Positions 1 through 10,180 of a stretch of DNA of 10,180 nt are shown here, in pieces. Source of the DNA: a virus (lineage: Duplodnaviria > Heunggongvirae > Uroviricota > Caudoviricetes); IMG/VR virus record IMGVR_UViG_3300011952_000009; one strand, 5' to 3'. The notes below the pieces were generated by a model. The model was not told where the DNA came from. It saw only the letters and a program-made list of their open reading frames with translations, and did not search any database. A program made the position numbers and the translations under genes. How positions within the stretch are numbered: position 1 is the first letter of the stretch; each line of letters opens with the position of its first letter.

Positions 1-1806
1 ATCCATATAAACATCTGCCGCAAATCCCAGATGAGATAGTGCTTTGACGGTGGCATCAGTAAGAGACTTTTTGGAGGCCTCTTTTTCCATTACCAGTGCC
101 CCTTTGTTATTTTTTGATATGTAATCCGTGTGGCCATATGACGGAATAAATCCTTTCACTCCGTTCCAGATGTACCAGAGATCTATCCGGATGGTGTGTA
201 CTGACAGGCAGAACAGGGAACCGTCAGCATCCCTGACAGGTTTTTGTCCAATAATTTTCCCTGTCTGATCCTGTATAGGTTCAAGTAATGGCACACCGCG
301 ATCCACTCGCTCCTCCTTGATNNNNNNNNNNGCACCGTAATCACTATGTGTGACATACGCAGGATCGGTCCGCTGAACGCGATTCCAGATAGCCAAATTT
401 GCTTTTCTCTGGTCATCATTCATTGCTGACAGATAATGCTCCATGCGAATTGATGCAGTTTTTTCCTCGGCATGGGGCGGCTCAACCAGCGCGTCAACGT
501 TCTGCACCAGATCCTTTACCTGCTCGCTAAGTTTTTCTTGTGGAGGAGTCTCTTCTGCCGGGGTAATAGCTGCAGGTTCCCTCTGTGAGACGGCGTTATT
601 TTCAGGTACGTCATACACATGGCGAGGCGTGATAAACTGCTCACGCAACTGCTGCAAACTACGTTCTCCAGCATTTGCAGCTTCGCTTTTTTCACCCTGA
701 TTTGAGGGTGTTTCTGACATCATCCCATCAATTGAGAATCGCCCGCCGCCGTGGTTGGTGACTTTTACATCATCCTTTGGTGCTGCTTCCTTTGACTTCT
801 CTTCAACAGCATTTGCATCACGCTGCCCGTTAGCTTGCAGCCAGTTGTCGATGTGACTGCGCAGGGATTGCGGGAAGTGGTACGTGTCTTTTGCGGGGGC
901 GCTCTGAATAACACCGAATACTGATGCGCGGTCATAGGCAAGGATCTGATCCGTTGTGCGCAAGGCCATTGACCAGCGTTTAAAATCCTCCCGATCCTGG
1001 CTGATTATTTCGTCTGCCGCTTTCAGGGCGCTGGGGGAGATTTTTTCCGGGCCAACGGGTAACAGAGCGCAGGCAATTTCACGATCCAGTGTAGCGTGAG
1101 TCTGTTTGTAAGGACGTGCGGACGGTTTTACCTCCGGCAGCATTTCATCGCGTTTACCGGGATTCTCTACCCATTTTTTTATAAATTTGGAGATAGTCCA
1201 ACTGGTCGGGTTTTGTTCCTGGGTATCGCAACTTGCCAAAATTGCATGTACCAGATTATTCAATCCAGCAATATGCATGTACTCGATGGGCTTACACGCC
1301 ACCATGGCATCAAGAACGATGCGGTTAAACGCGTCAACCTCATCCTCACTGTCAGTATCACTGTTGTCGAGCATCTCCAGGTATTCACGCGTCTGCGCAA
1401 GCAATTCACTGTCGACTTCGTTGGCGTCGTGGCTGAACAGCAGAACGGCGGCGAATCGTTCACGAGCCGGCAGTTTCATCAGGTCGTTAACCTGTGCGAT
1501 ATCTGCTGAACCGCTATCTACAACGGGGGTGTTAACTACCCATTTTTCGCCATCAAAACTGTGTTCTGTGGCGAACGTCTCATCAAACTCACCAACGCCT
1601 GGGCGCGGTTGGCCCAGGGCATCTTCCCAGATTTTAGGTTTGAAATAGTTGTCGCCGTGGTCAGGGTAGGCTTCCCACAATTTGCCGATGATGATGTTCT
1701 CGGCAACTTTTTTGTTAGGGGCGTCGATGGCGATGGCCAGCGCCGGGATCGCGCCGTTTTTGAGCGCGCCTTTTTTCGCTTCTAACAAGCCGTTAAAAAT
1801 GGTCAT
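1..1806 (-). CDS. Large multi-domain early protein, partial (continues beyond window start). N-terminal ~330 aa unrecognised, then an acidic Pro/Glu/Ala-rich linker, then a C-terminal segment (window positions ~1-440) resembling ERF-family ssDNA-annealing proteins
   Basis: ATG at 1806-1804 preceded by GAGGAAAGACC. Minus frame checked triplet by triplet: no stop from 1806 to position 1, crossing the N-run 322-331. Absent from the ORF track, presumably because it has no stop in the window. Track ORFs 183..419, 443..700, 1096..1509, 1187..1648, 1260..1463 and 1561..1785 are other frames or antisense of this ORF. ERF resemblance is to P22 Erf recalled from memory (GVPLL and K-A-L-x-x-L-G-F motifs with ERF-like spacing). 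Confidence 0.6.
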   Translation of the reverse strand, partial: MTIFNGLLEAKKGALKNGAIPALAIAIDAPNKKVAENIIIGKLWEAYPDHGDNYFKPKIWEDALGQPRPGVGEFDETFATEHSFDGEKWVVNTPVVDSGSADIAQVNDLMKLPARERFAAVLLFSHDANEVDSELLAQTREYLEMLDNSDTDSEDEVDAFNRIVLDAMVACKPIEYMHIAGLNNLVHAILASCDTQEQNPTSWTISKFIKKWVENPGKRDEMLPEVKPSARPYKQTHATLDREIACALLPVGPEKISPSALKAADEIISQDREDFKRWSMALRTTDQILAYDRASVFGVIQSAPAKDTYHFPQSLRSHIDNWLQANGQRDANAVEEKSKEAAPKDDVKVTNHGGGRFSIDGMMSETPSNQGEKSEAANAGERSLQQLREQFITPRHVYDVPENNAVSQREPAAITPAEETPPQEKLSEQVKDLVQNVDALVEPPHAEEKTASIRMEHYLSAMNDDQRKANLAIWNRVQRTDPAYVTHSDYGXXXXIKEERVDRGVPLLEPIQDQTGKIIGQKPVRDADGSLFCLSVHTIRIDLWYIWNGVKGFIPSYGHTDYISKNNKGALVMEKEASKKSLTDATVKALSHLGFAADVYMD

Positions 1807-1836
1807 TGGTCTTTCCTCATTACAGGTCAGTGGTCT

Positions 1837-2157
1837 TTAGTAGGGGATTTCATCAGTATCTGGCGTGTATTCGATGCAAAGTAACTGCTGGATTTTGTCA
1901 TCGATAGCAGCAATACGCTGTTGGGCGTCGGCGGCTGTATTCTGTTTTTGCTCACGCAGCTGCTCAACCTGTAAACCGATGATGTCGATTGGCTGGGGCT
2001 GGTTGACGGTAATTTCAATTTCGCGGCTTTCCAGAAGGATGTACCTGTCTGGAAAATTTTTTGACATATCAACTGTCGCAATAAACAGCTTTTCATGGCT
2101 GAAAGTTGAAGTTGCATAATGAATAAAGAGTGTTACTGGGATGGTGCGCGCTTCCAT
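1837..2157 (-). CDS. Hypothetical 106-aa early protein with an acidic, coiled-coil-like C-terminus
   Basis: ATG at 2157 with AAGGAG about 6 nt upstream; stop 30 nt before the next gene's start in the same operon; protein-like composition. Function not recognised. Confidence 0.6.
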   Translation of the reverse strand: MEARTIPVTLFIHYATSTFSHEKLFIATVDMSKNFPDRYILLESREIEITVNQPQPIDIIGLQVEQLREQKQNTAADAQQRIAAIDDKIQQLLCIEYTPDTDEIPY

Positions 2158-2241
2158 AGCGACTCCTTGGTGATGTATACTCAGAACCGATCAGCGAATA
2201 TTGATCAGCTTCCATAGCGTCAGTGTCGTTGGTCTTTCCTC

Positions 2242-2265
2242 ATCACAAGTTTGGTCACTTGTGAT
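2242..2265. other. Perfect 9-bp inverted repeat ATCACAAGT / ACTTGTGAT with 6-nt spacer TTGGTC (RNA hairpin or protein-binding palindrome)
   Basis: Read directly from sequence; lies in the leader about 85 nt upstream of the 106-aa gene start on the minus strand; no U-tract follows on either strand. Confidence 0.45.
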
Positions 2266-2386
2266 AAATCCGAATGGTTTGGTCGCCGTTCGGGGTAACT
2301 GGCCCGCCTTGTGCGGGTCTTTTGCTATCTAAAGGGTGCCGGTTACGTTTCCGGCGTCGTCATGTTTCCATCACGACCGTACAGGG

Positions 2387-2461
2387 CTGGTCTTTCCTGT
2401 TTTGAGCTGGTCAGGCTCATGGTCAACGCTGGTCAGGCGTGGTACTTCCTCCGGTCTTTCC
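2387..2461. repeat. Periodic array of four GACC-core repeats at ~20-22 bp spacing (plus strand GGTCTTTCC, GGTCAGGC, GGTCAGGC, GGTCTTTCC)
   Basis: Repeat starts at 2389, 2409, 2431 and 2453. Minus-strand readings (GGAAAGACC, GCCTGACCAGC) match the motifs found at three gene starts elsewhere in the window. Confidence 0.5.
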
Positions 2462-2531
2462 CTGGTTTCACGCTGCGGGTTTGGCCTCTCCTGTTGGGGA
2501 CTCAGGCACAGCGATAAAACCTGGCTGTGTG

Positions 2532-2559
2532 AAAAAATGGCCCATCGTGCGGACTGGGC
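2532..2559 (-). terminator. Weak terminator-like hairpin (GCCCA, 10-nt loop, TGGGC) followed by a U6 tract on the minus strand
   Basis: Stem at 2540-2559 and T-run at 2532-2537 read on the minus strand. The large loop and an enclosing 7-bp stem (GCTGTGT/ACACAGC) make this uncertain. Confidence 0.25.
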
Positions 2560-2583
2560 AAAGACTAAACACAGCAAATTGAT

Positions 2584-2608
2584 GATGGGCGCCCGGAATC
2601 GAACCGGG
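2584..2608 (-). ncRNA. tRNA-like 3' half: T-arm CCCGG-TTCGATT-CCGGG plus a 7-nt acceptor-like strand; not a canonical tRNA
   Basis: Minus strand reads ACCCGGTTCGATTCCGGGCGCCCATCATC. A perfect 5-bp stem with 7-nt T-loop consensus is present, but no CCA in register and no D-arm, anticodon arm or clean 7-bp acceptor partner was found upstream. Confidence 0.3.
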
Positions 2609-3005
2609 TAACGGGCAGGGAGTTCCCGTTAAACACCTGTTCACCACAACCGGGAGCGCACTCCGCCATTTCAAAATTTAACGACAAAGCTCAAAGTTGA
2701 GTCGATGAAGTGCGCTCTCGTGTTGTAGCCAGGACTCTTCCCTGGTGGTCACACCGTATCGCCTTGATGGTGAATCAATCGCTCATACCTGGCTGTGGCT
2801 TGCACATTCCGGCTACCTGCTATGGAGACAACGCGTTAAGGCTCCGCTTCCATCCAGACCGCTTCGACACATGTGCCATATGCCGGTGAAGTCTTTCCCT
2901 CTGTCACCGTGTTGGCGCCGACGCGCAAAATTTGGTGCCGTCTTTCCGGCTGTCAGAACTTGTTTCTGAACAACTGCCGCTGGGTAAGCGTTGTTGATGA
3001 AAGTG

Positions 3006-3034
3006 ACTTTACAATTTGTATTTGTAATGGTCAA
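3006..3034 (-). promoter_or_regulatory. pL-like leftward promoter (-35 TTGACC, 17-bp spacer, -10 TAAAGT on minus strand) overlapping 19-bp palindromic operator TTACAATTTGTATTTGTAA (3009-3027)
   Basis: Hexamers read on the minus strand at plus 3029-3034 and 3006-3011. Operator half-sites TTACAA and TTGTAA are exact reverse complements with a 7-bp spacer. Confidence 0.5.
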
Positions 3035-3118
3035 TGTGTTTTTAAAAAATAATTTGTAGTGAGGGACAAAAAAATATTCACTGTGTAAAGGTGTTTTTGT
3101 GTTAGGGGAAAGTTGCAT

Positions 3119-3134
3119 GCCAGCAGCGGCTGGC
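3119..3134. other. GC-rich hairpin GCCAGC-AGCG-GCTGGC, 19 nt downstream of the repressor stop
   Basis: Perfect 6-bp stem with tetraloop; no adjacent U-tract, so a terminator role is uncertain. Confidence 0.35.
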
Positions 3135-3152
3135 CTGGAAATTTGAACTGAA

Positions 3153-3566
3153 CTATTTTGTCTGGTTTTTGGCTTCAAGTAGTTCTTTTAGCAGTAGATC
3201 GAAGTGCTCTCTTTTTTCTTTTAGCTCATTGATTAGTTTGTTTTTTTCGCTCTCAGGCAGTCCTCTGAATAGTTGCAGTAGAGCCTGTTCTTGCGGGGTT
3301 AGTTCTTGATTGTAATTACCGGGGTGTAGCGTGGATTCATCCAAATATTCTCCTTCATTCATGAAGAAAAAATGAACAGGGTATCCGGTCACTTTTGCTA
3401 GCTTGTCTAATTTATCTTTTCTTGGAGTTACCCCATTACACCATGCCTGAACTGATTGAGCTGTAACCCCAATATGGCGAGCTAACTCAGATTGAGACCA
3501 GCCTAAGTCTTTTAGAATCCGTTGTAGTCGGCTAGCAAAAGCCATGTTTTTCGTTTTTGTGTTCAT
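3153..3566 (-). CDS. Prophage repressor, DicA-like (N-terminal HTH, C-terminal dimerisation region, no S24 peptidase domain)
   Basis: HTH segment LGWSQSELARHIGVTAQSVQAWCNG. C-terminal LTPQEQALLQLFRGLPESEKNKLINELKEKREHFDLLLKELLEAK resembles the DicA C-terminus as recalled. Divergent from a Cro-like gene and flanked by palindromic operators. Track start 3581 is a TTG; ATG at 3566 (or 3545) is more likely. Confidence 0.85.
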   Translation of the reverse strand: MNTKTKNMAFASRLQRILKDLGWSQSELARHIGVTAQSVQAWCNGVTPRKDKLDKLAKVTGYPVHFFFMNEGEYLDESTLHPGNYNQELTPQEQALLQLFRGLPESEKNKLINELKEKREHFDLLLKELLEAKNQTK

Positions 3567-3585
3567 ACCGTAAGGATACAAGGTT

Positions 3586-3619
3586 TAATTGTAGGGAGCA
3601 TTGCAAATATAATTTGTAA
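3586..3619. promoter_or_regulatory. OR-like operator/promoter region: TTGTAG(3589-3594), TTGCAA(3601-3606), TTGTAA(3614-3619); perfect TATAAT at 3607-3612 on plus strand
   Basis: Palindrome TTGCAAATATAATTTGTAA at 3601-3619 has the same TTRCAA-N7-TTGTAA architecture as the left operator. Sits between the divergent repressor and cro-like genes and is truncated by the N-run 3629-3638. Confidence 0.5.
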
Positions 3620-3659
3620 TTACAGTTANNNNNNNNNNCAAGACAAACTTCTTTCAGTA

Positions 3660-3854
3660 ATGAGACAATCCGAGTTAGGTCGGCGATTAGGGAAAAAACC
3701 ACAAACTGTGAGCCTCTGGTTCAAAGGACGGGTTCCCGGTGAAGAGGTTTTGCGCACATCTGAAGCTCTTGAATGGCGCGTGACCCCTCATGATCTTAGA
3801 CCGGATCTTTACCCAAACCCAGATGACAGCTTGCCTAAAACGGAAGCAGCTTAA
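3660..3854 (+). CDS. Cro/YdaS-like small HTH regulator; true 5' end probably lies in or before the N-gap 3629-3638
   Basis: Track ORF; HTH-like GRRLGKKPQTVSLWFKGRVP. Frame is open back to the gap edge at 3639 and there is no SD before ATG 3660, so the N-terminus is probably missing. Confidence 0.65.
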   Translation: MRQSELGRRLGKKPQTVSLWFKGRVPGEEVLRTSEALEWRVTPHDLRPDLYPNPDDSLPKTEAA

Positions 3855-3912
3855 CTGTTGGTGAGCCCCAAATCTGATTAAGCGTAATCAATTTTTAGCG
3901 ACAGGAGACGCT

Positions 3913-4389
3913 ATGGAAAACCCAGAGGAATTACAAAAAGAGATTTTGACCTGGGCGGCAAGGGCAGGGCAGGAACTCGTCACGATTGAAATCTGCCGGG
4001 CCTGGTTCAGTCAGGGACGCAATGATGAGTTGAGACTACATGAATTTGAGGACGCGGACGGCAATGTGGACTGGAGAGCCATCAACAACAATCGGCAGAA
4101 AATCTTTCGCTGGTTACGTGGCGAGACAACGGCGGCGCGCCGAAAAACTCAGGTGCTGGCCAGTGTGATGAAAGCCGTGCTACCCGCAGAACGGCGGGCG
4201 CGTCTGGAGTCGCCGGGCGATCCCGTTTTGCTGGCAACGCTGGCGGCAAAAGAAGGGGTGGAAGCGATTAACGCTGTACATCTCCACTTCGCGCCAGAGA
4301 TAACTATTCAGGAAATTGACGAAGCAATAGCGGCGCTGGTAGCGACGCGAGGGGCAGTGATAAGCACTGCGCAAGGCCACCATGCATGA
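3913..4389 (+). CDS. YdaT-like protein (functional CII analogue in CP-933P-type prophages)
   Basis: AGGAG 5 nt before ATG 3913; positioned directly after cro as in repressor-cro-ydaT modules; motif NRQKIFRWLRGET resembles the YdaT family as recalled. Confidence 0.6.
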   Translation: MENPEELQKEILTWAARAGQELVTIEICRAWFSQGRNDELRLHEFEDADGNVDWRAINNNRQKIFRWLRGETTAARRKTQVLASVMKAVLPAERRARLESPGDPVLLATLAAKEGVEAINAVHLHFAPEITIQEIDEAIAALVATRGAVISTAQGHHA

Positions 4390-4428
4390 GCGCCTGACCA
4401 GCGTTTAACTTATACCGAGGAAAGACCG

Positions 4429-4653
4429 ATGTTAAGACATATTGACCGCATTACCTGGCGTAACGGCTGGCACCTGAATGGGCGCCCGGCACATGTTGCA
4501 GAGATCCAACCTATTTTTGATGGGCGTATGGCTGCCGCGCTTTCGGTGTGGGAGCAGTATGAATCCAGGAAGGTCGAGTTGCGCGACAAAGGGCTGAGCA
4601 ATGCGGACTATGAAGCCGGTTGTCGTCAGATAGCCGAAGCTCTGGAGATCTGA
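4429..4653 (+). CDS. Hypothetical 74-aa protein
   Basis: ATG 4429 preceded by ACCGAGGAAAGACC; its stop TGA 4651-4653 sits 2 nt before the next gene's ATG. Confidence 0.6.
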   Translation: MLRHIDRITWRNGWHLNGRPAHVAEIQPIFDGRMAAALSVWEQYESRKVELRDKGLSNADYEAGCRQIAEALEI

Positions 4654-4655
4654 GT

Positions 4656-5690
4656 ATGAGTCGTTTGCTGATTAACGAAAACCCCCTTCAGGTCCTGCCC
4701 ACGTTGGCATGCACTATAGGGTTGAATGAAGCCATCGTTCTACAGCAAATCCACTACTGGCTGAATTCATCTCAAAATTTCTTCGAAAATCGCCACTGGG
4801 TGTACAACAGTGTGACCGATTGGCAAGAACAATTCCCGTTCTGGAGCGAGTCGACAATAAAACGCGTGCTGGCCAATCTGGAAAAATTGAATGTGGTATT
4901 TACTGGGAACTTTAACAGTGATGCCTGGGATAAAACCAAGTGGTNNNNNNNNNNCCCAGTTATGTAAGATTGAAGAGACAACATTCCCTGTGGCCAATCG
5001 ATTAGGTCAAGTTGACCCAATCGAAGAGGTCAATGTGACCCAAGCATCAGGTCAAGTTGACCCATGCGCTAAGGTCAAAATGACCCAATCTCTTACAGAG
5101 AATACAACAGAGAGTACTACAGAGATAAAAGATCCCCCTTACCCCCAAAAGGGGGAGGGCGAGGAAATCATTCTCGCTGACGCTCAAAAAGCTCTGAACT
5201 ACTACAACGAGAAAGTCGGTACACGCTGCCGCGACGTTAAACCGTTTGTCATGCTGCTGACTGCCACCACCACCCGCGCTGGTTACAGCGTGGCTGAGAT
5301 TCAGTTAGTAATTCGTTGGGTTATTGCGACATGGCGCCGTCGTAGCGGAAGCGTGCCGAAACCTGCGAACATTTGCCGCGTAAACCGGTTTGACGGATAT
5401 CTGGCTGACGCTGAGGCGTGGGCCACTGCTGAGGCTGCCGTTGACCCTGCTGAAGTTGTGAAGGGCTACAACGAGATTCTGGGCGACCTGACCGCCGTCG
5501 GGCAATCCTGCGCCTGCTGGCACATATGCGCACGCAAACTCTTGGCGCATTTATCGGCTACTTCGAAAAATTCCGCGATAACGCCCCAGACTTCTATTTC
5601 GGCGGCGAATATCGCACCGGCTGGCGGGCAGGGTTTGATTACCTGATGAAGCCAGAAACACTGCGTAAAACCAGGGAAGGGGCATTATGA
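4656..5690 (+). CDS. Replication initiation protein, lambda O-like / replisome organiser, with the origin inside the gene; reading frame changes at the N-gap 4945-4954 and again near 5455-5505
   Basis: ATG 4656 with GGAG 8 nt upstream. N-terminal HTH-like segment (track 4620..4967), middle part in track ORF 4891..5646. The last ~60 codons are more protein-like in another frame (AILRLLAHMRTQTLGAFIGYFEKFRDNAPDFYFGGEYRTGWRAGFDYLMKPETLRKTREGAL) ending TGA 5688-5690, which overlaps the helicase ATG 5687 (ATGA). Confidence 0.7.
5004..5087. repeat. Replication origin iterons: four copies of AGGTCAANNTGACCCA at 22-23 bp spacing, followed by an A-rich tract (5088-5140)
   Basis: Copies at 5004-5019, 5027-5042, 5049-5064 and 5072-5087; each has internal dyad symmetry (GGTCA/TGACC); located inside the O-like gene as in ori-lambda. 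Confidence 0.75.
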
Positions 5691-7035
5691 ATCCAGAAGA
5701 ACTGGAAGCGATCGTTCTCGCTGGTCTGATTAACGGTGGTGCGACGCCTGACGCGTTTGATGTGATTGCCACTACTCCGGAGGAAGCCTTCAGCATCGTG
5801 TTTCACCGTCGCGCTTTCAGCGAAATCAAAAAGCAGGCACTGGCGAACGGCATGATCGACATGTTGTTTATCAGCGAAGCGCTGGGCGGTTCCAGCCTTG
5901 CGGATCTGTCTCAAATATCCCGGATCCCGGCAACGGTACCGAATCTGAAAGGCTATGCCGGGAAAATGGTGCGGGCATGGCGGAGCCGCAAAATGGCGGC
6001 ATTGTTGCAATCTGGCGCGGATGGTATCCGTAACGCTGTAAACCAGAGTCAGCGTGATGAGGTTATTGAATCTCATGTTGCTCAGGTGCTGGATATGAGC
6101 GCCGCTACCGGCACAGTCCAGCCGGTACACATCAAAGAGCTGTTACCGCTCTACATTGACACCGTTGATAAACGGATGTCTGGTGACGCGCAGGAAATGA
6201 TGCTGAAAACCGGAGTCGAGGATCTGGATGTCGCCCTGGGCGGTATCAACATGACCGACCTTGTTGTGGTTGCCGGTCGTCCAGGCATGGGGAAAACGGA
6301 ATTTACCCTGAAGATTATCGATGGCGTTACCGCAGATGGCGGCGGCGCACTGTTTTTCAGCATGGAAATGGGCGCTCAGCAGATTGTTGAACGTACCGTT
6401 GCCGGGGCTGGGAATATGTCCACGTCGCGTCTGCGTAATCCAAAAGAAATGGACGATGAGGATTTGACCAGATTAACCGCCGCGCTTGCAATCATGCAGG
6501 ATCGCGATATCTGGATTGTTGATGCCACTGATTTGACGATTGAGCAGATCCGCGCCATTGCAGAGACTCATAAACGCCGTTATCNNNNNNNNNNGCCGAG
6601 CGCCACGATCTCGCTGTCGGGCATATCTCCCGCAACATGAAGACTATGGCCATGCGTCTGCATACCCCTGTTTTTGCTCTTAGCCAGCTTTCCCGCCAGG
6701 TGGATTCTCGACCTGCTGGCCAGCGTCGCCCGGTGATGTCGGACCTGCGCGATTCCGGCAGTGTTGAGCAGGACGCTGACAGCATTTTGTTTTTGTACCG
6801 CGCTGAAGTTTACACACCTGATTCACCTGCAAAGGGTATCGCCGAGGTGATTATCGGTAAAAACCGTTCTGGCGGGGCAGGTGAAATTATTTATCAGGAA
6901 TTCCGGAATGGGCATTTCCTGCCAATTGATCAACACGTAGCACGCGAAAAATTACGCATCCAGAAGGAGGCAGAGCAACCGAGAAAACGTGAAAAACGGT
7001 ATTCAAACAAAAACTTTAATACGGACCCATTTTAA
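5687..7035 (+). CDS. Replicative DNA helicase, DnaB family (phage P22 gp12-like), interrupted by N-gap 6585-6594
   Basis: Walker A GRPGMGKT; after the gap, ALSQLSRQ, SDLRDSGSVEQDADSILFLYR and IGKNRSG motifs. Track ORFs 5687..6640 and 6637..7035 are two parts of one gene; the frame difference across the gap implies the gap length is unknown. Confidence 0.9.
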
Positions 7036-7073
7036 CCACGCATGACCAGCGTGAAATAACCGAGGAAAGACCA

Positions 7074-7484
7074 ATGACCACCATTTCAGGCAAATTAGAG
7101 TACCCGTCGGACAAAGGACACATAGACGACGGTAAAAACTATCTCGACGTCATTTTGTGGAATATGAACGCCGGGCCACGTGCGCGCACTCGTGCGGTTT
7201 TTGTACCAAGACCCAAAGCAGGCAATTTTTCAACACCAGCTCAGCCTGCCCGTCAGGCATCCGTAGCCGCAGCGCCAGCAGTGAAATGTAAGGGTAAAAC
7301 GCACATCGGGATCGCGATTCGCAGAAATGGTGAGCGGCAAGTGAAACTCCACGAAACAGCGACAACCTGGTGTGCTTCACCGCATGAAACTTACGACAAG
7401 ATAACCGGGCAGCGCATTGGTGCGCCTGGTCGCTGTCGCCTGCTGTTGAGCTCCATCACTCCGATAGAAAAGAAAGGGGCGTGA
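7074..7484 (+). CDS. Hypothetical 136-aa basic protein
   Basis: ATG 7074 preceded by ACCGAGGAAAGACC; track ORF; function not recognised. Confidence 0.65.
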   Translation: MTTISGKLEYPSDKGHIDDGKNYLDVILWNMNAGPRARTRAVFVPRPKAGNFSTPAQPARQASVAAAPAVKCKGKTHIGIAIRRNGERQVKLHETATTWCASPHETYDKITGQRIGAPGRCRLLLSSITPIEKKGA

Positions 7485-7485
7485 T

Positions 7486-7722
7486 ATGACCGGGCAATCA
7501 GATTACCTGCCGCCCGGCTTACCACACAACCGCGCCAAATGGCCCCAGGAATACCAGCTTAAAGAGCACTACGACATGCGAGCGGCGGCGCTGATCCGCC
7601 AACTCTTTGAGAAACGTATTCCGAGGGGAAGCGTGATTGAGCAAATCGGAATGACGCCGGATACATACCGGGAATTTTTCAGAGAGCGTCTGAACTACTG
7701 GAGAGGGGTGATGGAACAATGA
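7486..7722 (+). CDS. Hypothetical 78-aa protein
   Basis: ATG 1 nt after the upstream stop; track ORF. Confidence 0.6.
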   Translation: MTGQSDYLPPGLPHNRAKWPQEYQLKEHYDMRAAALIRQLFEKRIPRGSVIEQIGMTPDTYREFFRERLNYWRGVMEQ

Positions 7723-8030
7723 AATACAAACGGTGGGTGCGTGCGGAAGTCGTAATCATCAAACAATGTGCAGGCAGCATGACAGTTGAACGTATAGGGC
7801 AGCTTATTGGCAGAACCGGTGCAGCGGTACGCACAAAAGCGCGCGAGCTGAAAATCTGTATGTATCTGCGGGGTAATTATCATCAGTCAGCGAAATACTG
7901 CCAGGAGGATATCGAGCTGGCAAGGGAATTACATCAGTCGGGTATTAATCGCCAGGATATCGCGGAAAAACTCGAAATGCCGATCGGAGCGGTGAATCAG
8001 TTTGTTTATTTTGAGCGGAGGATTTCATGA
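7719..8030 (+). CDS. Tandem-HTH DNA-binding protein (two GcrA-N-terminal-like / sigma region-4-like repeats)
   Basis: ATGA overlap with the upstream gene. Two repeats, WVRAEVVIIKQCAGSMTVERIGQLIGRTGAAVRTKAREL and DIELARELHQSGINRQDIAEKLEMPIGAVNQFVYF. Family assignment from memory. Confidence 0.6.
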   Translation: MKYKRWVRAEVVIIKQCAGSMTVERIGQLIGRTGAAVRTKARELKICMYLRGNYHQSAKYCQEDIELARELHQSGINRQDIAEKLEMPIGAVNQFVYFERRIS

Positions 8031-8248
8031 AAGAACTTTTTCTGGCATTTGTGCCCCGGTTTATTAATGACCAGATCGCACTGACTGATAATGGTGAACA
8101 ATATGAAATTGCCTGCAGCATGGTGGATGTGAATCCTGGCGAACGGTATGACGCGATGTGNNNNNNNNNNTTTACCTGGCTGGGTTGGGCTATTCCGTGT
8201 GGAGAACCAACCAATATTCGCCCATTTGAGAGCAGGGAGGCTGTATGA
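8027..8248 (+). CDS. Hypothetical small protein (contains N-gap 8161-8170)
   Basis: ATGA overlap with the upstream gene; same frame open on both sides of the gap. Confidence 0.5.
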   Translation: MKELFLAFVPRFINDQIALTDNGEQYEIACSMVDVNPGERYDAMXXXXFTWLGWAIPCGEPTNIRPFESREAV

Positions 8249-8361
8249 GTGAATTGAAAATACGTCGCAAGGCAATAGCACGCGTTAAAAATCCATTACC
8301 AGTGCCCGCCGAATGCCATTTTTGTGGTGGGAATGTACGGATTGGTACGTATGTATGGTGA
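8245..8361 (+). CDS. Hypothetical 38-aa peptide (MSELKIRRKAIARVKNPLPVPAECHFCGGNVRIGTYVW)
   Basis: GGGAGG 5 nt before ATG 8245; ATGA overlap with the upstream gene; below the ORF-track size cutoff. Confidence 0.4.
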   Translation: MSELKIRRKAIARVKNPLPVPAECHFCGGNVRIGTYVW

Positions 8362-8435
8362 TTGCGGAGTGACGTAAAACGAATCTTTGTGGGTGTAATA
8401 TCGTCAATATCATTGGTTTCCCGGAGGGAAAGGAC

Positions 8436-8657
8436 ATGTTTGGCGATAAACTGGAGTTACCACGGAACGGGCGGATAGTGCTCTATATTTCAGATTACAA
8501 AGTAACCAGGGCTGAGGTGTTGGAACCGGAAAAACATCTGGTCACGTTACCGGACATTATTGAGTTGTATAAGCGGGTCGGATATGTGGACTTGCATCGC
8601 GATGATGTTCCCGTTGAGTGTATGGAATGTGAACACCGGAGGTTTGAAGTTGATTGA
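8436..8657 (+). CDS. Hypothetical 73-aa protein
   Basis: GGAGGGAAAGGAC before ATG 8436; track ORF. Confidence 0.6.
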   Translation: MFGDKLELPRNGRIVLYISDYKVTRAEVLEPEKHLVTLPDIIELYKRVGYVDLHRDDVPVECMECEHRRFEVD

Positions 8658-8658
8658 A

Positions 8659-8687
8659 TTGACTTAGAAAAAGCCCGGGGCTATAGT
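8659..8687 (+). promoter_or_regulatory. Strong sigma70 promoter: -35 TTGACT (8659-8664), 17-bp spacer, -10 TATAGT (8682-8687)
   Basis: Read directly; both hexamers 5/6 to consensus with optimal spacing; predicted start site about 8694-8696. Confidence 0.55.
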
Positions 8688-8747
8688 TTCCGCGCAGCCG
8701 CAAAATCGGTTGCCGGGATTGGCGTCCCGGATATCTAAGTGACGCAT

Positions 8748-8768
8748 AGCCGCGTTAGCGGTTTTTTT
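8748..8768 (+). terminator. Rho-independent terminator: stem CCGC/GCGG (extendable to 6 bp), loop GTTA, then T7
   Basis: Stem 8750-8753 / 8758-8761, T-run 8762-8768; about 60-75 nt downstream of the predicted start site. A second hairpin CCGGGA-TTGGCG-TCCCGG lies at 8713-8730. Confidence 0.55.
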
Positions 8769-8929
8769 ATGTGTTAGGCACGGCCACATTCGCATTATGG
8801 TGGGCTGTGTGGGGGCTTCTGCGGAAGCGCCGGGTTCACTTAGCCGGTTACGCCAACCCTGCACAGTTCACCACCAGATGATTGGCGTCGCTGGTGGTGA
8901 TGAAAAAAACACTAAGTGAGGCCACTGCG

Positions 8930-9718
8930 ATGACAATCCAAATATCTGCGGAATCCCTTTCTCCGCTACATCATAACCAACTTCCCGTCATCACTACTGA
9001 ATTGCTTGCCAGTTTGTATGGCACGGAAGTAAATGGTATCCAGCAAAACTTCAAGCGCAACATCGCCAGATTTGTCGTAGGAAAGCATTTTTTTAAGCTG
9101 GAAGGTAATGAATTACGCGACTTCAAAAACAGACTGACAGATAGTCAGTCAGTTGCTAAACATACCCGATCCCTCATTCTCTGGACAGAACGCGGCGCAG
9201 CTCGCCATGCCAAAATGCTGGAAACAGAACAGGCCTGGGAAGTTTTCGAAAAGCTGGAAGATTGTTATTTTAGCCAGCGTCCAGAGAGGCGGAGTACAAC
9301 TACCGATGACCGTACTCCCTTACGTGATGCCGTTAATATGCTGGTCGGTAAGAAAGGCATGATGTATCCCGATGCCTACACCATGATTCATCAACGCTTC
9401 GCCGTCTCTCACATAGAACAACTGTCACAGACGCAAATGTTAGAGGCGATTGAATACATCCACTGCCTGCTACTCGATGAAAATCAGCCAACCATTCCAG
9501 ATTTTTCTTTTATCACCACTATCAAAAATGGAAAAGTGACCAGGATGCGCCATGTTGCCAAAGGCGAACATCTGATGACGTTTGACGCTTTCAAAGAGAT
9601 CGCTGAGCGGGCAGGGTATCTGGTGATCCACAGCGACAACCTGCGAAGTATGACACTGGATAAATTGATGGTAATGGGGAAAAAGTCTGCTGTATCTGTT
9701 GCTGATTCAGCATTTTGA
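8930..9718 (+). CDS. ORF6N-domain protein (phage antirepressor-like) with an unrecognised C-terminal domain
   Basis: N-terminal LASLYGTEVNGIQQNFKRNIARFVVGKHFFKLEGNELRDF...LILWTERGAARHAKMLETEQAWEVFEKLEDCYF fits the ORF6N pattern as recalled. GAGG 8 nt before ATG 8930; track start 8882 is a TTG and ATG 8900 is an alternative. Confidence 0.75.
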   Translation: MTIQISAESLSPLHHNQLPVITTELLASLYGTEVNGIQQNFKRNIARFVVGKHFFKLEGNELRDFKNRLTDSQSVAKHTRSLILWTERGAARHAKMLETEQAWEVFEKLEDCYFSQRPERRSTTTDDRTPLRDAVNMLVGKKGMMYPDAYTMIHQRFAVSHIEQLSQTQMLEAIEYIHCLLLDENQPTIPDFSFITTIKNGKVTRMRHVAKGEHLMTFDAFKEIAERAGYLVIHSDNLRSMTLDKLMVMGKKSAVSVADSAF

Positions 9719-9847
9719 CAGGTTGAATGTTTGCCGCGGTTATACTCTATTTGCGCTTAAAAAGGTATTTAGTCACAACCAGCACGAGGCCGAATACTCT
9801 GTCAAAGTACCGCCCATGTAAAACTGTAACGTATGTACTTGATGACT

Positions 9848-9881
9848 AAGCTGGCACTAGGTTAACACCAGGCGCCAGCTT
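9848..9881. other. 8-bp inverted repeat AAGCTGGC / GCCAGCTT with 18-nt spacer between convergent genes
   Basis: Read directly; no U-tract on either side, so a terminator role is uncertain. Confidence 0.3.
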
Positions 9882-9895
9882 GAAGGAAACTTCAG

Positions 9896-10180
9896 TTATT
9901 GGTTTCTGAGGAAAGCGATTCTTGAAAGGGTCATTTGCGTCTGGCAGTCGACCATTTTCTTGACTTCAGCATCTGTTCCCTGCATTGAAACTTTACCGCA
10001 CATAGCATCCTTAGTTTTGATCCACTGACGCTGAGAAGGCAGCAACTCTTTTTTCTTCGCCGGCGTTAACCTGCCCCAGACTGTATTCAAATCAGAGTCA
10101 GCATTCGCAAATGCCATTCGGGACTGATCAAGGCTTTCAGCTTTTTGCGGCTGAAGTTGTGCCTGCCTCTCTATTTGCTT
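9896..10180 (-). CDS. DUF1311 / LprI-like protein (lysozyme-inhibitor-like fold family), 5'-partial: frame stays open to the window end
   Basis: C-terminal pattern Q-x-x-W-x-x-x-K-D-x-x-C ... D-C-x-x-x-x-T-x-x-R as in DUF1311 from memory. Track start 10117 is an internal Met; no stop upstream to position 10180. Confidence 0.55.
   Translation of the reverse strand, partial: KQIERQAQLQPQKAESLDQSRMAFANADSDLNTVWGRLTPAKKKELLPSQRQWIKTKDAMCGKVSMQGTDAEVKKMVDCQTQMTLSRIAFLRNQ

Follow-up and report, generated by a model that had tools for sequence, protein, structure and literature searches.

[quoted passage not shown] The temperate phage P22 encodes the single-strand annealing protein (SSAP) Erf, a stand-alone protein of 205 aa that comes with Abc1/Abc2 and Arf but without a dedicated phage exonuclease, and that depends on accessory proteins acting on the host RecBCD. 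In the Rac prophage, RecE carries a 5'-3' exonuclease of the PD-(D/E)XK type at its C-terminus, and the next gene encodes RecT, an SSAP in its own right. The RecE nuclease corresponds to the C-terminal residues 564-866, which by themselves can take the place of the whole protein in genetic terms (PMC11611040). Linear-linear recombination gains in efficiency from full-length RecE (PMC11611040; bioRxiv 10.1101/2022.01.13.476211), and it has been proposed that recE also encodes a Gam-like function directed against RecBCD (bioRxiv 10.1101/2022.01.13.476211). Finally, proteins of E. coli phages and prophages (e.g., Tritos, mEp460 and CP-933P) that carry the name 'exodeoxyribonuclease VIII' terminate in a 3'-5' DEDD exonuclease domain (PF16473, Rv2179c-like).

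Here, we analysed a gene at the edge of a 10,180-nucleotide stretch of viral DNA (IMG/VR record IMGVR_UViG_3300011952_000009; hereafter the window). In all probability this single temperate-phage gene joins a RecE-type N-terminal module (N-module), an acidic linker and a Rad52/Sak-type annealer, and encodes the annealing recombinase of the phage. The predicted protein of ~737 aa consists of an N-module of ~334 aa, a disordered acidic linker of ~120 aa and a Rad52/Sak domain with a three-helix tail. Like recE and recT in Rac, the gene belongs to the early-left operon that separates the repressor from the integrase in a prophage of the YdaS/YdaT type, and its product resembles RecE in the homologous N-terminal ~330 aa and in the long linker that precedes a C-terminal DNA-processing domain. 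In contrast to RecE and its separate SSAP, however, the nuclease is replaced here by a fused SSAP, which is Rad52-like rather than of the RecT family.

The comparison with the other systems likewise reveals both similarities and differences. As in the Rad52/Sak family, relatives match the family in Pfam and stand-alone homologues are linked with exonuclease and SSB genes, whereas the window sequence is very divergent, remains below the Pfam threshold and has no sequence match in the PDB. Moreover, the annealing domain is located C-terminally behind a 450-aa RecE-type module plus linker, and the partner is a Gp157-family protein instead of an exonuclease. Like P22 Erf, the protein would be an SSAP of a temperate phage, would fall into the Rad52-like superfamily and would have no dedicated phage exonuclease as a partner, but its annealing part starts only at ~aa 466, there is no PF04404 signal, and Abc or Arf homologues were not identified here. 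The Tritos-type proteins have the N-module in common with it (24-26% identity in a tblastn search with aa 42-327) as well as the position beside the integrase, yet they carry the DEDD exonuclease in place of an annealing domain, and in Tritos no Gp157 gene is adjacent. Unlike the two-component module of exonuclease and SSAP, the fusion gene adjoins a gene for a 106-aa protein and the Gp157 gene, and no 5'-3' exonuclease gene.

The minus strand is open from the ATG at positions 1806-1804 over 602 codons without a stop, and the frame leaves the window at its end. The gene (1..1806, minus strand) is therefore represented by the first 602 codons as read of ~737 in total, and another 110 aa are encoded beyond position 1. 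A preliminary description of the window had reported an open minus frame of more than 600 codons that is missing from the list of open reading frames; both observations hold, and the omission is explained by the fact that frames running past the window end were skipped. The landmarks named there were also found in place, with MNDDQRK starting at 423, GVPLL at 283-297 and KKSLTD...KALSHLGFAADVY at 7-75. The Shine-Dalgarno-containing motif GAGGAAAGACC (1808..1818, minus strand) is located 1 nt upstream of ATG 1806, and the same 11-mer precedes two further start codons within the window. As to an internal start for a separate SSAP at ATG 444 or 423, the GAGGA nearest to ATG 444 is positioned ~20 nt upstream, which is too distant for a good Shine-Dalgarno sequence and renders this codon a poor start candidate.

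The window contains five runs of N, each exactly ten N in length. One of them (322..331) lies inside the C-terminal domain, as described before; comparison with a relative, however, indicates that these ten N conceal 85 bases. Because 85-10=75, the frame stays intact across the run, and the 75-base excess of the matching E. coli record span (2475 bases for a query of 2400) agrees with 85 hidden bases. Since the true lengths behind two further runs, 15 and 53 bases, differ from this value, we regard the N runs as placeholders of fixed length. The 28 codons hidden at 322..331 were taken from the relative; they encode GLHSIRAQYILMRATEVLGMEGIGWGVE, which holds RATExFGPxGIGWG, the most conserved motif of the annealing-domain family.

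A search of 5426 complete E. coli genomes with the first 2400 bases of the window yielded the gene at ≥95% identity in 455 genomes (one at 90-95%), in all cases on the chromosome, and at least 80% of the query was covered in 448 of these 455. In complete E. coli genomes, the RefSeq annotation of this locus is a single CDS, 737 or 740 aa in length. At least 563 IMG/VR contigs encode relatives, and among the best 80 of these, 77 contain N-module and annealing domain in a single ORF of 549-881 aa. The fusion is kept across genera at a protein identity of 28-57%, and isolated phages, namely ZF40 and BUCT708/709, show the same synteny with the fusion gene; a megablast search against a phage collection gave no match. 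The long frame is thus a real single gene and not a chance opening. The in-frame joining of an N-terminal extension to the annealing domain, as proposed in the preliminary description, is borne out by the relatives examined, where no stop and restart occurs near 423-480.

The N-module (aa 1-334; 805..1806, minus strand) had been described as matching no family. This is refuted by an N-module profile iterated over the proteins collected in this analysis, which aligns with residues 48-361 of Rac RecE (E 8.8e-36); plain BLASTP detected only aa 238-304 against RecE 262-332 (E 0.003). Judged by this alignment, the N-terminal ~334 aa have their homologue in the N-terminal region of RecE/exonuclease VIII. 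A HMMER search of 1.84 billion cluster representatives with the N-module returned 131 clusters at E≤0.001. The precomputed Pfam assignment is PF27430 on close relatives of the N-module and PF06630, which represents the N-terminal ~200 aa of RecE, on more distant ones. In addition, phrog_2489 ('exonuclease') spans aa 1-485 (E 5.6e-245), other PHROGs of this name match aa 229-332, and the NCBIfam exoVIII model PRK09709 aligns its positions 264-370 with aa 231-332 at E 2.6e-12, far below the equivalog cut-off. In the predicted model, the N-module is composed of an alpha/beta subdomain (aa 1-92; 1531-1806) and two helical subdomains (aa 112-222, 1141-1473; aa 237-326, 829-1098), all encoded on the minus strand, and we found no nuclease fold in it.

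The N-module is followed by an acidic low-complexity linker (aa 335-454; 445..804, minus strand), whose equivalent in a close relative is modelled with low confidence. In agreement with the previously noted acidic, Pro/Glu/Ala-rich composition of aa 330-470, 19% of these residues are acidic and P, E and A together account for 31%. The linker contains a short conserved motif, TNHGGGRFSIDGMMSE (712..759, minus strand; G[GN]G.FS[IV][DE].L[MILV]), and motifs of this type recur in the linkers of both nuclease-type and annealing-type relatives.

The annealing domain begins at ~aa 466 of 737 and is cut at the window edge (window aa 466-602; 1..411, minus strand). When the C-terminal 283 aa of a relative were used as the query, 96 homologues were found, mostly 210-290 aa in length. 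Pfam scans of the window ORF, of a full-length relative and of the isolated C-terminal domain gave only a spurious DUF5362 match (E 0.22). In individual Pfam scans, however, 11 of 67 relatives matched PF04098 (Rad52_Rad22) at E≤0.01, and two of ten relatives scanned individually, P0022 with 26.4 bits and P0093 with 20.9 bits, exceeded the gathering threshold of 20.3 bits. The 71%-identical relative P0001 reached 15.9 bits and remained below this threshold, and the window protein itself gave no match; the Rad52-type assignment therefore rests on transitive homology together with the predicted fold. Searches of PDB sequences with phmmer and with the family profile retrieved nothing relevant.

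Since the window copy lacks 28 residues, the AF2 model was calculated, with the family alignment, for P0001 and not for the window sequence. The mean pLDDT of this model is 87, and its blocks average 89-98 from residue 81 onwards; it shows the beta-beta-beta-alpha DNA-binding fold of Rad52, followed by a predicted C-terminal tail of three helices. The top globular PDB folds were RAD52, Mgm101 and Sak, and the best structural matches in BFVD were stand-alone proteins of 170-240 aa. Within the helix motif KKSLTDATVKALSHLGFAADVY (7..75, minus strand), K, K, T, K, G and D are invariant, and the pattern KKSLTD..KAL..LGF looks, in our reading, like the DNA-binding helix of RAD52. Basic and aromatic residues of this helix and the GxGWG motif are (near-)invariant in fused and stand-alone members alike. 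From sequence relationships and the modelled fold we infer that the C-terminal part forms a divergent annealing domain of the Rad52/Sak type, which belongs to the ERF superfamily but not to the ERF family. The arrangement is unusual for annealing proteins, as had been pointed out: in other proteobacteria, mostly Pseudomonas, proteins related to the C-terminal domain stand alone and are ~240 aa long.

The same N-module precedes a PD-(D/E)XK nuclease, a DEDD 3'-5' exonuclease, a RecT or a Rad52-like domain. About 20 of the long N-module representatives end in a Rad52-like domain, and the remaining long representatives carry PF06630 (27), PF12684 PDDEXK (10), PF16473 DEDD (10), RNase_T (2) or RecT (1). 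Clustering from the end of the N-module merged all classes through the shared linker motifs, whereas clustering of the last 190 aa separated three classes with 40 PD-(D/E)XK, 16 Rad52-like and 11 DEDD members. The nearest neighbours of the N-modules are mostly of the same class, but 8 of 55 cross between classes. For example, the nuclease-type P0232 and the annealing-type P0240 share 89% identity over the first 494 aa and are unrelated thereafter, and the C-terminus of P0232 corresponds to the distal half of the PD-(D/E)XK domain (E 2e-49 to the class profile). This pattern indicates that a cassette was exchanged recently and that the breakpoint lies in the linker. In addition, BLASTP aligns the N-module of P0232 with residues 6-366 of Rac RecE at 35% identity, providing a direct link between RecE and the annealing-type proteins. 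The finding that four different DNA-processing domains follow the N-module, with at least one very recent swap, argues for the N-module being a self-contained functional unit.

The gene is part of the early-left operon in a Rac/lambdoid-like prophage. In the two E. coli genomes inspected, this prophage is located at tRNA-Ser beside mtfA, with the gene order integrase, DUF4224, a 60-aa gene, the Gp157-family gene, the fusion gene and the 106-aa gene, followed by an ORF-poor stretch of ~1 kb, an HTH repressor, YdaS-like and YdaT-like genes and replication genes. No nuclease gene is present in the integrase-to-repressor interval around the fusion. The 106-aa gene (phrog_2479; 1837..2157, minus strand), the upstream neighbour in the window, is counted as context here; a homologue adjoins the fusion in 42 of the best 80 of at least 563 IMG/VR contigs. 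In 79 of the same 80 loci, the fusion gene is directly followed by a Gp157 homologue that starts at the stop codon, mostly with a 4-base overlap. This downstream partner matches PF05565 (Sipho_Gp157, E 2.4e-28) and phrog_253, labelled 'Mu Gam-like end protection'; a comparison of the Gp157 profile with Mu Gam by hhalign, a weak test of a profile against a single sequence, did not reproduce the Gam label.

With one genome per species, relatives are encoded at 234 loci. Among the best 80 of these, 18 genes are fused and 62 are stand-alone, the latter mostly in Pseudomonas. All fused loci but one (17 of 18) belong to Enterobacterales, the exception being Martelella alba, and the genera include Escherichia, Serratia, Yersinia, Xenorhabdus, Pectobacterium and Raoultella. 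In this set of 80, Gp157 is found downstream of 17 of the 18 fused and 46 of the 62 stand-alone genes, and YqaJ is located nearby in six loci. Six stand-alone homologues were examined for their neighbours: four adjoin a YqaJ (lambda-Exo-like) exonuclease gene, two of these four also an SSB gene, and the other two showed an SSAP-Gp157-SSB order and a conjugation-like context, respectively. The YqaJ and SSB neighbours represent a classical phage annealing-protein neighbourhood. The pair of SSAP and Gp157 looks like the older unit, to which the N-module seems to have been added in enterobacterial phages.

In the mechanism that we envisage, the Rad52-like core would oligomerise, bind ssDNA via the invariant basic residues of the KK..TD..K helix and anneal complementary strands, and the protein could thereby serve as the RecA-independent recombinase of the phage. 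It may act together with the Gp157-family protein, whose gene immediately downstream is probably translationally coupled. As the operon encodes no dedicated exonuclease, the ssDNA is presumably supplied by host nucleases or by replication. The N-module would represent a portable adaptor common to RecE-type exonucleases, and one may speculate that it directs the protein towards DNA ends or a host factor, e.g., RecBCD; this guess is prompted by the suggested Gam-like function of recE and by the precedent of P22 Erf with its Abc proteins. In its wider form, i.e., an autonomous portable adaptor that delivers whichever domain follows to a common target, for instance the dsDNA end or RecBCD, which would be blocked or hijacked, this idea is put forward tentatively, and we regard it as possible rather than probable.

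Other readings of the gene have to be weighed against an annealing recombinase. That the long frame is an artefact, in which a sequencing or assembly error or the N-run has fused two genes, could be suspected from the presence of an N-run within the frame and of five such runs in the window. We nevertheless consider this practically negligible, as complete genomes without the gap show one unbroken CDS, the 85 nt under the N-run keep the frame and the fusion persists between genera at the protein identities given above. A further reading, which we judge to be quite improbable, regards the C-terminal domain as a member of the ERF family (P22 Erf, PF04404) with an unrelated N-terminal extension. 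ERF and Rad52 form one superfamily (PMC2896510), the predicted function, annealing, would be identical, and among the BFVD matches are two models with the label 'Essential recombination function protein' (E 1.5e-4, rank 19, and E 1.1e-2). However, neither the window ORF nor the full-length protein nor any of ten relatives matched PF04404 at E≤1, and none of 67 family members did so at E≤0.01; PF04098 was matched instead. Likewise, hhalign of the family profile against P22 Erf returned a probability of 0.2%, although a profile against a single sequence is a weak test. BFVD ranks the labels in the order 'DNA repair protein', Sak3, Rad52/59/22, RAD52-like recombinase, ERF, Bet and RecT, so Sak3 and Rad52 stand above ERF, and the top globular PDB folds are those of RAD52, Mgm101 and Sak. 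The preliminary description had called this part an ERF-like recombinase and expected a PF04404 match, which was not obtained. Its functional call appears to be correct nonetheless because of the superfamily that ERF and Rad52 share; the family was misassigned.

The databases in turn favour an exonuclease of the RecE/exonuclease VIII type. Such an activity is suggested by the N-terminal homology to RecE and by the names given in RefSeq, PHROGs and the ZF40 record, but we hold it to be highly improbable: the homologous part of RecE is 48-361, whereas its nuclease is 564-866 (PMC11611040), the Rad52-like domain stands where RecE has the PD-(D/E)XK domain, and the N-module model is devoid of a nuclease fold. 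Correspondingly, a RecE-type C-terminal PD-(D/E)XK domain (PF12684-like) gave no match in the window protein or its relative, while PF12684 was detected in nuclease-type relatives of the N-module. It is also conceivable that annealing has been lost and that the fusion acts mainly through N-module and linker, e.g., as an inhibitor of, or a decoy for, host RecBCD or a defence sensor, with the SSAP fold serving solely as an oligomerisation scaffold. A Gam-like anti-RecBCD role has been suggested within recE (bioRxiv 10.1101/2022.01.13.476211), a bacterial Avs family senses SSAPs (PMC13581612), and the operon contains no exonuclease partner, all of which would be consistent with this idea. However, both the GxGWG motif and the basic and aromatic residues in the DNA-binding helix are (near-)invariant in fused as well as stand-alone members, and the stand-alone members occur in classical exonuclease/SSB modules, so we consider a loss of annealing unlikely.

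For the product of this gene, the only database names that we found are 'hypothetical protein', 'exonuclease family protein' and 'putative exonuclease'. The exonuclease names arise from the N-terminal homology alone and are, on the basis of the domain assignments, misleading. Each part of the protein is of a known kind. The fusion architecture and the swappable RecE N-terminus, in contrast, were not found described in the literature searched, a scope that does not extend to Iyer et al. 2002, and the combination is to that extent new.

About 8% of the complete E. coli genomes contain the gene, which also occurs in many prophages of Salmonella, Klebsiella, Serratia, Yersinia and others. Most likely, a gene annotated as 'hypothetical' or 'exonuclease' is thus the annealing recombinase of the phage, an identity that would alter how the recombination capacity of these prophages is read. 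The pool of recombineering candidates would gain a divergent Rad52-type SSAP native to Enterobacterales, and the natural chimeras of the N-module provide material for testing the role of this module. If the adaptor reading is true, the fusion and Gp157 would constitute a previously unrecognised recombination system without an exonuclease, and the purpose of the 'dispensable' N-terminus of RecE would be explained.

The minus-strand ORF starting at ATG 1806, in which a RecE-type N-terminal module is joined by an acidic linker to a Rad52/Sak-type annealing domain (hereafter the fusion gene), lies in a Rac/lambdoid-like prophage with a CI/Cro-type switch at 3153-3854. The same prophage carries a P1/P7-type c4-ant immunity cassette on the plus strand (8681-9718). 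Here, Rfam matches above the gathering score for c4-a1b1 (8681-8733), isrK (8694-8768) and the C4 antisense RNA (8793-8878) are followed by an anti-repressor ORF assigned to phrog_4792 (8882-9718). Moreover, a 78-aa ORF at 7486-7722 (+) matches phrog_1105, 'DNA polymerase III theta subunit', with an E-value of 1.9e-29, and is a prophage-encoded HolE/theta-like protein.

The 11-mer GAGGAAAGACC occurs in five copies in the window when up to one mismatch is allowed, as compared to 0.14 expected. Three copies are located 1-2 nucleotides upstream of a start codon, namely at 1808-1818 (-) before ATG 1806, at 4417-4427 (+) before ATG 4429 and at 7062-7072 (+) before ATG 7074. The remaining copies at 2231-2241 and 2389-2399, both on the minus strand, are not followed by a convincing gene. 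The repeat could represent a common translation-initiation cassette or, alternatively, the leftover of recombination joints. The latter two copies reside in the interval of approximately 1 kb between the gene for a 106-aa protein and the repressor (2160-3150), which contains neither a convincing ORF nor an Rfam match. The equivalent interval varies among relatives, with additional small genes in one relative (L001) that are absent from another (L002). It may comprise regulatory elements of the early-left operon, such as nutL or terminators, or serve as a hot spot for cargo genes.

The window contains five runs of exactly 10 N (322-331, 3629-3638, 4945-4954, 6585-6594 and 8161-8170), and where measurable, the real lengths behind them differ (85, 15 and 53 nucleotides). 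ORFs spanning such runs, for example those encoding the replication initiator (4620-5646) and the DnaB-like helicase (5687-7035), can appear frameshifted or split.

The linker of the fusion protein contains the motif GGGRFSIDGMM (aa 350-365; 712-759, minus strand). The pattern G[GN]G.FS[IV][DE].L[MILV] is found in linkers across all three C-terminal classes of proteins with this N-terminal module, in 5 of 19 annealing, 7 of 40 PD-(D/E)XK and 3 of 11 DEDD proteins, and is absent from Rac RecE. The motif looks like a short protein-binding motif.

A complete fusion gene encoding 695 aa, with 49% identity in the annealing domain, is present on the 12-kb Martelella alba contig NZ_SZPQ01000070.1 (L098). 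This contig is assigned to an alphaproteobacterium, whereas every other fused copy belongs to Enterobacterales, and contamination or horizontal transfer are possible explanations.

Just beyond the window, a Gp157-family gene (5102-5671, minus strand, in L001) strictly co-occurs with the fusion gene. Its product matches phrog_253, 'Mu Gam-like end protection', in PHROGs (E-value 9.8e-46), and the Gp157 profile gave no signal with Mu Gam itself in a profile-versus-single-sequence comparison, which is a weak test. Whether or not Gp157 proteins are Ku/Gam-like end binders bears on the mechanism.

Follow-up and report, generated by a model that had tools for sequence, protein, structure and literature searches.

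The DNA between the early-left promoter and the first credible early-left gene of a lambdoid-type prophage specifies a real, conserved, composite non-coding leader. The window, a stretch of 10,180 nucleotides from a tailed-phage record, covers the immunity and early region of this prophage, and all content of the gap under study (2160–3000) reads on the minus, pL-sense strand. In the explanation that we favor, with somewhat better than even confidence, the gap is an untranslated pL-operon leader of ~840 nt, built as an array of RNA modules on the minus strand, which would release an RprA-like small RNA (sRNA) and in which a conserved structured RNA of ~163 nt, here called X (2723–2885, minus strand), would act in cis. 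X itself seems to be an RNA family not described before, whereas the sRNA part adds a new member or variant to prophage sRNA kinds that are already known.

The immunity region is of the YdaS/YdaT type and the prophage is an N-less lambdoid. A cI-like HTH repressor gene occupies 3581–3153 on the minus strand, and a YdaS/cro-like gene lies at 3660–3854 on the plus strand, with YdaT, RepO, and DnaB-type replication genes behind it; no N-like gene was found among the window ORFs or among the Pfam and PHROGs matches. The same DNA, at 95–99% identity, adjoins tRNA-Ser/mtfA in 474 of 5,426 complete Escherichia coli genomes, including ST131 (e.g., EC958). Just left of the repressor gene stands a pL-type early-left promoter, TTGACC-17-TAAAGT (3006–3034, minus strand), with a transcript start near 3000. 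It is the sole σ70-like site within 1800–3700, which upholds the placement of the stretch, in the initial annotation, between a pL-like promoter and the first minus-strand gene. That gene, the first credible one of the early-left operon (1837–2157, minus strand), encodes a 106-residue protein of PHROG 2479, which is of unknown function and not N-like. Among prophages that have different operators, homology starts exactly downstream of the pL promoter.

The earlier description of the gap as poor in ORFs and rich in hairpins also holds. Its ORFs are at most 121 aa long and overlap one another, and the seven longest have no match in Pfam or PHROGs, searches that were positive for the flanking 106-aa gene, the repressor, and the cro-like gene. 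In the near-identical E. coli chromosomes inspected, PGAP places no feature between the 106-aa CDS and the HTH repressor. The one caveat is a 40-aa upstream ORF (2093–2215, minus strand) that overlaps the start of the first gene and straddles the left edge of the gap; its ribosome-binding site (RBS) is weak in the window and strong in relatives, and in L018-type relatives it starts at the GAGGAAAGACCAATG of the linker. The mean minimum free energy (MFE) z-score over 150-nt segments is −1.9 in the gap compared with −0.4 outside it, the segment 2730–2529 (minus strand) folds with z = −3.9, and there are seven terminator-like sites where 2.5 are expected. Megablast of the whole gap against the phage collection gave no match, and relatives in that collection were recoverable only by module-level searches, not with the whole gap as query. 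Alignment to related prophages, proposed in the initial annotation as a check, shows no intact genes at the gap position in the relatives examined.

The first lead to X was an identity of ~72–79% between window positions 2732–2886 and unannotated DNA of P1-like plasmids, located between tRNA-Ile and ban, and of an unrelated prophage. Further copies were retrieved by pattern from two invariant blocks, and a four-helix model was tested on 33 non-redundant copies, with the window sequence as one row of the alignment. Across these 33 copies, 95.6% of cells are paired, compared with only 28–40% in slid controls; 13 pairs are changed on both sides, and none of 500 shuffles reaches the observed values. 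The G-U pairs are sensible only on the pL-sense strand, and their presence among the compensatory changes points to an RNA structure on one strand. X consists of the four covarying helices (H1, H2, H5, and H7) and a 3′ hairpin whose loop is GAAGAGU. At least 55 positions of X are invariant, as are the motifs GGCACAUG, GGUAGCCGGAAUGUGCAAG, UCACCAUC, CGGUGUGAC, and GGAAGAG. Two further pairings, GCACAU/AUGUGC and CACC/GGUG, would form pseudoknots, which remain candidates because both pairings are invariant. The window copy matches the covariance model R1 over its full length with 138 bits (E = 2e-44), and the model finds this single copy in the window, one per locus. Rfam 15, searched in E-value mode with the window, the gap, and six related loci, has no match for X, and T4 rnaC and rnaD show no similarity to it. 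The initial annotation had also proposed a search for covariation across homologous prophages; the helices of X covary, as do stems of the 5′ leader and of the sRNA cassette described below.

X is widespread. The two-block pattern scan places it in at least 120 viral contigs and in 13 species-representative genomes, whose genera include Escherichia, Klebsiella, Citrobacter, Kosakonia, Kluyvera, and Erwinia. By BLAST, 83 phage records contain X, among them P1, P7, D6, SJ46, phiV10, TL-2011b, and SPN1S as well as Stx2a and Stx2c phages, cdtI, and mEp460. None of the 83 records carries an RNA annotation of X, and at 71024–71191, where X lies, the curated P1 record lists nothing. Some of the best-studied phages (P1, P7, Stx2 phages, phiV10, and mEp460) carry X unannotated, as do ~9% of complete E. 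coli genomes, the pandemic ST131 lineage among them.

A recurrent order is seen among the contexts of X. X begins ~115 nt after the pL start in the window and ~60 nt after pL in mEp460. In mEp460 and Stx2a_WGPS2, both without an N gene, X comes directly after cI and ~60 nt past pL, and the order is cI, pL, X, cassette sRNA, terminator, early genes. A C1-operator-type promoter precedes X by ~35 nt in the related locus L118, and a −10 element precedes it by 8 nt in L066; X is promoter-proximal in most of the non-P1 contexts inspected. In P1, X is found directly after tRNA-Ile and just upstream of ban, at a distance of 2.3 kb from Pban, and the stretch from X to ban has no predicted terminator. 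In 56 of 97 distinct contexts, an intrinsic terminator separates X from the first Shine–Dalgarno (SD)-led ORF. The ORF starts at most 35 nt from the T-tract in 40 of these 56 (median, 14.5 nt over all 56), which leaves no room for a promoter, and expression in these 40 contexts therefore requires read-through. X occurs once per locus, and no copy was found on the pR side.

In almost every relative, X is followed by a long hairpin, ACAAC-N-RAGAGCAYU...ARUGCUCUY-N-GUUGUGG, the stems of which covary. In the window this is the cassette leader hairpin (2646–2726, minus strand), ACAAC-ACGA-GAGCGCACU...AGUGCGCUC-CCG-GUUGU, which is predicted in both the MFE and the centroid structures. In related loci, the hairpin precedes genuine tRNA-Arg, STnc100-like bodies, or X. 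The cargo is tRNA-Arg-UCU in L022 and L014, X itself in L014, L045, and L059, and, in L054 and L066, a degenerate tRNA-like body located directly after X and matched by the STnc100 model with 45.8 and 41.1 bits, respectively; the STnc100 scores of L054, L066, and L003 span 39–46 bits against a gathering score of 47. The window carries in this slot, which holds real tRNAs or STnc100-like bodies in relatives, a degenerate tRNA-like body (2579–2645, minus strand) with a perfect T-arm, CCCGG-UUCGAUU-CCGGG (2608–2592), and a 3′ strand of acceptor type; L018-type relatives have a shorter body. It does not qualify as a tRNA: ARAGORN reports none, the tRNA-Sec model gives 19 bits against a gathering score of 47, and no cloverleaf part other than the T-arm and the 3′ strand of the acceptor is intact. 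STnc100/PasD (RF02076; bioRxiv 10.64898/2026.05.13.724894) resembles the window cassette in having a closing helix, GUUGUGGUGAA...CACCACAA, that derives from a tRNA acceptor stem and has a seed and then a terminator behind it. However, the window copy keeps a canonical T-arm and fails the STnc100 model, which has no match in 2100–3160 at E ≤ 10. PasB was rejected as the counterpart of this locus for its structural-gene context.

The cassette ends in a 46-nt sRNA tail resembling RprAproc (2532–2577, minus strand), with the seed UUGCUGUGUUUAGUCUUUGCCC, a terminator stem GCCCA/UGGGC (2559–2555 paired with 2544–2540), and a U-tract (2537–2532). The tail is ~87% identical to nucleotides 61–106 of E. 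coli K-12 RprA over 46–47 nt, with a score of 60 against a shuffle maximum of 25, and it is called as an intrinsic terminator, a strong consensus site that is common to RprA. The homology covers both the seed and the terminator of RprAproc, the processed form consisting of the last 47 nt of RprA, which coexists with the full-length RNA, has activity by itself, and suffices for regulation of narP through one of its arms (PMC9262595). The Rfam search proposed in the initial annotation succeeded in part, returning nothing for X and, for the tail, a match to full-length RprA (RF00034) of 37.4 bits at 2640–2530 (minus strand), which lies below the gathering score of 70 and in which only the 3′ part aligns convincingly. 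The 5′ two-thirds of RprA, the region that pairs with rpoS and csgD, is absent from the window copy, and whereas RprA has an RcsB-controlled promoter, the window copy is prophage-borne and lies inside an operon leader. Relatives keep the seed, UGCUGUGUKUAGUCUUKGCCC, and vary in the terminator stem, which is a pattern usual for trans-acting sRNAs; L043-type relatives have an identical 21-nt seed, and L127 is without the RprA-like tail. The 3′ domain of RprA, a core host sRNA, has its seed and terminator in common with the tails of phage cassettes. This suggests that phages mimic a host regulator, and a phage origin of this RprA domain is possible.

The window cassette occupies the position of a mapped sRNA in an mEp460-like prophage. 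sRNA-17 of E. coli K1 RS218 is a 193-nt RNA of such a prophage that was characterized by RACE and Northern blotting (Front Microbiol 2020, PMC7719688). The published primers all mapped on mEp460 (L141), which stands in for RS218 here. On L141, sRNA-17 corresponds to 3236–3429; it begins at ..GUUGU|GG, right after X (3001–3173) and the leader hairpin, and ends at the terminator, and its 5′ end coincides with the tRNA-type processing position. The published qPCR amplicon (L141 2987–3382) extends from 14 nt upstream of X, through X, and into the sRNA, and X is therefore transcribed with sRNA-17. Like the window cassette, sRNA-17 occupies the pL-leader slot right after X and a cassette leader hairpin and has an intrinsic terminator at its end. 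In contrast to the window, it has a 193-nt STnc100-like body and a tail that lacks an RprA-like seed. The earlier suggestion that the stretch encodes one or more structured non-coding RNAs is thus supported by the conserved, covarying modules of the proximal ~470 nt and by an sRNA mapped by RACE and Northern blotting from the equivalent position of an mEp460-like prophage. Viewed as cassettes, STnc100, PasD, sRNA-17, and phage tRNAs are united as cargo of one module type.

The P1 ban operon and the Qin dicB operon are, like the window operon, early repressor-controlled operons that start with processed non-coding RNAs. The P1 ban leader contains a dicF-like region, three tRNAs, an STnc100-like element, and X, although X in P1, unlike in the window, is promoter-distal and abuts ban. 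The comparison with DicF and the dicB operon drawn in the initial annotation is apt in kind, as DicF-like cargo occurs in related arrays (the P1 ban operon and L059). DicF itself is absent here, and neither the DicF (RF00039) nor the C4/isrK Rfam models match inside the gap.

We propose that, when pL fires, the nascent leader would be cut at the cassette boundary by tRNA-like processing; in the mEp460 homolog, sRNA-17 has its 5′ end at precisely this boundary. The cut would yield an Hfq-type sRNA of ~50–120 nt with the RprAproc seed, which may act on host targets. The sRNA terminator at 2532 would stop unmodified polymerase ahead of the early genes, polymerase would have to get past this terminator to reach them, and X would be the cis element that makes polymerase terminator-resistant, as a functional analog, though no homolog, of HK022 putL. 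As pL should be repressed in the lysogen, expression may be limited to induction.

The cis-acting, put-like role of X is a tentative assignment by analogy, to which we give appreciably less than even weight; with X promoter-proximal and the phages lacking N, it would be the most economical reading. HK022 putL and putR (PMC9378689) are likewise cis-encoded structured RNAs, found just past PL in an N-less lambdoid phage and ahead of terminators, and X shares the put location just downstream of an early promoter in phages without N. Moreover, helix 1 of X (CGGCGU...CAU-GCGUCG) resembles stem I of putL. The put RNAs are ~70 nt long, have two stems, and are present at both PL and PR, whereas X has ~163 nt, four helices, and a single copy. 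Homology between the two was rejected: the covariance model has no match in the HK022 put regions, and a local match of 14/15 nt, regarded as non-significant, was found in putL (p ~0.045) and none in putR. The arrangement X, terminator, SD-ATG in 40 contexts is suggestive, in that it fits X-dependent read-through.

A bolder version, which we regard as speculative and rather doubtful, is that X represents a new class of processive antiterminator, a nascent RNA that modifies polymerase and is larger than HK022 put, with no sequence relation to it, and that the prophage couples the firing of its early operon to the release of an RprAproc mimic. If this is true, N-less lambdoid, Stx2, and epsilon15-like phages, together with P1 in its ban operon, would use X to pass the terminators of embedded sRNA and tRNA genes, and release of the mimic would rewire the host Rcs/RprA regulon. 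With X located upstream of terminators that directly abut ribosome-binding sites, the way in which N-less phages pass terminators becomes directly testable.

Nearly as good as the cis, put-like reading is one in which X is a trans-acting cargo RNA that is excised like the neighboring tRNAs, for instance as a decoy binding a protein or RNA polymerase or as a ribozyme, and the terminator is merely leaky. We consider this a genuine but minority possibility. X follows a tRNA-type leader hairpin in L014, L045, and L059 and comes directly after tRNA-Ile in P1; a compact fold that a conserved partner recognizes is suggested by its 55 or more invariant positions together with the two candidate pseudoknots; and the T4 tRNA cluster also holds stable RNAs of unknown function. 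However, cargo status leaves unexplained the recurrent order promoter, X, terminator, SD-ATG as well as the pL-proximal placement of X in several N-less lambdoid lineages, and a discrete X-sized RNA has not been reported.

Upstream of X, the 5′ leader (2886–3000, minus strand; fold z = −2.2) contains five hairpins, all on the minus strand: hairpin I (2994–2970), hairpin II (2969–2953), a first G-GAAAGA-C hairpin (2950–2937), a GUCG-tetraloop hairpin (2926–2915), and a second G-GAAAGA-C hairpin (2901–2888). In relatives, the stems show compensatory changes and the loops are kept, with GCGC-GUCG-GCGC compared with UCGG-GUCG-CCGA for the GUCG hairpin and GAGG-GAAAGA-CUUC compared with UGCGG-GAAAGA-CUGCA for the GAAAGA hairpin. 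From the transcription start onward, the leader is common to prophages of at least five immunity types, which differ in operator and promoter sequences. Of the periodic repeats reported in the initial annotation, what stands is a dispersed octamer, GGAAAGAC, found eight times in the window where 0.24 occurrences are expected; every copy points in the direction in which its region is transcribed, and five lie in the gap. TRF detects no tandem array. Near X, the motif occurs 96 times in sense and six times in antisense orientation (5.7 expected per strand). Three base pairs flank 35 of the 96 sense copies, most copies lie outside hairpins, and three copies are the RBS of real genes.

The abundance of the octamer in the window, its strand bias near X with over a third of the sense copies flanked by three base pairs, the covarying stems around a fixed loop, and the three copies that form the RBS of real genes would all suit a further reading, in which the G-GAAAGA-C hairpins and the GAAGAGU hairpin of X would act as boxB-like binding sites of an RNA-binding protein, N-like or other, and this protein, not X as a whole, would mediate antitermination or the translational control of genes with the RBS GAGGAAAGACC. 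We judge this unlikely. No arginine-rich N-like protein is encoded nearby, most copies stand outside hairpins, and the loops have 6–7 nt compared with the GNRA-like pentaloop of boxB. A lambda-type nut site, comprising boxA, boxB, and an N gene, is not found here either, as there is no N-like ORF or family match and the loops are GAAAGA or GAAGAGU, with no pentaloop.

The published work on sRNA-17 bears on another reading, that the X region acts as DNA, providing the promoter and an ArcA-regulated control region of the downstream sRNA. The authors of that study did not recognize X and the cassette and treated X as promoter DNA; their "promoter of sRNA-17" fragment, used to test ArcA binding, consists of X and the leader hairpin (PMC7719688). 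Several observations make this reading quite improbable: the compensatory changes, G-U pairs included, denote RNA structure on one strand; X in the window contains no σ70-like site; the qPCR amplicon, starting 14 nt upstream of X (L141 2987), shows that X is transcribed; and the 5′ end of sRNA-17 falls on a tRNA-type processing position.

RNA-based immunity, another suggestion of the initial annotation, fared poorly: although the stretch adjoins the immunity region and the same prophage has a genuine C4/isrK antisense module elsewhere (Rfam matches to C4, isrK, and c4-a1b1 at 8681–8878, outside the gap), an antisense immunity RNA of the C4, P4 CI, or sar type acting on phage transcripts is highly improbable, with no C4, CI, or DicF match in the gap and no outstanding target of the seed in the window, where its best non-self duplex (~−25 kcal/mol) is not at an RBS.

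The distal non-coding stretch (2216–2531, minus strand) has a different character from the proximal modules. It consists of repeated YUGACCAGC / GGAAAGACC linker units and small hairpins, and its features include copies of GGAAAGAC within the linkers (2461–2454, 2397–2390, and 2239–2232, minus strand), the hairpin GCCGGAAACGUAACCGGC (2358–2335, minus strand), and a GC hairpin (2319–2301) that reads as a terminator on the plus strand. Among relatives, this stretch is rich in indels and copy-number variation, and the linker unit YUGACCAGC...GAGGAAAGACCRAUG also precedes real genes at 4392–4431 and 7041–7076. The distal stretch is probably for the most part a linker-mediated recombination scar with a few array-type mini-hairpins. 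Accordingly, the idea of decayed coding sequence, raised in the initial annotation, is plausible, as scar or decay, for 2531–2216 and fails for 3000–2531, where the relatives examined have no genes and the architecture is common to at least five immunity types. That the whole stretch is decayed coding sequence or recombination debris without function we consider very improbable. The indel-rich distal part with its repeated gene-junction linkers, the missing tail of L127, and the degenerate tRNA-like body would be in keeping with it, but the proximal 470 nt are conserved across genera with covariation, no protein-family matches occur, and the relatives examined have no genes at this position. 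Separately, a CRISPR protospacer lies in the distal stretch at 2422–2453.

In the terminase-portal interval of epsilon15-like and other phages, a "moron" setting, a promoter, X (the conserved ~163-nt structured RNA), a tRNA and two terminators occur as a unit. The regions downstream of X in this context, considered at loci L006, L015, L036, L041, L011 and others, contain highly variable accessory genes, among them Gp49-like genes, membrane-protein genes and genes that, judged by eye, resemble DUF2829. The unit looks like a conserved RNA leader that drives exchangeable cargo. DicF-type sRNAs seem to be further cargo of the X/tRNA arrays: in the leader of the P1 ban operon (L143, 68.6-71.3 kb), X is accompanied by three tRNAs, an STnc100-like element and a stretch with the curated label "dicF-like region," and a DicF-like match of 33 bits is found at 1506-1554 of locus L059, in an array that also holds X. 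Several phage records annotate hypothetical proteins antisense to X or across it, as exemplified by mEp460 gp37 (L141 2942-3310), with similar calls in phage records H103, H104 and H116. These ORF calls, which overlie a structured RNA, are probably spurious.

Within window 2590-2540 (minus strand), the terminator segment GAUGGGC has two possible pairing partners. The first is a nearby GCCCA, with which it forms the 5 bp of the terminator; the second is GCCCAUC in the acceptor strand of the tRNA-like body, ~40 nt upstream, which provides 7 bp and is preferred in the minimum free energy fold. The predicted choice between these pairings could constitute an alternative-structure switch. In RprA, the host sRNA, the terminator is itself the 7-bp version of this pairing. 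Comparison of the L043 and L018 tails with K-12 rprA (L144) revealed that the 21-nt RprA seed, UGCUGUGUGUAGUCUUUGCCC, is identical in phage cassette tails of the L043 type, and STnc100-like cassettes end in similar GUGUAGUC.UUGGC tails. The 3' domain of RprA, a core sRNA, may have a common origin with the tails of the phage cassettes. T4 stable RNA "species 1" (rnaC, L140 2909-3047), which lies at the end of a tRNA cluster and has a T-arm-like 3' end, CCGGGUUCGAAUCCCGG, is another phage stable RNA derived from tRNA, though it is analogous rather than homologous to the window cassette.

Real genes in the window are connected by a repeated ~35-nt linker, YUGACCAGCGU...ACCGAGGAAAGACCRAUG (4392-4431, 7041-7076 and, on the minus strand, 1850-1806), which is a ribosome-binding site and probably also a recombination boundary. 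Gene-less copies of the same linker fill the distal part of the gap, the gene-free pL leader. Two neighboring spacers of a type I-E CRISPR array (L005 601-720), which E. coli ECCNB12-2 has in common with at least two further genomes, are 100% identical to the window prophage. One protospacer (2422-2453) lies in the noncoding gap and the other (about 4535-4566) inside a 74-aa ORF, and an ATG PAM precedes both.

The window also carries, within a lambdoid prophage, a P1-type immI module (8681-9718, plus strand). Rfam matches at gathering level identify c4-a1b1 (8681-8733), isrK (8694-8768) and the C4 antisense RNA (8793-8878), followed by an antirepressor-like ORF of the ORF6N/KilA-C type (8882-9718). 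The 142-aa cI-like repressor shows an HTH domain alone, with no S24 peptidase domain, which suggests that induction is driven by the antirepressor. Five runs of exactly 10 N each (323-332, 3629-3638, 4946-4955, 6585-6594 and 8161-8170) are masking, not biology; several ORFs are broken by them, and the cro-like start region and repO/dnaB are among the parts affected.

Follow-up and report, generated by a model that had tools for sequence, protein, structure and literature searches.

The window analysed here, a stretch of 10,180 nucleotides of viral DNA, corresponds to the early/immunity region of a lambdoid prophage of the Gifsy/Rac-like kind. E. coli YZMc3-1 carries a close relative at tRNA-Ser, beside mtfA, that is 98.6% identical to the window over 1800-3200. 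From the repressor gene rightward, the genes and RNAs are, in order:

3153-3581, minus strand: HTH-only repressor gene
3660-3854, plus strand: Cro-like gene
3913-4389: YdaT gene, to the right of the Cro-like gene
downstream of YdaT: 74-aa ORF
downstream of the 74-aa ORF: RepO gene, with four internal iterons
downstream of RepO: DnaB-like helicase gene, followed by several small genes
8681-8878: isrK/C4 RNA set, identified with Rfam
last in the gene order: ORF6N antirepressor gene

On the other side of the repressor gene, the first annotated leftward gene has its ATG at 2157, and the proteins encoded on this side are one of unknown function (phrog_2479) and a RecE-like exonuclease (phrog_2489, exonuclease). 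An unannotated leader of ~840 nt separates this first gene from a pL-like promoter (3034-3006), and the repeat array that is the subject of this analysis lies within it. RefSeq does not annotate the region, which contains, apart from the array and a predicted small RNA (sRNA), an RprA look-alike, an element resembling a tRNA and a structured element of 170 nt that is widespread. The features upstream of the array are:

3006-3034, minus strand: pL-like promoter (TTGACC, 17 nt, TAAAGT), the only sigma-70-like match in 1700-3700, just left of the repressor gene
2950-2937, minus strand: GAAAGA-loop hairpin GCCG-GAAAGA-CGGC, near the 5' end of the leader
2901-2888, minus strand: GAAAGA-loop hairpin GAGG-GAAAGA-CUUC, near the 5' end of the leader
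2531-2580, minus strand: look-alike of the 3' half of RprA, directly preceding the array and including an intrinsic terminator; its Rfam RprA match, at 37.4 bits and E=0.011, falls short of the gathering score

The counterparts of the two 5' hairpins in phage BUCT708 have compensatory stems (CCCG/CGGG and GCGG/CUGC), and the first of them (2950-2937) is kept even in the shortest leaders among the relatives. The tRNA-like element, at 2584-2664 and outside the array, is a tRNA-Sec-like Rfam match of only 19 bits, and ARAGORN found 0 tRNA/tmRNA genes in the window. A literature search on RprA-like prophage RNAs returned nothing relevant. The intrinsic terminator of the RprA look-alike (2554-2532) directly precedes the array, and its stem covaries in relatives. 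Since the array lies just past this good terminator, transcripts from pL would reach it only after read-through. Many relatives have a second, bidirectional terminator before the first gene, and some have CCCUC-GAAAA/GAAGA-GAGGG hairpins.

Read on the plus strand, the array consists of GGTCTTTCC at 2389-2397 and 2453-2461 and GCTGGTCAGGC at 2406-2416 and 2428-2438, such that GGTC cores occur at 2389, 2409, 2431 and 2453, with spacings of 20, 22 and 22 nt. The first-pass annotation had picked out these four repeats, together with three further TTGGTC copies between 2229 and 2284, and both observations hold: the TTGGTC copies are at 2229, 2251 and 2279, and the array motifs occur far above chance. 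There are 6 copies of GGAAAGACC in the window against 0.07 expected, and 4 copies of GCNTGACCAGC against 0.04, counts that 0 of 200 shuffles reached for either motif. All 6 copies of the former and all 4 of the latter are co-oriented with presumed transcription, being on the minus strand to the left of the repressor gene and on the plus strand to the right; those of GGAAAGACC are at 1808, 2231, 2389 and 2453 on the minus strand and at 4419 and 7064 on the plus strand. On the strand read from pL, the four units are:

2451-2465, minus strand: unit G1, putative hairpin CCAGG-GAAAGA-CCGG with one bulged A, which holds GGAAAGACC (2461-2453); based on sequence and on the GAAAGA hairpins of relatives
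2426-2440, minus strand: unit A1, putative hairpin ACGC-CUGACCA-GCGU; based on sequence and stem covariation
2403-2419, minus strand: unit A2, putative hairpin UGAGC-CUGACCA-GCUCA; based on sequence and stem covariation
2381-2400, minus strand: unit G2, GGAAAGACC (2397-2389) within a possible ACAGG...CCUGU stem

Several familiar kinds of element do not describe the array. Only ORFs of 27-91 aa with TTG or GTG starts overlap it, and the 1- and 2-nt indels that it shows in the alignment with BUCT708 mean that it is not coding. Its GC skew is about 0 and its transcript is A-rich rather than C-rich, which argues against a Rho-loading (rut) site. A type III toxin-antitoxin locus (ToxI-like tandem repeats of ~34-36 nt with a ToxN-like gene) was rejected, as Tandem Repeats Finder reported nothing in 2150-3000 and the genes downstream encode the phrog_2479 protein and the RecE-like exonuclease. 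A CsrB/RsmZ-type sponge was rejected as well, the loops being CUGACCA and GAAAGA and not A(N)GGA, with GGA at most at a stem edge. Rfam gave no match at the array or at the predicted sRNA, either at the gathering score or at E values up to 5.

Repeats about two helical turns apart could also be sites in duplex DNA, lined up on one face of the helix and bound by the O-like initiator or another early regulator, as the first-pass annotation had proposed. Cores of the form TGGTC(A/T) lie 10-20 bp apart in the window (at 2388, 2408, 2420, 2430, (2440) and 2452), and TGACC, the half-site core of the ori iterons, recurs in the array. In sequence, the kinship with the iterons is limited to this shared 5-mer; a repeat at about 20-23 bp is also common to the array and to lambda-type ori iterons. 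The iterons of this phage, however, are 18-bp palindromes (AGGTCAA-N2-TTGACCCA, 4 copies at 5003-5090, inside the O gene), whereas the array units are asymmetric, oriented with transcription, variably spaced and paired as RNA stems. There is no 18-bp iteron palindrome in 2380-2470, and the half-site GTTGACCA (2427-2420) is not kept in relatives. The array block as such is conserved in relatives, but the spacing of ~20 nt, or two turns, is not: across 48 distinct leaders the units are 12-41 nt apart and fall into 11 arrangements, that of the window being G-A-A-G. Strict co-orientation of the copies with transcription in both divergent operons, and flanks that covary as base pairs, likewise argue against recognition as duplex DNA, and the repeats near pL and pR that look like operators, being AT-rich (ACAAAT-type), have no relation to those of the array. 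We therefore give almost no weight to the array as a set of DNA-binding sites.

On the pL-sense strand, the GCCTGACCAGC units look like RNA hairpins with stems of 4-5 bp that display a CUGACCA loop, and we take the GCCUGACCAGC units of the leader RNA to fold into such hairpins. The evidence for the array hairpins is comparative only; the folding energy of the array is unexceptional on either strand (z about 0). We collected 85 distinct instances of N3-GC-NTGACCN-GC-N3 from relatives as an unselected set and compared them with a control in which stem partners were shuffled. The third stem pair is Watson-Crick in 64 of the 85 (shuffle mean 27, maximum 41) and the fourth in 55 (shuffle mean 32, maximum 43), and the outer stems fall into four main types, GC/GC, GG/CC, GA/UC and AC/GU. 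In the leader arrays themselves, 19 of 20 UGACCA-hairpin instances pair, via 8 different stems, and across ~50 related leaders the 7-nt loop with UGACC is fixed while the stems show compensatory substitutions. Unit A1, for example, reads GGGC-AUGACCA-GCCC in one variant (L013-L015 and L132), a double compensatory change.

The stems of the GAAAGA-loop hairpins covary in the same way (CCGG/CCGG, CCCG/CGGG, GCGG/CCGC and UCUG/CAGG; read with one more pair, GCCGG/CCGGC, GCCCG/CGGGC, UGCGG/CCGCA and GUCUG/CAGGC), and they include G.U pairs that are valid only on the sense strand. Copies of GGAAAGACC fall into two classes, GAAAGA-loop hairpins with covarying stems and an unpaired cassette, GAGGAAAGACCAAUG. 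For the array-type hairpins themselves the evidence of strand is modest, G.U pairs outnumbering A.C mismatches on the transcript strand by 13 to 8 and by 11 to 4. Together, the co-orientation of the units with transcription, the covariation of their flanks as base pairs around fixed GACCA cores and the excess of G.U over A.C suggest that the array has its role at the RNA level.

The same motifs precede early genes elsewhere in the window. The first-pass annotation had noted that they are shared with cassettes before three start codons, and these correspond to modules A and B and cassette C below; cassette D is a further copy.

4389-4431, plus strand: module A, hairpin AGCGC-CUGACCA-GCGUU, 11 nt, then GAGGAAAGACCGAUG, at the 74-aa ORF (as DNA, AGCGC-CTGACCA-GCGTT ... 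GAGGAAAGACCGATG)
7037-7076, plus strand: module B, hairpin CACGC-AUGACCA-GCGUG, 8 nt, then GAGGAAAGACCAAUG, at a 136-aa ORF (as DNA, CACGC-ATGACCA-GCGTG ... GAGGAAAGACCAATG)
1803-1840, minus strand: cassette C, AAAGACCACUGACC...GAGGAAAGACCAAUG, before the RecE-like exonuclease gene (as DNA, 1840-1803, ending in GAGGAAAGACCAATG)
2229-2241, minus strand: cassette D, GAGGAAAGACCAA, the cis target of the predicted sRNA seed, invariant in 18 of 18 aligned relatives

The hairpins of modules A and B directly follow the stop codons of ydaT and dnaB and stand 8-11 nt before GAGGAAAGACC(A/G)ATG, and the GAGGA within the cassette GAGGAAAGACCAAUG is a Shine-Dalgarno sequence. Cassette D stands a short way before the first leftward gene and its short, variable uORFs. 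Of the 341 copies of GGAAAGACC in 48 related loci, 151 have an ORF of 40 aa or more starting no further than 8 nt away. Relatives provide 124 distinct contexts in which GAGGAAAGACC is followed by a start codon and an ORF, about 70 of them with an xUGACCx-loop hairpin upstream, and the distance from the end of the hairpin to the cassette has a median of 11 nt over all contexts with an upstream hairpin. The two motifs thus combine, as a hairpin, ~10 nt and GAGGAAAGACC(A)AUG, into a two-part initiation module that characterises this phage family and precedes many of its early genes.

This placement bears on the possibility that the hairpins are cis-acting antitermination signals, either nut/boxB-like or put-like, that allow transcription to read through the leader terminators. 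The terminator before the array and the second, bidirectional one of many relatives would make read-through necessary, the GAAAGA hairpins follow pL at 45-100 nt, the place expected for nutL, and the CCCUC-GAAAA/GAAGA-GAGGG hairpins of some relatives resemble lambda boxB. Yet YGCTCTTTA, with at most 1 mismatch, has 4 matches against 3.7 expected, none of them in the leader; a nut boxA (CGCTCTTTA-like) 5' of the hairpins was not found in the leader; and the proteins of the window include no N-like family match, with ORF translations inspected only by eye. Moreover, a nut system would have one site per early operon and an N gene with an arginine-rich motif, whereas the window has four of these hairpins and relatives have them ahead of many genes. 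Their fixed distance of ~10 nt from Shine-Dalgarno cassettes points to translation rather than to modification of the polymerase. We regard antitermination as very unlikely to account for the array.

The three TTGGTC copies at 2229, 2251 and 2279 lie inside a predicted sRNA gene that is encoded on the plus strand, 60-270 nt downstream of the array, and is transcribed convergently with the leader:

2176-2323 with promoter, plus strand: predicted sRNA gene, ~135 nt, start about 2188 and end about 2323 (alignment A2)
2176-2181, plus strand: -10 box TATACT
2229-2241, plus strand: seed UUGGUCUUUCCUC, 13 nt, invariant
2242-2265, plus strand: hairpin 1, loop UUGGUC
2269-2294, plus strand: hairpin 2, loop UUUGGUCG (UUUGGUC)
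2301-2319, plus strand: terminator, with a U-run at 2320-2323

A 5' stem lies between the -10 box and the seed. In alignment A2, 99.1% of cells are paired and 10 of 19 pairs have changed on both sides, and the covariation score of 0.548 exceeds that of the shuffles (0.283) and those of the slid controls (0.13 or less). Hairpin 1 alone has about 20 different stems of 8-9 bp in relatives around a UUGGUC loop that is almost invariant. The strand is indicated by 58 G.U cells that are valid only on the plus strand and would be A.C mismatches on the opposite one, and the predicted folding has an MFE z-score of -7.4. The -10 box, for which we found no convincing -35 box, is TATAAT in some relatives and is retained even where the adjoining gene differs, and in some relatives the terminator has been swapped for a non-homologous one on the same strand. 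A previously unannotated antisense sRNA of ~135 nt on the plus strand is thus strongly supported by sequence comparison. Our literature search returned no description of this enterobacterial module, of its motif strings or of the sRNA, and a Salmonella prophage transcriptome paper lists other ncRNAs and not this one.

Cassette GAGGAAAGACCAA is matched exactly by the complementary seed of the sRNA, whose loops are complementary to GACCAA/GACCAG. The order of the elements suits antiparallel pairing, with the sRNA presenting its seed 5' of its loop and the mRNA its loop 5' of its cassette. When duplexes between the seed region and transcripts of the window were predicted, most of the strongest beyond the cis site involved cassette C, the array, cassette B and the region of the 5' GAAAGA hairpins, a ranking that the motif sharing itself partly predetermines. 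Of 58 loci covering the immunity region, 52 have both the sRNA and the modules, and at least two of the other six have sRNA loop variants; since all of these loci belong to one phage lineage, the co-occurrence does not discriminate between the hypotheses. Leaders collected via an independent anchor, GCGGCAGTTGTTCAGAA, all keep the same seed and cassette and hence have no power to reveal co-variation of seed and target, and where hairpin 1 of the sRNA has a variant loop, as in L032 and L235, the target loops show no matching change.

The array varies among relatives. A scan of viral contigs for the motif pair gave about 50 true leader homologues, and genomes of Enterobacterales added more (Escherichia whittamii, Pseudescherichia, Citrobacter, Raoultella, Phytobacter, Serratia and Rosenbergiella). 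Both scans contained many chance matches, and we kept only those that showed the complete architecture. The segment 2188-2470 is present in 473 of 5426 complete E. coli genomes. In its minimal form the array is a cassette, then a UGACCA hairpin, then a GAAAGA hairpin, while ST131-type E. coli relatives have an extra 15-nt hairpin, GGGC-CUGACCA-GCCC, inserted at unit G2. In the minimal leaders of Pseudescherichia and Phytobacter the sRNA is present and the array absent, the first GAAAGA hairpin running straight to the sRNA region, which implies that the array is dispensable for the core circuit.

The repeats might instead be footprints of modular recombination, that is, boundary or linker sequences, with the array a stack of leftovers of little function. 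Minimal leaders lack the inserted modules, and in longer leaders the repeats border the insertions, which are the RprA-like sRNA, the tRNA-like element, the 170-nt element and a small ORF, in agreement with a suggestion of the first-pass annotation that these are reiterated module-boundary sequences. The unit number and order also vary among the 11 arrangements, a 15-nt unit was gained in the ST131-type relatives, and the phage encodes a RecE-like exonuclease. Neutral relics, however, would not hold their loops invariant under compensatory change of the stems; the array block is among the best-conserved parts of the leader in comparison with BUCT708, which is 72% identical overall; and recombination should delete copies rather than stack them. 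Because inserted modules are flanked by the repeats, an origin as recombination linkers is partly true as a history of the leader; as the whole account of the array we consider it rather improbable.

The reading that we favour, at somewhat less than an even chance, is that the array provides extra or decoy target sites for the antisense sRNA. The leader array and the cassettes would then be RNA-level recognition elements for the sRNA, those of the array being placed in the untranslated pL leader. The sRNA would pair with the Shine-Dalgarno cassette through its seed and kiss the GACCA loop, and this pairing would block translation of the early genes that bear the cassette, in the first place the uORF and first gene of the left operon. 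Once pL fires, the array in the leader would dock or titrate the sRNA. What the comparisons show is the enrichment and orientation of the motifs, the covariation of the hairpins, the module before genes and the structure and strand of the sRNA; that the sRNA is expressed and pairs with these sites, and the direction of the regulatory effect, we infer. Weighing against this reading are the intrinsic terminator ahead of the array, the unexceptional folding energy of the array, the modest evidence of strand for its hairpins, the lack of a convincing -35 box for the sRNA, the hairpin 1 loop variants that the targets do not follow, and the minimal leaders that keep the sRNA and have no array.

Phage RNAs of this general kind are known from immunity systems. 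The C4 RNA of the P1/P7 immI region acts on a1/b1 and a2/b2 targets and the CI RNA of P4 on seqA/seqC, with a translational block and polarity on downstream early genes, and both RNAs are cut from the same sense transcript as their targets. The RNA predicted here is similar in being a structured phage RNA with exposed segments complementary to reiterated leader sites, one set at the ribosome-binding site of the first ORF and the other upstream. It differs in having its gene, with a -10 box and a terminator, on the strand opposite to that of the leader, and in that its presumed targets also precede several unrelated genes in both early operons; nor does 2188-2470 resemble C4 or CI in sequence. 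The window does contain a true C4/c4-a1b1/isrK set (Rfam clan CL00128), at 8681-8878, but the C4, c4-a1b1 and isrK models found nothing at 2100-3100 even at E values up to 5. Lambda OOP and P22 sar, which act on cII and ant, respectively, have a single cis target each. The predicted sRNA is like them a short, terminator-ended RNA that is convergent with an early/immunity operon and overlaps an initiation region, whereas its seed matches a cassette of which the window has six copies and relatives 124 distinct gene contexts, in addition to the loop motifs.

The closest described phenomenon is that of the start-associated sequences (SAS) and the associated ESAS of Cluster K mycobacteriophages, whose function is unknown and for which a protein or an RNA reader was proposed (Pope et al. 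2011, PMC3203893). In both cases a short, asymmetric sequence containing a Shine-Dalgarno motif stands, in one orientation, a few nucleotides before the starts of a subset of non-structural or early genes; a second, inverted-repeat element lies upstream in about half of the cases (here about 70 of 124); and occasional copies are not attached to genes, which in the phages studied here cluster in one leader. The sequences differ (GAGGAAAGACC here, GGGATAGGAGCCC in the mycobacteriophages), and the hosts are of another phylum and the phages of another lineage. Upstream, the phages studied here have a hairpin of 4-5 bp with covarying stems, whereas the ESAS repeats are, according to their authors, not supportive of RNA pairing (PMC3203893), and here the genome that holds the modules also encodes a complementary antisense sRNA. 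We therefore treat the relation as one of analogy and not of membership.

A protein reader is also the main alternative for the elements described here. The UGACCA and GAAAGA loops and the cassettes might be operators for a sequence-specific RNA-binding protein of the phage or host, with the array serving as a sponge or loading platform by the logic of CsrA and CsrB and the sRNA forming a separate layer. Fixed loops on covarying stems are what recognition of a loop sequence would produce, two GACCA motifs ~25 nt apart, one in the loop and one at the Shine-Dalgarno sequence and start, resemble the two-site binding of a dimer, and the authors of the SAS/ESAS study considered a protein as well as an RNA (PMC3203893). 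On the other hand, no candidate was found among the genes of the window, the loops are without the GGA motif that CsrA binds, and the neighbouring sRNA, which co-occurs with the modules, offers an RNA partner of perfect complementarity. We consider an RNA-binding protein unlikely as the reader of the array.

If the array and cassettes are instead sites for the sRNA, a broader scheme can be envisaged, which we hold to be possible but doubtful: a single sRNA, with an anti-Shine-Dalgarno seed and two GACCA-reading loops, would control a phage-wide early regulon that spans both operons and is defined by the shared two-part module, and the pL array would be a built-in sponge that lifts the block at induction. 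Should this be true, it would represent an RNA-based second immunity or timing circuit, and the sRNA would be the first identified reader for sequences of the SAS/ESAS type. Start-associated phage repeats have been without a known reader since their description in 2011, and a complementary antisense sRNA is a concrete candidate. The prophage family is a common one, occurring in many ST131 strains among E. coli and also in Citrobacter, Raoultella, Serratia and others, and if its early genes are under an RNA switch, this would matter for lysogeny and prophage induction in strains of clinical importance.

Exact matches to the noncoding leader segment of the pL-like transcript are present as spacers in two E. 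coli CRISPR arrays (L348 and L349). One of them, a 32-nt type I-E spacer of ECCNB12-2 that also occurs in GN03139, is identical to window positions 2422-2453 (plus strand), which lie within the four-repeat array, and its protospacer has ATG at 2419-2421 as the PAM. The other, a 33-nt spacer present in two copies in strain 2020CK-00188, matches positions 2226-2258 (plus strand) exactly, a protospacer that covers both the seed and hairpin 1 of the predicted antisense sRNA. The 2188-2470 segment was itself found in 473 E. coli genomes, in 419 of them at 90-95% identity. The genomes listed (H43-H76), many of which are O25b:H4-ST131, are 94% identical to this segment and exceed it in length by 15 nt, which fits the extra GGGC-CUGACCA-GCCC hairpin observed at 2381-2400 in viral contigs L007, L038, L059 and L128.

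Three further elements were identified within the leader, and one RNA module was identified elsewhere in the window.

Candidate and known RNA elements in the window
2531-2580, minus strand: segment resembling the RprA 3' half, comprising UUGCUGUGUUUAGUCUUUGCCC and a terminator (sub-threshold Rfam hit, 37 bits, E=0.011)
2584-2664, minus strand: tRNA-like element whose T-arm (CCCGGUUCGAUUCCGGG) is perfect, immediately 5' of the RprA-like segment
2714-2885, minus strand: structured element of ~170 nt with long invariant blocks
8681-8878, plus strand: complete c4-a1b1 / isrK / C4 antisense RNA set, 5' of the ORF6N antirepressor gene (8882-9718)

The ~170-nt element contains the invariant blocks GGCACATG, GGTAGCCGGAATGTGCAAGCC and TCACCATC..GGCG.T.CGGTGTG, and RNAalifold analysis indicated compensatory changes at seven of its pairs. 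It recurs, without annotation, in unrelated phages 5' of small minus-strand genes; in Uetakevirus SPN1S/PAT1/Tyrion it lies between terminase and portal, and further carriers are the Klebsiella phages SopranoGao and ST512 phi13.3 and the P1-like D6/SJ46. A search of Rfam returned no match for this element, which is a candidate for a new phage ncRNA or leader motif.

RprA is a host sRNA, and in the relative L021 the agreement with the RprA consensus is even better. The segment could represent a phage mimic of RprA that is freed at the leader's terminator. The neighboring tRNA-like element scored only 19 bits with the tRNA-Sec model, was not called as a tRNA by ARAGORN, and is missing from the related phage BUCT708. 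A possible role for it is to guide processing of the RNase P/Z type.

The leader also varies among relatives. In some, including L115 and L021, two GAAAGA hairpins are separated by an inserted small ORF (MTKKDMTDMLIR...) that has a GAGGAAAGACCAATATG cassette of its own, and the leader evidently tolerates moron-like insertions at these elements. In many relatives (e.g., L022, L026 and L043), the sRNA terminator, AACCCAC-UUCG-GUGGGUU followed by a U-run, has a short U-run on the opposite strand as well, such that the sense transcript would face two terminators 5' of the first gene. The start region of that gene, CGCTTCCATAGCG (minus-strand reading ..GCUAUGGAAGC..), occurs twice, at 2149-2168 and 2207-2226, with the copies 58 nt apart. 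This duplication gives rise to an out-of-frame uORF of 40 aa (2215-2093), which relatives lack or have in a different form.

Runs of N at 3629-3638, and short ones near 4945, 6630 and 8160, are a masking artefact rather than biology; they break the pR/operator region and several ORFs, and appear as XXXX in translations. With the C4 set at 8681-8878, the prophage is already equipped with a known immunity module based on RNA, besides the one proposed at the leader.

Follow-up and report, generated by a model that had tools for sequence, protein, structure and literature searches.

What is an isolated tRNA T arm doing in the untranslated leader of a prophage? The stretch of DNA analysed here, referred to as the window, is 10,180 nucleotides long (IMG/VR record IMGVR_UViG_3300011952_000009). 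Its minus strand carries the order AAATGGCGGAGTGCGCTCCCGGTTGTGGTGAACAGGTGTTTAACGGGAACTCCCTGCCCGTTA-CCCGG-TTCGATT-CCGGG-CGCCCAT-CATCAATTTGCTG, in which a T-arm hairpin is followed by seven acceptor-like bases. The sequence GGTTCGATTCC occurs a single time in the window (2605-2595), CGCCCAT is located at 2591-2585 and the hexamer ATGGCG at 2669-2664, all on the minus strand. An earlier note had described a T arm without a complete tRNA, had considered pairing of ATGGCG with CGCCCAT, and had offered three explanations: a tRNA gene remnant, the 3' tRNA fragment of a former attachment site, or a tRNA-mimic processing signal within the early transcript. Of these three the last appears to be the most likely, judged from the sequence comparisons described below.

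The absence of a complete tRNA was borne out. ARAGORN with default settings found no tRNA or tmRNA gene in the window, and the top score in the Rfam tRNA clan was 19.3 bits (tRNA-Sec, E=0.72), short of the gathering scores, which are 29 (tRNA) and 47 (tRNA-Sec). In the window sequence no CCA stands in register with the CGCCCAT strand, and within 2647-2580 the T arm is the only canonical part of a cloverleaf. Two further searches suggested by the earlier note gave nothing firmer. Relaxed ARAGORN (80% threshold) called a 'tRNA-Val' at 2584-2661, but this call was given no weight because eight further sites in the window and 14% of shuffled 281-nt sequences were called as well; in relaxed and mitochondrial modes alike, the calls on the window were no better than noise. 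Comparison with the tRNAs of E. coli, the host, gave no hit although E-values of up to 10 were admitted.

The host element is an E. coli prophage integrated at tRNA-Ser beside mtfA. The hairpin lies in an untranslated leader transcribed leftward from a repressor-controlled pL-like promoter (Table 1). An inverted repeat, TTACAA-N7-TTGTAA, overlaps this promoter and may be operator-like; a similar repeat, TTACAA-N7-TTGCAA, is found upstream of the repressor gene. The 5' part of the leader contains the hairpin GCCG-GAAAGA-CGGC (motif at 2947-2940) and GGGAAAGACU (motif at 2898-2891). Further GGAAAGAC motifs occur at 2461-2454, 2397-2390 and 2239-2232, in the distal part of the leader, for which no annotated gene was found in 473 E. 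coli genomes.

Table 1. Features of the leader RNA, listed in the direction of transcription
Feature	Position	Strand	Sequence or pairing	Basis or remark
pL-like promoter	3006-3034	minus	TTGACC-17-TAAAGT	promoter scan
Leader 5' part	2888-3005	minus	hairpins with GAAAGA loops	sequence comparison
Pseudoknotted core RNA, ~166 nt	2722-2887	minus		alignment of 30 diverse cores and RNAalifold consensus
P-close 5' strand	2706-2725	minus	CAACACGAGAGCGCACUUCA	pairs with 2666-2647
P-close 3' strand	2647-2666	minus	GCGGAGUGCGCUCCCGGUUG	conserved in BUCT708 relative lacking the T arm
Cargo, D-armless tRNA-like fold, ~68 nt	2580-2647	minus		minimum-free-energy and centroid fold of isolated 70-nt sequence
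Cargo acceptor-like stem	2646-2641 with 2585-2580	minus	UGGUGA with UCAUCA	predicted fold
Cargo second stem	2637-2634 with 2591-2588	minus	GGUG with CGCC	predicted fold
Cargo hairpin	2630-2610	minus	AACGGG-AACUCCCUG-CCCGUU	predicted fold
T arm	2608-2592	minus	CCCGG-UUCGAUU-CCGGG	5 bp and canonical 7-nt T-loop; read from sequence
RprA-like sRNA tail	2528-2584	minus		82% identity over 57 nt to E. coli rprA nt 54-110
Tail seed	2575-2561	minus	GCUGUGUUUAGUCUU	sequence
Tail terminator hairpin	2559-2540	minus	GCCCA...UGGGC	terminator scan
Tail U6 run	2537-2532	minus		sequence
Remaining untranslated leader	2158-2527	minus		conserved with BUCT708-type phages

A module consisting of a core RNA (2887-2722), a closing helix (P-close), a cargo slot and an sRNA-like tail with an intrinsic terminator (2584-2531) is well supported, with the T arm as the 3' hairpin of the D-armless fold in the slot. 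The core comprises the P1 hairpin, P2, P3, the P3b hairpin, a pseudoknot formed by the P3b loop CACC with a downstream GGUG, and the P5 hairpin with the loop GAAGAGU. In the 30-core alignment 98.9% of the cells were paired and compensatory changes were seen at 12 of the 31 pairs; none of 500 shuffles reached the observed values, and slid controls were 31-43% paired. The window's own row forms all of these helices and contains the invariant stretch GGUAGCCGGAAUGUGCAAG. No match to the core or the cargo was found in Rfam 15 (gathering and E-value modes for the window, gathering mode for 10 related loci). Folding of the 381-nt unit as a single sequence failed to recover the comparative structure and was disregarded. 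One copy of the core is present in the window, and none in the rightward operon.

In 24 distinct sequence variants of the family, 14-16 of the 16 positions of P-close are paired between its two strands, as are 15 of 16 in the lineage of the window (alignment row L001, in which both strands are identical to those of the window). ACAAC and the strand following it pair with a strand that ends in GUUGU directly before the cargo. The covariation of the strands implies that both belong to one RNA. The proposed acceptor pairing of ATGGCG with CGCCCAT is contradicted by this helix: ATGGCG abuts the 3' strand of P-close and overlaps it with its GCG, and conservation of this strand extends to the closest divergent relative, from which both the T arm and CGCCCAT are missing. 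A 32-codon open reading frame starting at the ATG of ATGGCG was dropped, as the ATG is not conserved in BUCT708. Two motif assignments were likewise abandoned: a hammerhead-like GAUGAG in the closing helix, missing from many variants, and a boxA/boxC-like UGCUCUUU...GUUGUGG, which does not occur in the window's own copy and whose strand is paired.

The cargo of the window starts with GUGGUGAAC, like the scaffold cargos of the family, at the GUGG of the GUU/GUGG junction, and is predicted to form a tRNA-like three-way fold that includes the T arm. Compared with a cloverleaf, the acceptor-like helix consists of 6+4 bp with an internal loop, the loop of the middle hairpin has 9 nt, and the D arm is absent. 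The predicted free energy, -25.7 kcal/mol, is only modestly lower than that of shuffled sequences (z = -1.74; 14 of 200 shuffles fold as well). Copies of the cargo were found in 448 genomes of E. coli and in 11 contigs from IMG/VR and 6 from metagenomes. The T arm is identical in all of them, and the sole variant of the cargo, A2630G, lies outside the T arm and keeps its pair as G-U. A search of E. coli genomes, phage records, IMG/VR and metagenomes for divergent copies suitable for detecting covariation in the T-stem yielded only identical copies and this one SNP. Past its first 12 nt (GUUGUGGUGAAC) the cargo has no similarity to the other cargos of the family, and a check for host-RNA mimicry gave no match to E. 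coli RNAs, tRNAs included, at the sensitivity reached.

In related loci the same slot holds genuine tRNAs. ARAGORN identified tRNA-Arg(UCU) in the slot of 26 of 134 loci, starting 3 nt into the GUU/GUGG junction, and in 16 it placed a tRNA with the anticodon CAU a short distance upstream of the core (called tRNA-Met by ARAGORN, tRNA-Ile in the annotation of the P1-type records); the tRNAs of related loci were confirmed by Rfam. Other occupants resemble host RNAs. The cargo of locus L021 has a predicted full cloverleaf fold with a UUU anticodon loop (tRNA-Lys-like), that of L102 scores as a tRNA with 43.9 bits and a large insertion (Rfam), its anticodon, as read from the sequence, probably being GUA (tRNA-Tyr-like), and the scaffold insert of L078 matches 16S rRNA with 85-87% identity over 40 nt. 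In the scaffold cargos, which display variable inserts, a loop-loop pairing is retained (GCUGAU/AUCAGC), one variant of it being compensatory (GCUAAU/AUUAGC). The idea of a tRNA gene remnant thus holds in so far as the slot contains tRNA-Arg(UCU) or tRNA-shaped scaffolds elsewhere, but homology of the window's cargo to a host tRNA or to another cargo was not detectable. In the closest divergent relatives (BUCT708 type) the core, the closing helix, the seed and the terminator are present whereas the cargo, and with it the T arm, is wholly missing, indicating that the T arm is dispensable for the module. A conserved hairpin that follows the cargo and precedes the seed in full modules (AUCACG...CGUGAU) is absent from the window, where AUCA alone remains; this looks like a deletion and fits decay.

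More than 150 occurrences of the module unit were located, in phages of Enterobacterales that are lambdoid, Uetakevirus-like or P1-like. The core motif GGTAGCCGGAATGTGCAAG is present in at least 120 IMG/VR contigs, and also in Enterobacterales genomes and P1/P7-like phage-plasmids. At about 59 loci a cI-type repressor gene on the strand of the core lies ~180 nt upstream of it, and many family members are located outside early operons. No partner protein gene was consistently adjacent to the module among the loci examined.

An RprA-like sRNA tail with its terminator, starting exactly at 2584, had been overlooked in the earlier note. The matching region of rprA, nt 54-110, represents the last 57 nt of RprA and contains its RNase E-processed form; the search with the window also found E. 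coli rprA itself (86% over 50 nt). Against the Rfam RprA model the tail scored 37.4 bits (E=0.013), below the full-length gathering score of 70, and its homology is to the processed 3' part, with a conserved single-stranded stretch and a terminator. The last 47 nt of RprA constitute the processed form that is active in vivo (PMC9262595), and this form is made by RNase E, which recognises stem-loops of RprA (PMC6202311). Like RprA (RF00034), the tail possesses, all within 2584-2528, an A/U-rich RNase E-type site (CAAUUUG, which aligns with CGAAUUG in the cleavage-site region of RprA), the conserved UGCUGUGUGUAGUCUUUGCCC stretch and a terminator, and thus has the terminator-ended architecture of sRNAs of the Hfq-dependent type. 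It differs from RprA in lacking the 5' half, including the region pairing with rpoS, in being embedded in a phage leader 3' of a tRNA-like fold, whereas RprA has an Rcs-controlled promoter, and in having a weaker terminator stem and one seed mismatch (G-to-U relative to the family and the RprA consensus). With up to 2 mismatches, the 15-mer GCUGUGUGUAGUCUU was found downstream of the core in 36 of 136 unique loci. A long-range pairing between the 5' GGGAAAGACU and the seed was dropped: although it amounts to 10 bp in phages of the BUCT708 type, it is weaker in the window, and no compensatory changes support it.

Taken together, these arrangements suggest that a tRNA-like fold in a tRNA slot punctuates a precursor RNA and releases the RprA-like sRNA, an account that we consider, on balance, somewhat probable. 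The tRNA-like fold would serve as processing and structural punctuation, every processing step here being inferred. A tRNA, or a mimic of it, would be recognised by the tRNA-processing machinery, with RNase P cutting on its 5' side and RNase E cutting the A/U-rich site just 3' of the fold (CAAUUUG, corresponding to the RprA segment in which cleavage takes place). The core RNA, its 3' end protected by the closing helix, would thereby be detached from the tail. The freed product would be a terminator-ended RprA-like sRNA of ~47-50 nt, which could act like processed RprA. The T arm stacked on the acceptor-like helices may provide a duplex that helps RNase E to engage. As modelled, however, the fold would not be a good canonical RNase P substrate because its acceptor-like helix is interrupted, it has no NCCA in register and it has no D arm.

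The main rival of the processing mark is decay. The cargo would then be a functionless remnant of a tRNA or tRNA-like cassette, left behind by recombination or deletion, the T arm surviving only through the youth of the lineage, and nothing but the core and the tail sRNA being of importance. The restriction of the cargo to one nearly clonal prophage lineage, its lack of relationship to other cargos beyond GUUGUGGUGAAC, the loss of the post-cargo hairpin and the existence of sister lineages without any cargo all speak for this, as do the missing D arm and CCA and the subthreshold tRNA scores. We nevertheless regard decay as unlikely, if worth keeping in mind, since every stem of the predicted fold is intact (the 6+4 bp acceptor-like helix, the 6-7 bp hairpin and the perfect 5-bp T-stem with its canonical loop), the lone SNP keeps its pair, and the cargo sits precisely between two elements that need defined ends. 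That the cargo acts as a decoy, binding and titrating a factor of the host or of a defence system by which tRNA elbows or T arms are recognised (such as an anticodon nuclease, a tRNA-modifying enzyme or a defence sensor), would match the host-RNA look-alikes among the family cargos (L021 with its UUU loop, L102, and L078 with its 16S rRNA segment) and the loop-loop pairing kept by the scaffolds with a compensatory variant. Phage tRNAs that counter tRNA-cleaving defences are known. For the hairpin displayed by the window (loop AACUCCCUG), however, no matching E. coli RNA turned up at the sensitivity reached, and there is no consistently adjacent partner protein gene, which makes a decoy distinctly improbable.

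The remaining explanations carry much less weight. A T-arm hairpin arising by chance, unrelated to tRNA biology, has to be considered since 5 Watson-Crick pairs with a TTCRANY loop were present in 3.1% (621/20000) of first-order Markov random windows of the same size and composition, and relaxed tRNA finders fire randomly in the window; the hairpin by itself is therefore just mildly unusual. Its position, and not the bare pattern, lifts it above chance: it is on the correct strand, in the ~70-nt slot occupied by bona fide tRNAs in relatives of this tRNA-linked RNA family, and stacked on acceptor-like helices. By our own arithmetic the chance of such a placement is roughly 1e-4, and T-arm hairpins are 15 times more frequent within these RNA islands than elsewhere on the same contigs. 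Coincidence is thus very improbable. Equally small is the probability of an independent sRNA of ~140 nt that starts in the loop of P-close near 2668, with a 5' hairpin GGAG-UGCG-CUCC, in which ATGGCG and CGCCCAT could pair. GUUAAAU in the loop of the helix is conserved between the window and BUCT708, and a similar UUGUCGUUAAAUU is found upstream of the core in L016, but the promoter scan revealed no sigma-70-type promoter in the loop, the covariation of the P-close strands implies one RNA, and the ATGGCG/CGCCCAT pairing needs a bulge and has no comparative support. The fragment of a former attachment site, derived from a nested or ancestral element, was rejected and is refuted as far as the data go, being the least probable of all. 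All that speaks for it is a T arm followed by seven acceptor-like bases, but the T arm and acceptor of the prophage's own att tRNA-Ser (GGGGGTTCAAATCCCCC-TCTCTCC) differ from 2608-2585, no CCA is present, and the cargo matches no E. coli tRNA. Moreover, the hairpin has the repressor gene and early-left genes as its neighbours, the integrase being ~4.9 kb away beside tRNA-Ser, and its flanks are conserved elements of the RNA module. The attachment-site reading is not needed because the surrounding RNA architecture accounts for the element without integration.

If the processing reading is correct, ~1 kb of unannotated DNA in at least 448 complete E. coli genomes, many of them labelled O25b:H4-ST131, would be a structured RNA operon and not junk. 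There would be a covariation-supported RNA family, with no match in Rfam 15, common to lambdoid, epsilon15-like and P1-like phages; the tRNA shape would seem to be employed by phages as an all-purpose cassette, in processing and perhaps also in mimicry; and the host stress sRNA RprA would have phage-borne relatives of its active 3' part, through which a prophage could feed into, or listen to, the RprA regulon. A broader and more tentative reading, to which we give less than even credence, is that the T arm gives a first glimpse of a widespread, previously undescribed RNA system in temperate phages of enterobacteria, with a pseudoknotted core, RprA-like tails and exchangeable tRNA-shaped 'display' cassettes, namely rare-codon tRNAs, tRNA-Lys-like and tRNA-Tyr-like look-alikes, the copy of a 16S rRNA helix and the D-armless fold of the window. 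Such a system could, as a phage-encoded RNA operon, reprogramme or decoy the host RNA-binding machinery, and RprA and the phage tails might share ancestry. In the searchable literature we found no description of the module, nor of an RprA-like or tRNA-like prophage RNA, and tRNA and RprA both go unmentioned in a review of phage sRNAs from 2025.

Several known RNAs invite comparison. The put RNA of HK022, a cis-acting antiterminator, is encoded just downstream of pL; as in most lambdoid members of the module family, the pL transcript begins with a structured RNA that precedes terminators. It is ~70 nt long and has two stem-loops and no pseudoknot (PMC9378689). Copies of put are found downstream of both pL and pR, whereas the module of the window is present once and not in the rightward operon. 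Comparison of the window with a stretch of HK022, which may not include putL, gave no significant match (best alignment 16 nt), and identity with put was dropped on account of this result and the different architecture. STnc6030 of prophage BTP1 is a different RNA, antisense to a tailspike gene. GOLLD, ROOL and YrlA (Y-RNA-like) are structured phage or bacterial noncoding RNAs that are tRNA-linked or have tRNA-like domains; the module has no Rfam match and differs from them in size, sequence and architecture. The tRNA cluster of T4 contains phage tRNAs mixed with small stable RNAs bearing tRNA-like ends, whereas the module family has a pseudoknotted core, a closing helix and an exchangeable cargo and belongs to temperate enterobacterial phages.

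Parallels in organisation are 3'ETS-leuZ of E. coli, an sRNA excised from a tRNA precursor, and the mascRNA of MALAT1, a tRNA-like 3'-end processing signal. In both a tRNA or tRNA-like fold adjoins a functional RNA whose end is made by tRNA-processing nucleases, as may be the case here; the relatives of the window have a real tRNA in the slot, with an sRNA-like tail behind it. The fold of the window, by contrast, is not a functional tRNA and has neither D arm nor CCA. The C4 antisense RNA of P1/P7 (RF01695), a regulatory phage RNA belonging to the antirepressor immunity system, undergoes maturation by RNase P, and in relying on tRNA-type recognition for maturation it resembles what is proposed here, although it has no sequence or structural similarity to the 2580-2647 element. 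A C4-type RNA is present elsewhere in the same window, at 8793-8878 (Rfam).

The T-arm, a minus-strand hairpin at 2608-2592 (...AAAUGGCGGAGUGCGCUCCCGGUUGUGGUGAACAGGUGUUUAACGGGAACUCCCUGCCCGUUA-CCCGG-UUCGAUU-CCGGG-CGCCCAU-CAUCAAUUUGCUGUGUUUAGUCUUUGCCCAGUCCGCACGAUGGGCCAUUUUUU), is an ordinary motif as such; the novelty is the system around it. GGTTCGATTCC occurs only once in the window, and the earlier description of a T-arm without a complete tRNA was borne out: ARAGORN detected no tRNA or tmRNA in the window, and the best score of the Rfam tRNA clan was only 19.3 bits. The relaxed ARAGORN search proposed in the earlier note was of no help, calling 2584-2661 together with eight other sites of the window and 14% of shuffled sequences. 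Since 3.1% of composition-matched random windows contain such a hairpin somewhere, the T-arm taken alone is only mildly unusual. T-arm hairpins were 15 times commoner in the RNA islands of the module described below than in the rest of the same contigs.

The window belongs to a prophage that sits in E. coli at tRNA-Ser next to mtfA. Among 5426 complete E. coli genomes approximately 450-470 contain it, many with the label O25b:H4-ST131. The T-arm lies within about 1 kb without annotated gene (roughly 2158-3153). An inverted repeat resembling the one upstream of the repressor gene overlaps the sigma-70-type promoter (see table), which was read as the repressor-controlled pL. On this reading the T-arm is part of the early leftward transcript, as had been assumed.

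Coordinates and folding elements of features in the window
Feature	Position	Strand	Remark
Helix-turn-helix repressor gene	about 3546-3154	-	one flank of the unannotated ~1 kb
Sigma-70-type promoter TTGACC-17-TAAAGT	3034-3006	-	
Closing helix	2725-2706 with 2666-2647	-	window copy
Acceptor-like stem, UGGUGA with UCAUCA			6 bp; fold of isolated cargo
Internal loop, then stem GGUG with CGCC			4-bp stem; fold of isolated cargo
Hairpin			9-nt loop; fold of isolated cargo
T-arm			directly stacked on CGCC strand; fold of isolated cargo
First early-left gene	2157-1837		other flank of the unannotated ~1 kb
c4-a1b1	8681-8733	+	Rfam gathering score passed
isrK	8694-8768	+	Rfam gathering score passed
C4 antisense RNA	8793-8878	+	Rfam gathering score passed

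A distant-mode search showed that the entire leader is approximately 82% identical in phage BUCT708, where the gene context is the same, and that 2885-2714 is 70-76% conserved among many unrelated temperate phages (e.g. SPN1S- and phiV10-type phages, mEp390, Tyrion and Klebsiella phages), where it is nearly always unannotated. The invariant 19-mer GGTAGCCGGAATGTGCAAG of this conserved core was found in at least 120 IMG/VR contigs. A scan with a second core pattern gave 54 raw matches, of which about half were chance matches in unrelated taxa; the members were confined to Enterobacterales genomes (e.g. Kosakonia, Enterobacter, Citrobacter, Klebsiella, Kluyvera and Erwinia). Alignment of 30 diverse cores yielded five helices and a pseudoknot with 98.9% of the cells paired and compensatory changes at 12 of 31 pairs (66 cells). 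These values were reached by none of 500 shuffles, and slid controls gave only 31-43% pairing. No Rfam 15 family matched the core. 3' of it, ACAAC and about 12 nt pair with about 12 nt and GUUGU across a variable insert, 14-16 of 16 positions being paired in 24 distinct sequence variants. ATGGCG (2669-2664), for which the earlier note considered a pairing with CGCCCAT, lies against the 3' strand of this long closing helix and partly coincides with it, and therefore is not free to serve as an acceptor strand.

The core (2722-2887 (-); L016-L134, L136-L189 and L191 among the compared sequences) is a pseudoknotted RNA of about 160 nt common to lambdoid, Uetakevirus-like and P1/P7-like phages of Enterobacterales, and a tRNA or tRNA-like RNA always adjoins it. 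Its usual position is shortly after a cI-type repressor gene (about 59 loci), which invites the idea of a put-like antitermination role. The architecture of HK022 put RNA differs from that of the core, and the HK022 stretch examined gave no significant match. In about 40 loci the core lies antisense, with the terminase gene on one side and the portal gene on the other. In Uetakevirus-like prophages a tRNA-Arg module is followed there by a same-strand 306-aa ORF of coiled-coil look (L016 2935-3855 (-)), a layout typical of a moron (accessory gene cassette).

The slot holding the cargo begins directly after GUU. In 26 of 134 loci ARAGORN identified a true tRNA-Arg(UCU) starting at GUGG, and the tRNAs were confirmed by Rfam. 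In 16 loci, those of P1/P7-type phage-plasmids, a CAU-anticodon tRNA is located just upstream of the core, which lies between tRNA-Ile and upf69.6/ban (upf69.6 is a small ORF ahead of ban). The remaining cargos include tRNA-shaped scaffolds (GUGGUGA...UCACCAC) with variable middles, whose D-like loop complements the T-like loop (GCUGAU/AUCAGC; GCUAAU/AUUAGC in a single compensatory variant). One scaffold (L021) forms a complete cloverleaf with a tRNA-Lys-like UUU anticodon arm, and the L102 cargo is a tRNA interrupted by a large insertion, its anticodon being read as GUA from the sequence. In another (L078 cargo after 4575; also L104) the insert matches E. coli 16S rRNA by 85-87% over 40 nt, a segment which we place near nt 240-290 (helix 11); the helix seems to survive differences of the type UA to AU in both strands. 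Past the cargo, most members carry a hairpin AUCACG...CGUGAU together with single-stranded sequence and a terminator.

The window cargo opens with GUGGUGAAC, like the scaffolds, and is elsewhere unrelated to every other cargo. When folded in isolation, its minimum-free-energy structure coincided with the centroid (-25.7 kcal/mol, z = -1.74). It has neither a D arm nor a CCA in register, and the post-cargo hairpin is absent. BUCT708-type relatives represent the reverse state, having kept this hairpin without a cargo; both modules look like deletion derivatives of the full module.

A permissive Rfam search matched RprA, a small RNA of the E. coli host, at 2530-2640 (37.4 bits, E=0.013), and direct comparison of rprA nt 54-110 with window 2584-2528 gave 82% identity across the A/U-rich site, the UGCUGUGUGUAGUCUUUGCCC stretch and the terminator. 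The first base of the RprA-like part, 2584, is also the lower limit of the interval marked in the earlier note. Of 136 unique loci of the family, 36 have the 15-mer GCUGUGUGUAGUCUU 3' of the core. The 3' half of chromosomal rprA (L190 341-448) is homologous to the family tails (29 of 32 nt at L069 8076-8106, ACAAC motif included), which poses the question of whether the host gene or the phage tails are older. The last 47 nt of RprA constitute a natural, active processed form (PMC9262595), produced by RNase E, which recognizes stem-loops in RprA (PMC6202311).

The core, the cargo system and the phage RprA homologue are all missing from Rfam 15; no description was found in the searchable literature, nor any mention in a 2025 review of phage sRNAs. 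Absence from these sources falls short of proof that none exists; the system holding the T-arm is what is new.

The analysis shows which parts there are and where they lie, how the core and the closing helix are structured, that relatives have true tRNAs in the slot, and that the tail is homologous to RprA. We infer that the tRNA-like fold would be recognized by tRNA-processing nucleases, or would at least form a structured boundary, and that cleavage of the precursor would then yield a core RNA and an RprA-like sRNA of about 50 nt. Precedents are the 3'ETS-leuZ sRNA, the MALAT1 mascRNA and RNase P maturation of the P1/P7 C4 RNA, a type of RNA also present in the window. The main rival to such processing is that the window cargo is a decaying remnant. 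It is monomorphic across E. coli genomes, IMG/VR and metagenomes save one SNP, which turns an A-U pair into G-U. Other cargos of the module suggest a decoy, but the window cargo itself gives no support to this. The earlier proposal that the T-arm is an attachment-site remnant was rejected on comparison with the tRNA-Ser site of the prophage, on the gene context and because the cargo matches no E. coli tRNA.

BUCT708 (L013) is Stenotrophomonas phage vB_SmeS_BUCT708, with Stenotrophomonas as recorded host. It shares gene order and about 72-82% nucleotide identity with the window prophage in the immunity and early-left region, a likeness unexpected given the host distance. Also kept in BUCT708 is a strong terminator-like plus-strand hairpin, GGCCCGCCTTGTGCGGGTC followed by TTTT (2301-2319 (+)), located within the leftward leader, where it could halt transcription that converges on this leader. 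At 3629-3638, immediately before the repressor gene in the operator/promoter region, ten consecutive bases are masked as N. Regulatory RNAs of immI type form a cluster (8681-8878 (+)) that scored above the Rfam gathering thresholds, and directly downstream lies a 278-aa ORF (8882-9718), an ORF6N-domain protein according to the annotation of a related genome.

The octamer GGAAAGAC occurs in 8 copies versus 0.24 expected (1809-2947 (-), 4419-4426 (+) and 7064-7071 (+)). Three copies end 2 nt ahead of an ATG and resemble ribosome-binding sites, and the other five are orphans that lie in the untranslated leader, where some occupy the loops of hairpins (GCCG-GAAAGA-CGGC). Since GUCUUU in the RprA-like seed complements AAAGAC, the orphan copies could act as targets of the seed or be bound by a protein.

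Follow-up and report, generated by a model that had tools for sequence, protein, structure and literature searches.

Phage P4 makes a small RNA, CI, that pairs with seqA and seqC, short repeats in its own early leader, some of which lie at the starts of leader ORFs. CI derives by processing from the sense leader transcript and acts mainly via premature termination, and the early (replication) operon is shut off through several target copies per genome. In P1 and P7, the loops of the structured C4 RNA pair with two short boxes (a1/b1 and a2/b2) close to a ribosome-binding site and so block translation; C4 controls one gene, ant, and its targets adjoin on the same transcript. Phage RNAs known to act on genes of their own phage include P4 CI, P1 C4, P22 sar and lambda OOP, each of which handles one gene or one leader. 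Short boundary sequences of lambdoid phages have reportedly been discussed in the modular theory of Susskind and Botstein as well as in comparisons of HK620 and HK97. P22 sar and lambda OOP are short terminated antisense RNAs from the regulatory region of temperate phages, with a part in the choice between lysis and lysogeny (PMC12197685), while the lambda nut sites (boxA plus boxB) and the HK022 put sites (PMC9378689) are small hairpins found early in the early-left transcript. Here, we describe a prophage locus where a short cassette recurs at gene starts of both early operons, and where a candidate small RNA encoded opposite the early-left leader is complementary to this cassette.

Organization of the early region

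The window, that is, the whole stretch of 10,180 nucleotides analysed here, covers the early regulatory region of a lambdoid-type prophage of E. coli, and the same element is integrated beside tRNA-Ser and mtfA in E. coli NZ_CP123244. A promoter scan placed the early-left promoter (TTGACC, 17 nt, TAAAGT) at 3034-3006 on the minus strand. It would drive an ORF-free early-left leader of ~840 nt (2160-3000) along with the cassettes that we call D, C, B and A, and the same strand carries orf106, a 106-aa gene (2157-1837), as well as a long exonuclease-family/hypothetical gene starting at 1806 (737 aa in L001). A CI-like repressor gene (3581-3153, minus strand) and a YdaS-like Cro gene (3660-3854) are accompanied by operator-like palindromes at 3009-3028 and 3601-3620. 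To their right lie a YdaT (CII-like) gene (3913-4389, plus strand, with a TGA stop at 4387-4389), a 74-aa gene at the head of the replication module (4429-4653, plus strand), the RepO gene with origin iterons (4989-5078) that contain GGTCAAnTTGACC and include TTGACC, a DnaB-type helicase gene ending at 7035 (TAA stop at 7033-7035), and a 136-aa gene (7074-7484, plus strand) followed by small genes. An Rfam search also located an isrK/C4 RNA (RF01695, RF03163) at 8681-8878, together with an antirepressor gene. Neither a tRNA nor a tmRNA was found in the leader, and Pfam returned no relevant family for the early ORFs.

A recurrent cassette at early gene starts

The motif GAGGAAAGACC has four exact copies in the window, at 1808-1818 and 2231-2241 on the minus strand and at 4417-4427 and 7062-7072 on the plus strand, and a further copy with one mismatch at 2389-2399 (minus strand); its chance expectation in shuffled sequences is 0.14, and five copies were reached in none of 200 shuffles. 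These copies are always sense to transcription, and three of them lie 1 nt 5' of the ATG codons at 1806, 4429 and 7074. A second element, TGACCAGCGT, also occurs exactly four times, at 970 (plus), 2426 (minus), 4395 (plus) and 7043 (plus), where 0.58 copies would be expected, and 8/8 GGAAAGACC-like copies reside on the sense strand of the diverging early operons. As the GGAAAGACC-like copies all follow transcription, they point to a role in RNA or in a transcription-coupled process rather than in replication; cassette E, for one, is on the plus strand despite its position to the left of the origin. With counts above shuffle expectation and a consistent strand, the recurrent gene-start cassette recognized in a first, sequence-only reading of this DNA is real. 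That reading had also named a 19-mer, GAGGAAAGACCAATGACCA, which is indeed identical at 7062-7080 (plus) and 1800-1818 (minus) and forms an exact inverted repeat 5.2 kb apart, as well as a 15-mer, CGCCTGACCAGCGTT, which is shared between 4391-4405 (plus) and the minus strand as proposed, its minus-strand position being 2425-2439, one base off from the one first given.

Two of the gene-start cassettes, E and F, combine a hairpin with what we refer to as the tag. In cassette E, the hairpin (4387-4407, plus strand) stands directly 3' of the stop codon of the ydaT-like gene, with an AGCGC/GCGUU stem of up to 7 bp and the 7-nt loop CUGACCA at 4394-4400, and RNAfold predicts it in both the MFE and the centroid structure; the tag (4417-4431, plus strand) consists of GAGGAAAGACC at 4417-4427, a G, and the ATG of the 74-aa gene at 4429-4431. 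The hairpin of cassette F (7037-7053, plus strand; stem CACGC/GCGUG, loop AUGACCA) begins 1 nt past the helicase TAA, and its tag (7062-7076, plus strand) is made up of GAGGAAAGACC, an A, and the ATG of the 136-aa gene at 7074-7076. Cassette A (1804-1830, minus strand) reads CTGACCTG at 1830-1823, TAAT, GAGGAAAGACC at 1818-1808, an A, and ATG at 1806-1804, and fold prediction gave no stable hairpin for it.

Cassettes E and F share with two leader copies a 7-nt loop (C/A-UGACCA) that has TGACCA as its core, on predicted stems of 4-5 bp that begin 0-3 nt past the upstream stop codon. The stems vary between copies and between relatives (AGCGC/GCGUU, CACGC/GCGUG, GCGC/GCGC, GGCGC/GCGCC, GAGC/GCUC). 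Across 47 distinct hairpins from relatives, pair 3 is CG in 38, AU in 7 and UG in 2 cases and pair 4 is GC in 33, AU in 5 and GU in 4, with 10 G.U versus 3 A.C on the sense strand, and in relatives selected by their helicase the stem of cassette F shifts between ACGC/GCGU, GCGC/GCGC and CACGC/GCGUG around a constant UGACCA loop core. Such stem covariation with wobble pairs points to an element that works at the RNA level. The hairpin is optional, being found in 112 of 287 distinct cassette contexts.

Further copies reside in the leader. Leader copy B (2231-2268, minus strand) holds GAGGAAAGACC at 2241-2231 with a GACCAA-loop hairpin 5' of it; the copy is followed by ACG in the window and by ATG, opening a small ORF (MPTESTLIGSEY...), in many relatives. 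Copies D (GGAAAGACC at 2461-2453) and C (CAGGAAAGACC at 2399-2389), which span 2389-2461 on the minus strand, flank two CUGACCA-loop hairpins (ACGC/GCGU at 2440-2426 and GAGC/GCUC at 2418-2404), and since no ORF lies 3' of them they have the appearance of decoy sites. Closer to the promoter, two GAAAGA-hexaloop hairpins (2888-2950, minus strand), GCCG-GAAAGA-CGGC at 2950-2937 and GAGG-GAAAGA-CUUC at 2901-2888, display GGAAAGAC in hexaloops closed by G-C. They fall within the ~110 nt at the 5' end of the early-left transcript, a segment conserved across many operator (immunity) types, and their stems covary (GCCCG/CGGGC, GUCUG/CAGGC, GCGG/CCGC), with G.U pairs on the sense strand. Relatives carry a strong intrinsic terminator ~165 nt past the early-left promoter, and the complete phage OM816834 has six GGAAAGAC sites inside 660 nt of leader. 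Among cultured phages, similarity to the leader was found in BUCT708/709 only. The leader copies at 2231, 2389 and 2453, as well as the weaker copies at 2890 and 2939, all in the ORF-free leader, go beyond the sequence-only reading, which likewise included neither a hairpin loop for TGACCA nor an antisense RNA gene at 2225-2329.

An exact-pattern scan retrieved the cassette from 115 viral-contig stretches, at the same two positions and between differing flanking coding sequences, so that its conservation at the gene boundaries after the ydaT-like gene and after the helicase, a search suggested at the outset, is borne out. In the fetched loci, an ATG follows within 0-7 nt in 207 of 264 distinct sequence contexts, with 89 different N-termini, and 176 of those 207 ATGs open ORFs of at least 30 aa. 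The distance from the GAGG core to the ATG is 8-11 nt, as befits a Shine-Dalgarno sequence. The 11-mer is exact in 19/20 distinct post-helicase spacers of the helicase-selected relatives, and the adjoining spacer varies freely. The complete 43.9-kb phage OM816834 carries six cassettes at 28.6-37.1 kb, all sense and all in the early region, with an annotated start 1-2 nt past five of them and an ATG past the sixth; none occurs in its late genes. Two phages with a 46%-identical helicase and without the small RNA contain no exact motif copy. Genes that bear the tag include the long exonuclease-family gene, the head of the replication module, the post-helicase gene and, in relatives, a DUF4224 gene adjoining the integrase, with ATG ACC as a common start. 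The element is present in ~8% of complete E. coli genomes (449/5426), including ST131, and a literature search for the motif strings returned unrelated primer matches only. The initial suggestion of a shared translation-initiation or regulatory element agrees well with these data: a Shine-Dalgarno region stands 0-7 nt, mostly 0-1 nt, before many unrelated early-gene starts, and the regulatory half of the suggestion gains from a conservation far beyond the need of a ribosome-binding site and from the candidate partner RNA that we describe below.

A candidate small RNA antisense to the early-left leader

A candidate small RNA maps to 2225-2329 on the plus strand, antisense to the ORF-free early-left leader, and is matched there by a covariance model with 122 bits. 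It comprises a seed, UUGGUCUUUCCUC, at 2229-2241 that is predicted to be unpaired, hairpin 1 at 2242-2265 with the loop UUGGUC, hairpin 2 at 2270-2293 with the loop UUUGGUC, and a terminator revealed by a terminator scan (hairpin at 2301-2319 and U-run at 2320-2323), all on the plus strand. The 5' end is located farther upstream, perhaps at about 2188, and the RNA extended to 2188 has a fold z-score of -7.4. The sole conserved promoter-like element upstream is a -10-like TATACT at 2176-2181 (plus strand), which scores below the promoter-scan threshold and is preceded by no conserved -35; as TATA[C/A]T, it is kept in 64 distinct upstream contexts with variable flanks, including Pseudescherichia loci without a neighbouring gene start. 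TTCCAT was considered as a -35 and rejected, its distance to TATACT ranging from 12 to 18 nt.

From 25 distinct relatives, we aligned the part of the leader with the highest conservation (2160-2355). GGTCTTTCCTC proved invariant and is followed on the plus strand by hairpins with variable stems and the fixed loops TTGGTC and TTTGGTC, then by a third, GC-rich hairpin and a T-run, and this architecture is the same in all 25 homologues. Terminator hairpin and U-run occur in every homologue, with 6-7 U in distant members. RNAalifold yielded -31.1 kcal/mol for the plus strand versus -18.1 for the minus strand, and single-sequence folds were more stable on the plus strand in 12/12 cases. One pair of helix 2 is U.G in 19/19 sequences, and G.U or U.G appears at several others; examples from 45 sequences are UG in 36/45 and GU in 17/45. 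Since such pairs would be A.C on the minus strand, the RNA strand is the plus strand.

A 45-sequence alignment was fitted to the covariance model, and an independent MAFFT alignment gave the same picture. In these 45 distinct homologues, 94.5% of the cells are paired, versus 81.2% in shuffles and 39-55% in slid controls, and compensatory changes are seen in 18 of 27 pairs. On each of five measures, the structure covariation test returned 0/500 shuffles. All of helix 1 is paired (100%), and 8/9 of its pairs show compensatory changes; helix 2, of which 93.8% is paired, contains many G.U pairs. A pairing of the seed with the 3' arm of the terminator, suggested by RNAalifold, was replaced by the terminator hairpin on the basis of single-sequence folds and the model-based alignment.

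Of 100 sources searched with the covariance model, 83 gave one strong match each (65-127 bits), and no other match scored above 20 bits. Through an RNA-based pattern checked with the model, the RNA was traced to 11 Enterobacterales species (Escherichia whittamii, Citrobacter murliniae, Raoultella lignicola, two Pseudescherichia, five Serratia and Rosenbergiella), whereas nine pattern matches in other phyla were rejected by the model. Rfam release 15 has nothing for 2225-2329 in the window at E<=1, and its single match in L004, a Trp_leader with 20.9 bits versus a threshold of 41, is below the gathering threshold. None of the 449 E. coli genomes carrying the RNA, ST131 included, has it annotated in RefSeq. 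We found no paper on this RNA, and a 2025 review of phage sRNAs contains nothing similar (PMC12197685). A new RNA family, absent from Rfam, can be defined from the present alignment.

Complementarity between the seed and the cassettes

The seed UUGGUCUUUCCUC is the exact complement of GAGGAAAGACCAA, and it is both invariant and predicted to be unpaired in the relatives. It is predicted to pair with 12-17 nt of each cassette, spanning the Shine-Dalgarno sequence and the AUG, with 17-bp duplexes including the AUG at cassettes A and F and ~15 bp at cassette E; for cassette F, these are 17 contiguous pairs with RNA positions 2225-2241, one of them U.G. Predicted duplex energies amount to -32.7 (A), -31.7 (E) and -31.3 (F) kcal/mol over a background of -12.6 +/- 4.1, and in a scan of every 40-nt stretch on both strands the three tagged gene starts came out as the best trans sites. 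Leader copy B is the perfect cis-complement of the seed plus hairpin 1. Moreover, the RNA loops UUGGUC and UUUGGUC are complementary to GACCA of the cassette loop, and up to three GACC(A) units in the full cassette face three UGGUC units in the RNA. The cassette loop sequence C-U-G-A fits the YUNR U-turn motif, which is typical of fast-pairing antisense recognition loops. The spacing from loop to tag is 25-28 nt in the targets versus 22 nt in the RNA. In the window variant, the UGGUC stretch of the seed may pair with a 17-nt duplication, by which the seed would be partly hidden.

RNA and cassette also travel together. In 72/72 cassette-ascertained loci with enough flank, cassette E has the RNA 0.8-2.6 kb upstream of it, and both elements are present in Escherichia, Citrobacter, Raoultella, Pseudescherichia, Serratia and Rosenbergiella; most RNA loci of the 11 species have tagged early genes inside the 8 kb fetched. 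This co-occurrence could stem from common descent in a single lineage of phages. The sole parallel change that we observed is in S. aquatilis, where the seed has CCUU at its end and 4/4 cassettes start with A or U, not G; L011 shows a one-sided change. A seed-independent pattern uncovered no homologue with an altered seed, every true homologue keeping the same one, and its other matches were set aside as unrelated coding sequence or simple repeats. Since neither the seed nor the cassette varies, hardly any covariation between seed and target is available for a test, and the 5' flank of the RNA shows no covariation with the second codon of the targets in a table that also holds antisense cassette copies. 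Any antisense RNA over one cassette copy is complementary to all of them, hence trans action is not implied by complementarity alone.

On balance, the sequence comparisons make it somewhat probable that the cassette has two roles, as a standardised region for translation initiation and as the site targeted by a small RNA that the prophage encodes. With a similar degree of caution, we think that the cassette is probably a target site shared by several genes for the RNA from 2225-2329, the extra leader copies being decoys. The RNA may bind the cassette first by loop-loop contact, and once bound it would cover the Shine-Dalgarno sequence and the AUG and block ribosomes on all tagged early genes at once. 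In the lysogen, leaky early transcripts would be silenced in this manner. After derepression, the roughly five gene-less seed-matching sites of the leader, together with its perfect antisense site, would titrate the RNA and sharpen the switch; sRNA titration is a known threshold device in sRNA regulation. If this is true, one RNA would be matched to a standard tag shared by several early genes of the two operons and to untranslated leader copies, the regulon would be co-regulated in a compact manner and the threshold of induction set by the same means, and the identical short boundary sequences of mosaic phages, an old observation of lambdoid genomics, would find an explanation.

A wider proposal, which we regard as speculative and rather unlikely, is that of a prophage family with an RNA control layer independent of repressor specificity, built from an invariant RNA, a standard tag and a sponge leader, and conferring cross-immunity. 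Such a layer would place the tag on recombination, replication and, in relatives, integrase-adjacent genes, which the leader sponge would free past a transcription threshold. Phages whose operators differ considerably have the same RNA and the same tag, so a resident prophage could silence incoming heteroimmune relatives.

Alternative readings of the cassette

The cassette might instead be a strong ribosome-binding site with an intercistronic hairpin, spread by recombination, in which case the RNA would act only in cis on the leader copy or control orf106. The good Shine-Dalgarno core and spacing of the tag suit this possibility, under which the trans complementarity would be an automatic by-product of a repeated site and an optional hairpin would cause no surprise. 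Mosaic joints bear on it as well. The similarity blocks among relatives have recurrent limits: 92 HSPs start at 4380-4399, 68 end at 7060-7099 and 47 end at 1800-1839. L121 is identical to the window type through GAGGAAAGACCaatgacc and has a different gene thereafter. The breakpoint check proposed with the sequence-only reading has thereby been run, with HSP ends piling up at these three places and a clean joint in L121, and the cassettes, as conserved islands between variable genes, are places where modules may be exchanged by recombination. A linker for modular exchange, as that reading had it, is upheld as a correlate only, the joints falling at cassettes in loci that were mostly ascertained by the cassette and are therefore biased; a pairwise test of upstream and downstream identity was uninformative, its thresholds being too near the identity of unrelated sequences. 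Nevertheless, an 11-mer that is invariant from E. coli to Serratia before 89 N-termini and beside free spacers exceeds what translation needs, the ORF-less extra copies cluster in the leader, and the RNA seed is unpaired and invariant while the stems around it vary freely. We consider that a ribosome-binding site spread in this way is somewhat unlikely to be the whole account.

Less probable still is that the GAAAGA loops, the GACCA loops and the tag are protein sites, be it for an N-like antiterminator, for CsrA through its GGA motifs or for an unknown phage RNA-binding regulator. Leader hairpins of the form GCCCG-GAAAGA-CGGGC resemble lambda boxB in size and in having a purine loop, all copies are on the sense strand, and the strong leader terminator of the relatives must somehow be read through. 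However, a scan for boxA (YGCUCUUUA) gave 4 matches versus 3.7 expected by chance, none of them on the sense strand near either early promoter or near a GAAAGA or CUGACCA hairpin, and by the features tested, no lambda-type nut site is recognizable. The window ORF list and Pfam offered no N-like candidate among the early ORFs, and no arginine-rich N-terminus was seen in that list, which covers the genes inside the window. No GAAAGA hairpin is present on the early-right side. At gene starts, the tag is linear and not a hairpin. A protein site would also leave unexplained why the opposite strand specifies a structured, terminated RNA with G.U pairs on that strand only.

A DNA-level element, such as an inverted-repeat site of recombination or inversion, a Chi-like hotspot or a set of half-sites for the origin-binding protein RepO, is very improbable, for although the 19-bp exact inverted repeat with its 5.2-kb separation, the GGTCAAnTTGACC in the origin iterons, the mosaic joints at cassettes and the resemblance of the cassette complement CGCTGGTCAG to GCTGGTGG would suit it, the Chi-like match is just 6/8, the stem covariation with wobble pairs bespeaks RNA, orientation tracks transcription and not replication, and the junction predicted for an inversion of 1819-7061, an idea of the sequence-only reading, is contiguous in 0/453 complete E. 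coli genomes carrying the element, so that inversion is not supported.

Comparison with known systems

We return to the reading of the cassette as a small-RNA target for the comparison with described systems. Like the short boundary sequences of lambdoid phages, the cassette is short and conserved and marks places where mosaic joints fall, but it has a specific predicted RNA partner, a strict strand polarity, and copies inside the leader without any gene boundary. The leader shares with the lambda nut and HK022 put regions the presence of conserved small hairpins early in the early-left transcript and upstream of a terminator, whereas boxA is missing and the motif is found again at gene starts, there as a linear ribosome-binding site. 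With P22 sar and lambda OOP, the candidate has in common that it is a short, terminated antisense RNA; those RNAs, however, each act on the single gene that they overlap and have no tag common to several genes.

The likeness to C4 lies in a structured phage RNA whose loops would contact boxes near ribosome-binding sites. In contrast to C4 with its one gene and adjoining targets, the RNA from 2225-2329 matches at least three gene starts plus leader copies, and it receives no C4 match although a real C4 is detected 6.5 kb away in the same window. With P4 immunity, likened here by its description, the locus would share the regulation of an early (replication) operon and the presence of several target copies per genome. 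Unlike the P4 CI RNA, our candidate is encoded antisense and has its own terminator, and its predicted targets include ribosome-binding sites in the opposite operon; Rfam gives no match that would relate it to P4 CI. Overall, the system most resembles P4 CI with seqA/seqC and P1/P7 C4 with its a/b boxes, but is a member of neither family, in view of the lack of an Rfam match, the antisense-encoded RNA with a terminator of its own, and the targets in both operons.

Termination and variation in the early-left leader

In the relatives, a strong intrinsic terminator (GCCCGGGcgcCCCGGGC followed by 7 U) lies only ~165 nt downstream of the early-left promoter and is preceded by a 110-nt block that is conserved across immunity types. 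The stretches concerned are 5440-5275 in the relative's locus L004, 33130-32710 in L152 (phage OM816834) and 2999-2530 in the window, all on the minus strand; in the window this leader carries an insertion of ~300 nt. No N-like gene was found among the early ORFs of the window, nor was a boxA found in sense orientation near its early promoters. Read-through of the early-left operon might depend, for instance, on a put-like cis element.

Within the early-left leader, one stretch (AAUUUGCUGUGUUUAGUCUUUGCCCAGUCCGCACGAUGGGCCAUUUUUU) shares homology with the host small RNA RprA, covering the 3' half of that RNA together with its terminator (window 2530-2580; L004 5274-5375; both minus strand). The Rfam RprA model gave 37-38 bits in two diverged relatives, which is under the threshold of 70. 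The GUCUUU of this stretch is partly complementary to GGAAAGAC as well. Either mimicry of RprA or competition with it is a possible role for the phage leader RNA.

Just beyond the terminator of the candidate sRNA, the relatives carry a third GAAAGA-loop hairpin, GCCGG-GAAAGA-CCGGC on the sense strand. At the corresponding position in the window (2335-2358), an indel has altered the loop (GCCGGAAACGUAACCGGC), and the third copy of the GAAAGA motif is thereby lost. Mini-ORFs with the full tag, the ribosome-binding sequence shared by several early-gene starts, occur within the leader of L004 and other relatives, for example GAGGAAAGACCAATG ACC AAC GGG CAT GAC CAG CCC TGA (MTNGHDQP; L004 5155-5129, minus strand). 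A small ORF (MPTESTLIGSEY...) begins at leader copy B, the tag copy complementary in cis to the sRNA seed, and runs into the beginning of the 106-aa gene; the start codon of this small ORF is ACG in the window.

The sRNA 5' segment and a diverged tag

In the window-type sRNA, an extra ~17-nt segment lies downstream of the -10-like box and upstream of the seed (2196-2218, plus strand). This segment, apparently a duplication around GATCAGC, is paired in the predicted fold with the seed's UGGUC portion. Relatives lacking this segment have a short 5' hairpin instead, e.g., CAGAGCC/GGCUCUG. A related but diverged tag, GGAGGGAAAGGACATG (8414-8438, plus strand), is located at the start of the 73-aa gene beginning at 8436, and good sense-strand pairing of this tag with the sRNA seed was not predicted.

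Sequence quality, cultured phages and other modules

Five runs of exactly 10 N each interrupt the window: 323-332 in the long exonuclease-family gene, 3629-3638 in the operator region, 4945-4954 in RepO, 6586-6595 in the helicase and 8161-8170 in a small gene. ORFs in the mechanical ORF list are split by these runs.

The only cultured phages carrying the sRNA, leader and cassettes are OM816834.1 and OM816835.1, whose records name them as the Stenotrophomonas phages BUCT708 and BUCT709. Their early region shows ~76% identity to Enterobacterales prophages, their CDS notes indicate Klebsiella-type loci (HMPREF0484, AM404), and the Stenotrophomonas host label may be worth checking.

Origin-type iterons, ~22-23-bp repeats based on GGTCAAnTTGACCCA, were identified by repeat search within the RepO gene (4989-5078, plus strand). 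Further downstream, a P1/P7-type immunity-I module (8681-8878, plus strand) comprises c4-a1b1 targets (52.9 bits), isrK (80.4 bits) and the C4 antisense RNA (74.5 bits), all three above their Rfam thresholds, and is followed by an ORF6N-type antirepressor-like gene (ORF 8882-9718, plus strand).

Follow-up and report, generated by a model that had tools for sequence, protein, structure and literature searches.

A Predicted IsrK-Type Terminated RNA and a C4-Type Antisense RNA Upstream of an ORF6N Antirepressor Gene in an Escherichia coli Prophage

Results and Discussion

Genetic Context of the Locus

The stretch of DNA analyzed here, hereafter called the window, comprises 10,180 nucleotides of a Caudoviricetes virus record (IMGVR_UViG_3300011952_000009); all features described below lie on its plus strand unless stated otherwise. 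The window belongs to an E. coli prophage, with 99.9% identity to strain CFSAN061769, and a 1.3-kb segment carrying the module discussed here is found at 95% identity or more in 443 of 5,426 complete E. coli genomes. The early region is of the lambdoid/Rac type, a helix-turn-helix repressor gene being followed by YdaS/Cro-like, YdaT/CII-like, RepO, and DnaB genes. The repressor, encoded on the minus strand at 3153-3581, gave no Peptidase_S24 match in Pfam.

The gene of main interest is an antirepressor gene at 8930-9718, which encodes a protein of 262 amino acids with an ORF6N domain (Pfam, 8.2e-22) and matches the anti-repressor family phrog_4792 (4e-161). This agrees with the initial annotation of the sequence, according to which the first gene downstream of the unit encodes an ORF6N-domain protein rather than a lysis protein. 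The N-terminal 116 amino acids share 74% identity with AnrP of the Salmonella prophage Gifsy-1, while no homology to Ant1 or Ant2 of phage P1 was found by BLASTP (E = 1.5). RefSeq uses the same start codon, ATG 8930, and has nothing annotated in the gap of ~680 bp that precedes the gene and holds the RNAs described below. In the identical E. coli prophage, the antirepressor gene is followed by a convergent LprI-family gene and then by unrelated genes over 9 kb, with no Q, lysis, or late genes annotated within that distance.

Two small genes upstream, ORFs 7719-8030 and 8436-8657, had been put forward as candidate activators or antiterminators. No support for this role was obtained: the former is a helix-turn-helix regulator and the latter resembles the C-terminal part of the antirepressor. 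Pfam and PHROG scans of ten proteins of the window returned no Q family, in line with the earlier observation that no Q-like gene is recognizable upstream. A minus-strand ORF at 8664-8864, which overlies the unit, likewise found no support.

Promoter, IsrK-Type RNA, and Terminator

Starting 2 nt past the stop codon of ORF 8436-8657, a sigma-70 promoter occupies positions 8659-8687, with the −35 hexamer TTGACT at 8659-8664, a 17-bp spacer, and the −10 hexamer TATAGT at 8682-8687. It matches the consensus at 10 of 12 positions, as the near-consensus promoter described in the initial annotation should, and ranks first among the 4 promoter-like sites that the window scan lists. Transcription is predicted to start at G8694 (~8694), a position that coincides with position 1 of the Rfam isrK model. 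The promoter is constitutive-looking. Control by LexA was considered and rejected, as no SOS box lies within 3.7 kb, the nearest matches being found at 4903 and upstream.

When the complete window was scanned against Rfam with the curated thresholds, exactly three matches were obtained, all of them on the plus strand and all at this locus, in the expected order isrK, c4-a1b1, and C4, and each above its gathering score. The first, to isrK (RF01394), scores 80.4 bits against a gathering score of 50 and covers the full length of the model (positions 1-77, E = 2e-16), which answers the homology search of the short RNA that the initial annotation had proposed. The second, to c4-a1b1 (RF03163), spans 8681-8733 with 52.9 bits (gathering 46.7). 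The IsrK-type small RNA itself is predicted to extend over 8694-8768 (~75 nt). It is organized as in the Rfam family, with its own promoter, two 5′ hairpins, and a Rho-independent terminator with a U-run, and it lies upstream of an element corresponding to orf45/STnc1160 (here the C4 RNA at 8793-8878) and of the ORF6N antirepressor gene.

Hairpin 1 (8694-8713) is formed by GCAGCCG and CGGTTGC, contains G-U pairs, and displays the conserved loop CAAAAU. Hairpin 2 (8714-8729) presents a short box, a1, in its loop. The single internal hairpin placed earlier at 8713-8730 thus corresponds to hairpin 2 and is real, the RNA having two hairpins in all; the initial annotation contained neither hairpin 1 nor the C4 RNA nor the repeated a and b boxes.

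The intrinsic terminator at 8748-8768 consists of a stem (8749-8753 paired with 8758-8762), a GTTA loop, and a run of seven T (8762-8768). The stem, GCCGC/GCGG(T), is short, having four G-C pairs and one G-U pair. The feature had been recognized in the initial annotation and is also listed by the window scan. In the read-through RNA only, an outer helix can form around the terminator (8740-8776) by pairing of 8740-8748 with 8768-8776.

It should be mentioned that generic sequence statistics contribute little here. The window holds 4 promoter-like sites against 10.6 expected from shuffled sequences and 20 terminator-like sites against 11.1, and such counts alone are not informative. The 77-nt RNA folded by itself has a z score of −2.19 relative to shuffles, and thermodynamics alone would not have picked it out. 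Since the site counts do not set the locus above the shuffles and the fold z score is modest, the case for function rests on homology and on the comparison across phages.

The C4-Type RNA and the a and b Boxes

The third Rfam match identifies a C4-type antisense RNA at 8793-8878 (RF01695, 74.5 bits against a gathering score of 45, full length). The minimum free energy fold of this segment (−43 kcal/mol) has the same structure as the C4 family, in which a long closing stem encloses two inner hairpins. The first of the inner hairpins is the GCTTC-TGCG-GAAGC hairpin at 8815-8828 that had been noticed initially as an element of the untranslated leader; it is real and belongs to C4. The loop of the second carries b′, TCACTTAG (8836-8843), while a′, ACGCCAA (8850-8856), lies in a single-stranded joint. 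By alignment to the P1 annotation, we infer that the mature C4 RNA corresponds to 8799-8875, i.e., 77 nt ending in ...CACCACC.

The a and b boxes occur twice around C4, and both copies are complementary to it. Box a1, TTGGCGT (8719-8725), in the loop of hairpin 2, complements a′ and is identical to the core of box a2 (8880-8889, core 8882-8888), which belongs to the antirepressor mRNA leader. The identity extends over a 10-nt direct repeat, GATTGGCGTC, at 8717-8726 and 8880-8889. Box b1, CTAAGTGA (8735-8742), complements the C4 loop at 8836-8843 exactly and is repeated without change in box b2 (8912-8921, 8-nt repeat at 8912-8919). As expected for the c4-a1b1 and C4 families, a1 and b1 are thus exact complements of the downstream a′ and b′, which in turn complement the leader of the regulated gene at a2 and at b2, the latter situated at the ribosome-binding site. 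Specifically, the Shine-Dalgarno sequence of ATG 8930, GAGG (8918-8921), shares bases with b2, and the antirepressor ORF follows directly, with no icd gene in between.

Box a2 is predicted to reside in the loop of a hairpin formed by 8868-8877 and 8891-8900. In all 71 unique contexts compared, a2 is found within such a hairpin, at or near its apex, and the outer stem is built from the 3′ arm of the C4 stem. Because this arm is shared with the closing helix of C4, folding of C4 and display of a2 would be mutually alternative before processing.

Overlying C4 is orf40 (8797-8919), which starts at ATG 8797, has 40 codons, and is by position the counterpart of orf45 in Gifsy-1. Its stop at 8919 falls 10 nt before the antirepressor ATG, and the predicted 5′ end of C4 falls within its own ATG. 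A protein-coding role, suggested by a match to phrog_20442, was rejected: among 77 lambdoid-type loci the ORF is kept up to a2 in only 43, and the frames differ. We consider orf40 doubtful as a gene.

By its profile match, the unit belongs to the IsrK sRNA family, a known phage RNA. As judged from the arrangement of its elements, it is at the same time the leader, with the a1 and b1 boxes and the putative terminator, of a transcript bearing the C4 RNA and the antirepressor mRNA. Two of the three readings offered in the initial annotation, a small RNA and an attenuator-like leader, therefore hold in substance, whereas the reading listed first there, a unit of the lambda PR′-tR′ type requiring Q, does not, as discussed below.

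Comparison across Phage Loci

Viral contigs were scanned with an exact pattern for the hairpin 1 and 2 motif in which the variable positions were left free. The scan returned 120 stretches; from these and from other loci, 108 unique segments of 390 nt were taken, the window's own segment included. A set collected in this way leaves out Gifsy-1, whose hairpin 2 starts with TCGGG rather than CCGGG and which was found through Rfam instead. Part of hairpin 1, like part of hairpin 2, was fixed by the pattern, so that the conservation of those bases is not to be judged from this set. At the five free pairs of hairpin 1, pairing is kept in 423 of 425 cells (99.5%) over 85 unique sequences, with 3-6 dinucleotide types at each pair (7 at one of them).

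The distance from the −10 hexamer to hairpin 1 is constant in all 108 loci. The terminator is also found in every one, as a hairpin followed by 5-8 T located 67-85 nt past the motif, and is represented by 59 different hairpin sequences with ΔG between −7 and −14 kcal/mol. In 95 of the 108 loci, and with differing sequences, at least 6 of the 14 bases that follow the T-run find partners upstream of the terminator, corresponding to the outer helix of the window. The promoter and the predicted terminator are shown by this comparison to be integral to the module and not a chance feature of the window.

The a box occurs in 7 variants among the 108 loci (TTGGCGT, TTGGTCT, TTGGAAC, TTGGAAG, TTGGCAG, TTGGCAT, and TTGGTCG). 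In 105 of the loci the 7-mer at the a site is followed, at the expected places, by its complement and then by a second direct copy. The b box is hypervariable, with 45 different 8-mers; in Stx phages it is CTAAGTGG. When b′ is compared with b1 and b2, a summed mismatch of at most 1 is obtained at 92 of the 105 loci for the locus's own boxes and in 1 of 1586 cross-locus pairings. A perfect b2 is present in 90 of the 105 loci and a perfect b1 in 67. These data show that the three copies of the a and b sequences are kept matched by selection.

The position of b2 relative to the regulated gene is equally regular. Wherever b2 is exact (81 loci), its end is met or closely followed by the start of an ORF of 50 amino acids or more, mostly at a distance of 7-12 nt. 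This first ORF is either of antirepressor size or encodes 60-80 amino acids, which is about the size of P1 Icd (73 amino acids). Upstream of the module, the genes in other phages encode AlpA, integrases, other antirepressors, HicA, primase, and small unknown proteins, with no Q family among 30 representative neighbors. Genes of the kind usual in P4-like satellites (AlpA, integrase, and primase) adjoin some of the related loci.

Relation to Gifsy-1, P1, and P4

The closest experimentally studied relative is Gifsy-1, where the same three Rfam matches occur in the same order directly upstream of anrP. It follows from these matches that the orf45/STnc1160 element of Gifsy-1 is a C4 homologue. The a1 and a′ sequences of Gifsy-1 and the window are identical, and both loci have the promoter (PisrK in Gifsy-1), the two hairpins, and the terminator. 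The b specificity differs, being CTAAGTGA in the window and TCACCG in Gifsy-1, and b′ and b2 are changed to match. The two loci further differ in that the window has an E. coli host and Rac-like YdaS/YdaT early genes, and lacks both the upstream-adjacent Q gene and the downstream isrJ of Gifsy-1. In addition, orf40 ends 10 nt short of the antirepressor ATG, whereas orf45 overlaps it (AUGA).

Numbering Gifsy-1 from the start of IsrK reproduces the published coordinates, A107 being the first AUG of orf45. With this numbering, the mutations of the published compensatory pairs G28A/C162U and G31A/C159U (PMC4825925) can be placed: G28A and G31A map to a1, and C162U and C159U map to a′. The genetic data on Gifsy-1 hence constitute direct evidence for the a1:a′ pairing. 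It was also reported that some transcripts pass the IsrK terminator, that the read-through mRNA is translationally silent, and that short IsrK supplied in trans raises antirepressor translation more than 100-fold; in the model of these authors, a cis a1:a′ structure represses, and translation of the antirepressor depends on that of orf45, whose nucleotides are conserved while its amino acids are variable (PMC4825925). Taking Gifsy-1 as the model, a short and a read-through isoform would be expected for the window copy as well.

In P1, the GenBank record lists a1, b1, C4, a2, and b2 in the order found in the window, with boxes of equal size (7 and 8 nt) and nearly the same spacing. In both, 10 nt separate the end of b2 from the first start codon, C4 has 77 nt (the predicted value for the window), and a hairpin with a T-run is located between b1 and c4; the promoter at 8659-8687 is the counterpart of P1c4 (P51b). 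P1 differs in having icd between b2 and ant. Its Ant1 is unrelated to the antirepressor of the window, where a C1 operator is neither annotated nor expected, and its leader scores 35 bits against the isrK model, below gathering, compared to 80 bits for the window. In P1, RNase P processes C4 from a longer precursor to ~77 nt. Repression of ant by C4 is given in the GenBank annotation of P1 and in a review summarizing the work of Citron and Schuster, to whose 1990 study c4 of P1 and P7 is credited.

For P4, the comparison is with the literature. There, too, one transcript carries a target upstream (seqA), a small RNA that is processed (CI RNA, seqB), and a target downstream (seqC). P4, however, acts by premature transcription termination of its replication genes, while b2 of the window lies on the antirepressor's ribosome-binding site. 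Profiles of isrK and C4 detect relatives of P4 seqA and CI (2023, PMC10111431), and in APSE phages both RNAs are found beside BRO genes (PMC7313666).

Proposed Mechanism

What can be read directly from the sequences comprises the elements, the families they belong to, the complementarity between the three places, and the co-variation across phages. On this basis, we consider it highly probable that the unit is the first element of an RNA switch of the P1-immI/Gifsy-1-isrK type that controls the prophage antirepressor. In the mechanism envisaged, the sigma-70 promoter would start transcription at ~8694, and most transcripts would end at the 8748-8768 terminator, yielding the ~75-nt IsrK RNA in which a1 and b1 are displayed. 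A fraction would presumably read through to give an RNA with C4, a2, b2, and the antirepressor gene, and from such transcripts C4 would probably be excised as a 77-nt RNA. Pairing of its b′ and a′ with b2 and a2 would, as the likely direction of the effect, block the ribosome site of the antirepressor. The terminated IsrK would then probably compete for a′ and b′, i.e., act as a decoy (anti-antisense), or else open an inhibitory fold. Whether the antirepressor is made would depend on the balance of IsrK and C4, which the efficiency of the terminator could set in part. The outer helix and the a2 hairpin are consistent with a switch of this kind.

Since the repressor at 3153-3581 shows no recognizable self-cleavage domain, the antirepressor is a plausible route to induction, its biological role at this locus being one that we infer.

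Alternative Explanations

Two alternatives that retain the a and b pairing but differ in how it acts deserve most attention. In the first, the mechanism of P4 immunity would apply: a C4/CI-like RNA would bind a1 and b1, as cis targets on the nascent transcript, and enforce premature termination, and the short RNA would be the product of immunity and not an activator in trans. The possibility was raised by the Gifsy-1 authors, who regard IsrK as a structural homologue of P4 seqA (PMC4825925), and the cross-detection of seqA/CI relatives by the isrK and C4 profiles as well as the AlpA, integrase, and primase genes beside some of the related loci speak for it. The CA RNA of N15 is reported to exert negative control on its antirepressor operon, which points the same way. 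The terminator of the window, however, is complete, with its hairpin and run of seven T, and on paper needs no helper. Extra IsrK activates the downstream gene of Gifsy-1 instead of silencing it, and co-expression of the C4 homologue STnc1160 gave no relief (PMC4825925). The coincidence of b2 with the ribosome-binding site at 81 of 81 loci also fits a block of translation. We regard the P4 mechanism as rather unlikely for the window. As the homologous RNA of P4 does bring about premature termination, the direction of the IsrK effect could nevertheless differ here.

In the second alternative, the Gifsy-1 model would hold in its strict form, with a cis a1:a′ lock that is opened by IsrK in trans, with the antirepressor coupled to orf40, and with no free C4. 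The direct genetics of Gifsy-1 (PMC4825925) supports it, and the window shares the identical a site, the same layout, and an ATG at the same position (8797) opening a 40-codon ORF. Against it, orf40 stops 10 nt before the antirepressor ATG with no AUGA overlap, and the ORF is retained in just over half of the lambdoid-type loci (the 43 of 77 given above), in differing frames. Maturation of C4, if it proceeds as in P1, would cut within ATG 8797. The antirepressor moreover has its own Shine-Dalgarno sequence, which is covered by b2, and b2 abuts the first ORF across loci. Because orf40 is not conserved and the 5′ end of C4 falls inside its ATG, we rank coupling to orf40 below direct occlusion by C4 at this locus and judge the strict form improbable here.

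It was also considered that the unit could be a stand-alone, Hfq-dependent, trans-acting sRNA with mainly host mRNAs as targets, its position beside the antirepressor being incidental. The Rfam name of the family, "isrK Hfq binding RNA", suggests this, and according to a review many prophage sRNAs have host targets. Both of the exposed boxes, however, change in step with both C4 and the antirepressor leader across more than 100 phages, and the introduction of the Gifsy-1 paper describes IsrK as acting independently of Hfq (PMC4825925). Such a primary role is very unlikely, although host targets may exist as an extra function of the IsrK-type RNA.

Finally, the late unit of the lambda PR′-tR′ (6S RNA) type listed first in the initial annotation, in which the short RNA would be abortive and a promoter-loaded Q-like antiterminator would permit read-through, resembles the window in its strong promoter followed by a short, structured, intrinsically terminated transcript, and draws some further support from the Gifsy-1 promoter, which lies so close to Q that the Q gene ends only ~33 nt before the IsrK start, and from the loop CAAAAT at +8 to +13, by inspection weakly similar to a −10-like pause element, but it is hardly credible here, given that no Q family is matched by the ten window proteins scanned or by the 30 representative upstream neighbors elsewhere, that the module is present in P1, whose record has no Q gene nearby, that an antirepressor gene and a convergent LprI gene follow in place of the lysis, structural, or other late genes of lambda, and that the conserved, co-varying positions follow another sequence logic, pairing with C4 and not with a protein.

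Implications

The unit is already known in kind. It is an ordinary member of curated RNA families, and work on P1, P7, P4, and Gifsy-1 has addressed how these act. An icd-like ORF is absent from the window copy, whose b specificity is its own. The analysis nevertheless allows the ~680-bp gap to be annotated with IsrK, C4, and their target boxes, and it fixes the start codon of the antirepressor and its probable mode of control. It also confirms the a/b pairing model computationally, through the three-way co-variation, the 45 b specificities, and the presence of the terminator in every copy.

A literature search on IsrK and c4 together returned a single paper, which is unrelated, and a 2025 review lists them as unrelated entries. 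The unification of the two is thus not widely stated, but it is not new. Given the separate listing in reviews, tests of a unified decoy model appear confined to Gifsy-1. To our knowledge, the role of the a1/b1 leader of P1 has never been settled. That the terminator-like hairpin and T-run extend to P1 is relevant in this respect, and the comparison suggests that the a1/b1 leader may exist as a short RNA in its own right in all members of the family.

Tentatively, we may go one step further and propose that the terminated a1/b1 RNA is a specificity-matched decoy of C4 across the whole family, P1 included, so that the a and b boxes, of which at least 52 combinations occur, would serve as an RNA "address code". 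We put this forward as a possibility that is less likely than not to hold in such generality. If it is true, the more frequent imperfection of b1 relative to b2 would mean that tuning has left the decoy weaker than the genuine target. The antirepressor of one prophage could then be turned on in trans by a second phage, co-resident or incoming, that shares its code, but not by phages with other codes.

Additional Folds and Predicted C4 Processing

Two further secondary structures occur in the RNA module. In the first, a helix at window positions 8740-8776 (+), the bases immediately 5' of the terminator stem pair with those immediately 3' of the T-run, such that the terminator is enclosed. This helix is conserved in the window and in about 100 related loci, the pairing being kept while the sequence itself differs from locus to locus. 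It can form only in read-through RNA, where it might serve as a processing site or sequester box b1 of the IsrK-type RNA.

The second structure is a hairpin at 8868-8900 (+) that contains box a2, the downstream copy of a1. Its outer stem (8868-8877 paired with 8891-8900) shares the 3' arm of the closing helix of the C4 RNA, as seen in all 71 unique contexts (71/71). Because both structures use this arm, the a2 hairpin and the C4 fold are mutually exclusive before processing.

Alignment to the annotated ends of the P1 C4 RNA predicts that the mature C4 would span window positions 8799-8875, exactly 77 nt. The predicted 5' end would then lie inside the ATG (8797-8799) of the orf45-like ORF, and C4 maturation and translation of this ORF would therefore exclude each other.

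Counterparts in Gifsy-1, P1, and Viral Contigs

In Gifsy-1 (L122, 34316-34349), the promoter of IsrK and the end of the Q gene overlap, at a site where a lambdoid late promoter would be expected. The sections consulted in the Gifsy-1 IsrK paper (PMC4825925) report no test of Q acting on the IsrK terminator. In P1 (L123, 4278-4320), a hairpin followed by TATTTTT is located between b1 and c4, and the leader matches the isrK model weakly, with 35 bits, which is under the gathering score. Taken together, the hairpin with its T-rich tail and the weak match suggest that P1, too, may produce a short a1/b1 RNA.

Two viral contigs carry two copies of the module each. The copies of L075, at 3214 (+) and 6318 (-), differ in the specificities of their a and b boxes, and those of L080, at 5937 (+) and 7149 (+), have the same a 7-mer; a search for the downstream boxes of the second L080 copy did not locate them. 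There is also a second class of module (e.g., loci L010, L016, and L042, the last located on a contig of 100 kb other than P1), in which a' is found at about +193 and a longer spacer separates the terminator from the C4-like element. No ATG is present at the 5' end of the C4-like element in this class, and the next ORF encodes 60-80 aa, similar in length to P1 Icd (73 aa).

Neighboring Genes and a Possible Route to Induction

A 73-aa ORF (window 8436-8657, +) ends 2 nt ahead of the promoter. Its product shares homology with the antirepressor's C-terminal part (34% identity over 41 aa, E = 2e-6), both proteins match phrog_340, and the ORF has no RefSeq annotation in E. coli strain CFSAN061769. 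It could represent an antirepressor domain copied as a separate gene.

Five 10-base N runs introduced by masking (322-331, 3629-3638, 4945-4954, 6585-6594, and 8161-8170) break several ORF translations, e.g., those of RepO, DnaB, and ORF 8027-8248; none of them touches the RNA module. The antirepressor gene is followed by a gene in convergent orientation (9896-10117, -) that encodes a lysozyme inhibitor of the LprI family and continues past the window. Farther downstream, the identical prophage encodes HNH and GIY-YIG nucleases, not phage late genes.

In the prophage repressor (3153-3581, -; 142 aa), a helix-turn-helix is the only domain recognized, with no Pfam match to the S24 self-cleavage domain; the repressors of the Gifsy phages are alike in this. 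Prophage induction would therefore need an antirepressor.
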